NCBI GenBank assembly: GCA_000999095.1
Contig: LCFP01000012.1
Span: 4,140 to 68,139, forward strand
Direction: 5' to 3'
From: Candidatus Gottesmanbacteria bacterium GW2011_GWA2_43_14
Lineage (GTDB): Bacteria; Patescibacteriota; Microgenomatia; 2-02-FULL-39-11
Length of the DNA: 64,000 bases
The notes under the pieces were generated by a model that was not told the DNA's origin, made no database searches, and worked only from the letters and a program-made list of their open reading frames with translations. The position numbers and the translations under genes are program-made. Below are positions 1-64,000 of the stretch, in pieces (position 1 is the stretch's first letter; every line of letters begins with the position of its first letter).

Positions 1-776
1 CAGTTGACCGGGTACGTCTTTGGAATACAGCCGGTCCGACAAATGATCCCGATTACCGTCTGGGGGACGATTTCAAGAACATTGCTCTCCATGGAAGTTT
101 AGTTGGCAATTCTTTGCAGCTTTTATCTAGCGGCAATCTGGAAATTGGGAGCGATATCAACAGCAATACGAATATCACTCATACCAAGATAACCTATGCC
201 GATCTGTCACTGTTTCAGATCGGACCTGATGAATATGCAAATCTCTGGCAGACCGACTACGACAATTTAAACTGGCAGGTTATGGGCGGACAACTTTACC
301 AATTCGGACAAAACGGAGTGCCTGTGGCTGATACCGTCTGGTATAACCACGCATCCAACCGAAACTTAAGCGGTTCGCCACAAACCGGAGCAGATGATAA
401 ATTCAGAAGTTTCAAAGCTTCGGATCCGAATTTCCTGGCTATACTCGATTCAAGCTCGTTTTGGGATAAATCGACAGATATAAACGTGCAGATTTGGGCC
501 AGAAAAATGTCGACTGATGGAGGAACTGTTAATCAGACCTGTACGATAAAGAAAACCGGCAAAAAAAGTAAAAACGTTTGTGTCAATATCAGTAAAAACA
601 TATTGCGCATAAAGATAAACCAGACAAGCAATATTACCAACGATATACGGGGTTATGCCACATCCGGTAAAAATACAATAAACGGAACCGGAGGAACTAT
701 TAAAACCGGAAATGCGACGGTAAATATAACGGTCAATAATTCGGTCAACAGGTCAAGGATCATCATAGGAAGGTGA
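1..776 (+). CDS. Asn-rich secreted/surface protein, C-terminal part. Hypothetical.
   Basis: The frame of ORF 114..776 has no stop back to nt 3, so the gene starts upstream of the window. It is rich in N-x-S/T tripeptides (NIT, NQT, NVS, NGT, NAT). No recognisable domain. Confidence 0.4.
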   Translation, partial: VDRVRLWNTAGPTNDPDYRLGDDFKNIALHGSLVGNSLQLLSSGNLEIGSDINSNTNITHTKITYADLSLFQIGPDEYANLWQTDYDNLNWQVMGGQLYQFGQNGVPVADTVWYNHASNRNLSGSPQTGADDKFRSFKASDPNFLAILDSSSFWDKSTDINVQIWARKMSTDGGTVNQTCTIKKTGKKSKNVCVNISKNILRIKINQTSNITNDIRGYATSGKNTINGTGGTIKTGNATVNITVNNSVNRSRIIIGR

Positions 777-814
777 TCCTTTTAGGAATACTTCGAGCAA
801 TATGAATGAGGGGA

Positions 815-1507
815 TTAATTTCCCCGCACTGCCTGTTCTTTGTCGGGTGCGGTGCCTTGGAAGCGGACCTGGCCGTTTTCGACTCCCAGTTTGTATATAT
901 CGACACTCGGCTGTCTGTCCGCAATGACATCATCGATCAAATTCAGCAATGCAGGAGAGTATTCGGTGATATATTTCTGGGGAATGCTTATATTGGCGAT
1001 TTTCGCTCCGTGGATTTTTATCAGGCTCTGGTTATTTTCAATCGATCCTGAAACTTTTAAATAGACAGGCAAGTTGGTTTTGGGGATTTTGAATTTATTC
1101 ACGCCCTCTGAAATGTCCGCCTGTGCAATCCCTAAGGATACAAGATAATTGACCGCATCCTGATAGCTGACTGTGGCGCTGCCTTCGACTGAGCCGTCAC
1201 TGACAATCCTGATCTGAACATTTCTGAAGGGAAAGTAAGCATAATCATTGTGACGGTTATCAACCAGTGCCGTCAGTTCCTGGCTGGTAAAAGTGGCATC
1301 AACCGGATGGCCTCCCGTGACTAATAAAGTCTGGCCAAGAGGGGTATTTGTGGGCAGCGCTTCCGTGGTCACATTCAATTTGGCTTTAACGGAGCTGAGA
1401 TCTTCGGCAGTATATCTGATACCCAGAGTTTTCGGTCTCATCAGAAAAAAAACCAGGGCAATGCCAATTATTAAATCAACGAGAAGAAAAATCAGGAGTT
1501 TTTTCAT
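815..1507 (-). CDS. Membrane-anchored hypothetical protein
   Basis: 230-aa ORF with an N-terminal hydrophobic helix (MKKLLIFLLVDLIIGIALVFFL). No recognisable catalytic motif. Confidence 0.4.
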   Translation of the reverse strand: MKKLLIFLLVDLIIGIALVFFLMRPKTLGIRYTAEDLSSVKAKLNVTTEALPTNTPLGQTLLVTGGHPVDATFTSQELTALVDNRHNDYAYFPFRNVQIRIVSDGSVEGSATVSYQDAVNYLVSLGIAQADISEGVNKFKIPKTNLPVYLKVSGSIENNQSLIKIHGAKIANISIPQKYITEYSPALLNLIDDVIADRQPSVDIYKLGVENGQVRFQGTAPDKEQAVRGN

Positions 1508-1549
1508 TGATTAATATTATCATATCGAGAATGCATTGTTTAGTTGACT

Positions 1550-2338
1550 CTATTGGCAGTCGGAGTCGCAGGCGAAACCATCCCCGTCGCCGTCCCTTCC
1601 GGTACAGCCGCAATTAACCAGCTGGAATTGGGCTTCGGCGCAGGAGGTCATTTTGGCACACGATTTGCTGCAGTCGCAGATATATAAGGAAGCATCTCCG
1701 CCTGGTTCTGAAGTAGTCACGGGAGTCGGTTGAATTTCGCAGGCCGATCCCCATAATCCTTTCTGTTCTTCACGGGCGAGGCGCTGGGCTTCCATAAATC
1801 TTTCCTGGTATTTCACATCAGGCTGGTAAGTGTACGAATAGGCATAGCCTTCGCGGATGAGGATTTCATTTACCAGTTCTTCTCCGAGCCAAATGTATCT
1901 AAGGAGCCTGCCGTATCTGTCTTTTTCGGAAATATCCTTTTCCAACCTCACCAGTTTTCCTTCAACCAATTCTGTGTTTTTATCAGAAGCTTCTTTGGCG
2001 AAGCATTGGAGTGCTTTGGCCGGATGGACTGATTCCGGAGTATCGATGCCGATATACCTGACCGTTTCTCCGGTTTCTATTTTCACCGTGTCGCCGTCAA
2101 CGACGTTTACTACTCTGACTAAATCAGCATCATCAACGGTTGTCGTGGAAGGTTCCGGAGTCAGCATTTCGGCCGGACTGCCAGAAGGAGCGGGCGGATC
2201 GATTTTCTCGGGAGTGGGGGAAACTGAAGGGGAAGGGGTGAGGGACGGGGAGGATGAGGCGACTTCCGGGCCGGATTTGGCGGTTATTAAATTTGCCAGG
2301 ATGAAGAAAATCAGGAGTATGCCGAGTATTATTTTCAC
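1550..2338 (-). CDS. Secreted thermonuclease (Staphylococcal nuclease (SNase) family) with a C-terminal Excalibur Ca-binding domain
   Basis: Signal/TM N-terminus and a Pro/Ser/Thr linker. SNase motifs are present: VVDGDTVKI, RYIGIDTPE, DRYGRLLRYIW, VNEILIREGYA, GLWG. The C-terminus is Cys-rich with DGDGDGFACDSDC, an Excalibur-like signature. Confidence 0.8.
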   Translation of the reverse strand: MKIILGILLIFFILANLITAKSGPEVASSSPSLTPSPSVSPTPEKIDPPAPSGSPAEMLTPEPSTTTVDDADLVRVVNVVDGDTVKIETGETVRYIGIDTPESVHPAKALQCFAKEASDKNTELVEGKLVRLEKDISEKDRYGRLLRYIWLGEELVNEILIREGYAYSYTYQPDVKYQERFMEAQRLAREEQKGLWGSACEIQPTPVTTSEPGGDASLYICDCSKSCAKMTSCAEAQFQLVNCGCTGRDGDGDGFACDSDCQ

Positions 2339-2419
2339 CGAAGAAATTATAGAACATAAAAAGAAATAATTAAAAGGGGATTGACAGGACGTGATAATTG
2401 AGCTAACCTATTCGGAAAC

Positions 2420-2467
2420 ATGGATATATCGGCAGGCTCAACCATTACCACTACTACCTTCTTTTAA
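2420..2467 (+). CDS. Putative Thr-rich leader peptide (MDISAGSTITTTTFF)
   Basis: A 15-codon ORF with five Thr in six codons (acc att acc act act acc). Its stop codon directly abuts a G-run that can pair with the 5' strand of a downstream terminator. Confidence 0.45.
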   Translation: MDISAGSTITTTTFF

Positions 2468-2468
2468 A

Positions 2469-2520
2469 GGGGGGTTCCGGCAGTGGCAGATGAGGACCTC
2501 CCCATAAGGGAGGTTTTTTT
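2469..2520 (+). promoter_or_regulatory. Attenuator. The hairpin GGGGGGUUCC/GGACCUCCCC (2469-2503) and the intrinsic terminator CCUCCC-cauaa-GGGAGG+U7 (2496-2520) are mutually exclusive.
   Basis: Base pairing read directly from the sequence. The terminator sits 88 nt upstream of the tdh start, with no upstream + strand gene to terminate. Confidence 0.5.
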
Positions 2521-2608
2521 AATGCATGAAATGTCACAAAATTATGACTAAATATATGTCTGGTTTTATTTTTTCCGGTTTATTATTTACAAAAACAGGA
2601 GGGAAAAT

Positions 2609-3559
2609 ATGAAAAAAATATTGGTGACAGGGGCTTTCGGACTGGTCGGTTCTGACCTGGTTGTCGAATTGGGCAGGAAATACGGCCATGACAACGTCGT
2701 CCTTTTGGCCCACGAGACTAAACGGCAGGTCGATTTCCCCCTTGAGAAAGGCGATGTAAGGGACAAAAGCACACTTGCAAAAATCATCAAAAAATATAAC
2801 GTGGGACAGATTTACCACCTGGCCGGACTACTGTCTGTCGGAGGCGAAAAAAATCCACCCCTTGCCTGGGACATCAATATCAACGGACTGAGAAATGTGC
2901 TGGATTTGGCGGTTAACCATAAATGCAGACTTTTCTGGCCGAGCTCGATTGCTGTCTTCGGGCCGACCACACCAAGGGACAAGACACCACAGCATACGGT
3001 CCTCGAACCGACGACCATGTACGGCGTCACTAAACTGGCCGGTGAACTTCTATGCCAATACTATTTTTTAAAATACGGCCTGGATGTCAGAAGCCTCAGG
3101 TATCCGGGGCTGATCGCTTACAAAGCGCCGCCGGGGGACGGCACCACAGAGTATTCCGTGCATATCTTTTACGGGGCTTTGAAAAATAAATCGTACAGCT
3201 GTTTTCTGAAAAAGGGCACCGTGCTGCCGATGATGTTTATAACTGATGCCGTTACCGGAACAATCGGCCTGATGGAAGCGGACCCGGGAAAAATTTCGGT
3301 CCGCACCAGTTACAATTTTTCGGCCATTAATTTCGCTCCGGAAGAACTGGTCCTTGAGATAAAAAAACACATGCCGGAGTTTAAATGCAGTTATAAGCCT
3401 GACCACAGGCAGAAGATTGCCGATTCCTGGCCGAAATCAATCGATGACGCCGTTGCCCGGAAAGACTGGGGCTGGCGGCATGAATACAATTTGCCCAGGA
3501 TGACCACAGTGATGCTAGAAAAATTAAAAGAAAAGTTGTCCCGGATGAAATCGGGATAG
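2609..3559 (+). CDS. tdh: L-threonine 3-dehydrogenase of the SDR / UDP-glucose-4-epimerase-like type
   Basis: Rossmann motif GAFGLVGS. It aligns closely along its length with epimerase-like TDH: RYPGLI, GDGTTEYSV, LPMMFITD, and a WGW..Y.L C-terminus. Confidence 0.85.
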   Translation: MKKILVTGAFGLVGSDLVVELGRKYGHDNVVLLAHETKRQVDFPLEKGDVRDKSTLAKIIKKYNVGQIYHLAGLLSVGGEKNPPLAWDININGLRNVLDLAVNHKCRLFWPSSIAVFGPTTPRDKTPQHTVLEPTTMYGVTKLAGELLCQYYFLKYGLDVRSLRYPGLIAYKAPPGDGTTEYSVHIFYGALKNKSYSCFLKKGTVLPMMFITDAVTGTIGLMEADPGKISVRTSYNFSAINFAPEELVLEIKKHMPEFKCSYKPDHRQKIADSWPKSIDDAVARKDWGWRHEYNLPRMTTVMLEKLKEKLSRMKSG

Positions 3560-3573
3560 AAAAGGAAAAAATT

Positions 3574-4818
3574 ATGTCCAAGCTGAATTTTTATAAAGTT
3601 TTAGAGGCAGAGTTGAAAAGGGTAGATGAAGCGAAAGTGGCCAAGAGGCAGGAGAAGGTCATCGAGAAGTTCAATGACGATTTCTTTCCCAAAGCCGTCA
3701 TAAACGGCCGGGAATATGCAATCTTTAACTCCAATGATTATCTGGGGTTGAGGTTTTTCGAGGAACTCCGAAGCGGCGAGGCCGAGGCAGCGGGAAAGTA
3801 CGGCACGGGGCCCGGCGCTGTCAGATTTATCTCCGGGACGATGAAGGTTTATAAGGATCTGGAGAAAAAAGTCGCCGGCTTCCATTACCGGGAAGAGGCC
3901 ATGGTTTTCTCCTCCGCCTTTGCGGCAAATCTGGCTGTTATTGCCTGCTTGAGCAAAGGACAGAGTAAGGATTCGCTTCTGTCGGGTCAGACTCTGATTG
4001 TTTCCGATGAGCTGAACCACAGAAGCATTATCGACGGGGTGAGGGTAGCCGGCCTTGCCAAAGAGCAAAAACTTATATACAAACATCTGGATTATGCTTC
4101 TTTGGAACAGGTTTTGGAGGAGAATCTGGGTAAGTTCAAACGCGTATTGGTAGTAACCGACGGCATCTTCAGCATGCTGGGGGAATATGCCGATGTCGGC
4201 AGGCTGGAGAAAATCTGCAGGCAGTTTAACGGCAGGTTTGAGGAAGGGGTATTCCTGATCGTCGATGACAGCCACGGGGTGGGTGCCTGCGGGGAAAGCG
4301 GACGGGGCTGCGAGGAACTGACTGGCGGGAAGGCGGATATACTGGTTGGCACTTTCGGCAAAGCCTTCGGCAGCGACGGGGGATATGCGGTCGGGAATAA
4401 AATCCTGATCGACTATCTGCGGGAAGCGGCTGCAACTTATATCTATTCCAATTCCATTTCGCCGGGAGTGGCCGGGGCTGCTTTGGCGGCGGTCAGGCTG
4501 GTCGATTCTGCCAAAGGCAAAAAGCTTTTGCGGCAGCTGGAGGAAAATATCAGTCTTTTTAAAAAACTGATGAAAAAGTACGGTTTTACCATGGCCGCTG
4601 ATTCCGTACATCCCATCCAGCCGGTCCTGATTGCCGATCCCTTCAAGACAAAAGCGCTGACCGACAAATTGTTTGCCAAAGGATACCTGGTGACCAATAT
4701 CAATTATCCGGTTGTCCCTAAAGGCAAGGATGAGATCCGGGTGCAGATAAGCGCTGCGCAATCAAGGGAAGATATTGAGAAATTTGCGAGAGAGGCGGCC
4801 GCTGCCAGAGAAAGTTAG
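3574..4818 (+). CDS. kbl: 2-amino-3-ketobutyrate CoA ligase (glycine C-acetyltransferase)
   Basis: PLP alpha-oxoamine synthase family: NDYLGL, DELNHRSIIDGVR, DDSHGVG, GTFGKAFG lysine motif, YPVVPKG. Sits directly downstream of tdh. Confidence 0.85.
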   Translation: MSKLNFYKVLEAELKRVDEAKVAKRQEKVIEKFNDDFFPKAVINGREYAIFNSNDYLGLRFFEELRSGEAEAAGKYGTGPGAVRFISGTMKVYKDLEKKVAGFHYREEAMVFSSAFAANLAVIACLSKGQSKDSLLSGQTLIVSDELNHRSIIDGVRVAGLAKEQKLIYKHLDYASLEQVLEENLGKFKRVLVVTDGIFSMLGEYADVGRLEKICRQFNGRFEEGVFLIVDDSHGVGACGESGRGCEELTGGKADILVGTFGKAFGSDGGYAVGNKILIDYLREAAATYIYSNSISPGVAGAALAAVRLVDSAKGKKLLRQLEENISLFKKLMKKYGFTMAADSVHPIQPVLIADPFKTKALTDKLFAKGYLVTNINYPVVPKGKDEIRVQISAAQSREDIEKFAREAAAARES

Positions 4819-5100
4819 GAGGCCAGGGTTTTGCCGTCTTTTTTGAAGTGGCGTTTGTGGACGTCTTCTGTCAGTTCCATGCCTTTTTTCTGAAGTTCTT
4901 CTATTCTTGAGAATGTTTCATCCATTTTATTGACTAATTCTTCGGTGGTTTCCTTTTTCTTTTCCTCGAATTCCCTGATGATTTTATCCTTGACCTGGTT
5001 TGCTTTTGGTGCCTAAGAGGAAAATGGTGAAAGCGCCTACCAGGCCGCCTATAAAGAAGCCGAACCAGAAGTTGCCGGCTTTATTGTTCTCGTTTGTCAT
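4815..5100 (-). pseudogene. YtxH-like membrane protein gene with an apparent +1 frameshift
   Basis: The minus-strand reading MTNENNKAGNFWFGFFIGGLVGAFTIFLLGTKSKPGQG* stops early. The -1 frame continues APKANQVKDKIIREFEEKKKETTEELVNKMDE...KTLAS*. Joining them at tta-g-gca restores the YtxH consensus (GxxxGxxxGLLxAPK). The shift lies near 5010-5016. Confidence 0.55.
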
Positions 5101-5359
5101 CTTTTTTTTCCTTTTTGCCCGAGAACATTTTGAAGATGGAGAAGACCGCGTTTACGCCGTCGCCGAAACCGCTCAATTTTTCAAAGGATTTGCCCAGGTT
5201 GCCGGTCATATTGACGGCTCCGTCGACCATGGTATTGAATTTCATGAGCATTTTACGGATTTCACCGAGGATCTGGAAGATCTGCCAACCGATAAAGACA
5301 AGCAGGACGGTCAGGATGGTGACGACGGCAAAGAGCAGGATTTGGGTCGGATCAATCAT
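5081..5359 (-). CDS. Small N-terminally anchored membrane protein, DUF948/YtxG-like
   Basis: 92 aa with an N-terminal TM helix and a C-terminal Lys/Glu-rich tail. Adjacent to the ytxH-like gene, as in the Bacillus ytxG-ytxH arrangement. Confidence 0.4.
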   Translation of the reverse strand: MIDPTQILLFAVVTILTVLLVFIGWQIFQILGEIRKMLMKFNTMVDGAVNMTGNLGKSFEKLSGFGDGVNAVFSIFKMFSGKKEKKDDKREQ

Positions 5360-5447
5360 TTGATGGTAGATTTAATTCTAATTTTTGACAGGGCGTAAGT
5401 CAACTGTCGCAACCGAAAAATATGGGTTTATCTTTTTCAATCATAAT

Positions 5448-5503
5448 CCCGGATGTGTCTAGCTATATCACACCTGGTGTGATACGGAGGGGGGATGGGA
5501 TTT
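5448..5503 (+). repeat. Copy 1 of a roughly 50-nt intergenic repeat that contains the 17-bp perfect palindrome ATCACACCTGGTGTGAT
   Basis: cccggatgtgtctagctatatcacacctggtgtgatacgg(aggggg)gatgggatt. Matches in reverse orientation at 62594-62643, and its core matches 10078-10105. Confidence 0.85.
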
Positions 5504-6146
5504 AGTCGGCGGGGTCGACGGAGACGGTGCGGGTGAGTGTTTTCTTCTTGCCGAATTTGCTGATGGATTCGATGACTATGGTATTGACTCCCTCTTCCAG
5601 GGTAAAACTGGATGAGAATCCGCCATTGTCGTTTAAGGCAATTCTTTTGTTGTTGATCTCGACCACGGCATCGTGATCGGTCTTGCCGACAATTTCTATC
5701 CTCCCGTTTTTCAGGATTTCCCCTTCCTGCGGTTTATCGATAACCAAATTGGGCGGGCTGACATAAGCTTTCAGCTGGAATGACAGGTAGATGAAAAACA
5801 AAAGGAGGAAGGAGGCGAAAATAATAATGGTGATATTTTGCGGGGTAAAGCGGAAAACCGGTTCGTTGAGAGGTTTGCTGATACCCTCGGGCAGAATATC
5901 GTCGTCCTCATCGTATTCATACTGGCGGCGGAAAACGGCAACAATTTCTTCCGGTTTCAACTCCAGAAATTTGCTGTAGTTTCTAAGGAAGCCTTTGATA
6001 TAGGGGAGCGAGGGCAGTTTCACCCAGGCATTATCCTCCAGAGCCGCCAGGTATTTTTTCCTGATTTTGATCTGGTTTTCAACTTCATCAAGAGTAAGCC
6101 TTTTTTCCAGGCGGGCCTTTTTCAGAATTTCACCAACAGTACGCAT
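5502..6146 (-). CDS. rodZ: RodZ-like cytoskeleton/HTH membrane protein
   Basis: N-terminal XRE-type HTH (LTLDEVENQIKIRKKYLAALEDN), a central TM helix, and a C-terminal beta-rich domain. Confidence 0.6.
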   Translation of the reverse strand: MRTVGEILKKARLEKRLTLDEVENQIKIRKKYLAALEDNAWVKLPSLPYIKGFLRNYSKFLELKPEEIVAVFRRQYEYDEDDDILPEGISKPLNEPVFRFTPQNITIIIFASFLLLFFIYLSFQLKAYVSPPNLVIDKPQEGEILKNGRIEIVGKTDHDAVVEINNKRIALNDNGGFSSSFTLEEGVNTIVIESISKFGKKKTLTRTVSVDPAD

Positions 6147-6172
6147 GAAATAGCGGTTTTAAACGAAATGAT

Positions 6173-8197
6173 TTAGGCAGCAGGCTCCGGTTCGTTTTTA
6201 CCGGCGAAAAACTCATCAGGGTTTTTAACCAGGACGTCTCTGGGTTTGGACCCTTCGGCCATGCCGACAATTCCTTCCGCTTCAAGCTGGTCCAAGACCC
6301 TGGCCGCCCGGGCGTAGCCTATTGATAATCTTCTCTGCAGTAAAGAGGCGGAAGCGCGGTCATACTGGCAGACTACCCGGACAGCCTGTTCAAATAACGC
6401 GTCATGGCCGTCTTCGCCCGTGGTGCCGGCGGGGCCACCGGCGCCTTTTTTCCAGGTGGGCGCCATGGAAGTGACTTCCTCGGTATATTCAACCGGCACA
6501 TTTTTGTTTTTCATATATTCAACCAGTTTGGCAATTTCGCCTTCGTTGACATAAGTACCCTGGATGCGGGTCGGTTTGGCCTGGTCGGGCGGGATATAAA
6601 GCATGTCACCCCGGCCTAAAAGTTTCTCGGCTCCCGGCATGTCGATAATCACCCGGGAATCGATCATCGAGGAAACGTTGAAGGCGATACGGGAAGGGAT
6701 ATTGGCTTTGATCAGGCCTGTTATAACATCAACGGAAGGCCGTTGGGTGGCCACAACCAAATGGATGCCGGTGGCCCGGGCCATCTGGGCAATACGACAG
6801 ATGGAATCCTCGACCTCGACGGGAGCGTAGGACATGAGGTCAGCCAGTTCGTCGATAAAGATAATGATATAAGGCAAGGCCTGGAAACCGGACAATTCGT
6901 TGTAGTGGTCGATATTCCTGACGCCGACTTCGGAGAAGAGCTTGTAACGGCGGTCCATCTCTGACATGGACCACTTGAGGGCGGAGAGAATTTTGTCAGG
7001 TTCGACAATGACCGGTGTCAAAAGGTGGGGAATATCCTTATATAAGGTAAGCTCGACTCTTTTGGGATCAACCAATATCAGTCTGACTTCGCTGGGGCTG
7101 TTTCGGAAGAGGATGGATGCGATCCAGGAATTGATGAGAACCGACTTGCCTGAGCCGGTCGTACCGGCTATAAGAACGTGAGGCATTTTGGCGATGTTGC
7201 CGACTACGGGACTGCCGGAAACATCCAGTCCCAGGGCAACTAGTAATTTATTCTTGCCCCGCTTCATGGAATCGCTGGACAGCATCTGTTTGACGGTGAC
7301 GAATTCGAGGGAGCGGTTTCCCAGGGCAATTTCCAGGGCATACTGGGTAACGGCCGGTCCTAAATTGACTTCGACCACCCGGGCATTGATGCCGAAACTT
7401 TCCAGAGTCTGTTCAATGGTTTGGGCGTTTTGCTTCATGTCACCCCGGTCGGCTTTCTGTCCGGGAGCAGAAGCAAGAAGCGATAAAGGCGGGTATTCCC
7501 AAACTTCTTCGGAGGCATTGAGATTGGTGACCACAGACGATCCCAAATCTCCGGGAGTTCCGGGCAGTTGGGCAGGAGCTTTTGGCGCTTTGGATTTTTC
7601 CCTGTCACTGATTTCTTTTTCAATCGGCGTATTTGTCAGTCTCGGGACGGGCGGCGGACGGATGGGCAGTTTATCGGCAAAAAGGTCTTTTTTCTTGGTT
7701 TTGACCGGGAGCTTTTCAAACAGTTCTAAAACGGATTCGGCGACTTTGACGATTTCCGCCAGAGAAATGTCAAAAAGCACCATCAGCCCCACAAAAAGCA
7801 TCAGGGAAATCATGACAAAAGAGCCGATTTCCGAGATGCGGTCGCTCGCAATCAGCCAGATAAAAGTACCCACCACTCCGCTTTGGGTCAAACCGCTCAA
7901 ACAGAAAAAAACCAAAAGAAGGCCAAGAAGGATATTGGGCCGGGTCAGGGAAATTTTGAGTTTCAGAAAGGACAAAGAAAAAGTGAGACCAAGTATGGGC
8001 AGGAGATATTTCATGACGCCGAAATAGTAGTCGGCCGTAAATTGCAGACTGTCCAAAACAGAGCCCTGCTGAAAAAAGCTGAGGGTCAGTAAAATCGATC
8101 CGATTATAAGAAACAGGGAGAGCAGGGAAAAGATAGTGCCTTTTCTCGGTTTGAGGATTGATTTCCTTCTTCTTCTGTAGTGTCTGCGTTTAGCCAT
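6173..8197 (-). CDS. ftsK: DNA translocase FtsK/SpoIIIE
   Basis: N-terminal TM helices, Walker A GTTGSGKS, and a C-terminal gamma winged-helix (LFEQAVRVV...QRRLSIGYARAARVLDQLE). Confidence 0.9.
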   Translation of the reverse strand: MAKRRHYRRRRKSILKPRKGTIFSLLSLFLIIGSILLTLSFFQQGSVLDSLQFTADYYFGVMKYLLPILGLTFSLSFLKLKISLTRPNILLGLLLVFFCLSGLTQSGVVGTFIWLIASDRISEIGSFVMISLMLFVGLMVLFDISLAEIVKVAESVLELFEKLPVKTKKKDLFADKLPIRPPPVPRLTNTPIEKEISDREKSKAPKAPAQLPGTPGDLGSSVVTNLNASEEVWEYPPLSLLASAPGQKADRGDMKQNAQTIEQTLESFGINARVVEVNLGPAVTQYALEIALGNRSLEFVTVKQMLSSDSMKRGKNKLLVALGLDVSGSPVVGNIAKMPHVLIAGTTGSGKSVLINSWIASILFRNSPSEVRLILVDPKRVELTLYKDIPHLLTPVIVEPDKILSALKWSMSEMDRRYKLFSEVGVRNIDHYNELSGFQALPYIIIFIDELADLMSYAPVEVEDSICRIAQMARATGIHLVVATQRPSVDVITGLIKANIPSRIAFNVSSMIDSRVIIDMPGAEKLLGRGDMLYIPPDQAKPTRIQGTYVNEGEIAKLVEYMKNKNVPVEYTEEVTSMAPTWKKGAGGPAGTTGEDGHDALFEQAVRVVCQYDRASASLLQRRLSIGYARAARVLDQLEAEGIVGMAEGSKPRDVLVKNPDEFFAGKNEPEPAA

Positions 8198-8295
8198 AGG
8201 CAGTGATTTATTATATCAGAGTAGGCTCTGCATAAAACATCCTATAGTATTTATAAGGGAATGTCAAGAGCAGCAGTCCATGCTAAAATACTCGC

Positions 8296-9264
8296 ATGAA
8301 AAAAAGCATCGTCAAAGTCAGAAATCTGACCAAAGTCTTCGTATCGGGAAAATTCAGCCTGAGACGAACAAAAAAAGAAAAAGTGACTGCCGTAGACGGT
8401 ATATCATTTGATATTCATGAGGGTGAAATCCTGGGGCTTTTGGGGCCTAACGGCGCGGGCAAAACCACTACCATCCAGATGATCCTGGGCCTGATAACGC
8501 CTACCTCAGGTACGATCTCAGTTTTCGGCAAAAATCTGGAGAATAAGCGCAAAGAAATCCTGAAACAGGTAAATTTTTCATCGACATATACACATCTGCC
8601 TTGGAATCTGACGATTTGGGAAAATCTTTATGTCCAGGCACTTTTGTACGCTATCGAAAATCCCAAAGAAAGGGTGGCGGAAATCCTGAAACTTTTTTCG
8701 CTGGAAAGTAAAAAAAACAAGGAAGTCAACGAATTGTCTTCCGGCTGGACAACCAGGCTTAATATGGCTAAATCGTTTTTGAATAATCCCAGGTTTCTGC
8801 TTCTGGATGAACCGACCGCTTCCCTTGATCCCGAAAGCGCGGAATCGATAAGGGAGCATATCAGGAAAATCAGGAGAAAATACCAGACCACTATTCTCTT
8901 CACCTCCCATAATATGGCCGAGGTGGAAGACATCTGCGACCGTGTTATTTTTCTCAATCTGGGCAAAATCATTGCCCGCGACACTCCTGAAGGATTGGCC
9001 AAAAGGATAAAAATATCCAGAGTTGAGATGATGATTGTGGACGGCCTGAAAAGGTTGCGTTCAATTGTGCGTGAGAATAAGTGGCAGGTCCAGGTATCCG
9101 GCAGATTTACAACAGTAAAGATACCCGAGGCTGATATCCCTAAATTTCTGAATATGCTTTCCGAAAAAAAAGTATCTTACATGGAGATTTCCATAGAAAA
9201 ACCTACTTTGCAGGATTTTTTCTTATTAACGGCTTCCGCCAGAATGCGGCCATCTATCGGCTGA
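8296..9264 (+). CDS. ABC transporter ATP-binding protein
   Basis: Walker A GPNGAGKTT, a variant signature LSSGWTTRL, and Walker B LLLDEPTASLD. Confidence 0.85.
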   Translation: MKKSIVKVRNLTKVFVSGKFSLRRTKKEKVTAVDGISFDIHEGEILGLLGPNGAGKTTTIQMILGLITPTSGTISVFGKNLENKRKEILKQVNFSSTYTHLPWNLTIWENLYVQALLYAIENPKERVAEILKLFSLESKKNKEVNELSSGWTTRLNMAKSFLNNPRFLLLDEPTASLDPESAESIREHIRKIRRKYQTTILFTSHNMAEVEDICDRVIFLNLGKIIARDTPEGLAKRIKISRVEMMIVDGLKRLRSIVRENKWQVQVSGRFTTVKIPEADIPKFLNMLSEKKVSYMEISIEKPTLQDFFLLTASARMRPSIG

Positions 9265-9270
9265 AAAAAC

Positions 9271-10065
9271 ATGGAAGAAATAAACTGGTCAGGTGTCAAA
9301 GGCATAATCGTCAGGCATATGTTTGCCTGGAGGCGGGATCTCGACCGTCTGGTCGATGCTTTCTGGTGGGCGACTGTTGACCTGGTTTTCTGGGGATTGA
9401 CCTCAAGGTATGTCGAACAGTACAACCTGGGTTTTGACATAGTCGCAGTTTTCATCGGCGGTATTATTTTCTGGTCAGTCATCATCGGCAGCCAGCGTGA
9501 TATCAATATGCCGCTTCTCGATGAAGCCTGGAACCGTAACCTGATAAACCTTTTTACCACGCCTATCAGTCTGGTGGAGATGGTCATCGCAACCGTCCTT
9601 TTGGGTTTACTCAAGCTGACGATGACGATGACTTTTCTGTCGCTTTTGGCTTTTTTGCTCTACAAATACAATATTTTGAGTAACGGTTTTTATATCCTGC
9701 CTTTTTTTGCCAACCTGATTCTGATGGGCTGGACTGTAGGCTTTATCATCGACGGACTGATCCTGCGGTACGGTTATAAAATCCAGGCATTTGCCTGGGC
9801 GCTTATTTTTGTGATTTATCCGTTTGCAGCCGTGATTTATCCGGTAGGGGTTTTACCGAAATGGGCTCAGGTCATCTCACGACTGGTCCCTGCCAGTTAT
9901 GTTTTCGAAAACATGAGGAGGATTATCAGTCATGAAACCGTCAATTTTAACGAACTGGTAATCAGTTTCCTTCTAAACGTCCTTTATCTGACACTGGCGA
10001 TTATCTTTTTGAAAAGAATGTTCCGCCAGGCACTGAAACTGGGCAAACTGATAAAACTGAACTGA
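9271..10065 (+). CDS. ABC-2 family transporter permease
   Basis: Six predicted TM segments. Starts 7 nt after the ATPase gene. Confidence 0.7.
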   Translation: MEEINWSGVKGIIVRHMFAWRRDLDRLVDAFWWATVDLVFWGLTSRYVEQYNLGFDIVAVFIGGIIFWSVIIGSQRDINMPLLDEAWNRNLINLFTTPISLVEMVIATVLLGLLKLTMTMTFLSLLAFLLYKYNILSNGFYILPFFANLILMGWTVGFIIDGLILRYGYKIQAFAWALIFVIYPFAAVIYPVGVLPKWAQVISRLVPASYVFENMRRIISHETVNFNELVISFLLNVLYLTLAIIFLKRMFRQALKLGKLIKLN

Positions 10066-10077
10066 AGGATACCGGAA

Positions 10078-10105
10078 GGTGTCTAGCTATATCACACCTG
10101 GTGTG
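10078..10105 (+). repeat. Core copy 2 of the palindromic repeat (ggtgtctagctatatcacacctggtgtg)
   Basis: Exact match to the core of copies 1 and 3. Lies 13 nt after the permease stop and about 40 nt before the thyA start. Confidence 0.8.
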
Positions 10106-10141
10106 CGATTGATATCGACAAGGGAAATATTCTTTTATAGA

Positions 10142-11152
10142 ATGGAAGCTGCGATGGCTGACAAAAATCATCCGGAATACCAGTATTTAAATCTGCTTAA
10201 GGATATTCTGGACAACGGCGTCTGGAAAGTATCCCACTCAACAGGTGTTAAGCTGAAAAGCGTCTTCGGCCGGCAGATCAGATTTGATTTGTCCAAGGGC
10301 TTTCCCCTTTTGACCACCAAAAAAGTTTTCAGCCGCGGCATCATCCATGAACTGATCTGGTTTCTCTCAGGCTCCTCCAATATCAAATATCTGGTTGAAA
10401 ATAACGTCCATATCTGGGACGAATGGGCGTACAAAAAATACACCTGGGCGATGGAAGACTCGGCCAAAGGCCGATCGTCCTCTGGACGAAAAAAACAGAT
10501 GCCGATTCCTTATGAAGAATTTATTAAAAAAATAGCCGAAGACAAAAAATTCCTGGAAAAATGGGGGGAACTGGGACCTGTCTACGGAGTTCAATGGCGG
10601 CGCTGGCCTGCCTATGACGAAATGAATAAGGGGAGGATCAAAGAAATTGACCAGCTGGGATGGGCAATTGAAAAAATAAAAAAATATCCCCAGAAAAAGC
10701 ACTATATCATTTCGGCCTGGAATGCAGGTTCAATTTATGAAATGTCAGGCAGCCATTCGGCCTCGATGGTGATTGCGCCCTGCCATACGATGTATCATAT
10801 TAATATTACAGGGGATAAGTTGTCGCTTCTTTTATACCAGAGAAGTGCCGATTCATTCCTGGGCGTGCCCTTTAATATAGCAAGCTATGCCCTGTTGACG
10901 CTGATGCTGGCCCAGGTGACAGGCTATAAGCCAGGTGATTTCGTCCATACTTTCGGCGACATCCATATTTATGAAAACCATTTCGACCAGGTAAAGGAAC
11001 AGCTGAAAAGGACTCCGAAGCCGTTGCCTGTCATGAAGTTAAATCCGGAGATCAAAAACATAGATGATTTTAAATTTACTGATTTTGAATTATCGGGTTA
11101 CGATCCGCACCCGCCGATAAAAGGCGAGATCACGGTCGTAGGAGGATTTTAA
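10142..11152 (+). CDS. thyA: Thymidylate synthase (ThyA). Start uncertain (10142 or 10154).
   Basis: FGRQIRFDL, the PCH catalytic Cys motif (MVIAPCHTMYHINI), and SADSFLGVPFNIASYALLT. Confidence 0.85.
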   Translation: MEAAMADKNHPEYQYLNLLKDILDNGVWKVSHSTGVKLKSVFGRQIRFDLSKGFPLLTTKKVFSRGIIHELIWFLSGSSNIKYLVENNVHIWDEWAYKKYTWAMEDSAKGRSSSGRKKQMPIPYEEFIKKIAEDKKFLEKWGELGPVYGVQWRRWPAYDEMNKGRIKEIDQLGWAIEKIKKYPQKKHYIISAWNAGSIYEMSGSHSASMVIAPCHTMYHINITGDKLSLLLYQRSADSFLGVPFNIASYALLTLMLAQVTGYKPGDFVHTFGDIHIYENHFDQVKEQLKRTPKPLPVMKLNPEIKNIDDFKFTDFELSGYDPHPPIKGEITVVGGF

Positions 11153-11153
11153 A

Positions 11154-11642
11154 ATGGTGCATTTGAAAATATCGCTGATTGCGGCAATCGGATCCCACCG
11201 GGAGCTGGGAAAAGACAATAAACTTCTTTGGAGTATCCCCGAGGATATGCACCACTTTAAACAGATAACCTGGGGTCATCCTGTTGTCATGGGCCGTAAA
11301 ACTTTTGAATCTATAGGCAAGCCTCTCGACGGACGGCTGAATATAATTCTGACTAAAGAAAAAGATTTCCATCCTGAGGGCTGTTTTATCGCCCATTCCA
11401 TCCCGGAGGCAGTCAGCCTGGCCGAGAGTCGCAATGCCGAGGAGGTTTTTTTCATCGGCGGCGGAGACGTTTACCACCAGACGATCAAAATGGCGGATAA
11501 GCTTTACTTGACGGTCGTCGAGGGTAAATATGACGCCGATACCTACTTTCCCGATTACAGCGAATTCAAAAAAGTGCATTTCCAGAAGAAAGGGGAATAT
11601 AAAGATTATAAATATACTTTTCTGGAACTGTCCAAACTTTAA
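11154..11642 (+). CDS. folA: Dihydrofolate reductase
   Basis: ISLIAAIGSHRELGKDNKLLW...GRKTFESIG. Starts 2 nt after thyA. Confidence 0.85.
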   Translation: MVHLKISLIAAIGSHRELGKDNKLLWSIPEDMHHFKQITWGHPVVMGRKTFESIGKPLDGRLNIILTKEKDFHPEGCFIAHSIPEAVSLAESRNAEEVFFIGGGDVYHQTIKMADKLYLTVVEGKYDADTYFPDYSEFKKVHFQKKGEYKDYKYTFLELSKL

Positions 11643-11650
11643 TCTTTTAA

Positions 11651-12325
11651 ATGTTTCCCATCCGCGACCATAATCCGTCGAAGAGTTTTCCCGTCATCAC
11701 GGTGTTAATCATTTTGATCACCTCTTACGTTTTTTTCCTGCAGTTAACAGCTTTCGACCCTGAGGCTTTCATCATGAATTACGCCCTGGTGCCTGCATTG
11801 GTCGATTTCGGCAATCCTGCAACCTGGTGGCCTTTTATCTGGTCGATGTTCATGCATGGCGGGTGGCTGCACATCATTTCCAACTTGTGGTTTCTCTGGA
11901 TATTCGGAGACAATGTCGAGGCATTTCTGGGACATATAGGATTTTTGCTTTTTTATCTGTTAACCGGAATTGCCGCCAGCCTGGTGCAATTTTTTTTCAT
12001 GAGCGGATCGGAGATTCCGACTCTGGGAGCCTCCGGGGCAATCGCCGGAGTCTTGGGAGCTTACCTGGTTTTGTACCCCAGACACAAAATCGATACGTTG
12101 GTAATATCTTTCGGCGGATTCCTGCAAAAACTACAGATACCGGCTTCATTCATGCTCGGATACTGGTTTATCATCCAGCTGTTTTCGGGTGTCGGCAGTT
12201 TGGGAGCGGCCGGTCAGGGCGGCGTCGCCTGGTGGGCCCATATCGGCGGCTTTGCTTCAGGCTATCTTTTCACCCAGGCAGTCAAAGGCAACAACCGGAC
12301 TGAAACAGAACCGGATGCAGGGTAA
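11651..12325 (+). CDS. Rhomboid family intramembrane serine protease
   Basis: HGGWLHIISNLWFLWIFG, GASGAIAG (GxSG) and AHIGGFASG (His). About six TM helices. Confidence 0.8.
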   Translation: MFPIRDHNPSKSFPVITVLIILITSYVFFLQLTAFDPEAFIMNYALVPALVDFGNPATWWPFIWSMFMHGGWLHIISNLWFLWIFGDNVEAFLGHIGFLLFYLLTGIAASLVQFFFMSGSEIPTLGASGAIAGVLGAYLVLYPRHKIDTLVISFGGFLQKLQIPASFMLGYWFIIQLFSGVGSLGAAGQGGVAWWAHIGGFASGYLFTQAVKGNNRTETEPDAG

Positions 12326-12381
12326 TTTTCTGTTTTGTTTTGATAAATTAGCCTTTTTTGCTATAATGAGAAACTCTTAAG

Positions 12382-12786
12382 ATGAAAAGGATGTTTTTAT
12401 CATTAGTACTGTTTTTTGTCCTGTTACTTCCGGCAGGTGTAAACGCCCAAGAGACACCATCGTCAACACCCGAACCAACGGTGACGGCAACGCCAACCGG
12501 CAGCAGTGCGACAGCTACAAATTCACCTTCCGAACCGACGGCAACATCCAGGCCTCAGGCAACCGTCACCAGAACTCCGGTAAGAAGCACAGCCACGCCT
12601 TTGCCTCCGACCGTCACACCGACCATTACTTTGTCACCCACGCCCAGCCAGACACCGACTCCGACTCCGGCACCTTCTTTTTTGGCCAGGAGCGGGGGAG
12701 GAGCGGGTTTTATTTTGATTCTGGCAGGTTTAGCTCTTCTGGGCGGTTCCGTCTACTACCTGCGTAAACAAAAGCGCTCAGTTTAG
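12382..12786 (+). CDS. Secreted Thr/Pro-rich protein with a GlyGly-CTERM-like tail (GGG, then a TM helix, then basic residues)
   Basis: Signal peptide, a TP-rich linker, and the C-terminus ...ARSGGGAGFILILAGLALLGGSVYYLRKQKRSV. Immediately downstream of the rhomboid gene. Confidence 0.5.
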   Translation: MKRMFLSLVLFFVLLLPAGVNAQETPSSTPEPTVTATPTGSSATATNSPSEPTATSRPQATVTRTPVRSTATPLPPTVTPTITLSPTPSQTPTPTPAPSFLARSGGGAGFILILAGLALLGGSVYYLRKQKRSV

Positions 12787-12927
12787 CTTCCATATTTTTT
12801 ATTATCCCCTTTTTATATATTCCTGATATTTCTCTCATGTGCTGAAACTACGATAACGGCATAATAATGTTACTTACAGGCCTGCCGCCTTAAAACATTT
12901 TATCTCAACAAAATATCCATCTTTGCC

Positions 12928-12957
12928 AGAAACCCCCGAATACTCGGGGGTTTTTTA
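12928..12957. terminator. Bidirectional intrinsic terminator
   Basis: An A-run, then the CCCCCG-aatact-CGGGGG hairpin, then a T-run. It lies between convergent genes (12382..12786 + and rnj -). Confidence 0.6.
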
Positions 12958-12973
12958 TATTTCCGGGGGGATT

Positions 12974-14677
12974 TCAAACATTGATGACGACGGTCAGGAT
13001 GAGCGGACGGCGGTGGGTTTCCCTGAAGAAAAATTCCTCCAGATTGCCTTCGATCTGCCGTCTGACAAAATGCCAGTCGGTAATGCGGCCCTTTTTCAGT
13101 TTCAGGGAATTGACAATGACATTTTTAGCCTTCTCTATCAGTCCTTCCGACTCTTTCATATAAACAAAGCCGCGGGAAATAATATCCGGATCAGCTGAAA
13201 CGCGGCCGGAAGACTGGTCAATGGGCACAACCACAACCACAATTCCTTCACTGGCCATCGTCTGGCGGTCGCGAAGAACCACATGGCCGATATCGCCGAC
13301 ACCCAATCCGTCGATCATAATATTTTTTAAATTGAGGCGGTCTTTAACACTGACCTGGCCTTCTTTGGTAAATTCCAGAATTTCCCCCTCCTGGGGTTGC
13401 AGGACTTGTTGATGTTTATAGCCCATATCATAAGCCAGTTCGGCATAATGTCTCATTTGCCTGATGGTGCCGCCGATCGGCAGAATAAATTTGGGCCTGG
13501 TCAGGCCGATCATCAAAGCCAGGTCACTTTTGGATCCATGGCCTGAAACATGCAGGGCATCGGTGATTTCCGAATAGGCGACTCTGGCGCCGGCTGCGGT
13601 CAGGGAATCTATCAGGCCATGAACGGCGCTTTCATAGCCGGGAATGGGATCGGCGGAAAAGACCACGATATCCCCTTCTTTTATCGAGACAGACTTATGG
13701 ATGCCTTCGGCAATTCTGGACAGGGCTGAATTGGGCTGAGCCTGGCTGCCGGTAACAATCAGAGCCAAATCCTTGGGAGGGTGCTTGCGGATGTCTTTTT
13801 CGCGGACAACAAAGTTGTCGCTATAGTGCAGATAATTTAATTTGCGGGAGACATCGATATTTTTCTCGATCGACCTGCCTAAAAAGGCAATTTTGCGGTT
13901 GTGGCGGATAGCCACATCAACCGCCTGTTGAATCCTGGAGATGTTCGATGACTGGGTGGTGAAGATAAATTTACCAGGACAGTTCCGGATTTCTTTTTCC
14001 AGGGCATCTTCGATGACTCTTTCAGAGAGGGTATAACCTTCGGATTCCACGCGGACACAGTCTGATAAGAGGCAGACAATGCCGGAATTGGCGCTTGCTG
14101 CGATTTTGCCGACTTCAGTCTGCCTGCCGTCAATAGGCGTCCAGTCGAATTTGAAATCAGAGCCGTGGTAAAAATTGCCGACCGGAGTCCTGATAAAGAG
14201 ATTGGAGGCATCCGGTATGGAATGGGTGACATGGATGAAGCTGACGGTAAACGGGCCGAGCGTCAGATTTCTATCTTCGGCAATTTCATTCACCTGAAAC
14301 TGCAGACCGAAATCAGCTAATTTAACTTTGGCCAAGGCCGAAGTCAGTTTGTTGGCGTAAACAGGCACTTTTAGATCGGGCAGAATATAAGGCAGGGCGC
14401 CGATATGGTCTTCATGCCCGTGAGTCAGGACGATGCCGCGGATCTTGTCTTTTTTGTCCTGAAGATAGGTGATATCGGGAATAACCAGATCAATGCCGTA
14501 CATGGCTTCATCGGGAAAACCTATACCGCAGTCGACGATCAGTATGTCGCTGATAGTTTTCGGGTCTGAGCGAAGCTCATAGATATACATGTTTTTGGTG
14601 ACATTGCCGATGCCTCCCAGGGGGATCAGTCTTAAAAATTGGCCAAAGGGATTTTTATATATGGGTTCTGTTTGCAT
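12974..14677 (-). CDS. rnj: Ribonuclease J
   Basis: Metallo-beta-lactamase motif LTHGHEDHIGALPY. The length and beta-CASP region match RNase J. Confidence 0.85.
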   Translation of the reverse strand: MQTEPIYKNPFGQFLRLIPLGGIGNVTKNMYIYELRSDPKTISDILIVDCGIGFPDEAMYGIDLVIPDITYLQDKKDKIRGIVLTHGHEDHIGALPYILPDLKVPVYANKLTSALAKVKLADFGLQFQVNEIAEDRNLTLGPFTVSFIHVTHSIPDASNLFIRTPVGNFYHGSDFKFDWTPIDGRQTEVGKIAASANSGIVCLLSDCVRVESEGYTLSERVIEDALEKEIRNCPGKFIFTTQSSNISRIQQAVDVAIRHNRKIAFLGRSIEKNIDVSRKLNYLHYSDNFVVREKDIRKHPPKDLALIVTGSQAQPNSALSRIAEGIHKSVSIKEGDIVVFSADPIPGYESAVHGLIDSLTAAGARVAYSEITDALHVSGHGSKSDLALMIGLTRPKFILPIGGTIRQMRHYAELAYDMGYKHQQVLQPQEGEILEFTKEGQVSVKDRLNLKNIMIDGLGVGDIGHVVLRDRQTMASEGIVVVVVPIDQSSGRVSADPDIISRGFVYMKESEGLIEKAKNVIVNSLKLKKGRITDWHFVRRQIEGNLEEFFFRETHRRPLILTVVINV

Positions 14678-14682
14678 AATTA

Positions 14683-15768
14683 TTACCAGGTAGGCAGAAA
14701 TTTTTTAACATTGTCATTGGTGAGGGTGACTTTGCTGACCTGATTTTCAATAATCTGCCTGGCAACTTTGCGGCAGACGCCGTCGATAGTCCTTTCCAGC
14801 GTTCTGATGCCGGAATCGTAACCGAGCGGCCTGACTATGGCACTCCAAACATTATCTTCTATCTGCAGTTGCCCGGCAGAAAGACCGGTAGCGGCCAGGA
14901 TTTTGGGATAAACATAAGATTTGGCGATGACAATTTTTTCTTCATCATTATAGGAGGGCATCTGAATGGGTTCCAGTCTGTCCATAACCGCCGTTGAGAT
15001 ATTATTGGTATTGTTGGCTGTGGCTATAAAGAGGACTTCGGACAGGTCAAAGGGAAAATCTATGTAATGGTCGATAAAACCTACATTTTGTTCAGGGTCC
15101 AGAAGTTCGACCAGAACGCCCATAATATCCGACCGGGCATGCTCGGCCACGCGGTCAAGTTCATCCAAAAGGATAACCGGATTTTTACTGCCGGCACGTC
15201 TTAATGCTTTTATCAACTGGCCGACTTCGGCATCGGGATGGACGCGTGATTCCCCTCTCAAGTCAAGGGCCGAACCCATGCCGCCGAAAGGAATTCTGAC
15301 AAATTTCCGGTTCAGGGCTTCGGCGATTGAGATGGCCATGGTTGTTTTGCCGGTGCCGACCAGGCCGACAAAAAACAGGATGGGTGCCCTGGTAAAATTG
15401 TGTTTGGCATCAGGATGTATCTGGCTCAAATTCAGATTCAATTTCATGACTGATAAATATTCCAGTATTCTGTCTTTTAATTCGCCCAGACCGTAATGAT
15501 ACTTATCCAGAATCAGTTTGGCATTTTTAATGTCCAGATTATCAGGAGTCTTGTATTGCCAGGGAAGGGAAGTGATCCAGTCAATGTAAGCGGCCACGGC
15601 GTCAAATTGGCTGAACTGGGTATGGTATTTAAAGCTCAATTCCGCCCGGTGGATCATGGTTTGGGCTTTTTCTTTGAGTTCCTGCGGTAAGGTAACGGAG
15701 TTTATTTTTTGAGTCAGTTTTGTCAGTTCCGCAAATTCTCCGTCGGCGGCGTTTGTTTGGTTGTCCAT
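14683..15768 (-). CDS. Lon-like AAA+ ATPase that lacks the Lon N-terminal (LAN) domain and the protease domain
   Basis: YIDW..LPW, DKYHYGLGELKDRILEYLSV, Walker A GLVGTGKTT, Walker B ILLDELDRV, LLDPEQN. The ORF stops exactly where the Lon protease domain would begin. RNase J starts 5 nt later. Confidence 0.7.
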   Translation of the reverse strand: MDNQTNAADGEFAELTKLTQKINSVTLPQELKEKAQTMIHRAELSFKYHTQFSQFDAVAAYIDWITSLPWQYKTPDNLDIKNAKLILDKYHYGLGELKDRILEYLSVMKLNLNLSQIHPDAKHNFTRAPILFFVGLVGTGKTTMAISIAEALNRKFVRIPFGGMGSALDLRGESRVHPDAEVGQLIKALRRAGSKNPVILLDELDRVAEHARSDIMGVLVELLDPEQNVGFIDHYIDFPFDLSEVLFIATANNTNNISTAVMDRLEPIQMPSYNDEEKIVIAKSYVYPKILAATGLSAGQLQIEDNVWSAIVRPLGYDSGIRTLERTIDGVCRKVARQIIENQVSKVTLTNDNVKKFLPTW

Positions 15769-15815
15769 CAGTAAAATTATAACAGGCTTTAAGATTTGCT
15801 GTCAGTGGAAAGATT

Positions 15816-16970
15816 TTAAATCCCCTCAAGGGCTTGCGTTATATCTGCTATCAGATCATCCGCATCCTCGATGCCGACGGACAGTCTGATCAGTGTATCG
15901 CTAAGTCCGATTTTCGCCCGGTCTTCTGCCGGAATCGATGCATGGGTCATCGAAGCCGGATGCTCGATAAGCGATTCGACCACACCCAGAGATTCCGCCA
16001 CGGCGATAATTTTCAATGATTCCAGAAATTTTACCGACAGGGCAAGATCGGTATCCAGTTCGAATGAAAGCATACCGCTTGCGCCTGTCATCTGTTTTTT
16101 GGCAATGTCGTAATTCGGATGGGTGGAAAGTCCCGGATAATAAATTTTTTTGACTTTCGGCTGACGGCTGAGGAAGTCCACGATTTTCAGGGCGTTTTCT
16201 TCATGCCTTTTCATTCTCAAAGAAAGGGTTTTGATGCCTTTCAATATCTGGTAGCTGTCAAAGGGAGAGAGTATGGCTCCCACGGCATTTTGCAGGAATT
16301 TCAGACGAACAGACAACTGTTCGTCCCTGACAACAACGCCGCCTGCCACACAATCGGAATGGCCGCCGATATATTTGGTCATGGAGTGAATAACTATATC
16401 AGCTCCCAAATCCAGCGGTTTTTGGAAATAGGGCGAAGCGAAAGTATTGTCGACAACCGTCAAAATGCCTTTGGCCCGGGCTGTTTCGGCAACCGAGGCA
16501 ATATCGATTATTTTCAGAAGGGGATTGGTCGGCGATTCTATCCAGATCACTTTGGTGTTTTTCGTCAGATGAGGAAGAATTTCTTTGCCCTGGCAAAAAT
16601 CGGCGAATGTAAATTCCAGCCCGAAATCGCCAAAGACTTTGGTGAATAGTCTCCGGCTGCCGCCATAAACATCATCGATTGAAAGCAGGTGATCCCCCTG
16701 TTTGAGAAGCAGAAGAATGTTGGTCATGGCAGCCAGTCCGGAAGAAAAAGCAAAAGCGTATTTGCCGTTTTCAAGCGCGGCCAAGTTTTTTTCCAGGGCT
16801 TCCCGCGTCGGATTGCCGCTTCTGGAGTATTCATAGCCTGCTGTTGGCCGGTCGACTTTTGCCCGGGCAAAGGTGGTCGAGAGGTGGATCGGGACAACAA
16901 CATCGCCGCTGCCGCCCTCTTTTAAATTGGGTTCATTGCCGGTATGAATGGCTTTGGTAGCAAATTTCAC
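15816..16970 (-). CDS. Cys/Met-metabolism PLP-dependent enzyme (cystathionine gamma-synthase / beta-lyase / methionine gamma-lyase family)
   Basis: PLP-lysine motif SMTKYIGGHSD and an N-terminal AIHTG. GTG start. Confidence 0.75.
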   Translation of the reverse strand: MKFATKAIHTGNEPNLKEGGSGDVVVPIHLSTTFARAKVDRPTAGYEYSRSGNPTREALEKNLAALENGKYAFAFSSGLAAMTNILLLLKQGDHLLSIDDVYGGSRRLFTKVFGDFGLEFTFADFCQGKEILPHLTKNTKVIWIESPTNPLLKIIDIASVAETARAKGILTVVDNTFASPYFQKPLDLGADIVIHSMTKYIGGHSDCVAGGVVVRDEQLSVRLKFLQNAVGAILSPFDSYQILKGIKTLSLRMKRHEENALKIVDFLSRQPKVKKIYYPGLSTHPNYDIAKKQMTGASGMLSFELDTDLALSVKFLESLKIIAVAESLGVVESLIEHPASMTHASIPAEDRAKIGLSDTLIRLSVGIEDADDLIADITQALEGI

Positions 16971-17114
16971 AAAAAAAACCTTCCTTGAGGGATAGTCAGA
17001 TTTCTAACTCGAGAAAATCCGGCTTCCGTTACGGAAGGCAACAACAAATTTCAATAATTGTTCCGTGATTCATGTTTGAGAGTAAATAATAGCAGAAAGC
17101 CCTGATTTTGTCTA

Positions 17115-19286
17115 TTAAAACCTTCTTCTTTTAGGAGGACCGAAGCGGTCACGGCGGGGAGGACCGGAGTCCCTTCTTGGCTGGGGCGGTCTTTTCTTGG
17201 CATCTTCGCCGAAAAGCATGGACAGATTGATGCGGCCCTGGTCATCGATTTCCATGACCCGGACTGTTACTTTCTGGCCGATGGTAACGACATCGTTGGG
17301 ATTGGAAACAAAATCGGTGGCCATCTGGGAAACATGGACCATGCCTTCGCGGCCGGGAAGAATTTCCACAAAAGCGCCGAAGGAGAGGATGCGCCTGACC
17401 AGTCCTTCATAGACTTCCCCCGGCTGGACTTCCTTGATAATACCGGATACCCATTTGAAGGCGATCTCCACTTTTTCCGGATCGATGCCGGCGATGGTGA
17501 CCTGACCGTCATCGTTGACATTGATATCACAGCCTGTTTCGGCAATTATCTGGCGGATGATTTTGCCTCCCGGTCCAATGACTTCGCCGATTTTTTCTTT
17601 GGGAATTGTAACGACTTTGATCTTGGGTGCGTATTGAGAAATGTGGGTGCGGCTTTGGGGAAGGACTTTCAGCATTTCTTTCAGGATATAAAGACGGGCT
17701 GTCCGGGCTTTTTCCAAAGTCTCTTGAATTATTTCCTGCGACAGACCGTCATTTTTGACATCCAGCTGGATGGCGGTAATGCCTTTTTCCGAACCGGCGA
17801 CTTTGAAGTCCATATCTCCGGTGAAATCTTCGATGCCGATAATATCGGTGAGCAAAACGTATTTATTTTTCGCCCCGACTAAACCAATGGAAATACCGCT
17901 GACGGGACTTTTGATGGGAACACCGGCATCCATTAATGCCAAAGTAGAACCGCAGGTCGAAGCCATGGATGTCGAACCGTTGGAAGACATTATTTCCGAA
18001 ACCAGTCTGACGGTATAGGGAAAACTGCTCTGTGGAGGAATGACCGGCCACAAGGCTCTTTCAGCCAGGGCGCCGTGTCCGACTTCGCGCCTGGAGGGAA
18101 AACCAACTCGGCCCGTTTCACCGACTGAGTATGGCGGCATGCTGTAGTGGTGGATGTATCTTTTGGCTGTTTCGCCTTCCGGACTCTCAATAAGCTGCTC
18201 CATGGACGGTGACCCCAGTGTGGCCACAGTCAGTGCCTGGGTTTGACCCCGGCGGAACATGGCGCTGCCGTGGGTACGCGGCAACAGTCCGACTTCTCCT
18301 TCGATATCTCTAATTTCGTCTGCTTTTCTGCCGTCCGGTCTTTTGTTTTTTTCAAGAATGTTCCTGCGGATTGTTTCCTTAAAATTGTATTCAAGGGCTT
18401 TTTCAATGTCTTTCTTGTCATATTCCTCGTCGGTAGCGGCAATTTTATCGATCAGATCCGATGTTTCGTTGCCTTCCCTTTCTTTGCTGACCCGGGTCGT
18501 AACCAAAGCGTCGATTTCTTTCTGGAAATCTTTTTTTATGATGCTTTTAAGTTTTTCGATGTCAGCATCAGGATCAACCACGATTTTTTCCTTGCCTACG
18601 GCTGATTGCAATTCATTGATTAATTTAATGATTTTTTTAATTTCGTCTGAAGCAAATTTGATGCCCGAAAACATGTTTTCTTCACTGATTTCATTGCCGC
18701 CGGCTTCGATCATAACTGTTTTATCAGCGGTGCCGGAAACAATAAGGTCCATATCGGAAAATTCAAGTTCTTTGTCGCCGGGATTGGCGAAAAAACCCTT
18801 GTCGCCGTTTTCCGTCGGCACAAGTCCTACCCGGACGGCTCCGATCGGGCCTTTCCAGGGTAGCGGTGAAATGGACAGGGCGGCACTTACGGCTATCATG
18901 CCTAAAATATCCGGTTCATTCTGGCCGTCAACAGAGAGGATAGTGATAATAACCTGGACATCGTGGTGGTAATTGTAATCAAAAAGGGGCCTGATAGACC
19001 TGTCGATTAACCTGGCTCTAAGAATGGCGTCATCGGAAGGACGGCCTTCGCGTTTGACCCAGCGGCTGCCTTTGATTCTGCCTCCGGCGTACAGCCTTTC
19101 AACATATTCGACCGAGAGGGGGAAGTAATCCAGATTGGATTCTTTGGCCGAGGCCATCACTGTGGCTATGACCATGGTGTCGCCGTAGCGCGCCAGGACA
19201 GCAGCCGTGGCCTGTTCGGCAAACCGTCCGACTTCCAAAGACAGAGTTCGGCCGCCGATTTCCGCTGATTTTGATATGACTTTCAT
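17115..19286 (-). CDS. pnp: Polynucleotide phosphorylase
   Basis: Two RNase PH domains plus KH and S1 domains. Basic RR-rich C-terminal tail. Confidence 0.9.
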   Translation of the reverse strand: MKVISKSAEIGGRTLSLEVGRFAEQATAAVLARYGDTMVIATVMASAKESNLDYFPLSVEYVERLYAGGRIKGSRWVKREGRPSDDAILRARLIDRSIRPLFDYNYHHDVQVIITILSVDGQNEPDILGMIAVSAALSISPLPWKGPIGAVRVGLVPTENGDKGFFANPGDKELEFSDMDLIVSGTADKTVMIEAGGNEISEENMFSGIKFASDEIKKIIKLINELQSAVGKEKIVVDPDADIEKLKSIIKKDFQKEIDALVTTRVSKEREGNETSDLIDKIAATDEEYDKKDIEKALEYNFKETIRRNILEKNKRPDGRKADEIRDIEGEVGLLPRTHGSAMFRRGQTQALTVATLGSPSMEQLIESPEGETAKRYIHHYSMPPYSVGETGRVGFPSRREVGHGALAERALWPVIPPQSSFPYTVRLVSEIMSSNGSTSMASTCGSTLALMDAGVPIKSPVSGISIGLVGAKNKYVLLTDIIGIEDFTGDMDFKVAGSEKGITAIQLDVKNDGLSQEIIQETLEKARTARLYILKEMLKVLPQSRTHISQYAPKIKVVTIPKEKIGEVIGPGGKIIRQIIAETGCDINVNDDGQVTIAGIDPEKVEIAFKWVSGIIKEVQPGEVYEGLVRRILSFGAFVEILPGREGMVHVSQMATDFVSNPNDVVTIGQKVTVRVMEIDDQGRINLSMLFGEDAKKRPPQPRRDSGPPRRDRFGPPKRRRF

Positions 19287-19331
19287 TAATTAATTATAAG
19301 TAAGCAGTTTATTTTCAGGGGAGATTCCGGA

Positions 19332-19601
19332 TTATTTTGATAAATCGAGTTTTTTGATGATCTCCTTGTACCTGGTTTCCGCTTTGCTAGACAAATATGT
19401 TAACAGTCTTCTTCTTTTGGATATCATGCCTAAAAGACCGCGCCTTGAATGGTTGTCCTTGGGATTGCCTTTCAGGTGTCCGACCAGTTTATCTATTTTG
19501 TGGGAGAGGAGAGCAATTTGAACCTCAGGACTGCCGGTGTCTCCTTTTTTGGTGGCGTATTCACCAATAATTTTCTTTTTATCGTCAATCGGAAGCGCCA
19601 T
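19332..19601 (-). CDS. rpsO: Ribosomal protein S15
   Basis: 89 aa with the S15 signature (LLSHKIDKLVGHLKGNPKDNHSRRGLLGMISKRRRLLTYL). Confidence 0.9.
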   Translation of the reverse strand: MALPIDDKKKIIGEYATKKGDTGSPEVQIALLSHKIDKLVGHLKGNPKDNHSRRGLLGMISKRRRLLTYLSSKAETRYKEIIKKLDLSK

Positions 19602-19705
19602 TTAATAAATTAATCCGCCCGTTGTATGTTGGCGGAGATTCATATATAAACCTTAATTTCCTAAGCATTATAATCTAATCCCGGAAAAATTTCAATGAGA
19701 ATTTT

Positions 19706-20743
19706 TTAGAGAAGGGTAGAGCCTTTGTAGATTTTCGGCTTCAACCAGTCTGGAGGGGTTTCCGGAGGTGATCCTGCCTCTCTTACTGACGGGCTTTGTC
19801 CCTGTTGCTGCTGTTTAGGCTGTTGCTGGGGTTGGGTTTTGGGACGGAATGGCTGCTGCTGTTGCTGTGTCTGCTGCTGCTGTCCTGAAACCGGCTGTCT
19901 TTGAAACGGCCGTTGGGGACGGGCAAAAGAAAAAGGTTTTTGGGATTGATCCTGCCTGGGAAACTGCGGCAGATTCTGACCGGTTTTAGCTTGGGATTGT
20001 TTTTGCCTGGCACCGTTTTTGAGCAAAAGTGCGGCTGTTTCAAAAGTGGCGGCTGTAACCTCGGGCGAGGCGAAATTGTTGGTTTCCTCAGATAGTCCCA
20101 TCATAAGATTCGTAGCAATGTCCGGCTCCAGGGACAATCCCATTTCGCTTATAAGAGTGGCGGCTAGCTCTGAAATCGAAGAAGCACTGGTGTCGATAAT
20201 ATTGGCTTTACCGTATTTTTGATTGTTGCCTGCCACATCGATATTGATGAGCGGTTTTTCATTAAAAAGACTCTGGTTCCCGTTATAAAGACTGTCCAGA
20301 TCATCAAGTTTGCTTGCACCGACGGTGATGATGCAATCGGTTGCGCCGCCGCTGTAATTGTACTGCATCATTTCGGGTGTAATGGGGGGATAGCCTTCTC
20401 TTGGTTCGATAACTAAATTAAAAGTATCATTTTCGATATTGTAGCTGACTTTCTCGATGGAGCCTTCCTGGTATGGGAAGGAAATGATCAGATTCCGGCC
20501 GTTTTGACTGCCGATCGCTTTGCCGATTTTGTCCACACCTACTAATTCATTGTAGCCGACAGTCATTTCTGTGGCTGAAACCATTGAAATCTGTTTGCCG
20601 GCTGCCGATAATGACAGATAAAATGAAAGAGCTGCCGCTACTGCATCAAAAGAAGGATTTGCTGGCAGGGCAATTAAAATAGCCTTGGAAGATTCCAGCA
20701 GAGTTCTCGCTTGATTTACTTGGTCCCGATTAAGGTTTGCCAT
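19706..20743 (-). CDS. DHH-family (NrnA-like) domain protein with degenerate catalytic motifs and a Gln/Pro-rich tail
   Basis: The fold resembles the NrnA N-domain, but PDxD is replaced by PSFD, DHH by DVAG, and GDTGRF by SEETNNF. No DHHA1 domain. Ends in a Q/P-rich tail of about 90 aa. Confidence 0.5.
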   Translation of the reverse strand: MANLNRDQVNQARTLLESSKAILIALPANPSFDAVAAALSFYLSLSAAGKQISMVSATEMTVGYNELVGVDKIGKAIGSQNGRNLIISFPYQEGSIEKVSYNIENDTFNLVIEPREGYPPITPEMMQYNYSGGATDCIITVGASKLDDLDSLYNGNQSLFNEKPLINIDVAGNNQKYGKANIIDTSASSISELAATLISEMGLSLEPDIATNLMMGLSEETNNFASPEVTAATFETAALLLKNGARQKQSQAKTGQNLPQFPRQDQSQKPFSFARPQRPFQRQPVSGQQQQTQQQQQPFRPKTQPQQQPKQQQQGQSPSVREAGSPPETPPDWLKPKIYKGSTLL

Positions 20744-20784
20744 ATTTGGGCTTTTAAAAAGACCCCTTTAATATCGGGGTCAAA

Positions 20785-22281
20785 TTAGCCTATAGATATT
20801 ATACTATCACCTGTCAAGACCTCTATGTTTCCGGCCAATCCGACACCGGCTTCTGTACCGGTTTCCGCTTTGGTTATGTCGGTTTTATGAAATTTGAGTG
20901 ATTTGATTTTTGTTCTGCCGATTTCTACATCATTGCGCATGATTTTTATTTGATCTCCTTTGGCTATTCTGCCTGAAGTGACTTTGGCGCCCAAAACAAT
21001 TTCGCCCTTGTAATTGAAGACAGCCAGAACATTGGCTTTGCCGAAGATTTCCACCAGGTCTCCTTTTCTTAAAGCTTCGATAACTTCTTCCAATTCATCC
21101 AGCAGCTCATAAATAATATTATAAGTTTTAATTAGTACTTTCTCCGATTTTGCCAATTTCAGTACCTGATCTGACGGTTTTACGGCAAAGCCGATAATCA
21201 GGGCTTTGGTGGTTTTTGCCAATAAGACATCTGATTCCGAAATATTGCCCACACCTGACAAGATGATTTTTGTCCGGTCTTTAAGGCTGCTAAGGCCTAC
21301 GGAAATAGCTTCCAAAGTACCTGTTGTATCGGCACGGACGATCAACCTTATTTGTTCCGTTAATAATTCATTTTCAGTTGTTTCAACTATCGGTTTCGGA
21401 GATTGAGGTGAAATGGATTTCCCCTGCGGTTTTACTATTTCAGACTCATTTTTCAGGTAAAGGCTGGAGCCGACAGCCGGCAACTTATTCCAGCCTAAAA
21501 CTTCAGCCGGATCCCCGGCGCTGACAGTTTTCAAGGGCTGACCAAGCCAATCTGTTAAAGCCCGTATACGGAATTCCTGCTTATCGGATACGCAATCGTC
21601 ACCGATTGACAGAGATCCCCGGCGTACAATCACCGTGGCTGTAATGCCTTTATTTTTGGATAATAAAGATTCGATAACAACGCCGTGGAATTGACCGCTT
21701 TTTTCTGCTGTTTTAAACAAATCATTCAATACCAGAATCATTTCCAGCAGTTTATCGATACCGCTGCCGTTTTTCGCCGAAACCGGAACAAGCGGAGTTT
21801 CCCCGCCGTACTCTTCAAGTTCGACGCCGTTTTTCGAGAGTTGTTTTTTAACCATCTCCTGATTGAGATTGGGCAGATCAATTTTATTCAAGGCTACCAG
21901 AAACGGGATTTTAGCCCTTTTTATATGTTCAATTGATTCGATAGTTTGAGGTTTGACACCGTCATTGGCAGCGACCACCAGGATGGCGACATCGGCAACG
22001 GTTGCCCCCCGGCTTCTCATTTCGGCAAAAGCCTGGTGTCCGGGAGTATCTATAAAAGTAATTTTTTGGGGAAAAGCAGGTTGTTTTAAAAGGGTTTGAG
22101 GAACATCTATTTGGTAGGCGGCTATGTGTTGGGTGATGCCTCCGTGTTCGCGGGCGGCAATATTAGTTTTTCTTATTGTATCTAAAAGTGAAGTTTTGCC
22201 GTGGTCAACATGACCTAAAACAGCCACTACCGGAGGCCTAGCAGAAACAGTTTGCACATTTGATTTTTTGTTTTTGGCCAT
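20785..22281 (-). CDS. infB: Translation initiation factor IF-2 (short form)
   Basis: GTPase G1 motif [25 protein letters not shown], and C-terminal beta-barrels. Confidence 0.9.
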   Translation of the reverse strand: MAKNKKSNVQTVSARPPVVAVLGHVDHGKTSLLDTIRKTNIAAREHGGITQHIAAYQIDVPQTLLKQPAFPQKITFIDTPGHQAFAEMRSRGATVADVAILVVAANDGVKPQTIESIEHIKRAKIPFLVALNKIDLPNLNQEMVKKQLSKNGVELEEYGGETPLVPVSAKNGSGIDKLLEMILVLNDLFKTAEKSGQFHGVVIESLLSKNKGITATVIVRRGSLSIGDDCVSDKQEFRIRALTDWLGQPLKTVSAGDPAEVLGWNKLPAVGSSLYLKNESEIVKPQGKSISPQSPKPIVETTENELLTEQIRLIVRADTTGTLEAISVGLSSLKDRTKIILSGVGNISESDVLLAKTTKALIIGFAVKPSDQVLKLAKSEKVLIKTYNIIYELLDELEEVIEALRKGDLVEIFGKANVLAVFNYKGEIVLGAKVTSGRIAKGDQIKIMRNDVEIGRTKIKSLKFHKTDITKAETGTEAGVGLAGNIEVLTGDSIISIG

Positions 22282-22308
22282 TGTTGTCGAACCGCAAGAC
22301 TAGCTTAT

Positions 22309-23433
22309 TCATGCTTCTTTCGGTTTCTCTGATTCTTTTTTAGCTTTTGACTCCTTAGCTTTTGCCTGTTTTGGGTCATCCGATACCGACAGGTCATCTC
22401 TTTTACTACTTTTTACCTCTCGGGTTGAATTTTTCTCTACTTTTTCCTTAGTTCCTGTCTCTTCCGGCTCGGTTTTTGCCTTACCTGACTTGGGTTTTAT
22501 ATCAATTTTGTAATCTGTCAGCTTTGCCGCCAGACGGACATTTTGACCGTCTTTACCAATGGCCAGAGAAAGCTGATCATCAGGGACCAAAGCTTCAGCC
22601 AGTTTATTTTTTTCATTGACAATAATTTCAATATCCTTTGCCGGTGCCAATGACTGGGAAATGAAAATTTTGGGATCATCACTCCATTGGATGATGTCCA
22701 CTTTTTCGGCGCCCCCCAGTTCGTTAATTACTGCTTGGACCCTAACGCCTTTTTGACCTACACAGCTGCCGACAGGATCAACACCGGATTGTGTCGAGGC
22801 GACCGCGATTTTAGTCCTATTGCCTGCTTCCCGGGCGATTACCCGTAAGACTACCGCACCGTTATTTACCTCAGGCACTTCTCTTTTGAAAAGCGCTGAC
22901 ACCAAGCCTTTGGAGGCGCGGGAGACAATGATTTCATTTCCACGCATTGTCTGTCTGATACTTTCTATATAAAAGGAAAGTCTTTGATTTAAACGGTATT
23001 TTTCATTAGGGATTTGTTCTTGAGGAGGCATGACTCCTTCTGCACGACCGATATCAACAATTATATTAGGTCCGTCAAACCGCAAAATCATACCGTTGAC
23101 GATAGTTCCTACTTTTGTGGAATAATCAGCTATGATAGCTTTTTTTTCAGCCTCACGTATACGTTGGAGGATGACTTGTTTGGCTGTTTGAGCGGCAATC
23201 CGGCCAAAACCCGCCGGAGTAATGTCTTTTTTATCTTTATAGACTTTAGCTTCTCCTGATTGTGGATCTATAGTTATTTCTAATTCTTCAATCTCTTCAA
23301 TCCCGTAATCTTTACGATACGCTGCCAGGATAGCTGCTTTAATTGTTTCCAGGACAATCTCAGGATCAATACCTCGTTCATTAGCTACCTGGTTTAAAGC
23401 TAGGGCAAATTCACTTCTGACTGTTGCCGGCAT
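22309..23433 (-). CDS. nusA: Transcription factor NusA
   Basis: N-terminal domain plus S1 and 2xKH domains, with a Lys/Glu-rich tail. Confidence 0.85.
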   Translation of the reverse strand: MPATVRSEFALALNQVANERGIDPEIVLETIKAAILAAYRKDYGIEEIEELEITIDPQSGEAKVYKDKKDITPAGFGRIAAQTAKQVILQRIREAEKKAIIADYSTKVGTIVNGMILRFDGPNIIVDIGRAEGVMPPQEQIPNEKYRLNQRLSFYIESIRQTMRGNEIIVSRASKGLVSALFKREVPEVNNGAVVLRVIAREAGNRTKIAVASTQSGVDPVGSCVGQKGVRVQAVINELGGAEKVDIIQWSDDPKIFISQSLAPAKDIEIIVNEKNKLAEALVPDDQLSLAIGKDGQNVRLAAKLTDYKIDIKPKSGKAKTEPEETGTKEKVEKNSTREVKSSKRDDLSVSDDPKQAKAKESKAKKESEKPKEA

Positions 23434-23450
23434 AATAAAACTCCTACTTT

Positions 23451-23476
23451 ATAAAAATTGGTGGGTATTTCCCACC
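23451..23476 (-). promoter_or_regulatory. Hairpin (GGUGGG-aaaua-CCCACC) plus U-run in the nusA 5' leader
   Basis: On the minus strand: gctGGTGGGaaataCCCACCaatttttat, followed by an AGGAG ribosome-binding site and then the nusA start codon. Confidence 0.35.
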
Positions 23477-23586
23477 AGCTTTTATACTTACCAACCCCAA
23501 TTCTAGCATATTGAGCTATTGGGGTGCAACCGAAGAGATGGACAGTTAATATAATAATGTATAGGCGTTTAATTAAATCTTGACTA

Positions 23587-23614
23587 TTGACACCATTTTT
23601 TCCAGTGGTAGAAT
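23587..23614 (+). promoter_or_regulatory. Candidate sigma70-type promoter of rpoBC (TTGACA, 16-nt spacer, TAGAAT)
   Basis: cttgactaTTGACAccattttttccagtggTAGAATatag, about 80 nt upstream of rpoB. Confidence 0.35.
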
Positions 23615-23693
23615 ATAGTAAATTCGCGAGACAAGAGGCGTACAGCTGTCAAAGTACGCTTATTTTGTTGTTTTTGGATCTTCTTTATTCCCG

Positions 23694-26600
23694 ATGCCAA
23701 AATCTAAAACTGAATCCCGGAAACATGAATTGCCCAAAAGAATCTATTGGGGACAACAAACCGATAATCTCCCTGAATTGGATTTAATCCAAGTTCAGAA
23801 AGAGTCTTATAACTGGTTTATCAACCATGGACTTTCCGAACTTCTACAGGAAATTTCACCTGTCGAAGATTTTACCGGAAAAAACTGGAGTTTAACTTTC
23901 GGTAAATATTATTTTGACAAACCCCGTTATTCTCCTGATGACTGTCTGCAAAAAGGTTTAACTTTTGATTCACCTCTTAAAGCGGAAACTACCCTTTTAA
24001 ACAAACAAACCGGTAAGGAAATCCGGCAAGATGTCTTCCTGGGTGATATTCCCTCAATGACTGAGAATGGCACATTTATTATAAACGGTGTAGAGCGTTG
24101 TATCGTCAACCAGATAGTCAGATCTCCCGGAGCATACTTTACCGGTGATACCGACCCCAGTACGGGGAAAATGCTATTCTTAGCTGAAGTCAGGCCACTT
24201 TTTGGATCCTGGCTTGATTTTTCCATCTCCAGAAATGATATCTTGCTGGTCCGAATTGACCGAAGGAGAAAATATGCAGCCACTACGCTTCTTCGGGCAA
24301 TTGGTATTTCTTCAGATGAAGAACTTTTAAAACTTTTTGCCGATGTTGATCCGGATAATACATATATTTCAAACACTCTTTTAAAAGACCCCACAAAAAC
24401 ACAGGAGGAGGCGGTAATTGAGATTTACCGTAAAATGAGACCTGGAGAACCGACCGTATTGGATAATGCCCAGGAACTTTTTAAAAACCTATTTTTTAAT
24501 ACCCGTCGTTATAGCTTAGGATCTGTAGGTCGCTATAAAATCAATAAAAAACTTAAACAATCTGTCGAGAATACGCCTGGAAATTGGGTTCTGACAAAAG
24601 AAGACATCATTGGTATCATCAAGTATCTTATTAGCTTAACAAAGGGTAAAGGAGATGTTGATGATATTGATCATTTGGGAAACCGACGTATAAGGAGAGT
24701 TGGGGAACTGGTTGCAAACAGTGCTTTTAAAATCGGATTAATGAGGCTGGAGAGGTCTATTAAGGAGAGAATGAGCTTGGCACAAACTCAAATGGAAATT
24801 ACTCCCAGCCAGATAGTAAATGCCAGACCTATTATTGCCACAATTAACGATTTTTTCCGCACCAGTCAGTTGTCAACAATATTAGATCAAACAAATCCAT
24901 TGTCAGAGGTAGATAATCTGAGAAGATTAACAGTGATGGGAGTTGGTGGCATTTCCCGTGAAAGAGCTTCATTTTCTATCAGAGATATTAATTCAAGTCA
25001 ATATTCGCGAATCTGTCCTGTAAGAAGTCCTGAAGGTCCTAATATCGGATTGGTTACCTACATGTCTCTTTATGCCAAAGTCAATGAATATGGATTTCTG
25101 GAAGCACCTTACATAGAGGTTAATTTTGACGAAAAACATCAGAAACCTAAAGTTTCGAATAAGATCGTTTATCTGACGGCTGATGATGAACAGGAATCTT
25201 ATATCACCCATGCCAGTGTGCCTATTGATAGTAAAGGTTTTATTGCTGAAGAAAGAGTTGCTGCTCGTTACAAAGGTGACTTTTTGGAAACTGACGCTAA
25301 AAATATTAGCTATATTGATGTTGTTCCAAGACAAGTTGTTGGTATAGCCGCTTCTCTTGTTCCATTCATCGCTCATGACGAAGCTAATCGGGCTTTGATG
25401 GGCACCCACATGCAATGCCAGGCAGTACCATTAGTTAAACCCGATTCGCCAATTGTGGGTACAGGTATGGAAGGGGTTGTACCTCAAGCACTGGGTAGAA
25501 CGATTATTGCACCCGAAAATGCAAAAGTAGCCTATGTTGATGCGCAAAAACTTACTTTAAAAGGTAATAGTGGTAAAGTCTATGAATTTGAGATAGAGAA
25601 ATTTAAAAGAACAAGTCAAAATACCTGTTTTTCCCAAAATCCGTTGGTTTCACTAGGAGACTCGGTAGAAAAGAATCAGCCAATAATAGACAGCCCCGCT
25701 TGTGATAAAGGAGAATTGGCTTTAGGTCAGAACTTGATCATCGCTTACGCTTCGTTTGATGGTATGGGATATGAAGATGCCATAGTTATTTCTGATCGAC
25801 TTGTAAAAGATGATAATTTTACATCGATCTCCATCGAAGAATATGAAACAGAAGTAGTCGATACAAAATTGGGACCGGAGGAAACAACTCGTGATATTCC
25901 AAACGTCGGTGAAGAAGCCTTGGCAAATTTGGATGACAAAGGGATAGTTATAATCGGGGCTGATGTCGGTCCAAATGATATTTTAGTTGGAAAGATCGCT
26001 CCAAAAGGAGAAACGGAATTAACAGCAGAAGAGAGATTATTACGAGCTATATTTGGCGAAAAAGCCCGAGAAGTAAGGGATACATCTTTAAGAATGCCCC
26101 ACGGAGAAAAGGGAGTTGTCATTGATGTTAAAATCCTTGACCGTGAAAAAGGTGACGAACTTCATCCGGGAACTATTAAAAAAATAATAGTAAAAGTAGC
26201 ACAAGTCAGAAAAGTAGTCGTAGGAGATAAATTGGCCGGACGGCATGGTAACAAAGGTGTCATTTCTAAAATTGTACCTGCTTCTGATATGCCATATTTG
26301 CCTGATGGTACCCCTGTTGATGTCATAATTTCTCCCCTTTCCGTCCTTTCCAGAATGAATTTGGGTCAATTATTGGAAGCACATTTGGGTTGGGCAGCCC
26401 AAAAAGGATCATATAAGATAGCTGTTCCAGTTTTCGAACCGATAAAGGAAGAGAGAATTGTATCAGAACTCAAGAAATACAATTTGCCTGTTGACGGTAA
26501 AACAATCTTATTTGATGGGAGAACAGGTGAACCTTATAAGGAACCTGTAGTGGTAGGAATAGCTTATATCATGAAATTAATTCACATGGTTGAGGATAAA

Positions 26601-27080
26601 ACGCATGCCCGTTCAACAGGACCATATTCTTTGGTTACTCAACAACCTTTAGGCGGTAAAGCCCAGATGGGTGGACAACGATTAGGAGAAATGGAAGTTT
26701 GGGCTTTAGAGGCACATCGTTCGGCATATACTTTGCAGGAAATGCTGACAATTAAATCAGATGATGTTGTCGGCCGCGCCCGGGCTTTTGAAGCCATCGT
26801 AAAAGGGACAGATATTCCCGCTTCTACTATTCCGGAATCATTTAAAGTTTTAGTGAAAGAACTACAAGCATTAGGACTGAATGTTATTCCTACGGGTACT
26901 GTTACATATGCTAAAAAAACTACTGGTACCATCGGCAGTGACGATAATCAGGAGGAAGTAGAAAAACAGGCGGCAGCGTTAGCTGAAGCAGCCGGTGTAG
27001 AGATAGTTGAAGTAGGTTCAACTGTTGTTCAGAATGAAGCTTCTGAAGGTGAAAAAGAAATTAAGGAGGTAAAAGAATAA
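23694..27080 (+). CDS. rpoB: RNA polymerase beta subunit
   Basis: 1128 aa with conserved beta-subunit blocks (GNRRIRRVGEL, NPLSE..NLRRLT, RSPEGPNIGL). Confidence 0.95.
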   Translation: MPKSKTESRKHELPKRIYWGQQTDNLPELDLIQVQKESYNWFINHGLSELLQEISPVEDFTGKNWSLTFGKYYFDKPRYSPDDCLQKGLTFDSPLKAETTLLNKQTGKEIRQDVFLGDIPSMTENGTFIINGVERCIVNQIVRSPGAYFTGDTDPSTGKMLFLAEVRPLFGSWLDFSISRNDILLVRIDRRRKYAATTLLRAIGISSDEELLKLFADVDPDNTYISNTLLKDPTKTQEEAVIEIYRKMRPGEPTVLDNAQELFKNLFFNTRRYSLGSVGRYKINKKLKQSVENTPGNWVLTKEDIIGIIKYLISLTKGKGDVDDIDHLGNRRIRRVGELVANSAFKIGLMRLERSIKERMSLAQTQMEITPSQIVNARPIIATINDFFRTSQLSTILDQTNPLSEVDNLRRLTVMGVGGISRERASFSIRDINSSQYSRICPVRSPEGPNIGLVTYMSLYAKVNEYGFLEAPYIEVNFDEKHQKPKVSNKIVYLTADDEQESYITHASVPIDSKGFIAEERVAARYKGDFLETDAKNISYIDVVPRQVVGIAASLVPFIAHDEANRALMGTHMQCQAVPLVKPDSPIVGTGMEGVVPQALGRTIIAPENAKVAYVDAQKLTLKGNSGKVYEFEIEKFKRTSQNTCFSQNPLVSLGDSVEKNQPIIDSPACDKGELALGQNLIIAYASFDGMGYEDAIVISDRLVKDDNFTSISIEEYETEVVDTKLGPEETTRDIPNVGEEALANLDDKGIVIIGADVGPNDILVGKIAPKGETELTAEERLLRAIFGEKAREVRDTSLRMPHGEKGVVIDVKILDREKGDELHPGTIKKIIVKVAQVRKVVVGDKLAGRHGNKGVISKIVPASDMPYLPDGTPVDVIISPLSVLSRMNLGQLLEAHLGWAAQKGSYKIAVPVFEPIKEERIVSELKKYNLPVDGKTILFDGRTGEPYKEPVVVGIAYIMKLIHMVEDKTHARSTGPYSLVTQQPLGGKAQMGGQRLGEMEVWALEAHRSAYTLQEMLTIKSDDVVGRARAFEAIVKGTDIPASTIPESFKVLVKELQALGLNVIPTGTVTYAKKTTGTIGSDDNQEEVEKQAAALAEAAGVEIVEVGSTVVQNEASEGEKEIKEVKE

Positions 27081-30000
27081 TGGATAAAAAAGGCAATTTC
27101 GGAAATATTGTTGATTTTGAAGGCTTGAAAATTACATTAGCATCTTCGTTGGATATCCTTAATTGGTCATATGGTGAAATCTCAAAACCGGAAACCATTA
27201 ATTACCGGACCCTCAAGCCGGAAAAAGACGGCCTTTTTGATGAAAGAATTTTCGGACCTACGAAAGATTGGGAATGTTATTGCGGGAAATATAAACGAAT
27301 TCGTTACCGTGGTATTATATGTGACAAATGCGGAGTTGAAGTTACCCAAAGCAAGGTCAGAAGAGAAAGAATGGGACATATTAAATTGGCCGCTCCGGTT
27401 TCCCACGTCTGGTTTTTCAAAGGTACACCTTCTAAATTATCGTTAATCATGGATATTACACCGAAAGCATTGGAAAATATAATTTACTTTGCTTCTTATT
27501 TAGTAATCGATGTCGATCGGGAAGGTCATAAAAAAGCTCAGGATGTTTTAAAGCAGGCTTTTGAGAAAAGAAAAGAAGAAAGACAGAAGATTAATAAAGA
27601 GAGAATTGAAGATATTGAAAAAGAACATTCACAGGAAAAAGATAGTGTTAAAGAACGAATCAAAAATAAAGAAACTCGTGATTTGACATTGCAGGAATTA
27701 GATTACCGTAAAAAACAGCAATTAACTATGTTGGCTGAAGAAAACGCGTCAGAAGAATCAACGGCCAAAGAAATTTTCAGTACAATTCTTGATTTGGTTA
27801 ACAGAGTAAAACCATTATCAGTTATTTCCGAAGATGAGTATCTCAAGTTGAGAGAATATAATGTCGGTTCCTTTATAAAAGTGGGCATGGGGGCAGAATG
27901 TCTATTGGAAATATTGCGCAAAATGGATTTGAATAAGACCATTATTGAATTGAGAAAAGAAGCCCAAGATACTTCCGGACAAAGAAAAATAAAAGCTACC
28001 AAGAGATTGAGAGTAATCGAAAGCCTTAAGAAAGCGGAGATAGATCCTTCCTGGATGATTTTGTCCGTTTTACCGGTAATTCCTCCGGATTTAAGACCAA
28101 TGGTTCAGCTGACCGGAGGTAAATTTGCGACATCTGATTTAAATGATTTGTATCGCCGGGTAATTAACCGCAATAACCGCCTAAAACATCTGATTGAGTT
28201 GGGAGCTCCGGAAATTATTTTGAGAAACGAAAAAAGAATGTTGCAGGAGGCAGTTGATTCACTTATTGATGCCAGTCAGAGACCTTCAGGCCGTACTTCA
28301 GCCGGACAGGCATTAAGGTCACTTTCAGACATGCTGAGAGGAAAACAGGGACGTTTCCGGCAAAATCTATTAGGCAAAAGAGTTGATTATTCCGGTAGGA
28401 GCGTCATAGTAGTCGGACCTGAACTTCAGCTTACCCAGTGCGGATTACCTAAAGAAATGGCTTTGGAATTATTTAAGCCCTTCGTCCTAAGGGAGTTAAT
28501 ACTTCGCGGTCTGGCACCAAATGTCAAAAGCGCCAAGAACATTTTGGACGGTCGTGAAGCAGAAGTATTTGATATTTTAGAAGAAATCACCCGTAATCAT
28601 CCTGTTCTGTTAAACCGGGCTCCAACTTTACACAAGTTGGGTATTCAGGCGTTTTTTCCGATCCTGATCGAAGGATCTGCTATCAGAATTCATCCTTGTG
28701 TTTGTGCAGGTTATAATGCCGATTTTGATGGCGATCAGATGGCGGTTCATGTGCCGTTGTCACAGGCAGCCCAAGACGAAGCGAAAAACCTGATGTTACC
28801 TTCAAACAATCTTTTAAAGCCGGCAGACGGTACCCCCATAACAATTCCAAACAAAGAAATGGCTTTAGGTTGTTATTACCTAACCAGTTTTTCCAAAGCA
28901 TCAGCCGATATTCCTGACTCTGAGCTGCCGATTTTCAGCGACGGTCCGCAGGCAATATTAGCTTATCAAAACGGTAAAATTGAAGTTAGGCAACCTATCA
29001 GGGTCAGAATCGAAGGCAAAATATTAAGAACCAGTGTCGGCAGGGTTTTGCTAAACGAGATTCTCCCGGTAGATTTAAGGTACTTTAATGAACCTGTCAA
29101 GGTGGGTACGATTAAAGCCCTCGTAACCAAGGCATTCGATCTTTATTCCAAAGAAGAAGTTACCCAACTGATAGATAAGTTCAAAGACCTCGGATTTTAC
29201 GGAGCCACTATTGCCGGTGGAGTGTCCGTCTCTGTTTTTGACAACATTATAATTCCTGAAAAGCAAAAGATGATACATGAAGCGGAAACAAAAGTAACGG
29301 AAGTTGAGGAGAATTACCAGCAAGGATTGATAACCAATGAGGAAAGGAAACGCCTGGAAAATGAAATCTGGATTGATATTACAGAGAGGTTGGCCGATGC
29401 CACCTGGGATGCCATGACTGTAGATAATCCTGTCAAAATTATCATCAATTCCGGAGGAGCACGTGCTTCCAAGGACCAGTTAAAACAACTGTCAGCGGTT
29501 AAAGGCCTAGTCGTTGATCCATTGGGTAAAATCGTTGAATTACCCACAAAATCCAATTACCGGGAGGGCTTATCCATTTTTGAATACGTGACGTCAACCA
29601 GAGGTTCTAGGAAGGGATTGACAGATTCTGCCTTAAAAACGGCTGATGCGGGATATTTAACCAGAAGACTGATTGATGTGGCGCATGATGCCATTATCAG
29701 AAGCGAAGATTGCGGCACAAGCAATGGTTTAAGGTTCGACAGGAGTGATAAAAGACAGGCTTCTCTGGAATTGAGAGTTATGAGCAGGGTTTTAGCCGAA
29801 GATGTTCATGCTCCAAAACAGAAGAAAGCTATCATGAAAAAAGGCGAGCTGATAACTGAAGACAAAATGCCACTTTTGAAAGATGTGGAGACGGTTATCG
29901 TAAGATCACCGCTCACCTGTCAATTAAAATACGGTTTATGCGCCCAATGTTACGGTATAGATTTATCCAGCAAGAAATTTGTGGAATTGGGGACTCCGGT

Positions 30001-30799
30001 GGGAATATTGGCTGCCCAGTCAATCGGGGAACCGGGTACGCAATTGACAATGAGAGTCAGGCATGCTGGTGGAATTGTCGGTTTGGACGTTACCCAAGGT
30101 TTACCAAGAGTTGAGGAGTTGTTTGAGGCCAGAACGCCCAAAATTTCATCTCCATTGGCTGAAATTTCCGGTAAAGTGACAGTCGAAGAATTAGATGAAG
30201 GCTACCAAATTACCATTAAAAGTGTCGGTATTAAACCGATTGAACAAAGAACTTATTCTGTATTAAAGACCAGTGAACTTAAAGTCAAAACAGGCGACCT
30301 GATTTCTGCAGGAGAAGCTTTAACATCAGGTCCTTTGGATATAAAACAAGTATTGCAGATAAGGGATCTTTTGGAAACGCAAAATTACCTGCTGTCTGAA
30401 GTTCAAAAAGTTTATGAATCTCAGGGAATTCCTATTCATGATAAGCATTTTGAAGTGATTATCAGAAAAATGAGCGACAAGGTTAGAATCGAAAGTTCGG
30501 GTGACACCATTCTGCTGCCGGGAGAAATGGTGGATAAGTCAGCTTTTGAGGAGGAAAATGCCCGGATCCTGGCCAGTGGTGGAGAACCGTCAACTGCACA
30601 AGTTGTTATCTTGGGTATTACCAGAGCTTCACTATATACAGAGTCATGGCTTTCCAGCGCTTCATTTCAGGAAACTACTTCGGTTTTGACTGATGCAGCC
30701 TTAGCCGGTAAAGTCGACCGTTTGTTGGGACTAAAAGAAAATGTTATAATCGGCCGTCTTATTCCGGTATCAGAAGACCGGGCCAGAATCGGAGTTTAA
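27080..30799 (+). CDS. rpoC: RNA polymerase beta' subunit
   Basis: Zn-finger CxxC..CxxC, the NADFDGDQMAVH catalytic motif, and a trigger loop. Confidence 0.95.
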   Translation: MDKKGNFGNIVDFEGLKITLASSLDILNWSYGEISKPETINYRTLKPEKDGLFDERIFGPTKDWECYCGKYKRIRYRGIICDKCGVEVTQSKVRRERMGHIKLAAPVSHVWFFKGTPSKLSLIMDITPKALENIIYFASYLVIDVDREGHKKAQDVLKQAFEKRKEERQKINKERIEDIEKEHSQEKDSVKERIKNKETRDLTLQELDYRKKQQLTMLAEENASEESTAKEIFSTILDLVNRVKPLSVISEDEYLKLREYNVGSFIKVGMGAECLLEILRKMDLNKTIIELRKEAQDTSGQRKIKATKRLRVIESLKKAEIDPSWMILSVLPVIPPDLRPMVQLTGGKFATSDLNDLYRRVINRNNRLKHLIELGAPEIILRNEKRMLQEAVDSLIDASQRPSGRTSAGQALRSLSDMLRGKQGRFRQNLLGKRVDYSGRSVIVVGPELQLTQCGLPKEMALELFKPFVLRELILRGLAPNVKSAKNILDGREAEVFDILEEITRNHPVLLNRAPTLHKLGIQAFFPILIEGSAIRIHPCVCAGYNADFDGDQMAVHVPLSQAAQDEAKNLMLPSNNLLKPADGTPITIPNKEMALGCYYLTSFSKASADIPDSELPIFSDGPQAILAYQNGKIEVRQPIRVRIEGKILRTSVGRVLLNEILPVDLRYFNEPVKVGTIKALVTKAFDLYSKEEVTQLIDKFKDLGFYGATIAGGVSVSVFDNIIIPEKQKMIHEAETKVTEVEENYQQGLITNEERKRLENEIWIDITERLADATWDAMTVDNPVKIIINSGGARASKDQLKQLSAVKGLVVDPLGKIVELPTKSNYREGLSIFEYVTSTRGSRKGLTDSALKTADAGYLTRRLIDVAHDAIIRSEDCGTSNGLRFDRSDKRQASLELRVMSRVLAEDVHAPKQKKAIMKKGELITEDKMPLLKDVETVIVRSPLTCQLKYGLCAQCYGIDLSSKKFVELGTPVGILAAQSIGEPGTQLTMRVRHAGGIVGLDVTQGLPRVEELFEARTPKISSPLAEISGKVTVEELDEGYQITIKSVGIKPIEQRTYSVLKTSELKVKTGDLISAGEALTSGPLDIKQVLQIRDLLETQNYLLSEVQKVYESQGIPIHDKHFEVIIRKMSDKVRIESSGDTILLPGEMVDKSAFEEENARILASGGEPSTAQVVILGITRASLYTESWLSSASFQETTSVLTDAALAGKVDRLLGLKENVIIGRLIPVSEDRARIGV

Positions 30800-30802
30800 T
30801 TT

Positions 30803-31258
30803 ATGCCGACAATAAATCAATTAGTTAAAAAAGGCAGGAGGAGATCCGCCAAAAAAGTCAAAGCTACAGCTTTGAGAAAATATTTTAATGCCAAAGACCG
30901 TGAGATGAAGCAAATTGCTGCTCCCTTTAAACGCGGAGTGGTCACACTTGTTAAAACCATGACTCCGAAAAAACCCAATTCCGCATTGAGAAAAGTAGCC
31001 AGGGTCAGACTATCCAATAAACAGGAAGTAACGGCATATATTCCCGGTATCGGACACGAGCTTTCCGAGCATGCCATTGTTCTTGTCAGAGGGGGACGTG
31101 TAAAGGATTTACCGGGTGTAAAATATCATATTGTCCGGGGAAAATTCGACACTTCAGGCGTCAACGGACGCCGTCAGGGAAGATCAAAATACGGAACTAA
31201 AAAAGGAGAAGTTGCAGGTTCAGCTCCCATGCCTTCCGCCCCAACACCGGCCGCTTAA
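30803..31258 (+). CDS. rpsL: Ribosomal protein S12 (with an insertion and a C-terminal extension)
   Basis: [42 protein letters not shown]. Confidence 0.9.
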
Positions 31259-31280
31259 ATAAGTTTTTAAAAAATACTAT

Positions 31281-31757
31281 ATGTCCAGAACAGGAAAAAT
31301 AAAAAAAAGAACAATCGAAAACGACCCTCTGCATAACAACAAGCTGTTGGCAAGATTTATAAACCGGGTGATGCATAGCGGTAAAAAAAGCGTTGCCCAG
31401 AAAACGGTTTATGGGGCATTGGAAATAATCCAGGAAAAAAATATGGATCCTCTAAATGTTTTTCAGACAGCCTTAAGTAATGTTTCTCCCAGGATGGAGG
31501 TCAAGCCTAGAAGAGTCGGCGGGGCTTCATACCAGGTTCCTACTGAAGTTCGGGGAGAGAGAAGGGTAGCTCTTTCCATCCGTTGGCTTATTGAAGCTGC
31601 CCGGAAAAGATCCAGCAAGGAATACCATACATTCTCGGAAAAACTAGCAGCAGAACTGATAGATGCATTCAATAATGCTGGAGAAGCAGTCCGGAAACGT
31701 GATATAATGCATAGAAATGCAGAGGCCAATAAAGCCTTTGCTCATTTCCGTTGGTAA
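31281..31757 (+). CDS. rpsG: Ribosomal protein S7
   Basis: 158 aa. S7 family. Confidence 0.9.
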   Translation: MSRTGKIKKRTIENDPLHNNKLLARFINRVMHSGKKSVAQKTVYGALEIIQEKNMDPLNVFQTALSNVSPRMEVKPRRVGGASYQVPTEVRGERRVALSIRWLIEAARKRSSKEYHTFSEKLAAELIDAFNNAGEAVRKRDIMHRNAEANKAFAHFRW

Positions 31758-31842
31758 GGCAGAAACCCAATTATCCGTTGCCTGATTTTCAGGAATAACA
31801 GATGGGTCAGGAGATAAGCGGAACCGTTGGGTTTTTTTATTT

Positions 31843-33842
31843 ATGGCACAAAATGTAACCGTCACCAAAAACAGGAACGTACCTTTGGCCAGGTTGAGGA
31901 ATATCGGCATTATTGCCCATATTGATGCCGGTAAAACCACGACCACCGAAAGGATACTTTATTATACCGGTAAATCCTACAAGATCGGTGACATTGATGA
32001 GGGTACAACCCAGATGGACTGGATGCCTCAGGAGAAAGAAAGAGGCATAACTATCACCGTTTGGATGCGGAAGAAGGCGTCCAGTCCCAATCAGAGACTG
32101 TCTGGCATCAGGCGGATAAATACAAAGTTCCCCGGATATGTTTTATTAACAAGATGGATAAACTGGGTGCTGACTTTCTGAGAACTGTGCAAATGATTAA
32201 AGACCGCCTGGGAGCCAATCCGGCCATCATGAATTTACCGATAGGCAAAGAACATGAATACATAGGCGTTGTCGATCTTTTAACCAGAAAAAGCATGATT
32301 TGGGGAACCGATGTGCTCGGAGCGAAATATGATCTGTCAGACGAGATTCCGGCCGGTATGAAAGATGAAGTGGAAAAATACCGCCACAAACTGATCGAAC
32401 AGATTTGTGAGCAGGATGATGCCCTTTTGGAAAAATACCTGGGCGGAAATGAACCGTCTCTGGAAGAATTAAAGAAAGTATTGAGGAAGACTACCATCGC
32501 CTATAAACTGGTGCCGATTTATGCCGGTTCATCATTAAGAAATAAGGGAGTTCAGCCTCTTTTGGATGCTATTGTCGATTACCTCCCGTCGCCTTTGGAA
32601 GTATCAGGCATCAAAGGCATTAATCCCAAGACAAACCAGGAGGAATTGAGAAAAACTGATTCTAACGAGCCGTTTTCGGCTCTGGCCTTCAAAATCCAAT
32701 TGGATCCGCATGTAGGTAAATTGACTTACATCCGGATTTATTCAGGTAAATTGACCTCCGGTTCATATGCCTGGAATGCCTCTAAAGACAAGCAGGAAAG
32801 GGTCGGCCGCCTGCTTTTAATGCATGCCAATAACCGTGAAGAAATACAGGAAGCTTATGCCGGAGAGATAGTAGCGGTTGTGGGTTTGAAGGAAACGGGT
32901 ACAGGTGATACTTTAAGCCAACAGACAAGGCCAATTATTTTGGAGAAGATTACTTTTCCGGATCCTGTTATTTCTCTGGCCATTGAACCGAAAACCAAGG
33001 CTGACCAGGAAAAAATGGGACAAGCCCTGCAAAGACTTGCCGAAGAAGACCCGACTTTTATAGTTAAATCAAATTTGGAAACAGGACAAACTATCATCTG
33101 GGGCATGGGTGAACTTCATCTGGAAGTTCTGGTCGACAGAATGAAAAGGGAATTCAAAGTCGATGCTAATGTCGGAGCGCCACAGGTTGCTTATAAAGAA
33201 ACGATCAAAGGTAAAGCCGAAGGGGAGGGAAAATATATACGTCAGACAGGTGGCCGGGGACAATACGGTCATTGTTTCCTTAGAGTTGAACCAAAAGCCA
33301 GAGGTGAAGGTTACGAATTTGTTGACGCCATCAAAGGCGCGGCAATACCCAATGAATTTATTCCTTCAGTGCAAAAAGGAGTCAAAGAAGCATTGGATAA
33401 GGGCATTCTAGCCGGATACCCGGTAGTTGATATGAAAGTCACCCTTTATGACGGCACATACCATGATGTGGATTCATCAGATATCGCCTTTAAAATTGCC
33501 GGCAGTATAGCTTTGCAGAGTGCAGCCAAACAGGCCGGTTTAATCCTTCTGGAACCGATCATGAAGGTCGAAGTGACGACTCCTGATGAATTTATGGGTA
33601 CGGTCATCGGAGATATATCGAGTAAAAGAGCTCAAATCCTGGGAACGGAAAAACGCGGTACTGTTTCCATTATTATCGCATTGGTACCTTTAGCGGAACT
33701 TTCAGGATATGCGACAACCTTAAGGTCTGTTTCCCAAGGCCGGGCAACTTACTATATGGAGCCTTCACATTACGAGGAAGTTCCTAAAAACATTACTGAA
33801 AAAATCGTTTCCTCAGTTTCCCATCCGTCTACCCGGGGTTAA
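31843..33842 (+). CDS. fusA: Elongation factor G with an apparent internal deletion and frameshift at about 32052-32066. The G3/DTPGH segment is missing.
   Basis: ORF 31843..32181 encodes the G1/G2 region up to ERGITIT. ORF 32061..33842 resumes at (V)[26 protein letters not shown] in another frame. About 35-40 codons are absent between them. Confidence 0.85.
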
Positions 33843-33854
33843 ACTTCCGTCTTC

Positions 33855-34772
33855 TTACTTCTGAAGTTCTTTTTTCCTGAAGAAAAAGCGCAGGATCAAG
33901 ATCGCGGGGATGATGATGACTGAGTAGACAAAAGCCCAGATAGCCAGAGTGCCTACTTTTCTCAGGTTGGCAATTAATGATCTGACCGCTGTTTTAAAGA
34001 TGACGTCCGGCCTCCAGGTTTCAGAGGGTGCGTATGGCAATGAGAATTCATCGGTTGATAAATTTATGGTGATTCGGGCAAGTTGGGCGTTTTTCTCAAG
34101 GTAATTTTGCCGACCCTTGTAGGAATCGATCTGGTTTTCCAAATTAATCAGTTCCTGCTGAACCCTGAGGATATCGGAGATTTCCACAGCAGATTCAAAA
34201 ATAGCCTCGAATTTAGCTTTAGTACGGTTTAATGTAACCAGTTTGGCGTCAATATCCTCATATTCATCGGTGACGTCATTGCCGTATAAATTTTCCCAGA
34301 CAACTTTAACCGCCAGACCCCTTAAAGAATTTAAGGTTGCATCCAATTGGGAAGCCGGTACTCTGACTGTCAGGGAAGCATAAGGTGCATCTTCAGGAGA
34401 TGAAAGGCTGCTGTTGACCATATAGCCGCCGGCCGCCTTGACCTGGCTTAAAATATCATCCAGGGCTGTCCGCACGTTTTTTACCTGCAGGGAAATATCG
34501 GAATTCTGGATGACAAGTCTGTCTTGTGCGTTATTAGTCGGAGCATAATCCGCTGAAGAAGGAATTATGCTTTTGCCTAAGCCCCGGGAACCAAGTCCCA
34601 TCTCCGGTGCGGCCATATCGAAGCTTTCGGTCATACCCAAATTCGGTTGATAGCTTTTTCTGAGGTTAACTGAAAAGAGACCGGAATTATTTTTCAGAAG
34701 GAAATATAAAACGGCTACAGCCAAAAGTGCCGTCAGTCTGTTGTTTTTTATCCAGGAAAAAACAGCCTTCAT
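33855..34772 (-). CDS. DUF4349-like membrane protein (N- and C-terminal TM helices, coiled-coil core)
   Basis: 305 aa on the opposite strand, inserted between fusA and tuf. Confidence 0.4.
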   Translation of the reverse strand: MKAVFSWIKNNRLTALLAVAVLYFLLKNNSGLFSVNLRKSYQPNLGMTESFDMAAPEMGLGSRGLGKSIIPSSADYAPTNNAQDRLVIQNSDISLQVKNVRTALDDILSQVKAAGGYMVNSSLSSPEDAPYASLTVRVPASQLDATLNSLRGLAVKVVWENLYGNDVTDEYEDIDAKLVTLNRTKAKFEAIFESAVEISDILRVQQELINLENQIDSYKGRQNYLEKNAQLARITINLSTDEFSLPYAPSETWRPDVIFKTAVRSLIANLRKVGTLAIWAFVYSVIIIPAILILRFFFRKKELQK

Positions 34773-34815
34773 AATTCCATATTAGGTAAAGATTGAGTGC
34801 CTGTCAACCTCCTCT

Positions 34816-34851
34816 TGCGCCTGCCTCAACTGATGTTGTATAATCCTTTTT
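34816..34851 (+). promoter_or_regulatory. Candidate tuf promoter with an extended -10 (TGtTATAAT)
   Basis: cttgcgcctgcctcaactgatgtTGtTATAATcc, about 55 nt upstream of tuf. Confidence 0.3.
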
Positions 34852-34901
34852 ACCCAAAATTAATTGGGAGTCTTTTTTATTTATCATTGAAAGGAGTTCT
34901 C

Positions 34902-36086
34902 ATGGCACAAGGCGTATTTCAGAGAAATAAAACACATTTAAACATCGGCACCATCGGCCACGTCGATCACGGGAAAACTACATTGACATCAGCTATCACT
35001 CACGTTTTGGCTTCAAAAGGACTGGCTAAAGCTTTAAAGTACGAAGAAATAGATAACGCTCCTGAAGAAAAAGCCCGCGGCGTCACCATCAACATCCATC
35101 ATTCGGAATATGAAACTGAAAAACGGCATTATGCACATATTGATGCTCCGGGACATGCCGATTACATTAAAAACATGATAACGGGCGCCGCCCAGATGGA
35201 TGGAGCCATTTTAGTGGTTTCAGCTCCGGACGGACCAATGCCTCAGACACGCGAGCATATTCTTTTGGCCAATCAGGTAAACGTACCGGCTATTATCGTT
35301 TTTATGAATAAAACAGACATGGTTCAGGATAAGGAACTGTTGGATTTGGTAGAAATGGAAGTCAGGGAACTGTTAACCAAATATAAATTCCCTGGTGATA
35401 AAGTTCCGGTTATCCGGGGCAGCGCTCTAAAGGCTCTTCAGGGTGATGCGGAAGCAATAAAGTCCATAGAGGAATTGATGAAAACCGTGGACGAGTATAT
35501 ACCGGAACCGGTCAGGGATCTGCAAAAACCGTTCCTGATGCCTATTGAGGATGTTTTTTCCATAAAAGGCCGCGGTACTGTAGTAACCGGCAGAGTTGAA
35601 AGGGGCAAGATCAATGTCAATGAAGAAGTGGATATTGTCGGCGTCAAAGCGACTCAGAAGACTGTTATAACCGGAGTCGAAATGTTCAGAAAGACACTTA
35701 ATGAAGCCCAGGCCGGAGACAATGTCGGTCTATTATTGAGAGGTATCGAAAAACATCAGGTCGAAAGGGGCCAGGTTGTAGTCAAGCCGGGATCTGTTAC
35801 ACCGCATACGGAATTCGAAGCGGAAATTTACATTCTGACCAAGGAAGAAGGCGGCCGCCATACACCATTTTTTACAGGATACCGGCCCCAATTTTATATC
35901 AGGACAACCGATGTGACCGGTGAGGTGACCCTGCCGAAAGGCATAGAGATGGTCATGCCGGGTGACAGTACCAAGATGACAGCCAAACTGATTGTACCGG
36001 TAGCTCTGGAAGAAGGCCAGAGGTTTGCTATCCGTGAAGGAGGGCATACCGTCGGTGCCGGTGTCATCACAAAGATCATAAAGTAA
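34902..36086 (+). CDS. tuf: Elongation factor Tu
   Basis: [41 protein letters not shown]. An AAGGAG ribosome-binding site lies 6 nt upstream. Confidence 0.95.
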
Positions 36087-36102
36087 CTTGAAAACCAAAT
36101 AA

Positions 36103-36411
36103 ATGCCGAAAGGGAGAATTCGCGTCCGATTAAAAGCCTACGATGGCAGGATCATTGATGATTCCTGTCAGAAGATACTGGACACTGCAATCAGGACCGG
36201 CGCCAAGGTAGTCGGTCCTATTCCGCTGCCTACTGATAAAGGGCATTATTCTGTACAAAGGTCTCCCTTCACTGATAAAGATTCGCGTGAGGATTTTATG
36301 ATAAAGATTCATAAAAGGCTGATCGATATTATTGAACCGACGGATAAAACCATTGACTCGCTGATGCATTTGGAATTGCCTGCAGGTGTGGACATTGCTA
36401 TCAAAATGTAA
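36103..36411 (+). CDS. rpsJ: Ribosomal protein S10
   Basis: 102 aa. S10 family. Confidence 0.9.
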
Positions 36412-36497
36412 GGTATAGGGTTATTTTATTTTTTTACTTGTGCAACTAAAAAAGCAACATCAGTAAGTTTTTAGTTTGACGGATTTTTTGGGAATTT

Positions 36498-36531
36498 TAT
36501 AAAGCCCCGAGATTCCGGGGCTAATTTTTTT
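36498..36531 (+). promoter_or_regulatory. Hairpin (GCCCCGaGATTCCGGGGC) plus T7 immediately before the rplC start codon
   Basis: An unusually long 120-nt spacer separates S10 and L3. The T-run overlaps the ATG. Confidence 0.3.
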
Positions 36532-37176
36532 ATGTTTAAAGCAATATTGGGTTCAAAAATAAACCAATCACAATTATTTGATAAGGAAGGCAACCGGCTG
36601 GCCGTAACTCACATAACGGCAGGCCCCTGTCAGGTTGTTTCGGTTAAAACCGAAGAGACAGACGGCTATCGGGCGGTGGTCATCGGATTCGGCACTAAAA
36701 GAATCAAATTACTCACCAAAGCCCAAATGGGTAATTTCAAGAAAGCGGGGTTGGACAAAATACCTCCCCGCTTTTTAACAGAGATTGAAACCGGCAGGGA
36801 ATTGACCGGCGAAGCCAAACCAGGACAAAGTTACAATGTCGCCGACGTATTTAAAGAGGGGGATACCGTTCAGGTGACGGGAACTTCCAAAGGAAAAGGT
36901 TTTGCCGGTGTTGTTAAACGCCATGGTTTTGCCGGAGGTCCCAGGACCCATGGCCAGTCTGACAGGGAAAGGGCTCCCGGTTCAATAGGTCAAACAACGA
37001 CCCCTGGCCGTGTTTACAAAGGTAAACGCATGGCCGGCAGAATGGGAACTGACAGGGTTACCATTAAAAATTTGAAAGTAGTTAAAATTGATGCTGAAAA
37101 AAACATTTTGACCGTGGGCGGTTTGGTACCCGGGGGCAGGAATTCACTGCTTCTGATCAGAAAAACCGGAGATTGA
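36532..37176 (+). CDS. rplC: Ribosomal protein L3
   Basis: L3 family. Confidence 0.9.
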   Translation: MFKAILGSKINQSQLFDKEGNRLAVTHITAGPCQVVSVKTEETDGYRAVVIGFGTKRIKLLTKAQMGNFKKAGLDKIPPRFLTEIETGRELTGEAKPGQSYNVADVFKEGDTVQVTGTSKGKGFAGVVKRHGFAGGPRTHGQSDRERAPGSIGQTTTPGRVYKGKRMAGRMGTDRVTIKNLKVVKIDAEKNILTVGGLVPGGRNSLLLIRKTGD

Positions 37177-37946
37177 CGATTATGCCAAGCAAAAAAATTG
37201 TTAAGACTGATACAAAGGCAAAATCCAAGACTGAAGCATTATTGGAAACTGCCTTATATAACCATGAAGGTAAGGCTTCCGGTAAAATTTCCCTGCCAAA
37301 GGAAGTTTTTGACAGGGAAGCTAAACCGGAATTGCTGAATATGGCAGTCAGGATTTATCTGGCAAATCAAAGATCCGGTACCCACAAAGCAAAAACACGC
37401 GGCATGGTCACTGGATCCACCAGGAAATTGTTCCGCCAAAAAGGAACGGGACGCGCCAGACACGGCGACATCAAAGCCCCGATTTTTATCGGCGGAGGAG
37501 TCGCCCACGGACCTCTGCCCAGGGATTACCGTTTGGCTTTTCCGAAAAAAATGAAAAGACTTGCTCTTTACGGAGCATTGACTGCCAAATATCGCGAGAA
37601 TAGCCTTAAAGTAGTTGCCAAAATGGAAGAACTGCAGCCCAAAACCCGGGATCTTTTCAGGGTATTAAAAAATCTCGATTTGGAGCCTGATAAAAAAAAT
37701 GAGAAAATGACAACTCTTTTGATCACTGATGGAAAAGCAGATAATCTGGTCAAAGCCGGCAGAAATTTGGCTAACGTAAAAGTCTCTCCCGTCAACCAGT
37801 TGTCAGCTTATGAAGTATTGGTAAACCGGAAACTGGTCATGACCCAAAAAGCGGTAAAGATGCTCACCTCGGATGATGAAGCACCTGCAAAAACAGAAGC
37901 AAAAAAAACGGTTAAAAAAAGTCCGAAAAAAATCTCTAAATCATGA
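37173..37946 (+). CDS. rplD: Ribosomal protein L4 (with a Lys/Ala-rich C-terminal tail)
   Basis: L4 family. Confidence 0.9.
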   Translation: MTIMPSKKIVKTDTKAKSKTEALLETALYNHEGKASGKISLPKEVFDREAKPELLNMAVRIYLANQRSGTHKAKTRGMVTGSTRKLFRQKGTGRARHGDIKAPIFIGGGVAHGPLPRDYRLAFPKKMKRLALYGALTAKYRENSLKVVAKMEELQPKTRDLFRVLKNLDLEPDKKNEKMTTLLITDGKADNLVKAGRNLANVKVSPVNQLSAYEVLVNRKLVMTQKAVKMLTSDDEAPAKTEAKKTVKKSPKKISKS

Positions 37947-38242
37947 AAAACAGTGTTATCGTAGTCAGGCCGATTATCAGTGAAAGGTCGCTTTCCGACG
38001 CTCAAAAAGGTGTCTTTACTTTCGAAGTAGTAAAAAATGCAACCAAAGGTAAAGCAGCTTCCGAGATTAGCAGACTGTTTAACGTTAAAGTTACCGGCAT
38101 CACCTCTCAAATAGTTAAAGGCAAGACCAGATTCGCCGGCCGCAAAAGGATTAAAGTCAGACAACCGGATATTAAGAAAGTTAGGGTAACATTAACAAAA
38201 GGTCAAACAATTACTTTATTTGAGGTAGGTCAGACAGCATGA
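37943..38242 (+). CDS. rplW: Ribosomal protein L23
   Basis: L23 family. Confidence 0.9.
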   Translation: MKNSVIVVRPIISERSLSDAQKGVFTFEVVKNATKGKAASEISRLFNVKVTGITSQIVKGKTRFAGRKRIKVRQPDIKKVRVTLTKGQTITLFEVGQTA

Positions 38243-39024
38243 AAAACTTAAGCCGTAAAAGACCGGAAAAACAATTAACCCAAATTCTGTCAAAACATTC
38301 CGGCAGGAACCAGACAGGTAAAGTTACCGTCCGTCATCAGGGCGGCCGGGAGAAAAGATATTACCGCCAGATTGATTTCAGGAGGGACAAATTCGGAGTC
38401 TTGGGAAAAGTGGTCGCATTTGAGTATGATCCAAACAGAAATGTAGATCTGGCTTTAATTCATTATGCAGACGGAGAGAAAAAATATATCCTATCACCCA
38501 TTGGCTTGGAATTGGGCCAGACTGTTATTTCCGGTTCGGAAGTCGAAGCTCATGTCGGAAATGCCATGCCCATGTCCCGCGTCCCGATCGGCATGGCAAT
38601 TCATAACGTTGAATTGCATCCGGGAAGAGGCGGACAGGTGGTTCGCGGAGCCGGAACAATGGCCACAATTCTGGCAAGGGAAGGCGGATTTGCCCATGTA
38701 AAACTTCCCTCAGGTGAAATCCGCAAAATAAGAGATAATGGATTGGCTACAATTGGACAGCTGGGCAACCAAACTTGGAAAGACACACAGATCGGCTCAG
38801 CCGGACGCGCCAGACATATGGGACAGCGTCCTAGTGTCAGGGGTACGGCAATGCATCCGGGCTCACATCCTCACGGAGGCGGCGAGGGCAGAAGTGGTGA
38901 AGGTCTGAAGAGTTCAAAAACACCCTGGGGCAAAGTTGCCAGGGGTATGATAACCAGAAAAAGGGGTAAATACTCGGATAAATACATCATTTCAAAAAGG
39001 AAGAAAAAAGGAAGGATTAAATAA
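38239..39024 (+). CDS. rplB: Ribosomal protein L2
   Basis: L2 family (GRNxxG, HPHGGGEG). Confidence 0.95.
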   Translation: MKNLSRKRPEKQLTQILSKHSGRNQTGKVTVRHQGGREKRYYRQIDFRRDKFGVLGKVVAFEYDPNRNVDLALIHYADGEKKYILSPIGLELGQTVISGSEVEAHVGNAMPMSRVPIGMAIHNVELHPGRGGQVVRGAGTMATILAREGGFAHVKLPSGEIRKIRDNGLATIGQLGNQTWKDTQIGSAGRARHMGQRPSVRGTAMHPGSHPHGGGEGRSGEGLKSSKTPWGKVARGMITRKRGKYSDKYIISKRKKKGRIK

Positions 39025-39027
39025 AAA

Positions 39028-39312
39028 ATGTCCAGATCAAGCAAAAAAGGTCCTTATATTGACGTTAAACTGTTAAAAAAGATTATGCTGCAGAAAAAAG
39101 GCGATGACCGTTCGCCCATTAAAACTTGGGCCCGCGGCAGCCAGATTTCTCCTGAATTTGTCGGACATAAATTTGCCGTCTACAATGGCCATAAATTTAT
39201 TGAATTTTATGTATCCGAGACTATGGTCGGTCACCGTCTGGGCGAGTTTTCACCCACGAGAACTTTCCGCGGACACGGTCAAGTTACCAAGAGAGTCCTG
39301 GAAAAAACTTAA
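39028..39312 (+). CDS. rpsS: Ribosomal protein S19
   Basis: S19 family. Confidence 0.9.
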
Positions 39313-39318
39313 AAATAT

Positions 39319-39723
39319 ATGGAAGCCACATCTTATACCAGGTATATCAGAATATCGCCGAAAAAGATCAAGTCGTTGGCCAAACTGACGGTCGGTTTGC
39401 CTGTTTCTGCAGCCCTTGACAGACTATCTCTGACTGCCGGCAAACCGGGACAGCTTTTAATAAAAGCTATTGCTTCAGCCAAAGCAAATGCCGTTAACAA
39501 TCTAAAACTCTCCGAAAAAAACCTGGTTATCAGGGAAGTATCAATAGAAAAAGGTCCTTTTTTCAAAAGATTCCAGCCGGTTGCCCGGGGAATGGCCCAT
39601 TCATATAAAAAAAGAACAAGCCATTTGAAAATCAGGGTAGCAGAGAAAGAAGTGAAGGAAGAAGTTAAAAAAGTTTCGGCCAAAGGCCGATTGTCCATTG
39701 GACAAAAAAAGAGGTCCGCCTAA
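39319..39723 (+). CDS. rplV: Ribosomal protein L22 (C-terminal tail ...VSAKGRLSIGQKKRSA)
   Basis: L22 family. Confidence 0.9.
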   Translation: MEATSYTRYIRISPKKIKSLAKLTVGLPVSAALDRLSLTAGKPGQLLIKAIASAKANAVNNLKLSEKNLVIREVSIEKGPFFKRFQPVARGMAHSYKKRTSHLKIRVAEKEVKEEVKKVSAKGRLSIGQKKRSA

Positions 39724-39724
39724 T

Positions 39725-40384
39725 ATGGGTAAGAAAGTCAATCCGATGGTTTTCCGTTTGGGAGTTATCAATACCTGGGATTCCCGCTGGTTTGCCGACA
39801 ATAAACAGTATAAATACTTTATCCTGGAAGACAGTTTCCTGAGGGATCTGTTTTTCAAGCGGATCAAAGGCGCAGGCTTAACAAAAGTGGAGATTGAAAG
39901 ATCGATCAACACTATCAGTATTACCATGCACGTTGTACGTCCGGGTTTGGTCATCGGTCGGGGGGGCCAAGGTATGGAAGAATTGAAGAAATTTGTTCAA
40001 AAAAGCATACTCAATTTCCGCACAAAATATAAGAAGACTTTGGACAAGAAAGATGCCCTGAAAATTGATTTGAAAGTGGAACCGGTCAAAGAGCCGAATC
40101 TGAATGCTCATTTTATGGCCACCCAGATTTCCGAACAGCTTCAGAAAAGACTGCCGCACAAAAGGGTTGTCAATTTTGCCCTGGAAAAGATGATGAACAG
40201 CGGCGCCAGGGGGGCAAAAATACTTTTGGCAGGCAGGATAGCCGGAGCTGAAATTGCCAGGCGGGAAACCTACAAGAAAGGCACTATACCGCTGTCAACC
40301 ATCAGGGAGAATATTGATTATGCTTCGGTACCGTCTTTGACGAAATCAGGTTATATAGGCATTAAAGTCTGGATCTGCCGTTAA
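39725..40384 (+). CDS. rpsC: Ribosomal protein S3
   Basis: MGKKVNPMVFRLG... KH domain. Confidence 0.9.
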   Translation: MGKKVNPMVFRLGVINTWDSRWFADNKQYKYFILEDSFLRDLFFKRIKGAGLTKVEIERSINTISITMHVVRPGLVIGRGGQGMEELKKFVQKSILNFRTKYKKTLDKKDALKIDLKVEPVKEPNLNAHFMATQISEQLQKRLPHKRVVNFALEKMMNSGARGAKILLAGRIAGAEIARRETYKKGTIPLSTIRENIDYASVPSLTKSGYIGIKVWICR

Positions 40385-40403
40385 TTAGTAATTCTAAATT
40401 ATT

Positions 40404-40811
40404 ATGCTGACACCAAAAAGAACCAAACACCGCAAGCAGTTCAGGGGAAAAATGAGAGGCATGGACAAGCGCGGCTCGGTAATAATTTTCGGAAAATTCG
40501 GCCTTAAAGCCCAATCAGCCGGTTGGATATCTTCAAAGCAGATTGAGGCAGGTCGCAGAGTCTTGACCCGCTATACACAAAAAGGCGGCCGGGTCTGGAT
40601 CAGAATTTTCCCTGACAAGCCGATTACCGACAAGCCGCCAGAAGTCAGGATGGGCGGCGGTAAAGGGGATGTAGTAGAATATGCAGTCACCGTCAGACCG
40701 GGCAGAATCCTTTATGAAATGAGCGGTGTGACGGCCGAATCAGCCAAAGAGGCGATGAAGACTGCCGGCGGCAAGATGCCGGTCAGAACAAAATTTATTG
40801 TCAAAACCTGA
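40404..40811 (+). CDS. rplP: Ribosomal protein L16
   Basis: L16 family. Confidence 0.9.
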   Translation: MLTPKRTKHRKQFRGKMRGMDKRGSVIIFGKFGLKAQSAGWISSKQIEAGRRVLTRYTQKGGRVWIRIFPDKPITDKPPEVRMGGGKGDVVEYAVTVRPGRILYEMSGVTAESAKEAMKTAGGKMPVRTKFIVKT

Positions 40812-41019
40812 TATGAAAAGAACTCAAATCAAAGAATTGGCCAATAAAACTCTCAAAACCCTTGGAAAGGAAGTGGCGGATTTACAGTCTCAATTCAAAA
40901 AAAAGACAGTTGAAGCCTCAACGGGTAAAATAAAAAATGTCAGCTGGAAGCGTGATATGAAAAAAGATATTGCACGTCTAAAAACCGTTATCAGAATGAA
41001 GGAGATGGCAGACAAATGA
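40798..41019 (+). CDS. rpmC: Ribosomal protein L29
   Basis: L29 family. Confidence 0.85.
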   Translation: MSKPDMKRTQIKELANKTLKTLGKEVADLQSQFKKKTVEASTGKIKNVSWKRDMKKDIARLKTVIRMKEMADK

Positions 41020-41243
41020 AAATTCAAAGTGGCAAAGTGGTATCTATAAAAATGTCAAAAACCCTGGTGGTGGAAGTGGTCAGGCAGTCAATACACCCTT
41101 TGTATAAAAAAATACTGAGAAAAAGCAAAAAGTACCATGTCCACAATGAGGATCCGGGGATAAAATTAGGGGACATGGTCACCATTGTTAAAACCAGGCC
41201 ATTATCGAAAACTAAGCATTATAAAGTAGGGGAGAAATTATGA
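41016..41243 (+). CDS. rpsQ: Ribosomal protein S17
   Basis: S17 family. Confidence 0.9.
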
Positions 41244-41614
41244 TCCAATTAAGATCGATTCTCAATGTAGCTGATAATACCGGTGCCCAAAGGCTGTCGG
41301 TAATCCAGGTTTACGGCCATGGCAACCGGATGAAAGCCTATGCCGGAGAAATTGTCACCTGCGTTGTTAAAAAAGCCGCAGCGGAAGGCATAGTCAAAAA
41401 TCATGAGATGGTTAAAGCAGTGATTGTCAGGACACGCAAGGAAACCAGGCGGAAAGACGGCTCCTATATCCGTTTTGACGATAATGCCGCGGTTATTATT
41501 GACAATCCCAAGGATAAAAATCCCAAAGGAACCAGGATTTTCGGCCCCGTTATCCGGGAGCTGAAGGAATTGGGATTTAATAAAATTGTTTCCATGGCTA
41601 CAGAGGTTTATTAA
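41240..41614 (+). CDS. rplN: Ribosomal protein L14
   Basis: L14 family. Confidence 0.9.
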
Positions 41615-41615
41615 T

Positions 41616-41954
41616 ATGATGAAATTTAAAAAAGGCGATGAAGTACTGATTACTGCCGGCAAGGATAAAGGCAAGAAAGGCAAAATTGAAAGAATTTATG
41701 CTTCTTCATCCACAGCCCTTATACCGGGCCTGAATCTTTTTAAAAGGCATCTTAAAAAAAAGGATGAAAAAAATCCGGGAGGCATCATCGAGTTTCCCAG
41801 AGCTCTTTCTTTCGGCAAATTGGCACTGATCTGTTCAAAATGCGGCAAACCCACCAGAGCCGGTTTTAAGATCGATAAAAAAGTATCGGACAAAGGCCGA
41901 TTGTCCTTTGGGCAAAAAAAAAGAATCTGCCGTAAATGCGGCGGACTCTTATAA
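41616..41954 (+). CDS. rplX: Ribosomal protein L24 with a C-terminal Cys4 (zinc-ribbon-like) extension
   Basis: MMKFKKGDEV KOW motif. The tail reads CSKCGKPTRAGFKIDKKVSDKGRLSFGQKKRICRKCGG. Confidence 0.85.
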   Translation: MMKFKKGDEVLITAGKDKGKKGKIERIYASSSTALIPGLNLFKRHLKKKDEKNPGGIIEFPRALSFGKLALICSKCGKPTRAGFKIDKKVSDKGRLSFGQKKRICRKCGGLL

Positions 41955-41966
41955 ACCATTAATTAT

Positions 41967-42512
41967 ATGTCACAATATTACACTGATTATTTAAAGGAAG
42001 GCAGACAGAAATTGGCCAAGGAATTGAAAATAGCCAATATTATGGCTGTGCCCCGATTGAAGAAAGTGGTTATCAATGTCAGTTTGGGTGAAGCTCTGGC
42101 AAACAAAAAAGCAGTGGAAACGACAATGGAACATATAGGTCTTATTACCGGGCAGAAACCGGTCCCAACCCGGGCCAGGAAAGACATCTCAACTTTTAAA
42201 TTGAGAAAAGGTGAAATCGTCGGTATAAAGGTGACTTTAAGAGCGGGAAAAATGTATGATTTTGTGGAAAAACTGGTCAAAATAGTTCTTCCCAGAATCA
42301 GGGATTTCAGGGGTATTCCTTTAAGCGGTTTCGACAGCCGGGGAAATTATACTTTAGGCCTTTCCGAACAGATTGTTTTTCCGGAAATCGATGCTTCCAA
42401 AATCGATAAAGTCCGGGGGCTGGAGGTTACCCTGGTTACTGACTCAAGTGAAAAAGAGAGTAAAAAGCTGATGGAGTATTTGGGCTTCCCTTTTGTCAAA
42501 ATTAAGCAATGA
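41967..42512 (+). CDS. rplE: Ribosomal protein L5
   Basis: L5 family. Confidence 0.9.
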   Translation: MSQYYTDYLKEGRQKLAKELKIANIMAVPRLKKVVINVSLGEALANKKAVETTMEHIGLITGQKPVPTRARKDISTFKLRKGEIVGIKVTLRAGKMYDFVEKLVKIVLPRIRDFRGIPLSGFDSRGNYTLGLSEQIVFPEIDASKIDKVRGLEVTLVTDSSEKESKKLMEYLGFPFVKIKQ

Positions 42513-42543
42513 AATTTCATGATATAATCAGACACTTGTAAAT

Positions 42544-42729
42544 ATGGCTAAACAATCAGATATAATCAAATTCCAAAAAAAGCAGAAATTCGAAGTAAGG
42601 CAACGTAACCGCTGCCAGCTTTGCGGCAGAGCCCGCGGGTATATGCGGCGTTTCGGTCTTTGCCGTTTGTGTTTCCGGGAAAAAGCCCAAAAAGGCCAAC
42701 TGCCCGGCGTCATCAAATCCAGTTGGTAA
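42544..42729 (+). CDS. rpsZ: Ribosomal protein S14, type Z (zinc-binding)
   Basis: 61 aa with [23 protein letters not shown]. Confidence 0.9.
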
Positions 42730-42735
42730 AAAATT

Positions 42736-43128
42736 ATGACACATGATCCCATTTCCGATTTTTTCGCCAGAATTAAAAACGCTTATATGGCCCGACGGGA
42801 CGAAACCGAGGCGCCTTATTCGAAAATGATTCTGTCTTTGGCGGAAATTCTGAAAAACCAGGGTTATCTGGGAAAAGTCGAAATTCAGGAGGAAAAACAC
42901 CATAAAAAACTGCTTATGAGCCTGCTTTACCAGGACAAGGAACCGAAATTGACCGATGTGGTTATGGTCAGCCGTCCCGGTAAAAGGGTCTATGTCAAAA
43001 GAAACGAACTGCCGAAAGTGCTCAGCGGTTTTGGAATGGCCATCATATCCACACCCGAGGGTCTGATGACCGACAAGTCTGCCAGAAAAAAAGGCATAGG
43101 CGGAGAGTTAATTTGTAAACTGTGGTAA
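42736..43128 (+). CDS. rpsH: Ribosomal protein S8
   Basis: S8 family. Confidence 0.9.
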   Translation: MTHDPISDFFARIKNAYMARRDETEAPYSKMILSLAEILKNQGYLGKVEIQEEKHHKKLLMSLLYQDKEPKLTDVVMVSRPGKRVYVKRNELPKVLSGFGMAIISTPEGLMTDKSARKKGIGGELICKLW

Positions 43129-43688
43129 AAAAAATGGCAAAATTAAGACAAAAACCCATTACATTTGAAAGCGATACCCGTGTCAGCCTCAATCAGGGCA
43201 GAATCAAAGTGTCCGGACCCAAGGGCGATATGGAAATCGAATTGCCATCGGTTGTTAAAGCGCAGGTGGCACAAAATGAAGTCACGCTTGCGGCTGCCAG
43301 CGTCAAAGACAATCCGATGGTAGGGCTTTATAATTCACTGATCAGAAATGCGATCACAGGCGTCAAAAGCGGTTGGCAGAAGACTCTGGAGCTGGTCGGT
43401 GTCGGCTTCCGGGCTCAAGTCGACGGAGGCAATTTGACTTTAAATGTGGGTTTTTCCCATCAGGTAAAAATTAACGCCCCACAGGGTATCTCTTTCGAAG
43501 TCAAAGACAATAAAATTACAGTTTCCGGCATCAACAAGTATGAGGTCGGGGAAGTGGCGGCAAATGTGCGCCGCGTCAAACCGCCGGAACCTTATAAAGG
43601 TAAAGGTATCCGTTATCTCAACGAAGTAGTCAGAAAGAAATTGGGTAAGGCCGCCAAAGCCATAGGAGGTGCTCCCGGAGCAAAATAA
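43122..43688 (+). CDS. rplF: Ribosomal protein L6 (the true start may be the ATG at 43134)
   Basis: L6 family. Confidence 0.9.
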   Translation: MVKKMAKLRQKPITFESDTRVSLNQGRIKVSGPKGDMEIELPSVVKAQVAQNEVTLAAASVKDNPMVGLYNSLIRNAITGVKSGWQKTLELVGVGFRAQVDGGNLTLNVGFSHQVKINAPQGISFEVKDNKITVSGINKYEVGEVAANVRRVKPPEPYKGKGIRYLNEVVRKKLGKAAKAIGGAPGAK

Positions 43689-43691
43689 AAC

Positions 43692-44048
43692 ATGAACAGG
43701 AAAATTTTATTAGCGCGAAAAAATAAGTCCAAATCCATTGTGCAAAAGGGTAAACGCGGTACAGCCGAACGTCCCAGACTGTCCGTTTTCCGTTCCAACC
43801 GCTACATTTATGCCCAGCTGGTAGACGATATGAAAGGCAGGACTTTGATATCAGCCAGCGAGAAAGAACTGAAAGCCAAAGCTGAAACAAATAAAAGCGT
43901 TAAGGCCAAACTATTGGGAGAACTATTAGCAGAAAAGTCGCTTAAAAAAAAGATAAACAGGGCGATTTTCGACCGCAGGGGTTATCAATATCACGGCCGG
44001 GTAAAACAGTTGGCCGAAGGAGCAAGGAGCAAAGGCCTTGAGATCTAA
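43692..44048 (+). CDS. rplR: Ribosomal protein L18
   Basis: L18 family. Confidence 0.9.
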   Translation: MNRKILLARKNKSKSIVQKGKRGTAERPRLSVFRSNRYIYAQLVDDMKGRTLISASEKELKAKAETNKSVKAKLLGELLAEKSLKKKINRAIFDRRGYQYHGRVKQLAEGARSKGLEI

Positions 44049-44049
44049 C

Positions 44050-44490
44050 ATGGATGATGAATTTTCGGAAAAAGTCGTTCAGGTAAACCGTGTTTCCAAA
44101 AAAACAACCGGCGGCAACAAGATCGGCTTTTCCATTCTGGTGGTAGTCGGAGACAGGAAAGGCAAAGTCGGTGTCGGATTGGGCAAAGCGGCTGATGTGG
44201 CCTCGGCTGTAAGAAAAGGTTCCTCCTATGCCAGGAAACATATGGTCAAAATTCCCCTGGTAAATACCACTATACCCCACGAAATCAGAATGAAATTGGG
44301 TGCGGCCAGGATTCTCTTAAAACCGGCCCCTCCGGGCACCGGCATCAGGGCGGGCGGCAGCGTCAGGGCAGTTGTTGAGGCGGCCGGAATAAAGGATATC
44401 GTTTCCAAAATTCTAGGTACGGACAACAAGGCGTCCAATGTTTACGCCACCTTTGCCGCACTGCAAAAGTTGAAAGAAAGGCGTCTATGA
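44050..44490 (+). CDS. rpsE: Ribosomal protein S5
   Basis: S5 family (VNRVSKKTTGG). No L30 gene follows: rplO overlaps the rpsE stop. Confidence 0.9.
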   Translation: MDDEFSEKVVQVNRVSKKTTGGNKIGFSILVVVGDRKGKVGVGLGKAADVASAVRKGSSYARKHMVKIPLVNTTIPHEIRMKLGAARILLKPAPPGTGIRAGGSVRAVVEAAGIKDIVSKILGTDNKASNVYATFAALQKLKERRL

Positions 44491-44927
44491 TAGATTTGAA
44501 GAATTTACCCAGGCAGACAGACAGAGCAGCCAAACGCTTAGGCCGGGGCCACGGCAGCGGCAGGGGCAAAACAGCCGGCCGGGGTACCAAAGGCCAGAAG
44601 GCCAGAGGCAATATACCCGTCAGGATAAAAGAAGGCGGTATATCCTTTGTCAAAAGACTGCCGTTATTACGCGGACGGGGCAGAAACAAAAGCATCCGTT
44701 CCAAGCCGTTTGTCATTAATCTTAAAAATTTGACTGATGTCCCGAAAAATTCGGTCATTGACCTGAATTTTTTAATCCAGCGTAAAATGGTAAAAAAGGA
44801 TGTTGCCGAAAGTTACGGCATCAAGCTTTTAGGTGATGGTGATATAAAAATACCGTTAACCGTCAAAATTGCCTGCTCAGGCTCTGCCAAAAAGAAAATC
44901 GAAAAAGCGGGCGGCAAAGTAGAATGA
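44487..44927 (+). CDS. rplO: Ribosomal protein L15
   Basis: L15 family ([15 protein letters not shown]). Confidence 0.9.
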
Positions 44928-46210
44928 ACAAATATTTAAGATCTATCTCACTGGCTTTTAAAACCCCGGAACTCCGCCGCAAAATAATCTTTACCGCAGT
45001 CATCTTTCTCGTCTTCAGGATATTCGCCCACGTTCCGGTACCGGGAGTCAATCTGGTAAAACTCAGGGCTCTTTTTTCGCAGAGCGAATTTTTAGGACTT
45101 TTGGATATCTTTTCCGGAGGCACCCTGGCCAACTTTTCAGTCATGGCCATAGGTTTAAATCCTTATATCAATGCTTCTATTATCCTGCAGCTTCTGACTA
45201 TTGTCTTTCCCAAACTTGAGGAGTTGCAGAAGGAAGGCGAAGCCGGCAGGGAGAAAATTAACCAGTATACCCGTTTTCTGGCAGTGCCATTGGCAACTAT
45301 GCAGTCATTGGGCATGTACGCCCTTTTGCGGAATCAGGGGATAATTGAGAATCTTTCCCCTTTGACTTTAATGTCTTTGGTGGCGACCATGACCGCCGGC
45401 ACGGTAATTCTGATGTGGCTCGGCGAACTTATATCCGAATTCGGCATCGGCAACGGCATATCACTCCTTATCTTTGCCGGCATAGTCGGGCGGATGCCCG
45501 TCTTTTTAGGGCAGACTTTTTCACTGGTATCCCAGGAAATGATCATTAATCTTTTGATATTCGTGGCTTTGGGATTTGCCGTTGTGGCCGGAATCGTTTT
45601 TATAAATGAAGCGGTCAGGCAGGTGCCGGTCAATTATGCCAAAAGGATTAGGGGCAACCGTCTGTACGGAGGCCAGACCACCTATCTGCCGCTCCGACTA
45701 AACCAGGCAGGCGTCATTCCCATCATCTTTGCCGTCTCGATCGTTTTAATCCCCCAGCTTCTGGGCCGTTTCCTGTCGCAAATACCCAATCCGGCCCTGT
45801 CGAAAGCAGCCAGCTCTTTGGCTGCTGTTTTTTCGGCACAGGGAATCGTCTACAACCTCGTTTATTTCCTCCTGGTAATCGGTTTTACCTATTTTTATAC
45901 GGCTATAACTTTCAATCCCCAGAAAATTGCCGGTGAAATCCAGAAATACGGCGGCTTCATCCCGGGAATTAGGCCGGGAGCTCCGACTGCCAACTATTTA
46001 AATTATATTCTTACCAGGATTACCCTGGCTGGTGCTTTATTTTTGGGTTTAATCGCCATACTGCCCTCTCTTGCACGTCTGGCGACAGGTATTTCCTACC
46101 TGACGATCGGAGGTACCAGTATCCTGATCGTTGTTTCCGTTGTTTTGGAAACGGTTAAACAGATTGAGTCCCAACTGGTCATGCGCAATTATGAGGGCTT
46201 CCTGAAATAA
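44924..46210 (+). CDS. secY: Preprotein translocase SecY
   Basis: 10 TM helices. SecY family. Confidence 0.95.
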
Positions 46211-46215
46211 CTTTT

Positions 46216-46800
46216 ATGCACCTCATCATCTACGGTCCGGAAGGATCAGGCAAAGGCACTCAGGCAAAACTCTTAAGCGAACATTACCGTTTACCCATCA
46301 TTACTTCCGGCGATTTAGTCAGGGAAATGGCTGAAAGAGATCAAAGTGATATTGGAAATGCTTGCCGTCAGGCTTTGAAAACGGGCACGTATGTTTCCGA
46401 TAACGTCATGTTTGAAATCTGGCGCCAGAAACTTTCCTCACCCGAATCCCGGAAAGGCTTTATACTTGACGGATTTCCCAGGAATGTGTACCAGGCCGAT
46501 TTCCTGCTGGATCAGGTCAAAAAAAACGGTTACGGTATCGACCGGGCGGTCTATATCAGATTAAGCGATGAAGAAGCCCACAGAAGGCTGACCAAGAGGA
46601 GCCGTAAATTATTTGAGGGCAGTTCGGAACTTCACGACAGTCCGGAAAGAATCTCCCATCGCCTGCAAACTTACCGGGCTAAGGAACAGGGGACTTTGGA
46701 TTTTTTCCGGAAAAAGAATCTGCTTTTAGATGTTAACGGTGAAAAAGAGATAGAAAAGGTATTTAAGGATATCATTGCCGGATTGGAACCCGGGAGTTGA
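46216..46800 (+). CDS. adk: Adenylate kinase
   Basis: GPEGSGKGTQA. Short form without the zinc LID. Confidence 0.85.
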   Translation: MHLIIYGPEGSGKGTQAKLLSEHYRLPIITSGDLVREMAERDQSDIGNACRQALKTGTYVSDNVMFEIWRQKLSSPESRKGFILDGFPRNVYQADFLLDQVKKNGYGIDRAVYIRLSDEEAHRRLTKRSRKLFEGSSELHDSPERISHRLQTYRAKEQGTLDFFRKKNLLLDVNGEKEIEKVFKDIIAGLEPGS

Positions 46801-46804
46801 CCAA

Positions 46805-47362
46805 ATGGCGAAAAAAGTCGTTTTACTGATCGCCGGCTTGTGCGGGTCAGGCAAAACAACAGCCGCCCGCATTTTCCGTTTACAAGGCATACCCGTAGTC
46901 AGAATGGGAGACGCGACCGACCGGTTTTTGAATTCGAAGAGCAAAAAAATAAATGAAACCAATGAACGCAGGGCAAGAAGGGAATTAAGGGAAAAATTCG
47001 GGCAGGATTACTACGCCAGGGAGTCTCTGCCTAAAATTAAAAAAGAACTGGCAGGCCGGAAATTGTTGGCCCTGGAAGGCTTGAGAAGCGAAGAGGAGAG
47101 GCTGGTTTTTTCAGGGGAATTTGTTGATTGCCGCCTGCTTTACTTGGAATCGTCCAGAAAGTTGCGCATAAAAAGGCTGGTAATGAGGAAAAACCGGCCG
47201 TTAAAAAAAGAGCAGATTATTCTGCGGGAAAGATATGAAAGGGAATCCTTAGGTACCCACAGGCTGAAAAAAAAGGCGGATTACCTGGTAAAAAATGACG
47301 GAAGGTTGGAAAGTTTCCATGAGAAAATCAGGCAAATCATCGAAAGACTTAAAAATGATTGA
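46805..47362 (+). CDS. P-loop nucleotide kinase-like protein (possibly dephospho-CoA kinase / NMP kinase family)
   Basis: MAKKVVLLIAGLCGSGKTT Walker A. An extra gene between adk and map. Confidence 0.45.
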   Translation: MAKKVVLLIAGLCGSGKTTAARIFRLQGIPVVRMGDATDRFLNSKSKKINETNERRARRELREKFGQDYYARESLPKIKKELAGRKLLALEGLRSEEERLVFSGEFVDCRLLYLESSRKLRIKRLVMRKNRPLKKEQIILRERYERESLGTHRLKKKADYLVKNDGRLESFHEKIRQIIERLKND

Positions 47363-48158
47363 TTATAAAAAAGACAATGAGATAAAAATCATGCAGGAGG
47401 GGGGACTTATCCTGACGGAAATCATGAATCTGTTGTTGGACCGCGCCCGTGTCGGCGTCAGCATGATTGAGCTGGACCGTCTGGCCGAAAAGGAAATTAT
47501 TCAAAGGGGAGGTGAGCCCTCCTTCAAAAAAGTGCCCGGCTATAAATGGAGTATTTGCGCCTGTGTCAACGAAGTGGTCGTTCACGGCATTCCTGACAAT
47601 TATCAGATCAAAGCCGGTGATGCAGTCGGAATTGACTGCGGAGTCTATTACAATGGTTTTCATACGGATGCTTCCTGGACAGTCAGGGTAGGCAGTGGCA
47701 GTCAGGATGGAGCGTTGGACCGCTTTTTGGCCTCAGGCCGGAAAGCTTTGACCTCCGCATTAAAGGAGGTAGTTCCCGGAAATTATATTTATGATGTTTC
47801 CAAAGCCATCCAGACAGAGGTAGAGAGCGCAGGCTACAGCGTGGTAAAAAGCCTGATAGGTCACGGTGTCGGACGCTCCTTACATGAGGAACCGGAAATA
47901 CCGGGTTTTACCCGCGGCCAACGGGAAGATACAGTCATGATAAAGCCGGGCTTGGTGGCAGCCGTTGAGGTGATTTATAATATGGGTGGTGCTGACGTTG
48001 TTTATAAGGGAAATGACGGATGGACAATCAAAACCAAAGATGATAAAATATCTGGACTTTTCGAAGCCACCGTGGGGGTATCGAACCACGGTGTTCTTCT
48101 TTTGACGAAAATAAATGGCACATCAGGGAACAATAGAGAAAATAGGCCAGGTAATTGA
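47355..48158 (+). CDS. map: Methionine aminopeptidase type I
   Basis: Pita-bread fold metal ligands (D..D..H..E..E). Confidence 0.85.
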
Positions 48159-48333
48159 GGCATTACCCAATACTCTGTTCCGGGTCAAATTGGACGACGG
48201 CAAAGTAATACTTTGCCATCTGTCGGGAAAAATGAGGATTCATTATATTAAAATTCTGCCCGGGGACATGGTCAGGGTTGAGACAACAGCCTATGATCTA
48301 ACCAAAGGCAGAATTACTTACAGAATGAAATGA
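48115..48333 (+). CDS. infA: Translation initiation factor IF-1
   Basis: [26 protein letters not shown]1-like. Confidence 0.9.
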
Positions 48334-48345
48334 GGCGTATAGAAA

Positions 48346-48459
48346 ATGAAAGTACAGTCATCAGTACAAAAAAGATGTAAAAAATGTAAAGTGGTTGTCC
48401 GGCGGGGAAAAGTCTATATTACTTGCGGGAATCCGAAGCACAAACAGCGTCAAGGATAA
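48346..48459 (+). CDS. rpmJ: Ribosomal protein L36
   Basis: [37 protein letters not shown] (C..C..C..H zinc ribbon). Too short for the ORF track. Confidence 0.85.
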
Positions 48460-48465
48460 AATAAT

Positions 48466-48873
48466 ATGGCACGTATAGCAGGAATTGATTTACCAAACCA
48501 TAAAAGAATCGATATCGCCCTGACATACCTTTATGGCATCGGCAGGAGAAATGTGGTTGCTCTCTTGTCAACAGCCAAAGTCGAGGCCTTCAAAAGGGTA
48601 GGTAAATTATCCGAGGAAGAAGTCTCCCGCATTATGAAAGTACTGGACAAGGATTTCAAAATCGAGGGTGACCTTAAAATTGAAGTTGCCGAAAATATCA
48701 AAAGACTCAAGGAGATCGGCAGCTACCGCGGTTTGCGGCATACGCACAATCTGCCGTCACGTGGGCAAAGAACCCGGGTCAATGCCAGAACCAAAAGAGG
48801 CCGCAGACAGACTGTAGGTGCCATGAGAAAAGATATGAGGGCCAAACTGACAACTCCGGCTCCCGCCAAATAA
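48466..48873 (+). CDS. rpsM: Ribosomal protein S13
   Basis: S13 family. Confidence 0.9.
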   Translation: MARIAGIDLPNHKRIDIALTYLYGIGRRNVVALLSTAKVEAFKRVGKLSEEEVSRIMKVLDKDFKIEGDLKIEVAENIKRLKEIGSYRGLRHTHNLPSRGQRTRVNARTKRGRRQTVGAMRKDMRAKLTTPAPAK

Positions 48874-48876
48874 CTT

Positions 48877-49245
48877 ATGAAAAAAACAGCAAAAATCAGC
48901 GAAAAAGGCAAAGTTTTTATTACTTCCACTTTCAACAATACCATCATTACTTTGACCGATGAAAAAGGCAACACTTTAGGCTGGGGTTCGTCCGGCAGCG
49001 TCGGTTTCAAAGGCACACGCAAATCAACGCCCTTTGCCGCAACCAGCGCGGTTGATCAGGTGGTAAAAAAAGTCATGATGAAAAACCGCTTGAGAAGCGT
49101 CGAAGTTTATATTAAAGGACCGGGTTCAGGCAGGGATGCGGCCTTAAGAGCGTTGAAAAGCGCCGGATTAACCATTTCCATGATTGCCGACGTCACACCC
49201 ATGCCCCACAACGGGGTCAGGCCGAAGAAAAAGAGGAGAGTCTAA
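48877..49245 (+). CDS. rpsK: Ribosomal protein S11
   Basis: S11 family. Confidence 0.9.
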   Translation: MKKTAKISEKGKVFITSTFNNTIITLTDEKGNTLGWGSSGSVGFKGTRKSTPFAATSAVDQVVKKVMMKNRLRSVEVYIKGPGSGRDAALRALKSAGLTISMIADVTPMPHNGVRPKKKRRV

Positions 49246-49866
49246 ATGGCAAGATACAGAGGACCCAAAAACAGAATTGCCAGAAGGGAAGGCATTGATC
49301 TGGGGCTTAAGACCCCCGGATCCAATTCCCACGCCAATCTACTGAAAAGACTGAAGATAACTCCCGGTATGCACGGGCAAAAAAGAAGGAGAAAACCTTC
49401 GGATTACGGTTTGCAGTTGAGGGAAAAACAGAAGGTAAAAAGGCTTTACGGACTTTTGGAAAAACAGTTCAGGAGATATTTCGAAAAAGCATCAAGCCAT
49501 CCCCAAAATACCGGTGAGATGATGCTGTCTCTCCTGGAAAGACGTTTGGACAATGTGGTCTACCGCATGAATTTGGCTCCTACCAGGACCAGTGCCCGGC
49601 AGTTCGTCACCCACGGACACGTGACGGTTGACAACAAAAAAGTCAATATTCCCTCATTTTCGGTTAAAGCCGGCCAGGTGATCTCCTATGAACCGAAGTT
49701 TCTGGAAAACCCCCTGGTGAAGAAAATGCTGGAAATAAAAGATGCCACCCTTGCTTCCTGGCTTGCCAAAAAAGGTCCGGTGGGCAAAATTGCCCGCTTG
49801 CCGAAAAGGGATGACATTGCCGAACCGATTAACGAACAGCTTATTATTGAGTTTTATTCGAGATAA
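49246..49866 (+). CDS. rpsD: Ribosomal protein S4
   Basis: S4 family. Confidence 0.9.
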   Translation: MARYRGPKNRIARREGIDLGLKTPGSNSHANLLKRLKITPGMHGQKRRRKPSDYGLQLREKQKVKRLYGLLEKQFRRYFEKASSHPQNTGEMMLSLLERRLDNVVYRMNLAPTRTSARQFVTHGHVTVDNKKVNIPSFSVKAGQVISYEPKFLENPLVKKMLEIKDATLASWLAKKGPVGKIARLPKRDDIAEPINEQLIIEFYSR

Positions 49867-49882
49867 CCTTTAAGGAGGATAT

Positions 49883-50800
49883 ATGCAGGAACCAAGATTC
49901 AACATCAGGGAGGAAACATCTTCTGAGGATTACGGCAAGTTTTCATTTGAGCCTTTGGAACAGGGTTACGGTCACACGCTCGGTGTTTCCCTGAGAAGGG
50001 TGCTCCTGACAAGCCTTAAAGGAGCCGCCATTACCAAAGTAAGGATTGATTCTGTTAAACATCAGTTTTCCACCATGCCGGGGTTGAAGGAAGATGTCAT
50101 CCAGCTATTATTGAATATCAAAAAAATCAGGGTCCAGCTCCTGTCAGACAAAGGCATGACCGCTAAATTAAACGTTAAAGGGCCGGGGAAATTTTATGCA
50201 AAAGATATAAGCGCGCCCGAAGCGGAGATAATCAACAAGGATTTATATTTGGGTGAACTGACATCCAATAAAGCCAAAATGAACATGGAGCTTTATATTG
50301 AACCGGGATTAGGTTATGTAACCGCCGAAGACTATGCGGGGAGCAAGGAAATGAATATGATGATTCTGGATGCCCTATACAGCCCGGTTGTCAGGGTCAA
50401 TTACAAAGTGGAAGCCACCCGTGTCGGCCGTGTGACTGATTTGGATAAATTAATTATGGAAATTTGGACTGACGGATCGATAAGTCCCAAGGACAGCATT
50501 AAAGAAGCTTCCAAAATTCTGGTGGCTTATTTTATGCAGATTTTCGAACCGAAAGCCAAAAGCACGGACAGCGTAGCCGTAACCCCGTCGGTTTCCGAAG
50601 AGGTTTTGAAAATGACCCTGGAAGAGCTTGACCTGCAGACCAGGATTGTCAATGCGCTTCATAACGGAGGCATCGATACCGTCGGTCAGCTTTTGGGGAC
50701 ACCGAAAAAAGATCTTTATAAAATCAAAAATCTGGGAGCAAAATCCATTACTCACATTGAGGGAATTCTCAGGGATAAAGGTATCGCCCTGACTGTCTGA
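49883..50800 (+). CDS. rpoA: RNA polymerase alpha subunit
   Basis: N-terminal dimerisation domain plus C-terminal domain. Confidence 0.9.
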   Translation: MQEPRFNIREETSSEDYGKFSFEPLEQGYGHTLGVSLRRVLLTSLKGAAITKVRIDSVKHQFSTMPGLKEDVIQLLLNIKKIRVQLLSDKGMTAKLNVKGPGKFYAKDISAPEAEIINKDLYLGELTSNKAKMNMELYIEPGLGYVTAEDYAGSKEMNMMILDALYSPVVRVNYKVEATRVGRVTDLDKLIMEIWTDGSISPKDSIKEASKILVAYFMQIFEPKAKSTDSVAVTPSVSEEVLKMTLEELDLQTRIVNALHNGGIDTVGQLLGTPKKDLYKIKNLGAKSITHIEGILRDKGIALTV

Positions 50801-50804
50801 AGAA

Positions 50805-51254
50805 ATGAGACATAACGTATTCGGCCGAAAATTAAACCGGGATGTTAAGGAGCGCAAGGCTCTGTTCCGAAGCCTGGTCAATGCCTTTATAGAAAAAGGC
50901 CGCATCAAAACAACCAAGGCCAAAGCCAAAGCGGTGATTTCCCTGATCGAGAAACTGGTCACCAAGTCAAAAGACGGTTCCAGGGCATCGATGACGGTTC
51001 TTATGTCATTTTTCAACCGCAAGGAACCGGTCCATAAACTGACGCATGAAATCGCTCCCCGCTTCAAGGATAAAGTCGGTGGTTATATCAGGATGATTCA
51101 GTTGGGAAGACGCCACGGGGATAATGCCCAGGAGGTTTTGCTGGAATGGACAGTGCCGGAGCCTGTTCCGGTAAAAGCTGCCAAAGTTCCGGCCGCGAAA
51201 AAAACAGCCAAACCCGAAGCAAAAAAAGAAGTTAAAAAGAAAGGTAAAAAATGA
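50805..51254 (+). CDS. rplQ: Ribosomal protein L17
   Basis: L17 family, with a K/A-rich tail. Confidence 0.9.
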   Translation: MRHNVFGRKLNRDVKERKALFRSLVNAFIEKGRIKTTKAKAKAVISLIEKLVTKSKDGSRASMTVLMSFFNRKEPVHKLTHEIAPRFKDKVGGYIRMIQLGRRHGDNAQEVLLEWTVPEPVPVKAAKVPAAKKTAKPEAKKEVKKKGKK

Positions 51255-51673
51255 AAGGCGCAACCAGACCTACCAGAAGCGGGGAAATTGTCAGGAATTG
51301 GCATCTGATCGACCTTAAAGGCAAGATATTGGGTCGGGCCGCCGGCGATATCGCCGCCAAATTAATCGGCAAGAGCAAACCCTATTTTGTACCGAATTTG
51401 GATTGCGGCGACTATGTGATTGTCGTAAATGCTACCGGAGTGGAAGTCACCGGAAAAAAAGAGTCGCAGAAAGAATATCATCATTTTTCAGGCTATCCGG
51501 GCGGACTTAAGAGAAAACCTTACCACCGGGTCATGCAGGAGAAGCCGGAAAGAATCATACAAGAGGCGGTATCGGGCATGCTGCCGAAAAACAAACTGAG
51601 GGATTCCATGCTTACCAGGCTTTACGTTTATCCGGGCAGTGAGCATCCTTACAAGGCAAAACTTACGAAATAA
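51251..51673 (+). CDS. rplM: Ribosomal protein L13
   Basis: L13 family. Confidence 0.9.
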   Translation: MKGATRPTRSGEIVRNWHLIDLKGKILGRAAGDIAAKLIGKSKPYFVPNLDCGDYVIVVNATGVEVTGKKESQKEYHHFSGYPGGLKRKPYHRVMQEKPERIIQEAVSGMLPKNKLRDSMLTRLYVYPGSEHPYKAKLTK

Positions 51674-51675
51674 AT

Positions 51676-52137
51676 ATGGCAGCTAAAAAAGAAAAGAAAA
51701 AACAGGCTCAATATTACGAAGCGGTTGGCCGCAGAAAGGAAGCCACGGCCAGGGTCCGCCTTTACACCATTACCGGAGATTCCGTTGATGTAAACGGTAC
51801 ATCCGTTAAAAAAGGTGAAATTGTAGTCAACAAAAAGCCGGTCGAACAATATTTTCCGGGAGAAGTTGCCAAGCGAATTTATCTTGAGCCGTTCAGGACG
51901 ACCAATACTGTCGGCAGGTTTACCGTTTCGGCTCTGGTTACGGGAGGCGGATCTTACGGCCAGATGGGGGCTTTCATCCATGCGGTTTCCAGGGTCCTCC
52001 AGGATATTGATAAGGACAAATTCCGCAGCATCCTCAAAAAAAGAGGTTTTTTGAAAAGGGATCCGCGTATGAAGGAACGCCGCAAAGCCGGTCTGGCGCA
52101 ATCCGCCCGCGCCAAAAAACAATCCCCCAAAAGATAA
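51676..52137 (+). CDS. rpsI: Ribosomal protein S9
   Basis: S9 family (GGG.TGQ..A). Confidence 0.9.
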   Translation: MAAKKEKKKQAQYYEAVGRRKEATARVRLYTITGDSVDVNGTSVKKGEIVVNKKPVEQYFPGEVAKRIYLEPFRTTNTVGRFTVSALVTGGGSYGQMGAFIHAVSRVLQDIDKDKFRSILKKRGFLKRDPRMKERRKAGLAQSARAKKQSPKR

Positions 52138-52140
52138 ATC

Positions 52141-52170
52141 AATACCTACACCCTCAATACCTACACCCTC
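52141..52170 (+). repeat. Tandem 15-bp direct repeat (aatacctacaccctc x2)
   Basis: Two exact adjacent copies directly after the rpsI stop. A third partial copy, ctacacctcc, lies inside the terminator. Confidence 0.8.
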
Positions 52171-52172
52171 CA

Positions 52173-52202
52173 GGTGTTATGAAGCTACACCTCCGTTTTT
52201 TA
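52173..52202 (+). terminator. Intrinsic terminator after rpsI (AGGUGU-uaugaagcu-ACACCU, then ccg and U6)
   Basis: Hairpin plus T-run read from the sequence. Confidence 0.5.
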
Positions 52203-52267
52203 TATAAACTAAAAATTCTACAATATCAGTATGTCCCGAGGCAGAAACAGAACAATAAATGATATAG

Positions 52268-53122
52268 TTATCCCGGCTTTCTGGTGGTGGCGATAATGTA
52301 CCTCCAGGATCCGTTTGCCTTCATATCACGGAAACCGACAGTTGCACACATTGCATTGACGAAATTTTTCTCCAATTTCAGCAATTTCAGAATGGAAAAA
52401 GGGATAACGGTCAGGCGGTATAACGTCTCCAGCATAGGGTTAATCCTGGGGGTGATTTCCTCTACTTTAATTGAGGTAAAATCGGCTTCCTTAAGCAATT
52501 TCGGGAAGCAGCCGTGATAAAATTTGTCAAGTCCGAACATGCCTGTTCCTGTTTTGATTTCCTGCCACAGCCGTTTTTGCGCCGGGGTCTGTTTTTTGCT
52601 TGAAGTTATGGTGTATTCAAATAAAACCAGTAACCCTTTAGGTTTAAGAAACTTACGGAATTTGCCTAAAGCCTTTTTATAATTCGCCACGTGAACCAGG
52701 GTCTCCATGGTGTAAATTGCGTCGAAATGATTTTCCGGAAAATTATATCTGGTGTAATCCCCCTGAATAAAATTTACTGCCGGACCCATTTTTGCCTTTT
52801 CAGCTTTTTTCCTGGCAATTTTTATGGAATTATCAATAAAATCGATGCCGGTCATCCGATAGCCGTATTTTCGGGCTAGGTGTATAGCGACATGTCCCTC
52901 CCCGCATCCCGCGTCCAGAACTTTGGAACCTATCGGTAAATCAAGTTTTTCCGCCAGATATTCTTCCATTTTAAGCTGAGCCTGGTACATGGAAAGCTTT
53001 TCCTGCCCGGGAGGATAGTATCCGAAATGCCGGATGCCTTTAAGAATGAGGGAGTAGCCCAGGCGGGATTCAAAAGTATGATAATAATCAATGACTTTTT
53101 GTTGATTTATACGGGAATTCAT
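52268..53122 (-). CDS. Class I SAM-dependent methyltransferase
   Basis: VLDAGCGEG motif I, with later motifs present. Specificity unknown. Confidence 0.7.
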   Translation of the reverse strand: MNSRINQQKVIDYYHTFESRLGYSLILKGIRHFGYYPPGQEKLSMYQAQLKMEEYLAEKLDLPIGSKVLDAGCGEGHVAIHLARKYGYRMTGIDFIDNSIKIARKKAEKAKMGPAVNFIQGDYTRYNFPENHFDAIYTMETLVHVANYKKALGKFRKFLKPKGLLVLFEYTITSSKKQTPAQKRLWQEIKTGTGMFGLDKFYHGCFPKLLKEADFTSIKVEEITPRINPMLETLYRLTVIPFSILKLLKLEKNFVNAMCATVGFRDMKANGSWRYIIATTRKPG

Positions 53123-53226
53123 CAGTTTTATTATAGTACACCAGTATTTCCAATATCCTCCAATATTTTTTAATATCTTGTAACTTCTTCTAATATTTGT
53201 TAAAAATAAATAAAGTTGATTTTCAT

Positions 53227-54216
53227 ATGCTTCTTGATTACGCTTATTCGATTACTCCGGCCATCACCGATCATCTATACCAGCTTGATGTCTTGAACAA
53301 AGCTTTGACTCTCATGCCTCATTTGCCGCATATCGAAGAGAATTTAAAGAGAAAATCACTCCTTAAGAGTTCCGTTTATTCCGCCAGGATTGAAGGCAAC
53401 CGCCTGAGAATGGAGGATGTGGAAAACTCCACGTTTGAGTTACGTGGCGAAACCCGCGAAAAACTGGAAATTGCCAATATTTTAAAAGCTATCCGCTGGC
53501 TCGATTCGCAAAGGTCAAATGTGCTGTCAAAAGCTTTTCTTATGGAACTGCATAAAATAGTCATGTCAGGTTTGACTGAAGAGCTGGGCAGGTTCAGGAG
53601 CAGTCAGTCGGCCATCTTCAATCAGGCAGGCGTCGCCATTTATCTGCCTCCGCCGGCTTCCGAAGTCGGGACATTGGTGGAAAAACTGATTGAACAGGCC
53701 CGATCCTCGAAAGATGCGGGGCCTTTGGTGTCAGCCCGCTTCCATTTTGTTTTCGAGAAAATCCATCCTTTTCTGGACGGCAACGGCAGGGTTGGCAGGC
53801 TGGTTTCGGCTTTCATCCTGGAAAAAACAGGTTACGGTTTTAGGAAGCTTGTTTCTCTGGAAGAATATTTGGAAAATGAAAGAGAAAGGTATTATCATTT
53901 TCTGAATACCGCAGGCAAAGACATAACCGGATTTATTGAATTTTTTCTTGAAGGGTTTGTATTGCAGGCGGAAAAAGCCTTGGTCAATTTGGGAAAAACA
54001 AAGGAAGAACTGCCGGAAGACAGCCTTCTCCCCAGGCGGCGTGAAATTCTGGAAATTATCAGGGACCAGAAAATGGTTTCATTCGATGCCATAAAAAGGA
54101 GGTTTTTTAAAGTGCCGTCAAGCACAATCCATTACGATTTAAAACAGCTGACAAAGGACAGGTTCATAAAAAAACTCGGCAAAACCCGCGGTTCGCTTTA
54201 TACACCGGCCGACTGA
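53227..54216 (+). CDS. Fic family protein (AMPylation domain plus a C-terminal winged helix)
   Basis: Fic motif HPFLDGNGRVGRL. Confidence 0.85.
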   Translation: MLLDYAYSITPAITDHLYQLDVLNKALTLMPHLPHIEENLKRKSLLKSSVYSARIEGNRLRMEDVENSTFELRGETREKLEIANILKAIRWLDSQRSNVLSKAFLMELHKIVMSGLTEELGRFRSSQSAIFNQAGVAIYLPPPASEVGTLVEKLIEQARSSKDAGPLVSARFHFVFEKIHPFLDGNGRVGRLVSAFILEKTGYGFRKLVSLEEYLENERERYYHFLNTAGKDITGFIEFFLEGFVLQAEKALVNLGKTKEELPEDSLLPRRREILEIIRDQKMVSFDAIKRRFFKVPSSTIHYDLKQLTKDRFIKKLGKTRGSLYTPAD

Positions 54217-54223
54217 CTGACAA

Positions 54224-55081
54224 ATGAAAATAGCTTTTATCACCTTTAGAGATGTTCCCGCACTTAATCCCGGCGATAAGTTGCTGGTCAAACCCGTAGA
54301 GTCGTTGGGACATCAGGTTTTCGCTGTCCCCTGGGATAGGAAGGCAACCGACTGGTCAAGTTTTGATGCTGTTATTCCGCGTTCCTGCTGGAATTACCAT
54401 TTAAAGTTTGCTGATTTTTTATCCTGGTTAAACTCGGTCAGCCGGTCAGGCCCGAAGATATTGAATCCGTTGGAAATCATCCGCTGGAATGCCTATAAAA
54501 CATACTTATTTGATCTTGAAAAAAAAGGGGTTGAAATAATTCCGTCTGTGCTGGTCAAAAAAAATTCCCCGTCGATACCGGAGGATATTTTTTACAAATT
54601 CAAATCTGAAGAATTGGTCATAAAGCCGACGGTGGGAGCCTCAGCTTTCAATATTATCTCAGTCAAAAAATCTGAGCTAAAATATAAGCTGAAAGATCTG
54701 GATCGGGTACTGCGGCATTCCGATTGCCTCATTCAACCGCTTTTTGAGGAAATTTATGGAGGAGAGATTTCCATGGTTTTTATTGATAAAGAGTTCAGCC
54801 ATGCGGTTATCAAACGCCCGCGGAAAAATGAATTCAGAGTTCAGATCGAATTAGGTGGGACGGAAAAACCCGTAAAATTGCCCGGGGAAGTCATTAACGC
54901 CGGCAAAAAGATCATTGATAATGTTGCCGGTGATTTATTGTATGCGCGGGTCGACGGACTAATTAATAAAGGAAGATTTATTCTCATGGAGCTTGAGTTG
55001 ATTGAGCCTTACCTATTCGTGGAATTTCATCCACCTTCCGCCTTCCGCTTTGCCGAAGCATTGAATCGGTTAATTGTTTGA
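54224..55081 (+). CDS. RimK-like ATP-grasp ligase
   Basis: Collinear with E. coli RimK: FDAVIPR, LVIKPTVGASAF, and a C-terminal ...ARVDGL....ILMELELIEP. Confidence 0.7.
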   Translation: MKIAFITFRDVPALNPGDKLLVKPVESLGHQVFAVPWDRKATDWSSFDAVIPRSCWNYHLKFADFLSWLNSVSRSGPKILNPLEIIRWNAYKTYLFDLEKKGVEIIPSVLVKKNSPSIPEDIFYKFKSEELVIKPTVGASAFNIISVKKSELKYKLKDLDRVLRHSDCLIQPLFEEIYGGEISMVFIDKEFSHAVIKRPRKNEFRVQIELGGTEKPVKLPGEVINAGKKIIDNVAGDLLYARVDGLINKGRFILMELELIEPYLFVEFHPPSAFRFAEALNRLIV

Positions 55082-55961
55082 AAACAGCCAGGTGGCCTGA
55101 GATTCTTTCCTCTTTATTGCTGCTTCTCCAGGGAGTTTCGACAGTAATGACAGGTATCTTTATTGAAGACAGATATGCTCCCATAGTCTGGGCTTTTATA
55201 AATTTTTTCCACAACCGGTTCAGTATTGCAAAGCCGAATCCCAAAGGGGAATATCCCGCAATTTTTAATTTTCTGCCGTAATAATCCGTTTCTGTTAAAG
55301 AAAATTTATTCTCTTTAAGAAATTTTATTATCCTCACAGCAGTCTCCTGCGGAACAAATTTATTGGCATAAAAAAACATGCCTTGTTTTTGGGGGCTTTC
55401 ATGAAGAGAGAGGACAAAGTCCGGCCGGAATTTTTCAACCTCCTTTTTTATAAGGGCTGCTTCCCGGCTTCGGAAAATAACAAAATCGCGGTTGATGTCC
55501 AGGCCTTCGGCATTATATCTTGATTTGCATGTTGCCCCGACTGGATTTGCCGGGGTTATGATTCTGATTTCCATTTCCCTGTAGCGGCTGAAACGGCTGC
55601 GCAGTTCTTTAAGTATCTCCGGTATGGCCATCATGGCCGCCTGTTCATTGCCGTGGATGCCGGCGATAACCAGTAATTTTTTATTTGTTTTTATGCCTTT
55701 AAAATTTATTTTGAGGATGGGATATTTTTTATCCCGGTAGGTTATCTCAGCTATTTTTGAGATTGCATATAATTTTTTGAAACTTAAAATCTTCCTGTAA
55801 TATTCATCCAAATTGAAATCCAGATAATAGATGCCCAATTCCGTTTCTTCTTCAGGACCCTTTCCGGGATATCCGGTTAAATGGTATTTCCAAAAAAGCC
55901 TGAGGTTTTTATAAACGGCTCTCAACATTTCGAAATAATAATTACAGCTGTCAGTAAACAA
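54984..55961 (-). CDS. M14-family zinc deacylase/peptidase (succinylglutamate desuccinylase / aspartoacylase / MpaA-like)
   Basis: LLVIAGIHGNEQAAM (HxxE zinc site) and later His/Glu residues. Its 3' end overlaps the ATP-grasp 3' end by 98 nt on the opposite strand. Confidence 0.7.
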   Translation of the reverse strand: MFTDSCNYYFEMLRAVYKNLRLFWKYHLTGYPGKGPEEETELGIYYLDFNLDEYYRKILSFKKLYAISKIAEITYRDKKYPILKINFKGIKTNKKLLVIAGIHGNEQAAMMAIPEILKELRSRFSRYREMEIRIITPANPVGATCKSRYNAEGLDINRDFVIFRSREAALIKKEVEKFRPDFVLSLHESPQKQGMFFYANKFVPQETAVRIIKFLKENKFSLTETDYYGRKLKIAGYSPLGFGFAILNRLWKKFIKAQTMGAYLSSIKIPVITVETPWRSSNKEERISGHLAVFKQLTDSMLRQSGRRKVDEIPRIGKAQSTQAP

Positions 55962-56580
55962 TTACCGGAGTACCGACGGGGGCCCAGGCAAAGAGCTGTT
56001 CGGCTTCGGGAGTTTTCATATTGATGCAGCCGTGGGACATCGGTTGTCCGAAGTTGTTATGCCAGTAGGTGCCATGGAAGGAAAAACCGCGGTACCAGGG
56101 AATCTGGCTATTGCCGTAAAACATGACCCAGGGAACGTTGGGCAGGTAGTAATAAGTATTATTGGCCTTGTTGCCTCCGGACATCTTTTGCGCCCGGACT
56201 TTGCGTTCAATAGTGAAAGTACCTCTCGGAGTCGGATACCATTTACCGGTCGAGACGATAAAATCAAAGAGTAAAGAATTTCCCTCAAAAGCATAAACAT
56301 GCTGGTTGGCCAGGTTGACTTCTATCCTTTTGGCTCCTACCTGTTCTCCTAAAACAAAAGCAAAGGAATCGTTGATCGGAGGGACAGTTACATTTGTGCC
56401 GAAATATTCACCGGAAGTTGCCGCTGGATCAAACTGGTCGGAGATTTGGTTTTCATTTTCATGTGGCAGGCAGCCGATGGCAGCTGCAGGCTGGATTGGT
56501 TCAAGCGGTTTAATGATAAACCATAAAGCGGCCAGTTCGGCAAAGGTCAAAAATATCAGTAAATAAGAAATTTTCTTCAC
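55951..56580 (-). CDS. L,D-transpeptidase (YkuD domain)
   Basis: N-terminal TM helix. Catalytic motif SHGCINM. Confidence 0.8.
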   Translation of the reverse strand: MKKISYLLIFLTFAELAALWFIIKPLEPIQPAAAIGCLPHENENQISDQFDPAATSGEYFGTNVTVPPINDSFAFVLGEQVGAKRIEVNLANQHVYAFEGNSLLFDFIVSTGKWYPTPRGTFTIERKVRAQKMSGGNKANNTYYYLPNVPWVMFYGNSQIPWYRGFSFHGTYWHNNFGQPMSHGCINMKTPEAEQLFAWAPVGTPVIVY

Positions 56581-56640
56581 TTTTTCCAGTATATGCTATG
56601 GAAAATACGTTTGACAACATCTTGGTCTTGGGGAAAAAAT

Positions 56641-57021
56641 TTAAGCGGTTGGATTATAAGTATCAATGTCTTTCATGGGGTAATGTTTCAGATTAAGGGA
56701 AACTAAGATCAGATTATTGACGTTTGCGGTTCCCGCGATCAGACAGTCCAGCAAGTTGAGATTTTTAAATTTCTTATTGAATTGTTGGAAATACAGTCCT
56801 GCCTGTTTGGCAACCGGAGATGTTATATCCCAAGCCTGAAATTCATTTAAAACATTTTCTGTTTTGAGCAGTTCGGAAGGGTATATATTTTTGTATATTT
56901 CGGCAATGGTAACAGTTGAGATGGAAAGTGAGTCTTTATTTTTCAGCTGAAGCAGTAAATCCGTAAATTTTTTATTCCCCCTTAAGACCCAGATCAGGAC
57001 ATCCGTATCAATTAAATACAT
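56641..57021 (-). CDS. vapC: PIN-domain toxin VapC
   Basis: MYLIDTDVLIWVL plus later acidic residues. Confidence 0.75.
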   Translation of the reverse strand: MYLIDTDVLIWVLRGNKKFTDLLLQLKNKDSLSISTVTIAEIYKNIYPSELLKTENVLNEFQAWDITSPVAKQAGLYFQQFNKKFKNLNLLDCLIAGTANVNNLILVSLNLKHYPMKDIDTYNPTA

Positions 57022-57023
57022 GG

Positions 57024-57302
57024 TTAGTAATTTCTGTCTGAGGCTTTTCTTTCCTTTTCAACCCATGCGGAAACGTCTTTTTTAGTCCGCCATTCGGGAT
57101 GGTTAGCTGCTGTCAGGACACCGCTTGCAATTTTCAGTGCTTTTGTAAAAGTGTCGGGGTTGAATTTTTTCTTGCCGACAAGCTGGGCAATTTTTTCGTC
57201 TTTTTTTTCGTCCCGCAATATTATCGTATGGCCGTCTCTGGCTTTGGCGATATAGTCTGCGATTTGCTGGCGGAACTGGCTGATAGAAACGTTTATGATC
57301 AT
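57024..57302 (-). CDS. Phd/YefM-like antitoxin
   Basis: 92 aa. Its stop lies 2 nt before vapC. N-terminal ISISQFRQQIADYIAKA..GHTIIL. Confidence 0.6.
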   Translation of the reverse strand: MIINVSISQFRQQIADYIAKARDGHTIILRDEKKDEKIAQLVGKKKFNPDTFTKALKIASGVLTAANHPEWRTKKDVSAWVEKERKASDRNY

Positions 57303-57370
57303 TGGTTAATATTAGTACATATTGTACATTTTGTCAATCTCAGACGGATCTTATTTAACGCTTTTCTGTG

Positions 57371-57443
57371 TCGGGGCGACACGATTTGAACGTGCGACCA
57401 CACGACCCCCAGCCGTGTGCTCTACCAACTGAGCTACGCCCCG
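57371..57443 (-). tRNA. tRNA-Pro (anticodon GGG)
   Basis: Manual fold: acceptor CGGGGCG/CGCCCCG, U8 A9, D-arm GCUC-AGUUGGUA-GAGC, anticodon stem CACGG/UCGUG with loop CU-GGG-GG, T-arm GCACG-UUCAAAU-CGUGU, discriminator A. CCA is not encoded. Confidence 0.8.
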
Positions 57444-57703
57444 ATATTTTTACTCTCTATTAACTTCAAAATTAATTCTTTTATTTGTTTTCCAAAACCT
57501 GTTTTATAAAATTTTTCTCGTAACTTTGCATCCTTTTCGCATTGGTATTTTTCGAAATATTTTAATAAGAAAGGGCCGTTATATCGTGACCATTGATTTG
57601 ACCCGTTATTATGTTCATTGACTCGAATTTTCGGAATTTTTGTTGTTGATCCGACATATACCTTTCCATTCTTTTTACTTTTCATAAAGTAAAGGTAAGG
57701 CAT
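57434..57703 (-). CDS. GIY-YIG nuclease family protein (small, YhbQ/UPF0213-like)
   Basis: YLYFMKSKKNGKVYVGSTTKIPKIRVNEHN, i.e. GIY...YIG...R..E.H(N). Its last four codons are encoded by the tRNA-Pro 5' end. Confidence 0.7.
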   Translation of the reverse strand: MPYLYFMKSKKNGKVYVGSTTKIPKIRVNEHNNGSNQWSRYNGPFLLKYFEKYQCEKDAKLREKFYKTGFGKQIKELILKLIESKNIGA

Positions 57704-57714
57704 TTTTTAATATT

Positions 57715-57770
57715 TGCTCTACCTCGGCCAAAGGCCGATCAGCCTTTGGCTGAAACTGAGCTACGCCCCG
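57715..57770 (-). other. Partial duplicate of tRNA-Pro nt 1-25, with a 30-nt palindromic hairpin inserted in the D-loop
   Basis: The reverse complement reads CGGGGCGTAGCTCAGTT[tcagccaaaggctgatcggcctttggccgag]GTAGAGCA, matching the tRNA 5' half. The GIY-YIG start codon follows 10 nt later. Confidence 0.7.
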
Positions 57771-57863
57771 TTCCGATTAATCCCTTGTATTTTACCATAC
57801 GTTATGCCAGAATGGTTTTGATTTTCTGCCCCCTATAAACTTTTTAACGGAAGGAGACTCTCA

Positions 57864-58898
57864 ATGAGCGTCAACCAGAAACTTCAGGCTATCCGGGTGG
57901 CTATGGATCAGATCGAAAAGCAGTACGGACGCGGCTCCATTATGCGTTTGGGCGACCAGTCGGCCGATAAATTCGCCATGGAAGTCATCCCCACGGGTTC
58001 ACTGGCTTTGGATATCGCTTTGGGAGTCGGCGGCGTGCCCCGCGGCCGCATTATTGAGATTTTCGGCCCGGAGGCATCAGGCAAAACTACCGTTACCCTT
58101 TCAATTATCGCAGAGACACAAAAAATGGGAGGAGTGGCAGCTTTTATTGACGCCGAGCATGCTTTGGATCCTATTTGGGCGGAGAAATTGGGTGTCAAAC
58201 TCGATGACCTTCTGGTTTCCCAGCCGGACACAGGCGAGCAAGCCCTGGAAATCGCCGAAACTTTGATCAGGTCCGGCGGAATCGATCTGGTTGTCATAGA
58301 TTCGGTGGCAGCCCTTGTGCCGAGAGCTGAAATCGAGGGCGAGATGGGCGATTCCATGGTCGGTGTCCAGGCCCGGCTTATGTCACAGGCTTTACGCAAA
58401 CTGACAGGGGCTATTTCCAAATCCAAGACTGTGACCATTTTTACCAACCAGCTGAGGCAAAAAATCGGCATAATGTTCGGCAATCCGGAAACAACTCCCG
58501 GAGGCTTGGCCCTTAAGTTTTATGCCACCATGAGAATGGATACAAGGAAAATTGAGACCCTCAAAGCCCAGGATAAAGTAATCGGCTCCCGTCACCGGGT
58601 CAGAATTGTTAAAAATAAAGTAGCCGCGCCTTTCCGCATTGCAGAATTTGATATTCTGGAAAATGGCATCTCCAAAGAAGGAGCGATTATAGATATCGGA
58701 CTGGAATTCGGCATTCTGACCAAGTCAGGCGTTTTCATAAAATACCAGGACAAAGTACTCGGGCAGGGACGGGAAGCTGTCAGGATATATCTGTCCGAAA
58801 ACCCGAAAGTAGCCAAAGAAATAATGGACGGTATCTGGAAAGCGCATAAAAGCGGTCAGCAAAAAGAAAAGATAGTCGGCAAAGAAGAAACCAAATAA
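57864..58898 (+). CDS. recA: Recombinase RecA
   Basis: Walker [10 protein letters not shown], with L1/L2 loops. No intein. Confidence 0.95.
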
Positions 58899-58902
58899 GA
58901 CC

Positions 58903-59379
58903 ATGGAGGACGAAGACTTCGGTAAAGTCAAGAATTACGCATTGAAATTGCTCTCTTTGCGGCCCCGGTCAGTCCGGGAGATGGAGAATAAACTATCCTC
59001 ATATCTTGCCAGAAAGAAATACCCCGCCGGATTTCTCGAAAAACTGATCGCAGAGCTTACGCGGCTCAATTTCCTCAATGATCTGGAATTTGCCCGCTGG
59101 TGGGCCGAACAAAGAGGAAGAGCCAACATCAAAGGCAAAACTTTCATCAAAAAAGAGCTGCAGTCCAAGGGAATTGACCGCGAGGTGATTGCCGAGGTTT
59201 TGTCAGCCCTGGGAACTGAGGACGAATACGAAAAAGCGCTTCAGCTGGCCGGTAAAAAATTCTCAAAATTAGCTTTAGACCGCCAGTCTGAACAAAAACT
59301 AGGCCGTTATCTGCAAAACAGAGGTTTTTCCTATGATGTTGTAAGAAAAGTGATTGACTCATTGAGCCAAAGAGGATAA
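58903..59379 (+). CDS. recX: RecA regulator RecX
   Basis: 158 aa with three-helix repeats. Directly downstream of recA. Confidence 0.7.
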   Translation: MEDEDFGKVKNYALKLLSLRPRSVREMENKLSSYLARKKYPAGFLEKLIAELTRLNFLNDLEFARWWAEQRGRANIKGKTFIKKELQSKGIDREVIAEVLSALGTEDEYEKALQLAGKKFSKLALDRQSEQKLGRYLQNRGFSYDVVRKVIDSLSQRG

Positions 59380-59558
59380 AATAGGACAACATTTTAGGGA
59401 TTTTGGGATTTTAAAAAGGTTATATATGTCATTCCATCCAAATTCAGCCGTTAACATATATTTAACCGCAGATTGCGGATTATTTTCCGCGGAATTCTTC
59501 AGATCTTAAAATCCCCTAAATAGCATTAATATTAGATGTCCTTAAAAGGAGGAAATTT

Positions 59559-61079
59559 ATGTTGTCAGTTCTAAAGACCATTCTGTCCAGGTTGGAAAAA
59601 ATTGAAAAACAGCTGGATACGGAAAAGGAAGCAATTCCAGTCCAGGTAACGCCCAAGGCAGCTCCTGTTGCCAAGCTTGATTTATCCCAGGTCAACCAGG
59701 AAGCCAAAGCCATCATTATCGAAGCCAGAGATGAGGCTTTCCGCATCAAAAGGGAAGCCGAGGATAAAGCCGGCAAGCTGCGCCAGGAAATCCTGTCAAT
59801 TGAGCAGCGGGTTTTAGGAAAGGAAGATGCAGTCGATAAAAAAATAAGCCAGATGGAAGCCGGAGAGAGGGAATTAAATAGGAAAGAGGCATCAATTGCC
59901 GGCAGTGTAGCCGAAGCCGATAAGTTGAGAACGGACCTGATCACTAAACTGGAAAGCGTGGCACACATGACCCGCGAAGAAGCCAAGAAGCTGATACTGA
60001 CGGCTGTCGAAGATAAATTAAAGGAAGAAATGGCCAAGAGGATCAGGGAAGCCGAATCAGAGGCCAAACAGGAAGCCGATACCAAAGTCAGGGAGATTCT
60101 GATCGATGCCATGCGTCACGGAGCAACTGATTACGTACCGGAATATACTGTTTCGGCACTGAAGATTACAGACGAGGATTTCAAAGGCAGGATTATCGGC
60201 AAGGAAGGCCGCAATATCCGGGCTTTCGAGATGGCCACCGGTGTTGATGTAGATCTGGATGAGGAAGGGGTCATCAGACTGTCTTCCTTTGATTCGGTGC
60301 GCCGGGAGATCGCCAGGGTCACTTTGGAGAAATTGCTCCGCGACGGCCGCATCCAGCCGGTCAGGATAGAGGAGCTGGTCAGGCAGACGAAGCAGGAAGT
60401 TGAGCGGGTGATGTTTAAAGAAGGGGAGAAATTATGCCACGCGGTAGGTGTTTACAATCTGCCGAGTGACAAAATTGCCCTTTTGGGACGGTTCAAATTC
60501 CGGTTTTCCTACGGTCAGAACATGATTGCCCATACCTTGGAAGAGACGAAAATCGGCATTGCCCTGGCCCACGAGCTCGGGGCTGATGTCAATATAGTCA
60601 GGCTGGGATGTCTTTTGCATGATATCGGTAAGGTGATAACCGACAAGGAAGGCAGCCATGTCCAGCTGGGAGTCGAGCTTTTGAAGAAAAACGGCATGCC
60701 CCAGGCGGTCATTGACTGCGTGGCGTCACACCACGAGGATATTCCTTTCCCGTCTTTGGAGGCGGTCATCGTTTACGTGGCTGATGCCATCTCCGGATCG
60801 CGTCCGGGAGCCCGTTACGAGAATATTGATGAATATGTCAAAAGGCTCTCGACCTTGGAGGAAGTGGCCACTTCTTTTCCCGGCATCGAGAAAGCCTATG
60901 CCCTTCAGGCGGGCCGCGAACTTCGGGTTATCGTTGACCCGGGCAAACTGGATGATGCCGCCATGACGGTGGTAACCAGGAAAATCAGGGATGAAATCGA
61001 GAAAAAGTTTCCGACTTTTCCCGGACAGATAAAGATCACTGCCATCAGGGAATTGCGGGTTGTGGAAACAGTACATTAG
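59559..61079 (+). CDS. rny: Ribonuclease Y
   Basis: Coiled coil, then a KH domain (GKEGRNIRAFE), then an HD domain (LHDIGK, HH). No obvious N-terminal TM helix. Confidence 0.85.
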   Translation: MLSVLKTILSRLEKIEKQLDTEKEAIPVQVTPKAAPVAKLDLSQVNQEAKAIIIEARDEAFRIKREAEDKAGKLRQEILSIEQRVLGKEDAVDKKISQMEAGERELNRKEASIAGSVAEADKLRTDLITKLESVAHMTREEAKKLILTAVEDKLKEEMAKRIREAESEAKQEADTKVREILIDAMRHGATDYVPEYTVSALKITDEDFKGRIIGKEGRNIRAFEMATGVDVDLDEEGVIRLSSFDSVRREIARVTLEKLLRDGRIQPVRIEELVRQTKQEVERVMFKEGEKLCHAVGVYNLPSDKIALLGRFKFRFSYGQNMIAHTLEETKIGIALAHELGADVNIVRLGCLLHDIGKVITDKEGSHVQLGVELLKKNGMPQAVIDCVASHHEDIPFPSLEAVIVYVADAISGSRPGARYENIDEYVKRLSTLEEVATSFPGIEKAYALQAGRELRVIVDPGKLDDAAMTVVTRKIRDEIEKKFPTFPGQIKITAIRELRVVETVH

Positions 61080-61243
61080 AGCTTTCTGACGCGATAAATC
61101 ATCTCCGTGTTCCAAATTGGGGCTTGACAACAACATAAAAAAATTCTACATTTGATTTTGGATTTTCACAGCAATCTGAAAAATTATTCGCCTGCCCCTG
61201 CGACTTTGCCGGTCGTGGAAAAAAAGGAGGTGAATATTGCTAA

Positions 61244-61516
61244 ATGACAAAAGCTGATTTGGTTGAGTTCGTTGCCAAGAAAGCCAATCTGACTGCTAAA
61301 GCCGCCAAAGATGCCGTCAATTCCGTCTTCAGTGCCGTCACCGATACTCTCAAGAAAGGTGACAAAGTTGTTGTGACAGGGTTCGGTACTTTTATGGTCC
61401 GCTCCAGAGCCGCCAGAAAAGGTAGAAATCCGCAGACAGGAGCACCCATTAATATTCCAGCCAGAAAAACTCCTGGTTTTACTGCCGGAAAAGCGCTTAA
61501 AAAGTCGATCAGATAA
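61244..61516 (+). CDS. hup: DNA-binding protein HU
   Basis: MTKADLVEFVA...GFGTF.VR.R.AR.GRNP.TG. Confidence 0.9.
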   Translation: MTKADLVEFVAKKANLTAKAAKDAVNSVFSAVTDTLKKGDKVVVTGFGTFMVRSRAARKGRNPQTGAPINIPARKTPGFTAGKALKKSIR

Positions 61517-61536
61517 AACTGGTCACCAAGAATTTT

Positions 61537-61586
61537 TATATAGAAGAACTCTCAGTATATGAGGAGGGTTCTTCTATATATTTTCC
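61537..61586 (+). terminator. Intrinsic terminator after hup (13-bp stem TATATAGAAGAAC/GTTCTTCTATATA, then a T-run)
   Basis: Perfect 13-bp inverted repeat with a 17-nt loop, followed by TTTT. Confidence 0.6.
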
Positions 61587-61631
61587 CCGGAAGACTATTT
61601 CCGAACCCTCTAGTGCTATACTATTACCTCA

Positions 61632-62624
61632 ATGAAGACCATTTATGTCTCCCATTTGAAAAAATATTACCGTATTTTCAAAAGGCGTGAGGGGCTTTTA
61701 TCGGCTTTCAAATCATTGGTTTCCAGGCCGCAGCATACAGTCAAAGCGGTCGATGATATTTCTTTCTCAATCGGTGAAGGTGAGCTGGTCGGTTTTATCG
61801 GGCCCAACGGTGCCGGAAAAACAACCACGCTCAAATGCCTCTCCGGCCTTTTATATCCGTCGGCAGGTGTAGTTGAAGTTCTGGGATTCAAGCCATTCAA
61901 AAGAAATAATAATTATTTAAAACAGATCAGCCTGGTCATGGGGCAGAAAAACCAGCTCTGGTGGGATTTGCCGGCCATGGAATCCCTGCGTCTGAACAAG
62001 GAAATTTACGATCTCACCGAAAGGCAGTTCAGGGAGAATCTGGAGGAACTGTCTCAGCTTCTGGAAGTCGGTGATATGGCAAAGGTGCCGGTCAGGCAGC
62101 TCTCTTTGGGCCAAAGAATGAAAATGGAACTGATTGCCGCCCTCATTCACCATCCCAAAGTCCTCTTTTTGGACGAGCCGACCATAGGATTGGATATCGT
62201 CATGCAGAAAAAAATGAGGGATTTTATTGCCGGTTACAACCGCAACCACAAGGCGACCATTATTCTGACCAGCCATTATATGGCCGATGTCAAAGAGCTG
62301 GCCAAACGGGTCATCATCATCGACCGGGGCAGACTTCTCTATGACGGCAACCTGACCGATTTGATAAAAAAATATGCCGACCACAAAGTCATCACCGCCC
62401 ATTTTGAAAAAGAGGTCAAGAGCGAGGATTTCAGGAAACTGGGCAAACTCAAGTCAGTCAACGGTAAATCAGTTAGTTTTACGGTTTCAAGGAACCGGGC
62501 CAAGGCGGTTGCGGTGGATCTCTTAAAAAATTACCGCATCCGCGATTTTGAGATCGAGGAACCGGAACTGGAAGACGTCATTTCCATTATCTTCCAATCC
62601 CATCCCGTATCACACCAGGTGTGA
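61632..62624 (+). CDS. ABC transporter ATP-binding protein
   Basis: Walker A GPNGAGKTT, signature LSLGQRMK, Walker B LFLDEPTIGLD. The stop codon lies inside repeat copy 3. Confidence 0.85.
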   Translation: MKTIYVSHLKKYYRIFKRREGLLSAFKSLVSRPQHTVKAVDDISFSIGEGELVGFIGPNGAGKTTTLKCLSGLLYPSAGVVEVLGFKPFKRNNNYLKQISLVMGQKNQLWWDLPAMESLRLNKEIYDLTERQFRENLEELSQLLEVGDMAKVPVRQLSLGQRMKMELIAALIHHPKVLFLDEPTIGLDIVMQKKMRDFIAGYNRNHKATIILTSHYMADVKELAKRVIIIDRGRLLYDGNLTDLIKKYADHKVITAHFEKEVKSEDFRKLGKLKSVNGKSVSFTVSRNRAKAVAVDLLKNYRIRDFEIEEPELEDVISIIFQSHPVSHQV

Positions 62625-62643
62625 TATAGCTAGACACATCCGG
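62594..62643 (-). repeat. Copy 3 (inverted orientation) of the roughly 50-nt palindromic repeat
   Basis: Its reverse complement, cccggatgtgtctagctatatcacacctggtgtgatacgggatgggattgg, matches copy 1 apart from a 6-nt indel. Confidence 0.85.
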
Positions 62644-62679
62644 GTTGAGAGATGGGAGAGGCAGATATATGAGGTAATC

Positions 62680-63474
62680 ATGAAAAAATACTGGTTTGTC
62701 ACCAAAAATTCCATGTCCGAATACCTGACTTACAGGCTCAATTTTGTCTTATGGCGGGTCAGGGTGGTTGTTTCGGTTTTGATCACATTCTTTTTGTGGC
62801 AGACTATTTTTTCCGGCAAGGAAGTAATTTTCAATTACAGTGAAAGCCAGATGATGACTTACATTATCCTGCTTTCATTCATCAGCGCCGTTGTCCTGTC
62901 CACCCAGACATTCCGGGTAGCGGAGGAAATTAACAGAGGGACGCTTTCCAATTTTCTCATCCGTCCGATCAGCTATTTCCGTTTCAACATCGCCCGGGAT
63001 CTGTCCGACAAGATGATCAATATTGCCTTTTCCCTGGTTGAGGTGCCCCTGATTATTCTCCTTTTCCGGCCAGCCTTTTTCTGGCAGACTGATCCGCTCA
63101 ACTGGCTGCTATTTGCGGCCGCGCTTTTCCTGTCATCCCTTTTATATTTCGAAATCAGCATGCTTTTGTCTTTCATCGGTTTCTGGTCCCGGGAAGTCTG
63201 GGCGCCCAGGTTTATCTTTTTTATCCTGATTGCCTTTTTGGCAGGCACGTATTTTCCCCTGGATATCGTGCCTCCCGCTGTTTACAGCATACTCAGAGTC
63301 CTGCCGTTTACTTATCTGGTTTTTTTCCCTTTGAGGATTTATCTGGGAGGATTGGATTCACAGGCTTTGGTTGTAGGGTTCGGCGTTACCATAGTCTGGC
63401 TGTTTATTCTGTTTTTCGTCATGCGCAGGGTCTGGCAAAACGGCTTAAAATATTACACGTCAGAAGGACAATGA
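62680..63474 (+). CDS. ABC-2 family transporter permease
   Basis: Six TM helices. Start taken at MKKYWFV, preceded by a GAGGT ribosome-binding site. The upstream part of track ORF 62548.. overlaps the repeat and the ATPase gene. Confidence 0.7.
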   Translation: MKKYWFVTKNSMSEYLTYRLNFVLWRVRVVVSVLITFFLWQTIFSGKEVIFNYSESQMMTYIILLSFISAVVLSTQTFRVAEEINRGTLSNFLIRPISYFRFNIARDLSDKMINIAFSLVEVPLIILLFRPAFFWQTDPLNWLLFAAALFLSSLLYFEISMLLSFIGFWSREVWAPRFIFFILIAFLAGTYFPLDIVPPAVYSILRVLPFTYLVFFPLRIYLGGLDSQALVVGFGVTIVWLFILFFVMRRVWQNGLKYYTSEGQ

Positions 63475-64000
63475 AAAAATACTTTAAAGTCTGGTGGCTG
63501 ATGACCAGCCAGTCGATCCAAATGTTTTTTGTTTCCCGTCTCGGGGCGCTTCTTTTCCTGTCGGGGAAAATCCTGCGTTTCATTTTTTTCTTCGGCTTTC
63601 TGCTTTTGCTGTTCAGCAAAACAGAGGCTCTGGCAGGATATGACCTGAATCAGGTTATTTTGTTTTATTTTACTTTCAGCCTCATCGATTCGGCGACCCA
63701 GATGCTGTTTAGGGAAGTCTACCGTTTCCGCCAATATATCGTCACCGGCAATTTCGATATGCTCCTGGTCAAACCGGTCAATCCGCTATTCCGCTCGCTT
63801 TTCGGCTGGACCGACATCCTTGACCTGATCACGCTCGGCCCCTTCATTCTAATGATTGTTTATGTCTTGACGAAAATTCCGGGCATCAATTTTGCTTCTG
63901 TGGCAATTTATATTGCTCTTCTTATAAACAGCATGATTCTGGCCACTTCATTCCATGTTATCGTTTTGGCACTGGCTGTTATGACGACGGAGATTGATCA
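63471..64000 (+). CDS. Second ABC-2 family permease (partial; runs off the window end)
   Basis: ATG at 63471 overlaps the previous stop (ATGA). MKKYFKVWWLMTSQ... is hydrophobic, and the frame stays open to nt 64000. Confidence 0.6.
   Translation, partial: MKKYFKVWWLMTSQSIQMFFVSRLGALLFLSGKILRFIFFFGFLLLLFSKTEALAGYDLNQVILFYFTFSLIDSATQMLFREVYRFRQYIVTGNFDMLLVKPVNPLFRSLFGWTDILDLITLGPFILMIVYVLTKIPGINFASVAIYIALLINSMILATSFHVIVLALAVMTTEID

What the first reader, a model, noticed from the sequence alone, without database searches (positions are those of the whole stretch)
2381..2520. Thr-codon leader peptide plus antiterminator/terminator switch upstream of tdh-kbl
A 15-codon ORF (MDISAGSTITTTTFF, 2420-2467) carries five Thr codons within six. 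Its stop codon directly abuts a G6 run. That G-run (2469-2478) can pair with CCUCCCC (2494-2503), which is also the 5' strand of a strong intrinsic terminator (CCUCCC-cauaa-GGGAGG-U7, 2496-2520). So two mutually exclusive hairpins follow a Thr-rich mini-ORF, which is the textbook architecture of an amino-acid attenuator (compare E. coli thrL). The structured G-run/CCUCCCC segment spans about 35 nt, and the terminating ribosome would mask the G-run. Ribosome stalling at the Thr codons should leave the G-run free, favouring the antiterminator and read-through. The operon it controls encodes threonine dehydrogenase and 2-amino-3-ketobutyrate CoA ligase. Ribosome-mediated attenuation has not, to my knowledge, been described in CPR bacteria. 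A TTGACA box at 2381-2386 with TAACCT 17 nt downstream is a possible promoter.
Basis: partly seen in the sequence, partly recalled or inferred. Interest (0 to 1): 0.8.

Follow-up and report, generated by a model that had tools for sequence, protein, structure and literature searches.

The report
Threonine-sensing leader-peptide attenuator in CPR bacteria
A short threonine-rich mini-gene followed by two competing RNA hairpins sits in front of the tdh-kbl genes of a Gottesmanbacteria (CPR) genome; the same switch recurs in relatives, also in front of the threonyl-tRNA synthetase gene, so it looks like a real threonine-starvation switch and hints that these "threonine-degrading" enzymes are used to make threonine.

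Summary
At 2381-2520 there is a promoter-like site, a 15-codon ORF (MDISAGSTITTTTFF), a G-rich segment and a strong intrinsic terminator. The window alone is not beyond chance: fold z = -1.0, and 108/400 shuffles make an equally stable antiterminator. The case rests on comparison.

I found 14 distinct leaders in CPR Microgenomates contigs, each with 3-5 in-frame Thr codons. Eleven precede tdh-kbl, two precede thrS, one precedes an unknown gene. Peptides are otherwise unrelated and Thr codon third positions vary.

Folding all 14 gives the textbook four-segment logic:
- Free RNA forms hairpin 1:2 plus the terminator (13/14).
- A ribosome modelled at the first Thr codon allows antiterminator 2:3 (-13 to -22 kcal/mol, against -10 to -15 for the terminator).
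- A ribosome at the stop codon abolishes the antiterminator.

The antiterminator covaries: 6 of 11 pairs change on both sides, and 0/500 shuffles reach its score. In seven loci the terminator abuts the tdh ribosome-binding site, so tdh needs read-through. No Rfam family matches.

It is a new member of a known kind. The logic (ON when Thr-tRNA is scarce), co-regulation with thrS and tdh-kbl-thrS operons suggest Tdh/Kbl make threonine here; that is an inference.

The parts
2381..2386 (+). -35-like hexamer TTGACA of the leader promoter
   Evidence: Sequence. The same TTGACA-17 nt-TAATCT arrangement lies at the same distance from the leader ATG in L001 and L161. A -35/-10 pair sits at a comparable position in all 11 leaders examined. 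The promoter itself is inferred; there are no transcript data.
2404..2409 (+). -10-like hexamer TAACCT (TAATCT in L001 and L161)
Evidence: The leader ATG lies 10 nt downstream. That would account for the missing Shine-Dalgarno sequence (inference).
2420..2467 (+). Leader peptide ORF MDISAGSTITTTTFF*; regulatory Thr codons at 2441-2443 and 2447-2458
   Evidence: In-frame Thr runs of 3-5 codons occur in all 14 distinct leaders. The rest of each peptide is unrelated and all four ACN codons are used.
2448..2463 (+). Segment 1 (Thr/Phe codons), which pairs with segment 2 as the anti-antiterminator or pause hairpin
   Evidence: MFE fold. The equivalent hairpin is the MFE in 13 of 14 leaders and is recovered by RNAalifold.
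2468..2486 (+). Segment 2, G-rich (G6 at 2469-2474); 2469-2478 is the 5' arm of the antiterminator
   Evidence: Constrained folds: with a ribosome at the Thr codons, 2469-2478 pairs with 2494-2503 (dG -16.2). With a ribosome at the stop codon this segment is covered and the helix cannot form.
2492..2503 (+). Segment 3, containing the core CCUCC; it is both the 3' arm of the antiterminator (2494-2503) and the 5' arm of the terminator (2492-2502)
   Evidence: The CCUCC core is invariant in the 11 class-A leaders analysed. Flanking positions covary with segment 2.
2508..2520 (+). Segment 4 (GGGAGG plus U), the 3' arm of the intrinsic terminator, and its U7 tract (2514-2520)
   Evidence: terminator dG -15.1. 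Found by my own scans. It is one of only 16 terminator-like hairpins in the 64-kb window and the only one preceded by a mini-ORF with an amino-acid run.
2597..2603 (+). Shine-Dalgarno sequence AGGAGGG of tdh
   Evidence: Sequence; 5 nt before the ATG at 2609. No sigma-70-like promoter is predicted on the + strand between the terminator and tdh.
2609..3559 (+). tdh: SDR-type (GalE-like) L-threonine 3-dehydrogenase
   Evidence: PDB phmmer: 2yy7 at E=1e-101 and many other L-threonine 3-dehydrogenases. The product is 100% identical to a Gottesmanbacteria protein.
3574..4818 (+). [quoted passage not shown]
   Evidence: NCBIfam hits to Kbl and BioF models at E around 1e-93 to 1e-95, all below the equivalog cut-offs. 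The best PDB match is Kbl 3tqx at E=3e-63. It is adjacent to tdh in nearly all loci.

Best explanation
This is a classical ribosome-mediated (leader-peptide) transcription attenuator that senses the charging of tRNA-Thr and gates transcription of tdh-kbl.

Proposed sequence of events:
1. Transcription starts a few nucleotides before ATG 2420, giving a leaderless or near-leaderless leader mRNA.
2. If no ribosome is engaged, segment 1 (the Thr/Phe codons) pairs with G-rich segment 2, and the terminator 3:4 forms.
3. If Thr-tRNA is plentiful, the ribosome runs to the stop codon (2465-2467). Its footprint covers segment 2, so the terminator forms and transcription ends at the U7 tract (about 2520).
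4. If Thr-tRNA is scarce, the ribosome stalls on the Thr codons (2441-2458). It then masks segment 1 but leaves segment 2 free.
5. Segment 2 (2469-2478) pairs with 2494-2503 before the terminator's 3' arm is made. The terminator is pre-empted and RNA polymerase reads through into tdh-kbl.

Shown here: the sequence anatomy, its conservation, the predicted thermodynamic switch, covariation of the antiterminator, and the obligatory position of the terminator in the tdh 5' UTR.

Inferred: transcription from the predicted promoter, translation of the leader, transcription-translation coupling, and the response to threonine.

Corollary (inference): the operon is switched ON by threonine starvation. 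The same device controls thrS. Tdh and Kbl therefore probably work in these organisms to supply threonine (glycine + acetyl-CoA to 2-amino-3-ketobutyrate to Thr) rather than to degrade it.
For: (1) Recurrence. Thr-run mini-ORFs followed by a terminator lie immediately upstream of tdh in L001, L003, L083, L161, L162/163, L164-166, L167, L173 and L174/175. They lie upstream of thrS in L082 and L181/182.

(2) Specificity. A scan of about 930 kb on both strands found 14 hits on the sense strand, all at these positions. The antisense strand gave one distinct false hit.

(3) Only the Thr run is conserved in the peptides. All four ACN codons are used.

(4) Folding.
- The unconstrained MFE is hairpin 1:2 plus terminator in 13/14 leaders.
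- With a ribosome modelled at the first Thr codon, an antiterminator forms before the terminator's 3' arm is made, with energy -13 to -22 kcal/mol. It occupies the terminator's 5' arm in 14/14, with one caveat: in L173 the script misdefined that arm (2/3 nt counted), and its pairing rests. With the A site at later Thr codons the helix weakens in several leaders (to -7 to -9).
- With a ribosome at the stop codon the energy is 0 to -5 kcal/mol (apart from L173, where the -9.7 is the terminator itself, left inside the truncated sequence by the same misdefinition) and the terminator (-10 to -15) forms in 14/14.

(5) Shuffle test. The antiterminator is more stable than dinucleotide shuffles at p<=0.03 in 9/11 leaders.

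(6) Covariation of the antiterminator.
- 82.6% of cells are paired, against 69.5 +/- 2.6% in shuffles (0/500 reach the observed value).
- The covariation score is 0.372 against 0.178 (0/500).
- 6 of 11 pairs change on both sides, including positions that lie in the terminator loop.
- Slid controls reach at most 62.8% paired and 0.205.

(7) A second sequence class (UUUGGGCGG/CCGCCCAAA, terminator CCCCGC/GCGGGG) implements the same logic.

(8) In L161, L003, L083, L162, L164, L173 and L174 the terminator's U-tract is only 2-28 nt from the tdh SD or ATG. That leaves no room for another promoter. No promoter is predicted at 2522-2608 in the window.

(9) A covariance model built from the leaders finds nothing else in the 64-kb window.

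(10) Link to Thr supply.
- Leader-tdh-kbl-thrS forms a single operon in L003.
- tdh-kbl-thrS-infC-rplT-pheST are contiguous in L179.
- Tandem Thr attenuators precede thrS in L181.
- Tdh plus Kbl can form Thr in vitro (Marcus & Dekker 1993, as cited in PMC3439479).
Against: - There are no transcript or translation data for any of these uncultured organisms.
- In the window itself the structure is not better than shuffled sequence.
- The window's antiterminator (-16.2) and terminator (-15.1 to -17.3) are nearly isoenergetic, so the outcome depends on co-transcriptional kinetics that I cannot model.
- The leader has no Shine-Dalgarno sequence. Translation relies on an inferred leaderless start.
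- Many close tdh operons lack the leader: L082, L177, L179, and the kbl-first operons L170, L171 and L176.
- The covariation alignment was anchored on individually predicted folds, and the sequences are phylogenetically related. Both factors inflate shuffle-based significance.
- Turning a nominally catabolic operon ON at low Thr is unexpected, and no natural organism is known to me to make Thr this way.
Confidence: 0.8

Rival explanations
1. The mini-ORF and hairpin form an independent small transcription unit (a small peptide or sRNA gene with its own terminator), or simply an insulating terminator in a divergent promoter region. On this view tdh-kbl is transcribed from its own promoter and is not regulated by the element.
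For: In the window, 88 nt separate the terminator from the tdh ATG, and tdh has its own SD. L001 and L167 also have long spacers. The window-only statistics are weak.
Against: In seven orthologous loci the U-tract is 2-28 nt from the tdh SD or ATG. In L161 the terminator's 3' arm GGGAGG is the likely tdh SD. No + strand promoter is predicted at 2522-2608. The peptide is conserved only in its Thr run, which does not fit a functional micropeptide. Antiterminator covariation has no role in a plain terminator.
Confidence: 0.07
2. The switch works the other way: it induces a truly catabolic tdh-kbl operon when threonine is abundant. One possible route is a TnaC-like arrest at the stop codon, or rapid ribosome release leaving segment 2 free.
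For: Tdh/Kbl is the canonical Thr-degrading pathway (established knowledge), so induction by Thr would be the intuitive logic. Nothing has been measured.
Against: In 14/14 leaders a ribosome at the stop codon covers segment 2 and the terminator forms. With no ribosome, hairpin 1:2 sequesters segment 2 and the terminator is again predicted. The same leader class precedes thrS, whose product is needed when Thr-tRNA is scarce. The peptides share no arrest motif apart from the Thr run.
Confidence: 0.06
3. The GGAGG/CCUCC helices act mainly at the level of translation, through SD and anti-SD mimicry. On this view the CCUCC segment sequesters the Shine-Dalgarno-like segment, or the segments titrate the 16S rRNA 3' end, rather than controlling termination.
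For: Segments 2 and 4 are SD-like (GGAGG) and segment 3 is anti-SD-like (CCUCC) in all 12 class-A leaders. In L161 segment 4 lies 9 nt before the tdh ATG and would be its SD.
Against: In every case the hairpin is followed by a U5-U8 tract, the signature of intrinsic termination. In the window and most loci tdh has a separate SD downstream. Class-B leaders use CCCGCC/GGCGGG instead of SD-like sequences. A combined transcriptional and translational effect in L161-type loci is not excluded.
Confidence: 0.05

Closest known systems
E. coli thrL, the thr operon leader (Rfam Thr_leader RF00506)
   Same: A short ORF rich in Thr codons (with Ile codons too, as in the window's STITTTT). Four-segment 1:2 / 2:3 / 3:4 logic with an intrinsic terminator. 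Read-through when Thr-tRNA is scarce.
   Different: No sequence or structure match to the Rfam model, even at E<=10. The regulated genes are tdh-kbl and thrS, not thrABC. The leader is much shorter (14-24 codons) and has no SD; it is probably leaderless. The helices are built from SD-like GGAGG and CCUCC. The host is a CPR bacterium.
E. coli pheM, the pheST attenuator, and Phe_leader RF01859
   Same: Leader-peptide attenuation that controls an aminoacyl-tRNA synthetase operon. This is the precedent for the thrS-linked copies (L082, L181). The thrS-infC-rplT-pheST neighbourhood is the same cluster.
   Different: The regulatory codons are Thr, not Phe. The weak Rfam hit (22.4 bits against a gathering score of 55, E=0.2) rests mainly on the terminator.
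Actinobacterial leaderless leader-peptide attenuators upstream of aaRS and biosynthetic genes (for example the Streptomyces lividans leuL, trpL and predicted thrL-thrS; PMC8079986; Seliverstov 2005 as cited there)
   Same: Very short leader peptides transcribed without a 5' UTR, preceding aaRS genes, including a predicted Thr-dependent one before thrS.
   Different: The S. lividans thrL has only two Thr codons and no clear terminator. The CPR elements have 3-5 Thr codons, a canonical terminator and a covarying antiterminator. The phylum is different and there is no sequence similarity.
Thr-specific T-box leaders of Firmicutes (thrS, thrZ, hom-thrCB)
   Same: A functional analogue: an antiterminator/terminator switch that turns on thrS and Thr-supply genes when tRNA-Thr is uncharged.
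   Different: T-boxes sense uncharged tRNA directly, without translation. No T-box or other Rfam family is detected in the window's leader region (searched at E<=10) or, at Rfam's gathering thresholds, in the other leader loci.

Membership tests
Ribosome-mediated (leader-peptide) transcription attenuators | A short ORF in the 5' leader carrying a run of codons for the regulatory amino acid | tested here: met
   The window has 5 Thr in 6 codons. All 14 distinct leaders carry 3-5 Thr codons in frame, with no other peptide conservation.
Ribosome-mediated (leader-peptide) transcription attenuators | An intrinsic terminator (GC-rich hairpin plus U-tract) between the leader ORF and the first structural gene | tested here: met
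   CCUCCC-CAUAA-GGGAGG-U7 with dG -15.1. Present in all 14 leaders. It abuts the tdh RBS in seven loci.
Ribosome-mediated (leader-peptide) transcription attenuators | An antiterminator helix that is mutually exclusive with the terminator | tested here: met
   2469-2478 pairs with 2494-2503 at -16.2 kcal/mol. Predicted in 14/14 leaders. It beats shuffles in 9/11, though not in the window itself. Covariation: 0/500 shuffles reach the observed score and 6 pairs show compensatory changes.
Ribosome-mediated (leader-peptide) transcription attenuators | An anti-antiterminator (1:2) hairpin whose 5' strand lies in the regulatory codons, so that a stalled ribosome frees segment 2 | tested here: met
   The MFE pairs 2448-2463 with 2468-2486. 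The same is seen in 13/14 leaders, and the RNAalifold consensus recovers it.
Ribosome-mediated (leader-peptide) transcription attenuators | A stop codon placed so that a terminating ribosome occludes segment 2 | tested here: met
   Masking to stop+13 nt removes the antiterminator (0 to -5 kcal/mol; L173's -9.7 is the terminator itself, left in by a misdefined arm) and leaves the terminator in 14/14 leaders. This is a footprint model, not a measurement.
Ribosome-mediated (leader-peptide) transcription attenuators | The leader is translated, transcription and translation are coupled, and read-through responds to charged tRNA levels | not testable with these tools
   There is no SD. The ATG lies 2-10 nt after the -10-like hexamer in 10/11 leaders, which suggests leaderless initiation. 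Confirmation needs Term-seq, ribosome profiling or reporter assays.
Ribosome-mediated (leader-peptide) transcription attenuators | The regulated genes supply the sensed amino acid or its charged tRNA | tested here: inconclusive
   Met for the thrS-linked copies. tdh-kbl is nominally catabolic. An anabolic role is inferred from the logic and from the in vitro reversibility cited in PMC3439479; it is not shown.
Rfam Thr_leader (RF00506) and other curated leaders or riboswitches | A match to the family covariance model at its gathering score | tested here: not met
   No Thr_leader hit at E<=10. The only leader hit is Phe_leader at 22.4 bits against a gathering score of 55. At gathering threshold, 11 leader-bearing loci yield only tRNAs.
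T-box riboswitch | A specifier loop, the T-box sequence and stem I architecture (Rfam RF00230) | tested here: not met
   No hit in the window region at E<=10 or in the related loci at Rfam's gathering thresholds.

The most novel reading that the evidence does not exclude
In Microgenomates (Gottesmanbacteria, Roizmanbacteria and relatives) the Tdh/Kbl pair may run in the anabolic direction: glycine + acetyl-CoA + NADH to threonine. On this reading it is the cell's threonine-supply route. Together with thrS it would form a Thr-starvation regulon governed by leaderless Thr-codon attenuators. That would be a previously unrecognised natural threonine biosynthesis pathway, and the first evidence that CPR bacteria couple transcription and translation tightly enough for ribosome-mediated attenuation.
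Probability: 0.4. Interest if true: 0.8.

Novelty: new member of a known kind. Interest (0 to 1): 0.62.

Why it matters
CPR bacteria are uncultured, have tiny genomes, and almost nothing is known about how they regulate genes. A conserved leader-peptide attenuator would matter for three reasons.

- It shows that the textbook ribosome-sensing mechanism operates in this radiation. That in turn implies coupled transcription-translation and probably leaderless initiation.
- It gives a compact, testable RNA element that could be assayed in a heterologous host or in vitro.
- It uses regulatory logic to assign a physiological direction to enzymes. An operon annotated as threonine degradation is switched on by threonine starvation and is co-regulated, and sometimes co-transcribed, with thrS. 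This predicts that organisms thought unable to make amino acids obtain threonine from glycine and acetyl-CoA.

The last prediction can be tested directly by enzymology and isotope labelling, and it would change metabolic reconstructions of CPR genomes.

Tried and rejected
Searches and scans:
- Rfam search of 2250-2700 at E<=10 gave only a sub-threshold Phe_leader hit, rliB and an astrovirus frameshift site, all judged to be chance.
- The consensus terminator scanner did not list the terminator. I treat this as a tool artefact, not as evidence of absence.
- A scan of the window for leaders with runs of other amino acids before terminators found nothing else.
- Weak covariance-model hits at L036:3522, L170:2385 and L030:4181 are not Thr leaders.
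- A thrS motif scan of the window found no thrS.

Statistics:
- The whole-region fold z-score in the window is not significant.

Alignment:
- MAFFT and covariance-model alignments of the full leaders (A2, A3) put the CCUCC core in inconsistent registers. They were therefore not used for antiterminator pair counts. An anchored, gapless 45-nt alignment (A4) was used instead.

Failed or limited calls:
- A 37-aa ThrRS fragment gave no Pfam hit and was too short for the homolog search. A PDB phmmer search identified it instead.
- Marcus & Dekker 1993 (PMC206760) is not held in the library, so it is cited second-hand.

Literature:
- Searches for attenuation in CPR/Patescibacteria and for tdh/kbl in CPR returned nothing relevant. 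One paper proposes Tdh as a source of pyrazine signals.

Rejected ideas:
- The tRNA upstream of L003, L082 and L083 is tRNA-Val(GAC), not tRNA-Thr.
- The element is not a bidirectional terminator for the upstream gene, because that gene (a thermonuclease at 1550-2338) is divergent.
Full report
**1. What is in the window**

- TTGACA lies at 2381-2386, then a 17-nt spacer and TAACCT at 2404-2409.
- An ATG at 2420 opens a 15-codon ORF, MDISAGSTITTTTFF, with stop TAA at 2465-2467.
- One A (2468) precedes a G6 run at 2469-2474.
- CCTCCCC lies at 2497-2503 and GGGAGG at 2508-2513, followed by T7 at 2514-2520.
- Downstream, an AGGAGGG Shine-Dalgarno sequence (2597-2603) precedes tdh (2609-3559) and kbl (3574-4818).

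The identities of the flanking genes are as follows.
- tdh encodes an SDR-type L-threonine 3-dehydrogenase (PDB 2yy7, E=1e-101, and many other TDHs).
- kbl belongs to the BioF/Kbl family. Its best solved relative is Kbl 3tqx (E=3e-63).
- The upstream gene (1550-2338) is on the minus strand and encodes a secreted thermonuclease.

So 2339-2608 is a divergent intergenic region, and the terminator cannot belong to an upstream gene. The tdh product is 100% identical to a protein of Candidatus Gottesmanbacteria GW2011_GWA2_43, so the CPR attribution is correct.

**2. The window alone is not convincing**

- The MFE of 2410-2525 shows two hairpins. In the first, the Thr/Phe codons (2448-2463) pair with the G-rich segment (2468-2486). 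The second is the terminator.
- The z-score is only -1.0, and 33/200 shuffles fold as well.
- 108 of 400 dinucleotide shuffles of the intervening sequence give an antiterminator at least as stable. G-rich composition alone is enough to pair with CCUCCCC.
- Rfam has no family for the region. The only leader hit is Phe_leader at 22.4 bits against a gathering score of 55.
- The consensus terminator scanner missed the hairpin, probably because its stem extension consumes the U-tract. My own scans find it.

**3. Comparative evidence**

I collected tdh loci from three sources:
- a scan of one genome per species (L001-L080);
- a scan of JGI metagenomes (L081-L160);
- exact-protein look-ups of the closest homologs (L161-L178).

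A scan for mini-ORFs of at most 45 codons, with at least 3 Thr in 4 codons, followed within 150 nt by a terminator, covered about 930 kb on both strands.
- The sense strand gave 14 hits. Thirteen lie immediately upstream of tdh and one lies upstream of another gene.
- The antisense strand gave one distinct false hit inside a coding region.

The tdh-linked leaders are:

| Locus | Leader peptide |
|---|---|
| window | MDISAGSTITTTTFF |
| L001 | MMILADSGMTTTTLF |
| L161 | MDRLIRMINGTTTTTL |
| L162 | MKRNLNISYTTTGTRRDLGVS |
| L164 | MSKFNLIKLGKIAITTTARRCLEV |
| L167 | MSKLNLIKSGNFIITTTTKLYLEV |
| L173 | MFEITTTTNFHLGVS |
| L174 | MRNHHIITTTTGPS |
| L003 | MKMNLNINGTTTTLV |
| L083 | MKIKFNVNCTTTTP |

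. Only the Thr run is conserved. ACA, ACC, ACG and ACU are all used. This is what selection on codon identity, rather than on a peptide or a nucleotide motif, would produce.

**4. The same device controls thrS**

- In L082 the tdh gene has no leader; a tRNA-Val abuts it. A leader of the same class (MKIQNVIVCTCTTPV*, then GGAGGGUG, then CCCCUCC-GAAAA-GGAGGG-U7) precedes a gene whose N-terminus matches E. coli ThrRS residues 64-98 (E=5e-9).
- In L003, thrS starts 9 nt after the kbl stop codon, so the unit is leader-tdh-kbl-thrS.
- A ThrRS homolog search and two contig look-ups added two observations.
  - (a) Roizmanbacteria contigs carry tRNA-Val|tdh-kbl-thrS-infC-rplT-pheS-pheT contiguously (L179/L180).
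  - (b) L181/L182 carry two tandem Thr attenuators, followed by a 103-aa ORF and then thrS-infC-rplT-pheST.
    - The first is class A: MLMKNRIVFVCTGTTPS*.
    - The second is a different sequence class, B: MSKNILKKVCTTTTRSALGGG*, with UUUGGGCGG complementary to CCGCCCAAA and terminator CCCCGC-CCAAA-GCGGGG-U5.
- Class B also occurs in L083, at the 3' end of a YbaK-like tRNA-editing ORF.

In total there are 14 distinct leaders in two sequence classes.

**5. Structure and switch**

For each leader I folded the RNA under three conditions:
- (i) unconstrained;
- (ii) with the nucleotides up to A-site+13 masked, for a ribosome stalled at the first, second or last Thr codon, and with the terminator's 3' arm not yet transcribed;
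- (iii) with a ribosome at the stop codon.

The results were as follows.
- The unconstrained MFE is hairpin 1:2 plus the terminator in 13/14 leaders.
- With the ribosome at the first Thr codon, an antiterminator of -13 to -22 kcal/mol forms before the terminator's 3' arm is made. It occupies the terminator's 5' arm in all 14. The one caveat is L173, where the script misdefined that arm (2/3 nt counted); its pairing rests. With the A site at later Thr codons the helix weakens in several leaders (to -7 to -9). The terminators are -10 to -15 kcal/mol.
- With the ribosome at the stop codon, the antiterminator energy falls to 0 to -5 kcal/mol (apart from L173, where the -9.7 is the terminator itself, left inside the truncated sequence) and the terminator forms in all 14.
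The terminator is -15.1.
- Against dinucleotide shuffles, the antiterminator is unusually stable in 9 of 11 leaders (p<=0.03, several <=0.005), but not in the window or L001.

**6. Covariation**

Full-length alignments (A2, A3) put the core in inconsistent registers. I therefore cut fixed windows around segments 2, 3 and 4. Each was anchored on the invariant CCUCC core and its predicted partner, and the windows were aligned without gaps (A4).

For the 11-pair antiterminator:
- 82.6% of cells pair, against 69.5 +/- 2.6% in shuffles (0/500 reach the observed value).
- The covariation score is 0.372 against 0.178 (0/500).
- Six pairs change on both sides, for example G-C, U-A, A-U, G-U and U-G at one position.
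- Sliding the partner by 1-3 columns drops pairing to 63% or less and the score to 0.205 or less.
- Several covarying positions (core +5 to +7) lie in the terminator loop, so they are selected for the antiterminator alone.

The terminator core is invariant; 83.6% of its cells pair. RNAalifold recovers helix 1:2 and the terminator.

Three caveats apply. The anchoring used individually predicted folds. There are only 11 sequences. They are related by descent.

**7. Position in the transcription unit**

- In L161, L003, L083, L162, L164, L173 and L174 the U-tract lies 2-28 nt from the tdh SD or ATG. In L161 the terminator arm GGGAGG is itself the likely SD. There is no room for a second promoter, so tdh can be expressed only by read-through.
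- In the window the spacer is 88 nt, but no + strand promoter is predicted within it.
- A -35/-10-like pair precedes each leader. The ATG lies 2-10 nt after the -10 in 10 of 11 leaders.
- This arrangement explains the missing Shine-Dalgarno sequence, because it points to leaderless or near-leaderless translation. Actinobacterial leader peptides are reported to work this way (PMC8079986). It is an inference.

**8. Mechanism and logic**

The best explanation is classical attenuation. Stalling at the Thr codons frees segment 2, the antiterminator forms, and RNA polymerase reads through. Reaching the stop codon, or not translating at all, gives termination.

The operon is therefore ON when Thr-tRNA is scarce. 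That is the right logic for thrS but the wrong logic for threonine degradation. Three observations bear on this.
- The leader is shared with thrS.
- There is a leader-tdh-kbl-thrS operon, and tdh-kbl sits inside the thrS-infC-rplT-pheST cluster.
- In vitro, Tdh plus Kbl can form threonine from glycine and acetyl-CoA (Marcus & Dekker 1993, cited in PMC3439479).

Together these suggest that the enzymes supply threonine in these organisms. In L164 and L167, ferredoxin and pyruvate:ferredoxin oxidoreductase genes follow kbl. Their product is a source of acetyl-CoA. I rate this anabolic reading at about 0.4. I could not check the genomes for the canonical thr genes, and the unstable intermediate is a known obstacle.

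**9. Distribution**

- The leader is confined to tdh-first operons of a Microgenomates clade (TDH at least 68% identical to the window's).
- Close relatives lack it: L082 and L179 (where the tRNA abuts tdh), L177, and the greA-kbl-tdh-lysS operons L170, L171 and L176.
- None of the more distant tdh loci among the 160 collected by the two scans (Bacteroidota, archaea and others) has it.

**10. Comparison with what is known, and verdict**

- The element works like E. coli thrL and pheM and like actinobacterial leaderless attenuators. It meets every computationally testable criterion of that kind.
- It is not a member of any Rfam family.
- I found no report of leader-peptide attenuation in CPR, although only open-access literature was searchable.
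- It is a new member of a known kind, in a new lineage, with an unexpected target operon.
- Confidence that it is a Thr-responsive attenuator: 0.8.
- Interest: 0.62. The score is driven by what the element implies for gene regulation and threonine metabolism in CPR bacteria.

Noticed in passing
L082:5662-5757 and the gene from L082:5821: A Thr leader of the same class (MKIQNVIVCTCTTPV*) with an antiterminator and terminator precedes a threonyl-tRNA synthetase gene. The tdh gene of the same contig has no leader; a tRNA-Val abuts it.
   Followed up: yes
L181:301-401 and L181:407-517 (also L182): Two tandem Thr-codon attenuators of different sequence classes (CCUCC core, then CCCGCC core) lie upstream of a 103-aa ORF with no Pfam hit on record, followed by thrS-infC-rplT-pheST. 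The role of the 103-aa ORF is unknown.
   Followed up: partly
L083:4688-5263: A YbaK-like aminoacyl-tRNA editing-domain ORF (PF04073) directly follows kbl. It ends in ...NESCTTTTQFSLGGG*, overlapping a class-B antiterminator and terminator. A Thr attenuator therefore seems to be fused to, or read from, the 3' end of a real gene. The downstream ORF has a creatininase-family hit.
   Followed up: partly
L003:2384-5933; L179:793-7776: tdh-kbl is co-linear with thrS (9-nt and 5-nt gaps). In Roizmanbacteria it sits at the head of the conserved thrS-infC-rplT-pheS-pheT cluster.
   Followed up: partly
L164:3779-4992; L167:4813-5948: In two leader-bearing lineages kbl is followed by a ferredoxin gene and a pyruvate:ferredoxin oxidoreductase gene. 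This may link the operon to acetyl-CoA supply.
   Followed up: no
L036:3522-3604 and L170:2385-2480: A different conserved two-hairpin motif (…CCCCU-GAAAA-GGGGUUUUUU-AGUGGAAAAAAUAUG) with no Thr ORF. In L170 it lies upstream of a 250-aa ORF without a Pfam hit that follows tdh. It may be another cis-regulatory element.
   Followed up: no
L161:363-390: The terminator's 3' arm GGGAGG lies 9 nt before the tdh ATG and would double as its Shine-Dalgarno sequence. In this lineage the hairpin could therefore block translation as well as transcription.
   Followed up: no
window 1-64000: Intrinsic-terminator-like hairpins are rare: 16 on both strands by my scan. Strong ones lie at 2494 and 12930 (AAACCCCCGA-ATAC-TCGGGGGTTT-T6). 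The consensus scanner missed the one at 2494.
   Followed up: partly
window 1550-2338 (-): The divergent neighbour encodes a secreted thermonuclease (SNase-like). It has a Pro/Ser/Thr-rich linker and a Cys-rich C-terminal tail (CDCSKSCAKMTSCAEAQFQLVNCGCTGRDGDGDGFACDSDCQ).
   Followed up: no
window 5000-5398 (+): A 132-aa TTG-start ORF lies after kbl on the same strand and has no Pfam hit. It is unclear whether it is a real third gene of the operon.
   Followed up: no

What the first reader, a model, noticed from the sequence alone, without database searches (positions are those of the whole stretch)
2609..4818. tdh-kbl under Thr-starvation logic may run in the biosynthetic direction (Gly + acetyl-CoA to Thr)
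If the leader works like classical attenuators, tdh-kbl is induced when Thr-tRNA is scarce. That is illogical for threonine catabolism. It is sensible if Kbl and NAD(H)-dependent Tdh run in reverse to make threonine from glycine and acetyl-CoA. Both reactions are reversible, and reverse flux has been engineered in E. coli. CPR genomes typically lack canonical amino-acid biosynthesis, so this could be a salvage route to Thr.
Basis: inference. Interest (0 to 1): 0.6.

Follow-up and report, generated by a model that had tools for sequence, protein, structure and literature searches.

The report
Threonine-starvation switch on tdh-kbl operon

Summary
Window 2609-3559 encodes a short-chain (GalE-like) L-threonine 3-dehydrogenase. 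Window 3574-4818 encodes a Kbl-type glycine C-acetyltransferase. About 140 nt upstream lies a 15-codon ORF (2420-2467, MDISAGSTITTTTFF*). It is followed by three mutually exclusive hairpins (1:2, 2:3, 3:4) and a U-tract terminator.

The same design (a TTTT peptide, Thr codons inside region 1, the stop codon abutting region 2) recurs upstream of tdh-kbl in at least 8 distinct Microgenomates sequences. The geometry gives classical logic: scarce Thr-tRNA causes read-through.

- In three leader-bearing species, threonyl-tRNA synthetase (thrS) and infC follow kbl after 8-10 nt, so tdh-kbl probably shares one starvation-induced transcript with thrS.
- The same window and two relatives carry analogous Cys-Cys-Cys leaders in front of Cys-producing cystathionine beta-synthase / gamma-lyase genes.

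The direction of flux itself is still an inference. I could not scan the genome for thrABC/asd, and no enzymology exists. No Rfam family matches, and I found no prior description. The attenuator is a new member of a known kind. The regulated pathway would be a new natural route to threonine.

The parts
2370..2409 (+). Promoter region with two candidate hexamer pairs: TTGACA (2381-2386), 17 nt, TAACCT (2404-2409); or TTAAAA (2370-2375), 17 nt, GATAAT (2393-2398). Either leaves only about 4-15 nt without a Shine-Dalgarno sequence before the leader ATG.
   Evidence: Direct reading. The second pair was found by the consensus scan. The first pair is conserved in L003 and resembles the ATGATT-17/18-TAACCT arrangement upstream of tdh in other loci. 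L012-type leaders have TTGATT-16-TATATT ending 6-7 nt before the ATG. Promoter function is inferred.
2420..2467 (+). Leader peptide ORF: ATG GAT ATA TCG GCA GGC TCA ACC ATT ACC ACT ACT ACC TTC TTT TAA = MDISAGSTITTTTFF*. The Thr codon run is at 2447-2458, with one more Thr codon at 2441-2443.
   Evidence: Homologous 15-codon ORFs carry TTTT at positions 10-13 followed by two hydrophobic residues in L003, L012, L016, L025, L045 and L083; L004 has a 24-codon variant. The Thr codons vary synonymously between species (ACC/ACT/ACA/ACG).
2448..2463 (+). Region 1, the 5' arm of the 1:2 hairpin. It includes the last Thr codons and the two Phe codons.
   Evidence: Minimum-free-energy and centroid folds; sub-segment fold -14.4 kcal/mol.
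2468..2486 (+). Region 2 (AGGGGGGUUCCGGCAGUGG). It starts 1 nt after the stop codon and pairs either with region 1 or with region 3 (anti-terminator).
   Evidence: 2:3 fold -15.1 kcal/mol. The equivalent purine-rich segment GGAGGGUG / GAGGGGAG occurs in relatives.
2494..2503 (+). Region 3 (GGACCUCCCC). It pairs with region 2 (anti-terminator) or with region 4 (terminator).
2497..2520 (+). Intrinsic terminator: stem CCUCCC (2497-2502) / GGGAGG (2508-2513), loop CAUAA, U7 tract 2514-2520.
   Evidence: -13.1 kcal/mol. The equivalent hairpin plus U5-U8 occurs in all leader-bearing relatives. It cannot be the terminator of an upstream gene, because the upstream gene (1550-2338) is on the minus strand and divergent.
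2609..3559 (+). tdh: short-chain (GalE-like) L-threonine 3-dehydrogenase, 316 aa, with Shine-Dalgarno AGGAGGG at 2597-2603.
   Evidence: Tdh is adjacent to a Kbl-type gene in 65 of 80 related loci.
3574..4818 (+). [quoted passage not shown] It starts 15 nt after the tdh stop.
   Evidence: The next gene is convergent, so the operon in this genome is tdh-kbl only.

Best explanation
The element is a leader-peptide transcription attenuator that senses charged tRNA-Thr and controls a two-gene operon, tdh-kbl.

Proposed mechanism:
1. Transcription starts a few nucleotides before a 15-codon ORF that contains four consecutive Thr codons.
2. When Thr-tRNA is plentiful, the ribosome runs to the stop codon and covers region 2. 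Regions 3 and 4 then form the terminator and transcription stops before tdh.
3. When Thr-tRNA is scarce, the ribosome stalls on the Thr codons, which lie inside region 1. Region 2 is left free to pair with region 3, the terminator cannot form, and tdh-kbl is transcribed. In some relatives tdh-kbl-thrS-infC is transcribed.

Because the operon is switched on by threonine shortage, its most likely job is to supply threonine. Kbl would condense glycine with acetyl-CoA to 2-amino-3-ketobutyrate, and Tdh would reduce that with NAD(P)H to L-threonine. This is the reverse of the textbook catabolic direction.

Shown here: gene identities, the leader and its conservation, the alternative hairpins and their geometry, and the linkage to thrS. 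Inferred: read-through on starvation, and the direction of metabolic flux.
For: - Gene identities.
- Leader ORF and three alternative hairpins of similar predicted energy in 8 of the 9 leader sequences folded: 1:2 is -8 to -15, 2:3 is -9 to -15, 3:4 is -10 to -15 kcal/mol. The stop-to-terminator distance is 27-31 nt in all nine. For L004 the script's 2:3 segment missed region 2, which lies inside the ORF (-0.2 kcal/mol); its GGAGGUUU / AAACCUCC pairing was read by eye.
- Conservation before tdh-kbl in 7 of 80 species-level loci, and in 5-6 of 7 metagenome pattern hits. The only feature common to all leader peptides is the in-frame Thr run, and its codons vary synonymously.
- In L012, L016 and L083 the kbl stop is followed after 8-10 nt by thrS (TIGR00418, 671.6 bits against a cut-off of 383.65) and infC, with no room for a terminator. 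Induction of thrS by Thr-tRNA shortage has known precedents, and co-transcribing a threonine-destroying pathway with it would be self-defeating.
- The same attenuator design with Cys-Cys-Cys leaders precedes cystathionine gamma-lyase-like genes in the window and L092, and a CBS-CGL pair in L091. In these genomes, therefore, starvation-sensing leaders sit on enzymes that make the sensed amino acid by interconversion.
- Condensation of glycine with an acyl-CoA is the normal direction for the alpha-oxoamine synthase family. [quoted passage not shown] The title of Marcus & Dekker 1993 reports the coupled reaction.
- A groundwater CPR survey reports key genes for canonical Thr synthesis missing even when genomes are pooled.
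Against: - No experiment or transcript data exist; all structures are predictions.
- The whole-leader fold is not more stable than shuffles (z = -1.08).
- Covariation could not be counted by column, because the two main clades differ in stem register. The stems are all variations on GGAGG/CCUCC, so truly compensatory changes are few.
- Only about 9% of related tdh loci carry the leader, and close relatives (L005, L007, L011, L015) lack it. The regulation is therefore dispensable and evolutionarily labile.
- thrABC/asd absence was not tested for this genome.
- From my own recollection (not computed here), the overall equilibrium of Thr + NAD+ + CoA = Gly + acetyl-CoA + NADH probably favours cleavage modestly. 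Net synthesis would then need high Gly/Thr, acetyl-CoA/CoA and NAD(P)H/NAD(P)+ ratios.
- Tdh is not depleted in Thr (6.0%, against a window average of 5.2%).
Confidence: 0.55

Rival explanations
1. Catabolic enzymes with an inherited leader. The Thr attenuator evolved to regulate thrS, as the pheM leader does for pheST in E. coli. On this view tdh-kbl are ordinary threonine-degrading genes (giving acetyl-CoA for ATP, and glycine) that happen to lie between the leader and thrS. In Gottesmanbacteria the leader stayed with tdh-kbl after rearrangement and is neutral or mildly harmful.
For: thrS directly follows kbl in one clade, both with and without the leader. The leader is patchy and has been lost or never gained in close relatives. 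Thr cleavage is the documented physiological direction in E. coli and trypanosomes (abstract listed). Acetyl-CoA from Thr would suit a fermenter.
Against: The unit conserved across three divergent leader subtypes is leader-tdh-kbl, not leader-thrS. The window, L003, L004 and L045 keep an intact promoter, ORF and all three hairpins with no thrS nearby. A switch that raises threonine destruction during threonine starvation should be selected against, yet its ORF length, Thr run and stems are maintained. The Cys leaders in the same genomes sit on producing enzymes.
Confidence: 0.2
2. A near-equilibrium two-way shunt. Tdh-Kbl interconverts the threonine and glycine pools according to need. Basal read-through serves threonine cleavage to glycine and acetyl-CoA when threonine is imported in excess. 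The attenuator only boosts capacity when threonine is the limiting partner.
For: Both directions are described in the literature: cleavage rescues glyA mutants, and synthesis is stated and in the title cited. Most related loci lack the leader, which is consistent with a role not restricted to starvation. thyA and folA lie 5 kb downstream, so there is a demand for glycine and one-carbon units.
Against: Nothing in the sequence reports a glycine-sensing or threonine-excess-sensing element. Rfam finds no glycine riboswitch in the window or in 12 related loci. The only regulatory input seen is threonine shortage.
Confidence: 0.15
3. Different chemistry. The divergent Kbl-like protein, which is below the NCBIfam cut-offs for both bioF and kbl, and the Tdh-like reductase, which lacks the usual NAD-binding Asp, act on other substrates, and the Thr leader reflects some indirect link.
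For: Kbl scores are 313.5 against a cut-off of 460, and 278.2 against 493; bioF scores 318.9 against 426. The ASDIR aspartate of solved TDHs is replaced by LAHETKR.
Against: Tdh matches solved TDHs over its full length at E = 1e-101 to 1e-119. The Kbl-like protein has the Kbl-specific Val and its best solved relatives are Kbl proteins. The pairing with tdh recurs in 65 of 80 loci. The regulatory amino acid is the product or substrate of exactly this enzyme pair.
Confidence: 0.05
4. Chance. The small ORF and hairpins are a fortuitous intergenic feature with no regulatory role.
For: The fold of the whole leader is not significantly more stable than shuffles. There is no Rfam match.
Against: The ORF, its frame, the TTTT run, the position of the stop relative to region 2, and a U-tract terminator are kept in at least 8 distinct sequences whose other positions differ. 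The pattern is found almost only before tdh.
Confidence: 0.03

Closest known systems
E. coli thr operon attenuator (thrL leader peptide; Rfam Thr_leader RF00506)
   Same: A short ORF rich in Thr codons, mutually exclusive 1:2 / 2:3 / 3:4 hairpins, an intrinsic terminator before the structural genes, and read-through when Thr-tRNA is scarce.
   Different: There is no sequence or covariance-model similarity: Thr_leader is not among the hits even at E <= 10. There are only four or five Thr codons and no Ile codon reiteration. The ORF starts within a few nucleotides of the predicted transcript start and has no Shine-Dalgarno sequence. It controls tdh-kbl (plus or minus thrS) rather than thrABC.
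Aminoacyl-tRNA synthetase operons under starvation-sensing leaders: E. coli pheST (pheM leader peptide) and the B. subtilis cysE-cysS T-box operon (from my own knowledge)
   Same: In L012, L016 and L083 the cognate synthetase thrS lies behind the Thr leader. As with cysE-cysS, a gene that supplies the amino acid would be co-transcribed with the cognate synthetase.
   Different: The mechanism is a leader peptide, not a T-box. The supply genes would be tdh-kbl, which are not recognised biosynthetic genes. In the window itself thrS is not part of the operon.
E. coli kbl-tdh operon (threonine cleavage to glycine and acetyl-CoA)
   Same: The same two reactions and the same tight gene pairing. The Kbl signature residues are conserved.
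   Different: E. coli Tdh is, from my own knowledge, a zinc medium-chain dehydrogenase; the enzyme here is the short-chain GalE-like type. The gene order is reversed. The E. coli operon is used catabolically and can replace glyA. It is not known to be under a Thr leader.
In vitro threonine formation by coupled Kbl and Tdh (Marcus & Dekker 1993, J Bacteriol 175:6505; title only, seen)
   Same: It provides the chemical precedent for glycine + acetyl-CoA + NADH giving threonine.
   Different: It is an in vitro result with E. coli enzymes. I found no natural organism reported to rely on this route.
Solved short-chain L-threonine dehydrogenases (2yy7, 3a9w, 3wmx, 4yr9, 5k4q)
   Same: Full-length homology, a Gly-rich dinucleotide motif, and YxxxK.
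   Different: The acidic residue of the ..ASDIR.. segment is replaced in the window protein (..LAHETKR..) and in nearly all Patescibacteria and DPANN homologues (..LSHKTTH....LGNKTIP..). Of the solved TDHs whose alignments I saw, only 7ol1 (..ASSRRV..) also lacks it. The consequence for NAD versus NADP preference is untested.

Membership tests
Leader-peptide transcription attenuator (trp/thr/his type) | Short ORF with a run of codons for the regulatory amino acid | tested here: met
   ORF 2420-2467 has 5 Thr in 6 residues and four consecutive Thr codons. It is conserved in frame, with synonymous codon changes, in 8 further sequences.
Leader-peptide transcription attenuator (trp/thr/his type) | Mutually exclusive hairpins 1:2, 2:3 (anti-terminator) and 3:4 (terminator), with the regulatory codons in region 1 and the stop codon next to region 2 | tested here: met
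   Sub-segment folds give all three hairpins at comparable energies in 8 of the 9 leaders folded; the L004 2:3 pairing was read by eye. The stop-to-terminator distance is 27-31 nt in all nine. These are predictions only.
Leader-peptide transcription attenuator (trp/thr/his type) | Intrinsic terminator with a U tract between the leader and the first structural gene | tested here: met
   Terminator at 2497-2520, a GC stem plus U7. The upstream gene is divergent, so this is not that gene's terminator.
Leader-peptide transcription attenuator (trp/thr/his type) | Base-pair covariation supporting the stems | tested here: inconclusive
   The MAFFT alignment A1 puts the two main clades one column out of register in the 1:2 stem, so column counts are not valid. 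Stem sequences differ between clades (CCUCCC/GGGAGG, CCCUCC/GGAGGG, CCUCC/GGAGG), but all are variants of one motif.
Leader-peptide transcription attenuator (trp/thr/his type) | Increased read-through when the cognate charged tRNA is limiting | not testable with these tools
   This needs reporter fusions or transcript mapping.
Rfam Thr_leader (RF00506) | Match to the covariance model | tested here: not met
   No hit at the gathering threshold in the window. Thr_leader is not listed even at E <= 10 for 2330-2620; the best weak hits are P9 (25.1 bits against 43) and Phe_leader (22.4 against 55).
Short-chain (GalE-like) L-threonine 3-dehydrogenase | Full-length homology to characterised and solved enzymes | tested here: met
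   E = 1e-101 (2yy7), 1e-90 (3a9w) and 3e-85 (mouse 4yr9), covering residues 3-306.
Short-chain (GalE-like) L-threonine 3-dehydrogenase | Gly-rich dinucleotide-binding motif and catalytic YxxxK | tested here: met
   GAFGLVG (residues 8-14) and YGVTK, read directly and aligned to the same motifs in 7cgv.
Short-chain (GalE-like) L-threonine 3-dehydrogenase | Acidic residue at the end of strand beta-2 (..ASDIR..), which I take, from general short-chain dehydrogenase knowledge, as the NAD-specificity determinant | tested here: not met
   The window has ..LLAHETKR.. at that place. Most Patescibacteria homologues also lack the Asp. The meaning for cofactor choice is unknown.
Kbl (glycine C-acetyltransferase) | Score above the curated equivalog cut-off | tested here: not met
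   NF005394 scores 313.5 against 460, and TIGR01822 scores 278.2 against 493. bioF TIGR00858 scores 318.9 against 426.
Kbl (glycine C-acetyltransferase) | Val at the position equivalent to ThAOS Val79, said to be conserved in all KBLs and replaced by Ser/Leu/Thr in other alpha-oxoamine synthases (PMC11906848) | tested here: met
   The window has GAVRFISGT (Val83). E. coli Kbl has ASVRFICGT. SPT has GSRF, ALAS has GTRN and AONS has GSHL at the same place.
Kbl (glycine C-acetyltransferase) | PLP-binding lysine and active-site His/Asp motifs | tested here: met
   TFGKA, ELNHRS and VDDSHG align with TLGKA, ALNHAS and VDDSHA of 1fc4. The residue roles are from my own knowledge of E. coli Kbl.
Kbl (glycine C-acetyltransferase) | Conserved adjacency to tdh | tested here: met
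   A Kbl-type gene lies next to tdh in 65 of 80 related loci. Of these, 40 are the window's subtype (51-79% identity) and 25 are a second subtype (33-40% identity).
Threonine biosynthetic operon (functional class) | Genome lacks the aspartate-pathway route (asd, hom, thrB, thrC) | not tested
None of the window ORFs checked is such a gene. General CPR statement only, in PMC12114108.
Threonine biosynthetic operon (functional class) | Net threonine formation by the encoded enzymes in vivo | not testable with these tools
   This needs enzymology or complementation.

The most novel reading that the evidence does not exclude
Glycine + acetyl-CoA + NAD(P)H giving threonine via Kbl and short-chain Tdh is the native, and perhaps the only, threonine biosynthetic route in many CPR bacteria and DPANN archaea that lack the aspartate pathway. 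On this reading the widespread tdh-kbl pair in these reduced genomes is anabolic. It is wired into the threonine-decoding machinery: a Thr attenuator, co-transcription with thrS-infC, and insertion within a tRNA-Thr/Tyr/Thr cluster. Its Tdh may have shifted cofactor preference, given the loss of the NAD-type Asp.
Probability: 0.4. Interest if true: 0.8.

Novelty: new variant of a known kind. Interest (0 to 1): 0.66.

Why it matters
If tdh-kbl runs toward threonine, several consequences follow:
- It would be a previously unrecognised natural two-step pathway for an amino acid thought to be made only from aspartate.
- Genome-based auxotrophy calls for CPR and DPANN organisms would need revising. 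Tools such as GapMind do not mention this route.
- Cultivation media could be guided accordingly, supplying glycine in place of threonine.

The element also shows that classical ribosome-mediated attenuation, with leader ORFs translated from nearly leaderless transcripts, is in use in Patescibacteria. There it is applied to salvage or interconversion enzymes (Thr via Tdh-Kbl; Cys via CBS/CGL) and not to long de novo pathways. The hypothesis can be tested directly with two recombinant enzymes, one E. coli auxotroph and a reporter fusion.

Tried and rejected
- **Rfam.** The whole window and 12 related loci gave nothing but tRNAs. A permissive scan of 2330-2620 gave only sub-threshold P9 and Phe_leader hits.
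- **Column-wise covariation.** Alignment A1 puts the Gottesman-type and Roizman-type leaders one column out of register in the 1:2 stem. I therefore relied on per-sequence folds.
- **Threonine content of the enzymes.** Tdh is not depleted (6.0-7.5%, against a window mean of 5.2%). Kbl in leader-type loci is lower (3.0%, against 4.5% in leaderless loci of the same subtype). The sample is 6 related sequences, so phylogeny is not excluded. I give this no weight.
- **Cofactor inference from the missing NAD-type Asp.** Most Patescibacteria Tdh lack the Asp whether or not they have a leader, and at least one solved TDH (7ol1) lacks it too. No conclusion on NADH versus NADPH is possible.
- **Looser leaders.** A search for non-consecutive Thr codons, GTG/TTG starts, or kbl-first operons before the other 73 tdh loci found none.
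- **A conserved motif upstream of tdh in the second-subtype loci.** I tested whether it is a structured RNA. There is no consensus structure, and it looks like a promoter.
- **Literature.** Marcus & Dekker 1993 is not held. I found no paper on a tdh/kbl attenuator, on attenuators in Patescibacteria, or on natural reverse Tdh-Kbl flux.
- **Inverse logic (stalling causes termination) and pyrBI-type coupling.** I rejected both. The Thr codons are inside region 1, and a ribosome at the stop codon cannot reach the terminator arm 27-31 nt away.
Full report
**What is at the coordinates**

The finding spans two adjacent plus-strand ORFs, 2609-3559 (316 aa) and 3574-4818 (414 aa).

The first ORF is an extended short-chain dehydrogenase (Pfam Epimerase). 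It matches solved L-threonine 3-dehydrogenases of the GalE-like type along its whole length: 2yy7 at E = 1e-101, Thermoplasma 3a9w at 4e-90, mouse 4yr9 at 3e-85, and consensus-designed TDHs at 1e-119. NCBIfam has no model that reaches its cut-off for this type. The best hit is D-erythronate dehydrogenase at 98 bits against a cut-off of 325.

The second ORF is an alpha-oxoamine synthase.
- Its best solved relatives are Kbl proteins: Coxiella 3tqx at 3e-63 and E. coli 1fc4 at 2e-60.
- It scores below the curated cut-offs for both bioF (318.9 against 426) and Kbl (313.5 against 460).
- One residue is reported to separate Kbl from the other family members: a Val at the ThAOS Val79 position, which is Ser in SPT and AONS and Thr in ALAS (PMC11906848). 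The window protein has that Val, in GAVRFISGT. The same alignments show Ser or Thr in SPT, AONS and ALAS.
- The PLP lysine and the NH / DDSH motifs align with E. coli Kbl.
- A Kbl-type gene lies next to tdh in 65 of 80 related loci.

I accept both gene identities. The Kbl is a divergent subtype.

**Source organism**

A neighbouring protein in the window is 100% identical to a protein of Candidatus Gottesmanbacteria bacterium GW2011_GWA2_43_14. The tdh gene is also found on a Rifle-type metagenome scaffold. The closest species-level relatives of the Tdh are Gottesmanbacteria and Roizmanbacteria, followed by other Patescibacteria, DPANN and Thermoplasmatota archaea, and a few MAGs labelled as other phyla.

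**The leader**

The upstream gene (1550-2338) is on the minus strand, so the 270-nt gap is a divergent promoter region. It contains:
- promoter-like hexamers, either TTGACA-17-TAACCT or TTAAAA-17-GATAAT;
- an ATG at 2420 with no Shine-Dalgarno sequence;
- the ORF MDISAGSTITTTTFF* (2420-2467);
- a strong hairpin followed by U7 (2497-2520).

The minimum-free-energy fold pairs the last Thr codons and the two Phe codons (region 1, 2448-2463) with the purine-rich segment that starts one base after the stop codon (region 2, 2468-2486). It also forms the terminator. Folding sub-segments shows that region 2 can instead pair with the 5' arm of the terminator (region 3). The three structures are about equally stable: -14.4, -15.1 and -13.1 kcal/mol. 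The whole leader is not more stable than shuffled sequence (z = -1.08), so stability alone proves nothing.

**Conservation**

Among 80 species-level tdh loci, six besides the window carry an ATG-initiated ORF with four consecutive in-frame Thr codons just upstream of tdh:
- L003: MMILADSGMTTTTLF
- L004: MSNPILIESGNFNSTTTTKQYLEV
- L012: MKMNLNVNNTTTTLF
- L016 and L045: MKMNLNINGTTTTLV
- L025: MKIKLIVNGTTTTLV

. No looser Thr-rich leader turns up before the other loci.

I scanned the metagenome collection with a degenerate pattern covering the Thr run, the two following codons, the stop codon and the start of region 2. It returned seven places:
- five lie directly before a visible tdh;
- one is cut by its contig end but is identical in sequence to those;
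- one, on a 1.2 kb GC-rich contig, has an ORF ending ..LITTTTFF*, but its downstream gene is off the contig.

In the sequence held at that point (window and loci L003-L089, both strands), the signature of a same-residue run plus a terminator appears as TTTT only before tdh.

The leaders differ at most positions. In 8 of the 9 folded they keep the three alternative hairpins at comparable energies, and in all nine the stop-to-terminator distance is 27-31 nt and a U5-U8 tract follows. For L004 the scripted 2:3 segment started after region 2, which lies inside the ORF, and gave -0.2 kcal/mol; I read its GGAGGUUU / AAACCUCC pairing by eye. The Thr codons vary synonymously (ACC, ACT, ACA, ACG). The stems vary between CCUCCC/GGGAGG, CCCUCC/GGAGGG and CCUCC/GGAGG.

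In the Roizman-type leaders a TTGATT-16-TATATT promoter ends 6-7 nt before the ATG. The leader ORF would therefore be translated from an essentially leaderless transcript (inference).

No Rfam family matches.

**Logic of the switch**

The Thr codons are inside region 1, and the stop codon touches region 2.
- A ribosome stalled at the first three Thr codons covers region 1 and leaves region 2 free for the 2:3 anti-terminator.
- A ribosome at the stop codon covers region 2 but cannot reach region 3, which is 27-31 nt away. The terminator therefore forms.
- Without translation, 1:2 and 3:4 both form.

This is the classical trp/thr design: threonine shortage gives read-through. The spacing excludes both. 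All of this rests on predicted structure and on footprint sizes taken from general knowledge.

**Why the reverse direction is the best reading**

Raising a threonine-cleaving pathway during threonine starvation would be self-defeating. Two observations make the supply reading more than a logical argument.

First, linkage to thrS. In L012, L016 and L083 (with its near-identical copies L086 and L089), the kbl stop is followed after 8-10 nt by threonine-tRNA ligase (TIGR00418, 671.6 bits against a cut-off of 383.65), then infC and a ribosomal protein L20-like ORF (recognised by eye only). There is no room for a terminator. The same tdh-kbl-thrS order holds in the leaderless relatives L007, L008, L011 and L015. 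A cognate synthetase induced by uncharged tRNA is well precedented, for example pheST and T-box thrS (my own knowledge). B. subtilis co-transcribes cysE with cysS under a Cys T-box (my own knowledge), which is the same pairing of a supply enzyme with its synthetase.

Second, a parallel Cys system. The window holds another leader on the minus strand (17073 to 17029, MNHGTIIEICCCLP*), with a terminator-like structure ending in U8. It lies directly before a cystathionine gamma-lyase-like gene (15816-16970). Relatives have MKIWNKTISICCCNPLT* before the same gene (L092). Before a PALP-domain (cystathionine beta-synthase-like) plus gamma-lyase pair (L091), they have MTVRFINLVCCCTSPKKGRYVC* followed by GGGGAGG / CCUCCCC / GGGAGG-U8. 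In these genomes, therefore, the same attenuator design sits on enzymes that produce the sensed amino acid by interconversion.

Literature support is thin but consistent:
- The title of Marcus & Dekker 1993 reports the coupled reaction, but the paper is not held.
- A groundwater survey says CPR cells lack most amino-acid synthesis genes, and that even pooled genomes miss key genes for threonine and cysteine among others.

**What weakens the reading**

- The flux direction is inferred.
- I could not test this genome for asd, hom, thrB or thrC.
- The leader is present in only about one in eleven related loci and is absent from close relatives, so it is dispensable.
- In one clade the leader could exist mainly for thrS.
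- From memory, and not computed here, the overall equilibrium modestly favours cleavage. Net synthesis would then need favourable glycine/threonine, acetyl-CoA/CoA and reduced/oxidised cofactor ratios.
- Tdh is not poor in threonine.
- The Asp of the ..ASDIR.. segment in solved TDHs is replaced in the window protein and in most Patescibacteria homologues. That could point to altered cofactor use. However, one solved TDH also lacks the Asp, so no conclusion follows.

**Comparison and novelty**

The element works like the E. coli thr attenuator but is not a member of Rfam Thr_leader. It regulates genes that no known amino-acid attenuator regulates. I found no prior description of a tdh/kbl attenuator, of attenuators in Patescibacteria, or of a natural organism relying on reverse Tdh-Kbl.

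I rate the attenuator as a new member of a known kind. I rate the whole finding as a new variant of a known kind.

**Confidence**

- About 0.85 that this is a functional Thr-sensing attenuator with classical polarity.
- About 0.55 that the operon's selected role in leader-bearing species is threonine supply.

Noticed in passing
window 16971-17073, minus strand (leader ORF 17073 to 17029; Cys codons 17046-17038; GGAAGG 16984-16979 followed by U8 16978-16971); also L091 370-515 and L092 1375-1500: A second leader-peptide attenuator candidate. MNHGTIIEICCCLP* has three consecutive Cys codons and lies directly before a cystathionine gamma-lyase-like gene (15816-16970, minus strand). Here the terminator 5' arm (CCUUCC) lies inside the end of the leader ORF. 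Relatives have MKIWNKTISICCCNPLT* (L092) and MTVRFINLVCCCTSPKKGRYVC* with a clear 1:2 / 2:3 / 3:4 design before a CBS-like plus CGL pair (L091). L093 has no intergenic gap and no leader.
   Followed up: partly
L012 7566-9846; L016 8224-10507; L083 8927-9197; also L007, L008, L011, L015: In the Roizmanbacteria-like clade, thrS (threonine-tRNA ligase), infC and an L20-like ORF follow kbl in the same orientation, 8-10 nt after the kbl stop in the leader-bearing loci. In L011 the gap is about 500 nt and in L024 about 2.3 kb.
   Followed up: yes
Upstream of tdh in L010, L018, L021, L023, L035, L037, L043, L044, L049, L052, L058, L063 (last ~70 nt before the ATG): Loci with the second Kbl subtype share a conserved DNA motif: TATTGTATCA(A/T)A ... 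GTGCGC(A/G)TGATTT ... 12-15 nt ... CGACTA(A/T/C)... 6-12 nt ... ATG. RNAalifold finds no consensus structure. It looks like a promoter (ATGATT-17/18-TAnnnT preceded by CGAC) that would give a leaderless tdh mRNA. The window's own TTGACA-17-(GAGC)TAACCT resembles it.
   Followed up: partly
L010, L021, L037, L043, L044, L049, L052, L058, L063, L035, L023 (for example L010 1391-1463 and 4725-5319): In the same clade tdh-kbl sits, on the opposite strand, inside the conserved tRNA-Thr(UGU) / tRNA-Tyr ... tRNA-Thr(GGU) ... tRNA-Trp cluster, with tRNA-Thr(GGU) divergent and 60-150 nt from tdh. In the Roizman-type loci a tRNA-Val(GAC) precedes tdh or the leader, on the same strand in most (opposite strand in L015). 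This may be plain synteny, but tdh-kbl lies next to threonine-decoding genes in two separate clades.
   Followed up: partly
L035, L058, L063, about 165 nt immediately before the tdh ATG (locus positions ~5835-6000): An insert flanked by ~19-nt inverted repeats (CCAGGTAGTAGAATTTCGA ... TCGAAATTTCACTACCTGG) lies between the conserved promoter-like motif (which is followed by its own ATG) and the tdh start. It looks like a miniature mobile element or another structured insert.
   Followed up: no
window 2609-3559, residues 31-39 (..VVLLAHETKR..); all Tdh in L003-L082: The acidic residue of the ..ASDIR.. segment, present in most solved short-chain TDHs whose alignments I saw, is replaced in nearly all Patescibacteria and DPANN homologues (..LSHKTTH.., ..LGNKTIP..). 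Only L069 and L081 (and, one position off, L072, L074 and L077) keep an Asp. This may mean a change in NAD versus NADP preference. It is untested.
   Followed up: partly
L004 6181-8807: The alpha and beta subunits of a 2-oxoacid:ferredoxin oxidoreductase, a possible acetyl-CoA source, lie 380 nt downstream of kbl in this leader-bearing locus.
   Followed up: no
L084 ~1010-1080: A GC-rich 1.2 kb metagenome contig carries an ORF MFFSVKFGHPKPQLITTTTFF* whose last nine residues and following AGGGG resemble the window leader. The contig ends about 170 nt later, so the regulated gene is unknown and no clear terminator is visible.
   Followed up: no
L012-type leaders (L012, L016, L025, L045, L083), the 1:2 hairpin: In these leaders the 1:2 hairpin (CACUCUC..GAGGGUG) is itself followed by U5-U7. 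It therefore resembles a second terminator or a strong pause site upstream of the main terminator.
   Followed up: no

What the first reader, a model, noticed from the sequence alone, without database searches (positions are those of the whole stretch)
5448..5503. A roughly 50-nt intergenic repeat with a perfect 17-bp palindrome, present three times in the window
The sequence cccggatgtgtctagctatatcacacctggtgtgatacgg...gatgggatt occurs at 5448-5503 (+) and 62594-62643 (inverted). Its 28-nt core occurs at 10078-10105. All three copies are intergenic. They lie between rodZ and the DUF948 gene, 13 nt after the ABC-2 permease stop and upstream of thyA, and between an ABC ATPase and its permease. 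The core contains ATCACACC-T-GGTGTGAT, a perfect 8-1-8 palindrome, plus the palindromic TAGCTA and GGTGT/ACACC half-sites. This looks like a dimeric regulator operator or a REP/MITE-like mobile repeat. Two of the three copies sit next to ABC-2 transporter operons.
Basis: seen in the sequence. Interest (0 to 1): 0.6.

Follow-up and report, generated by a model that had tools for sequence, protein, structure and literature searches.

The report
Small palindromic mobile repeat in CPR bacteria
The three copies belong to a real, roughly 41-base hairpin-containing repeat family that has been inserted at the ends of unrelated genes in a few groundwater Microgenomates (CPR) bacteria; it looks like a small selfish mobile repeat, not a regulator's binding site.

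Summary
An exact 27-mer occurs three times in the window, against 0 expected by chance. Copies 1 and 3 share at least 39 identical bases.

The window comes from Candidatus Gottesmanbacteria GW2011_GWA2_43_14. About 117 kb of that MAG could be sampled. It holds six canonical copies, one diverged in-frame copy inside miaA, and one decayed relic. Near-identical copies occur in Gottesmanbacteria RIFCSPLOWO2_01_FULL_42_22 (one, plus one degenerate intragenic copy) and in a Crystal Geyser Shapirobacteria genome (two).

Every copy lies at a different, non-orthologous site next to unrelated housekeeping genes. Three of the nine lie between convergent genes. Relatives with about 75-80% identical proteins lack the element at the two sites that could be compared: the ABC ATPase/permease junction and the rodZ 3' end.

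Eight of nine copies point the same way as the gene upstream and sit 0-70 nt after its stop codon. One copy supplies the stop codon.

No Rfam family matches, there is no U-tract terminator, no target-site duplication and no convincing terminal inverted repeat. No transposase was found, but almost none of the genome could be searched for one.

Best reading: a new family of REP/MITE/RPE-like miniature mobile palindromic repeats. The operator and ABC-2 regulon reading is not supported. Interest is moderate.

The parts
5445..5485 (-). Copy A, the 41-nt core element. Read on the - strand it is GTATCACACC-A-GGTGTGATATAGCTAGACACATCCGGGATT. It starts 16 nt after the rodZ-like stop (5502-5504) and has the same orientation as rodZ.
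   Evidence: nhmmer with a hand-aligned 10-copy profile scores 51 bits, E 3.6e-14. About 43 nt are absent from the orthologous spacer of the 75% relative L024.
5467..5483 (.). Perfect 8-1-8 palindrome ATCACACC-T-GGTGTGAT in copy A. It extends to a 9-10 bp stem with G-U closure.
   Evidence: It is predicted as a hairpin in RNA.
5486..5503 (-). It is probably native sequence, not element. It is homologous to the last codons of the longer RodZ of the relative L024. Eleven bases also match the flank of copy B.
   Evidence: Alignment. A-B flank match of 11/11, p=0.005 before correction for 45 pairs.
10070..10108 (-). Copy C, a subfamily with right end CACCTTCCGG and left arm CG instead of AT. It starts 4-13 nt after the ABC-2 permease stop (10063-10065) and 36 nt upstream of the thyA ATG. 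It is the only copy oriented against its flanking genes.
   Evidence: 42 bits. The strain variant L003 carries a 16-nt partial tandem duplication of AATC[G/A]CACACC[A/G]GGTG here.
62607..62647 (+). Copy B, the 41-nt core element in the same orientation as the ABC operon.
   Evidence: 50 bits.
62603..62673 (+). A 71-nt block absent from the 79-80% relatives L020 and L023. In those relatives the ATPase stop and the permease start overlap (ATGA). The block contains copy B plus 26 nt that carry a new Shine-Dalgarno sequence (GAGGT) for the permease.
   Evidence: Alignment A1. Gene calls. C-termini of 40 homologues.
62622..62624 (+). TGA stop codon of the ABC ATPase, located inside the palindrome. 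The last 7 residues (HPVSHQV) are encoded by the inserted block.
5375..5403 (-). Context, not part of the element. This is a promoter-like site, TTGACT-17-TAGAAT, for the downstream 92-aa gene. It is conserved in relatives that lack the element.
10115..10143 (+). Context, not part of the element. This is a promoter-like site, TCGACA-17-TAGAAT, just downstream of copy C and in front of thyA.

Best explanation
The three copies belong to a family of miniature, non-coding, hairpin-containing dispersed repeats. The robust core is about 41 nt: (G/A)TAT-CACACC-N1or3-GGTGTG-ATATAGCTAGA-CACA(T)CC-NGG-AT. The family has spread by insertion within and between a few Microgenomates (CPR) genomes. It is a REP/MITE/RPE-like selfish element.

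Shown:
- It is multi-copy: 6 canonical copies, one diverged intragenic copy and one relic in about 117 kb of Gottesmanbacteria GWA2_43_14.
- It is present or absent at orthologous sites in relatives.
- It occupies non-orthologous sites in three genomes.
- Copies within one genome resemble each other more than copies from another lineage do.
- It survives only where insertion is tolerated: short spacers just after stop codons, the last codons of a gene (where it supplies a stop), or in frame in a variable protein loop with its TAG changed to CAG.

Inferred:
- It is mobilised in trans by an enzyme encoded elsewhere.
- That enzyme most plausibly recognises the hairpin in single-stranded DNA, as HUH/Y1 transposases of the RAYT or IS200/IS605 type do. 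This guess rests on the absence of target-site duplications, the lack of convincing terminal inverted repeats, and the fact that the hairpin is the most constant structural feature.
- The a-a'-a layout (CACACC / GGTGTG / CACA(T)CC) and the partial tandem duplications of the left arm are by-products of hairpin-mediated slippage or template switching.
- The bias towards the orientation of the upstream gene may reflect selection on the transcript, or a coupling of insertion to transcription.
For: The repeat is real: 3 exact 27-mers against 0 expected.

More copies were found by exact-pattern scans. One is in the GTDB representative of Gottesmanbacteria RIFCSPLOWO2_01_FULL_42_22. Five distinct metagenome sites were found. 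They were assigned to GWA2_43_14 and to Shapirobacteria CG08_land_8_20_14_0_20_39_18. Walking the second contig gave a sixth canonical copy in GWA2_43_14.

Empty sites: the ATPase/permease junction lacks 71 nt in two 79-80% relatives. The rodZ 3' spacer lacks about 43 nt in a 75% relative. Neither site shows a target-site duplication.

About 51 kb of those relatives contains no canonical copy. It contains only a weak, diverged homologue after permease-2 (nhmmer E 0.24 and 1.3), which is decayed further in the window genome. This points to old as well as young members.

Lineage-specific subfamilies exist. Both Shapirobacteria copies have a 3-nt CCC loop and an -AGGA- right end. The Gottesmanbacteria copies have a 1-nt loop and ATCCGGG.

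The miaA copy has a 10-1-10 perfect palindrome with a compensatory A-T to C-G change. It keeps ATCCGGGATT and reads TAG as CAG. It lies in a length-variable loop, and the relatives' miaA lacks it (at 30 bits, 98). A second degenerate in-frame copy lies in a nucleotidyltransferase-like ORF of 42_22.

The flanking genes are unrelated housekeeping genes.

In 8 of 8 testable copies, one of the element's stop codons (TAG or TGA) is in phase with the upstream ORF. The one open frame is never in phase. This fits insertion into or at gene ends followed by selection.

The literature describes the same behaviour for known miniature elements. QMITE2 lies mainly in 3' UTRs, Chunjie is tolerated inside an operon, and RPEs insert in frame in ORFs (PMC10969869). 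REPINs and RAYTs are described in PMC3116915 and PMC3337134.
Against: No transposase or other mobilising gene was identified. I could not search the genomes for one.

There is no target-site duplication. Similarity beyond the 41-nt core is not statistically robust after multiple testing. Outer inverted repeats (AATCCC/GGGATT in A, TCATCCCG/CGGGATGA in F) are short and inconsistent.

Copy number is low outside GWA2_43_14: one exact copy in the whole 42_22 assembly and two in the Shapirobacteria. The exact-pattern scans found the element in no other species among 185,579.

Identity of 27-38 nt between Gottesmanbacteria and Shapirobacteria from different aquifers is easier to explain by strong functional constraint or recent horizontal transfer than by ordinary selfish decay. 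Part of that conservation is forced by my exact search patterns.

The 8/9 orientation bias with respect to the upstream gene is not predicted by a purely selfish model. It also does not follow replication direction, because GC skew keeps one sign across the window while copies point both ways.
Confidence: 0.55

Rival explanations
1. It is a functional cis-acting RNA module of gene ends and intercistronic spacers. In the transcript, the central GGUGUG can pair either with the upstream CACACC (hairpin 1) or with the downstream CACA(U)CC (hairpin 2). The module would protect the upstream mRNA's 3' end, act as a processing site, or tune translation of the next cistron. Its right end, GGGA/AGGA, sits where a Shine-Dalgarno sequence would be in several copies. 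On this view the element is kept by selection and spreads by recombination or by being mobile.
For: Eight of nine canonical copies have the orientation of the upstream gene, and they start 0-70 nt after its stop. Both alternative hairpins are predicted, and which one is the minimum-energy fold varies between copies. The two-box layout and both pairings are retained in the diverged copy after permease-2 in the relatives. There, box 2 (GGGAA) precedes the coaBC ATG by 3-4 nt. Near-perfect conservation of the core between Gottesmanbacteria and Shapirobacteria. In copy H, AAGGA followed by ATG lies directly after the element.
Against: Folding energies are not unusual: z-scores run from -0.1 to -1.3 for most copies, and only B and M reach -2.4 to -3.0. 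There is no U-tract, and canonical GC-hairpin plus T-run terminators exist elsewhere in the same genome. No Rfam family matches. Close relatives manage without the element at the same junctions. Copy C is inverted. Two derivatives are translated as protein. The only covariation evidence is a single compensatory pair. No expression data were available.
Confidence: 0.27
2. It is the operator of a dimeric helix-turn-helix regulator that controls a regulon including the ABC-2 transporter operons.
For: There is a perfect 8-1-8 palindrome, plus a second small palindrome (CATCC-G-GGATG) in some copies. Two of the three window copies adjoin ABC-2 genes. Copy C lies 8 nt upstream of a -35-like box for thyA.
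Against: Three of nine copies lie between convergent genes, where no promoter can be downstream. Copy B lies inside an operon and overlaps a coding end. Copy A is about 107 nt upstream of the next transcription start, and that promoter is conserved in relatives without the element. The flanking genes have no common function. The palindrome arms vary from 6 to 10 bp and the loop from 1 to 3 nt, while the non-palindromic tail is invariant. That is the opposite of what a dimer site predicts. Relatives lack the site at the same operons.
Confidence: 0.04
3. It is a recombination site or a footprint: an att-like core, an excision scar or a solo end left by an integrative element, phage or insertion sequence that visited these gene ends.
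For: The copies are at gene 3' ends. Direct-repeat pairs flank 4-4.6 kb segments (A and C in the window, F and G on the other contig). There are repeated CACACC-N-GG boxes of the kind recombinases and transposases bind. The same genomes carry other signs of integration, such as a duplicated tRNA-Pro 5' fragment at 57754-57785.
Against: The segments between the direct pairs hold only core genes (rodZ, ftsK, ABC; thymidine phosphorylase, yceG, DUF2130, yjbQ). The same gene order exists in a relative without the element. No integrase or transposase lies nearby. Exact-pattern scans found no pair of inverted copies bounding a candidate parent element. Viral contigs gave only chance matches.
Confidence: 0.07
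4. It is a chance similarity or an assembly or scaffolding artefact.
For: Some short contigs end inside or next to the element.
Against: Zero matches are expected by chance. The element is spanned in the middle of long contigs from at least four independent assemblies and samples. Contig breaks occur only in k=31 assemblies, which is what a true repeat of at least 39 nt produces.
Confidence: 0.01

Closest known systems
REP sequences / REPINs mobilised by RAYT (TnpA_REP) transposases in Proteobacteria (PMC3116915, PMC3337134)
   Same: A short (20-40 nt) palindromic, non-coding dispersed repeat, mostly just downstream of genes. The hairpin is the constant feature. A 5' GTAT precedes the stem in 5 copies, comparable to the GTAG head of REPs. 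There are no target-site duplications. Families are lineage-specific, and copy number differs strongly between genomes.
   Different: No doublets in inverted orientation (REPIN) were seen, and all copies are singletons kilobases apart. A 20-nt non-palindromic invariant tail follows the hairpin. Known copy number is 1-6 per sampled genome region rather than tens to hundreds. No RAYT was identified, and this could not be tested. The host is a CPR lineage, for which my two literature searches found no REP or MITE report.
Bacterial MITEs, e.g. Chunjie (Geobacter), QMITE2 (Coxiella), Correia/NEMIS (Neisseria) (PMC10969869)
   Same: A non-autonomous, non-coding insertion with presence/absence polymorphism. 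It is tolerated within an operon (copy B, like Chunjie). It has a preference for 3' UTRs (like QMITE2). Truncated and variant copies exist.
   Different: At about 41 nt it is below the usual MITE size range of 50-500 bp. There are no clear terminal inverted repeats, no target-site duplication and no identifiable parent insertion sequence.
Rickettsia palindromic elements (RPE) (PMC10969869)
   Same: Palindromic selfish DNA in a reduced genome that can sit in frame inside protein-coding genes. The miaA copy and a nucleotidyltransferase-like ORF copy are translated, and copy B encodes the last 7 residues of an ABC ATPase.
   Different: RPEs are 100-150 bp and encode a conserved peptide. Here most copies are extragenic, the element carries stop codons in two of three frames, and the sequence and host are unrelated.
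Mycobacterial interspersed repetitive units (MIRU) (from my own knowledge, not checked here)
   Same: 40-100 bp units located in intercistronic spacers of operons and oriented with the genes. Their stop and start codons interlock with those of the flanking genes.
   Different: MIRUs occur as tandem arrays of variable number. This element is a singleton with a strong hairpin, and no mini-ORF is conserved across copies.

Membership tests
REP / REPIN-RAYT | Short imperfect palindrome (about 20-40 nt) able to form a hairpin | tested here: met
   Stem of 6-10 bp with a 1-3 nt loop in all copies. One compensatory A-T to C-G change in the miaA copy.
REP / REPIN-RAYT | Conserved 5' tetranucleotide head (GTAG-like) next to the stem | tested here: inconclusive
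   GTAT in A, B, G, I and M. The others have ATAT (F), CTTA (D), ATCG/ATCA (C, E) and TTTG (H).
REP / REPIN-RAYT | Two REPs in inverted orientation forming a REPIN doublet | tested here: not met
   All copies are singletons. The nearest neighbours are 4-4.6 kb apart and in direct orientation.
REP / REPIN-RAYT | A RAYT (Y1 HUH transposase) gene in the genome, typically flanked by REPs | not testable with these tools
   Only about 117 kb of the MAG could be fetched. Precomputed Pfam calls on those loci show no Y1_Tnp or other transposase.
REP / REPIN-RAYT | Tens to hundreds of copies per genome | tested here: inconclusive
   Six canonical copies in about 117 kb of GWA2_43_14 (about 1 per 20 kb). 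Only 1 exact copy in the whole 42_22 assembly and 2 in the Shapirobacteria.
MITE | Terminal inverted repeats | tested here: inconclusive
   Short outer complementarity in some copies (A: AATCCC/GGGATT; F: TCATCCCG/CGGGATGA; B: UCCCAUC/GAUGGGA). It is not at a constant position. Flank similarity is not significant after multiple testing.
MITE | Target-site duplication flanking the insertion | tested here: not met
   No duplication at the two sites where an empty orthologous site could be aligned.
MITE | Presence/absence polymorphism at orthologous sites, and no coding capacity | tested here: met
   Absent in L020, L023 and L024. It is 41 nt long with stop codons in two frames.
MITE | A parent insertion sequence sharing the ends | tested here: not met
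   Exact-pattern scans of the genome, metagenome and viral collections returned only solo copies. Diverged parents would have been missed.
Rickettsia palindromic elements | In-frame insertion into ORFs, encoding a conserved peptide of about 35-50 aa | tested here: not met
   Two in-frame derivatives exist. However, the element is only about 14 codons long, most copies are extragenic, and canonical copies carry stop codons.
Transcription-factor operator | A palindrome positioned relative to the promoters of a functionally coherent gene set | tested here: not met
   Three of nine copies lie between convergent genes. The flanking functions are unrelated, and there is no constant distance to promoter-like sites.
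Intrinsic terminator | GC-rich hairpin followed by a U-tract | tested here: not met
   No terminator-like site at any of the three copies. A canonical terminator exists elsewhere, at 12932-12956.
Any Rfam RNA family | Covariance-model match | tested here: not met
   Only a tRNA passes the gathering threshold in the window. In E-value mode there is nothing at copy A and only noise (E >= 0.5, microRNA models) at copy B.
CRISPR repeat / integron attC | Regular arrays with spacers (CRISPR), or R''/R' boxes GTTRRRY at cassette ends (attC) | tested here: not met
   The copies are kilobases apart with core genes between them. The sequences show no GTTRRRY boxes.

The most novel reading that the evidence does not exclude
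The element is not merely junk. It may be a transcription-oriented mobile 'gene-end cassette' shared by Microgenomates. On insertion it would deliver a stop codon in two frames, a two-state RNA hairpin switch and, in some copies, a ribosome-binding site. It would therefore be kept nearly invariant across order-level lineages.

A corollary follows. Transcripts carrying sense copies (rodZ, ABC ATPase) and the antisense copy (permease-thyA spacer) would be complementary over 27-35 nt. That could link those operons through RNA-RNA pairing.
Probability: 0.15. Interest if true: 0.65.

Novelty: new member of a known kind. Interest (0 to 1): 0.4.

Why it matters
CPR/Patescibacteria genomes are tiny, gene-dense and thought to be poor in repeats. 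Two full-text searches found no paper that describes REP- or MITE-type elements in them.

A defined 41-nt family with empty sites, subfamilies and in-frame derivatives gives three things. It is a marker for strain typing. It explains why short-k assemblies of these organisms break at specific points. It also opens a way to find whatever enzyme moves DNA in these uncultivated lineages.

The element also shows how selfish DNA reshapes gene ends in a minimal genome. It gave an ABC ATPase a new C-terminus and stop codon, uncoupled an overlapping stop/start junction, and added residues to MiaA.

If the conservation across Gottesmanbacteria and Shapirobacteria reflects function, this would be a new cis-acting gene-end signal in a large part of bacterial diversity.

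Tried and rejected
1. Protein-word census. I built a profile from the element's four readable frames and searched it against the 5.8-billion-protein database, hoping to find ORFs that run through copies. No candidate shared three words, so the search was wasted.

2. Viral vector. Three pattern scans of IMG/VR gave nothing or two chance 17-mer matches that lack the rest of the element.

3. Rfam, in gathering and permissive modes, gave nothing.

4. Longer element with defined ends. By eye, D, F and I share TATCTT and TCACCC-like strings upstream, and A, B, F and M share AAT.CATCCC. Shuffle tests give p = 0.005-0.03 before correction for 45 pairs, and MAFFT does not recover the alignment. I claim only the 41-nt core.

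5. Island bounded by direct repeats (A..C at 4.6 kb, F..G at 4 kb). Rejected, because the content is core genes and the gene order is the same in a relative without the element.

6. Orientation set by replication. Rejected for the window, because GC skew stays positive throughout while copies point both ways.

7. Promoter carried by the element (TGaTATAGC as an extended -10). Rejected, because three copies face gene ends and one is antisense.

8. DnaA box, parS, dif, attC, SECIS, DGR IMH and CRISPR were compared from memory with the sequence. None fits.

9. Orthologues of the genes flanking D-H were not present in any locus I held, so no empty-site test was possible for those copies.

10. Copy C could be compared only with a 64% relative, which is too diverged to be informative.

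Full report
**1. The observation**

The 27-mer GTGTCTAGCTATATCACACCTGGTGTG is exact at 5455-5481 (+), 10079-10105 (+) and 62611-62637 (-), with none expected in 100 shuffles. The repeat finder reports 51-nt inverted arms at 5448-5498 / 62594-62644 (90% complementary) and a 34-nt direct pair at 5448-5481 / 10072-10105 (91%).

The 8-1-8 palindrome is perfect in copies 1 and 3. In copy 2 only CACACC-T-GGTGTG survives. Copies 1 and 3 share at least 39 identical bases and differ by a 6-nt indel in the C-rich flank.

One correction is needed. Copy 3 is not purely intergenic. The ABC ATPase ORF 61632..62624 ends at a TGA inside the palindrome.

**2. Where the window comes from**

Exact-protein look-ups place the window on a Rifle aquifer groundwater contig (PRJNA268031). 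NCBI names for the same proteins identify it as Candidatus Gottesmanbacteria bacterium GW2011_GWA2_43_14, contig UV73_C0012 of 140,268 bp. This is a member of the Microgenomates within the Candidate Phyla Radiation.

The element is spanned in the middle of contigs from several independent assemblies. Only k=31 Logan contigs stop inside it (L008 ends in it, L031 starts in it). That is the signature of a true repeat longer than k, not of an artefact.

**3. More copies**

I name the copies as follows: A = 5445-5485 (-), C = 10070-10108 (-), B = 62607-62647 (+).

- An exact scan of 185,579 species-representative genomes found one further copy, D. It lies in Gottesmanbacteria RIFCSPLOWO2_01_FULL_42_22, 8 nt after the stop of a GT4 glycosyltransferase and between convergent genes.
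- A scan of JGI metagenomes found five distinct sites: D again, plus E, F, G and H.
- Exact-protein look-ups assign F and G to a second contig (UV73_C0003) of the same MAG as the window. They assign E and H to Candidatus Shapirobacteria CG08_land_8_20_14_0_20_39_18, from Crystal Geyser.
- Walking that second contig gave a sixth canonical copy, I. It starts 12 nt after the stop of a GH39 gene and is convergent with murJ.

A profile built from my hand alignment of ten copies finds nothing else in the window or in about 300 kb of fetched loci, with these exceptions:

- M, a diverged full-length copy inside miaA, about 3.8 kb beyond the window's end. Its sequence is CCGTATCACCCCCGGGGTGATACAGGATTCACAATCCGGGATT (30 bits).
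- A weak, diverged homologue directly after the second ABC-2 permease gene in the two relatives L020 and L023 (E 0.24 and 1.3). It is decayed further at the same place in the window genome.
- A degenerate two-box remnant in 42_22 (L016 3736-3771). It lies in frame inside a nucleotidyltransferase-like ORF.

About 117 kb of GWA2_43_14 was sampled. It holds six canonical copies, roughly one per 20 kb. The whole 42_22 assembly has one exact copy.

**4. Anatomy**

The robust unit is about 41 nt: (G/A)TAT-CACACC-N-GGTGTG-ATATAGCTAGA-CACA(T)CC-NGG-AT.

Hairpin 1 is (AT)CACACC / GGTGTG(AT). Its stem is 6-10 bp. The Gottesmanbacteria copies have a 1-nt centre. Both Shapirobacteria copies have a 3-nt CCC loop, ATCACACC-CCC-GGTGTGAT. 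The miaA copy has a perfect 10-1-10 palindrome with a compensatory A-T to C-G change.

The central GGTGTG can also pair with the downstream CACA(T)CC (hairpin 2). RNA folding picks hairpin 1 in some copies and hairpin 2 in others. The energies are mostly unremarkable, with z-scores of -0.1 to -1.3 and about -3 only for B.

The layout is therefore a - a' - a, with the box CACACC-N-GG present twice in direct orientation. Extra partial copies of the left box occur in tandem in the strain variant L003 of copy C (a 16-nt duplication), in H and in the 42_22 remnant.

Similarity outside the 41 nt is suggestive by eye but does not survive shuffle tests with multiple-testing correction. I do not claim defined termini or terminal inverted repeats.

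**5. It is an insertion**

In two relatives whose ATPase is 79-80% identical (L020, L023), the ATPase stop and the permease start overlap (ATGA). The window has 71 extra bases there (62603-62673). They contain copy B, a new C-terminus (HPVSHQV instead of QQP), a new stop codon and a new Shine-Dalgarno sequence for the permease.

In a relative whose FtsK is 75% identical (L024), the rodZ-to-next-gene spacer lacks about 43 nt that correspond to copy A. The downstream promoter, TTGACT-17-TAGAAT, is conserved.

At that site the relative's RodZ reads on through sequence that lies after the stop in the window (..EISPSP* against ..D*IPSPL..). The element therefore landed at or next to the ancestral stop codon, and the present TAA corresponds to a GAA codon in the relative.

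Neither site shows a target-site duplication.

In miaA, the element-like 17 codons replace a shorter, hypervariable loop of the relatives' proteins. The canonical TAG reads CAG there.

**6. Position and orientation**

All nine canonical copies are at different, non-orthologous sites beside unrelated housekeeping genes. Three of them (D, E, I) lie between convergent genes.

Eight of nine have the orientation of the gene upstream (one-sided binomial p about 0.02). They start 0-70 nt after its stop codon, with a median near 14 nt. Copy C is inverted.

In all eight co-oriented copies, one of the element's stop codons is in phase with the upstream ORF. It is the TAG in A, D, F, G and H, and the TGA in B, E and I. 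The single open frame is never in phase: 0 of 8, (2/3)^8 = 0.04. This test was chosen after seeing the data, and E has other in-phase stops in between.

I read this as the trace of insertion into or at gene ends, followed by selection against long read-through.

GC skew keeps one sign across the window while copies point both ways, so orientation does not follow replication.

**7. What it is not**

- Not an operator for an ABC-2 regulon. Only 2 of 9 copies adjoin ABC-2 genes. Convergent-gene and intra-operon positions have no promoter to control. There is no constant distance to promoter-like sites. The palindrome varies while the asymmetric tail is invariant. Relatives lack the site at the same operons.
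- Not an intrinsic terminator. There is no U-tract, while a canonical terminator exists at 12932.
- Not a known RNA family.
- Not CRISPR or attC.
- Not found in viral contigs.
- Not the border of an island. The segments between direct pairs are core genes, in the same order in a relative without the element.

**8. Best explanation and its limits**

The data fit a miniature, non-autonomous mobile repeat of the REP/MITE/RPE kind. The supporting points are:

- it is multi-copy;
- it is present or absent at orthologous sites;
- its subfamilies are genome-specific;
- it has both young members (at least 39 identical bases) and old ones (M and the relic);
- it is tolerated at gene ends, within an operon and in frame within proteins.

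The MITE review PMC10969869 describes this behaviour for QMITE2, Chunjie and RPEs. PMC3116915 and PMC3337134 describe REPINs and RAYTs.

How it moves is inferred, not shown. There are no target-site duplications and no clear terminal inverted repeats, and the hairpin is the constant feature. That points to a hairpin-recognising single-strand enzyme of the HUH/Y1 type. No such gene was seen in the loci I hold, and the genomes could not be searched.

Three facts keep a functional reading alive, at about 0.27:

- the strong orientation bias with respect to transcription;
- near-invariance of the core between Gottesmanbacteria and Shapirobacteria from different aquifers (partly forced by my exact search patterns);
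- retention of the two-box, two-hairpin layout in the old copy of the relatives, where box 2 sits at the Shine-Dalgarno position of coaBC.

The two readings are not exclusive.

**9. Novelty and score**

The kind of element is familiar. The family, its host lineage and its very small size appear undescribed. Two full-text searches for REP or MITE reports in CPR/Patescibacteria found nothing relevant.

I rate it a new member of a known kind, with interest 0.4.

The most novel reading not excluded is a transcription-oriented mobile gene-end cassette with a real RNA function. I give that a probability of about 0.15.

Noticed in passing
window 10450-10497, 39666-39713, 41876-41923, 57714-57761: A second repeat family of 33-48 nt, 82-90% identical between copies. 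It is a double hairpin, CGGCCAAAGGCCG plus TTGTCCNTTGGACAA, followed by an A-run. The copy at 10450 lies in frame inside thyA (..MEDSAKGRSSSGRKKQ..). There it corresponds to an 8-residue insertion relative to the ThyA of a 64% relative. Two other copies encode ..KKVS[A/D]KGRLS[I/F]GQKK.. near protein ends. This looks like another small palindromic element that can sit inside coding sequence.
   Followed up: partly
window 57690-57790 (- strand): The first 17 nt of the tRNA-Pro gene (57370-57443) are duplicated at 57754-57785. They are followed directly by a copy of the double-hairpin repeat and then GTAGAGCA. There is no anticodon arm, and ARAGORN calls no tRNA. This may be a tRNA 5' fragment left by an integration or rearrangement.
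   Followed up: partly
L003 4095-4162 (strain variant of window 10066-10141): There is a population-level polymorphism in copy C. A 16-nt partial tandem duplication, AATCGCACACCAGGTG / AATCACACACCGGGTG, is present in one assembly (ERZ27254745) and absent in the window.
   Followed up: yes
L006 15952-16110 (about 2.3 kb beyond the window end): The gene caller starts miaA at an internal ATG, giving 299 aa. The reading frame continues upstream through an intact P-loop (..[37 protein letters not shown]..). The real start is therefore further upstream, possibly a non-ATG codon, and the called gene is truncated.
   Followed up: partly
window 12932-12956: A canonical intrinsic terminator is present: ACCCCCGA-ATAC-TCGGGGGT followed by TTTTT. 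Ordinary GC-hairpin plus U-tract terminators therefore exist in this genome.
   Followed up: no
L012 6300-6318 and 7714-7730; L020 7990-8008 and 8088-8104; L023 13921-13939: Other short GC-rich palindromes recur within related genomes. GCAGGGGTCACCCCTGC occurs twice in the Shapirobacteria locus. CCCTCCGA(A/T)TCGGAGGG occurs twice in L020 and once in L023 at the arm length scanned. They may be terminators or further small repeat families.
   Followed up: no
window about 61240-61520 and L006 14100-14665, L030 11241-11997: Several toxin-antitoxin pairs (ParE/YafQ-RelB, PhdYeFM-PIN, and PIN with a small partner) lie within 20 kb of copy B. They are typical accessory content and are not linked to the element.
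   Followed up: no
window 6173-8197 (-): The N-terminal part of FtsK differs between assemblies of the same population: 674 aa in NCBI and the window, and 668 aa at 94% identity in the ENA contig. The relatives have 705-717 aa. The region is a variable, low-complexity linker.
   Followed up: no
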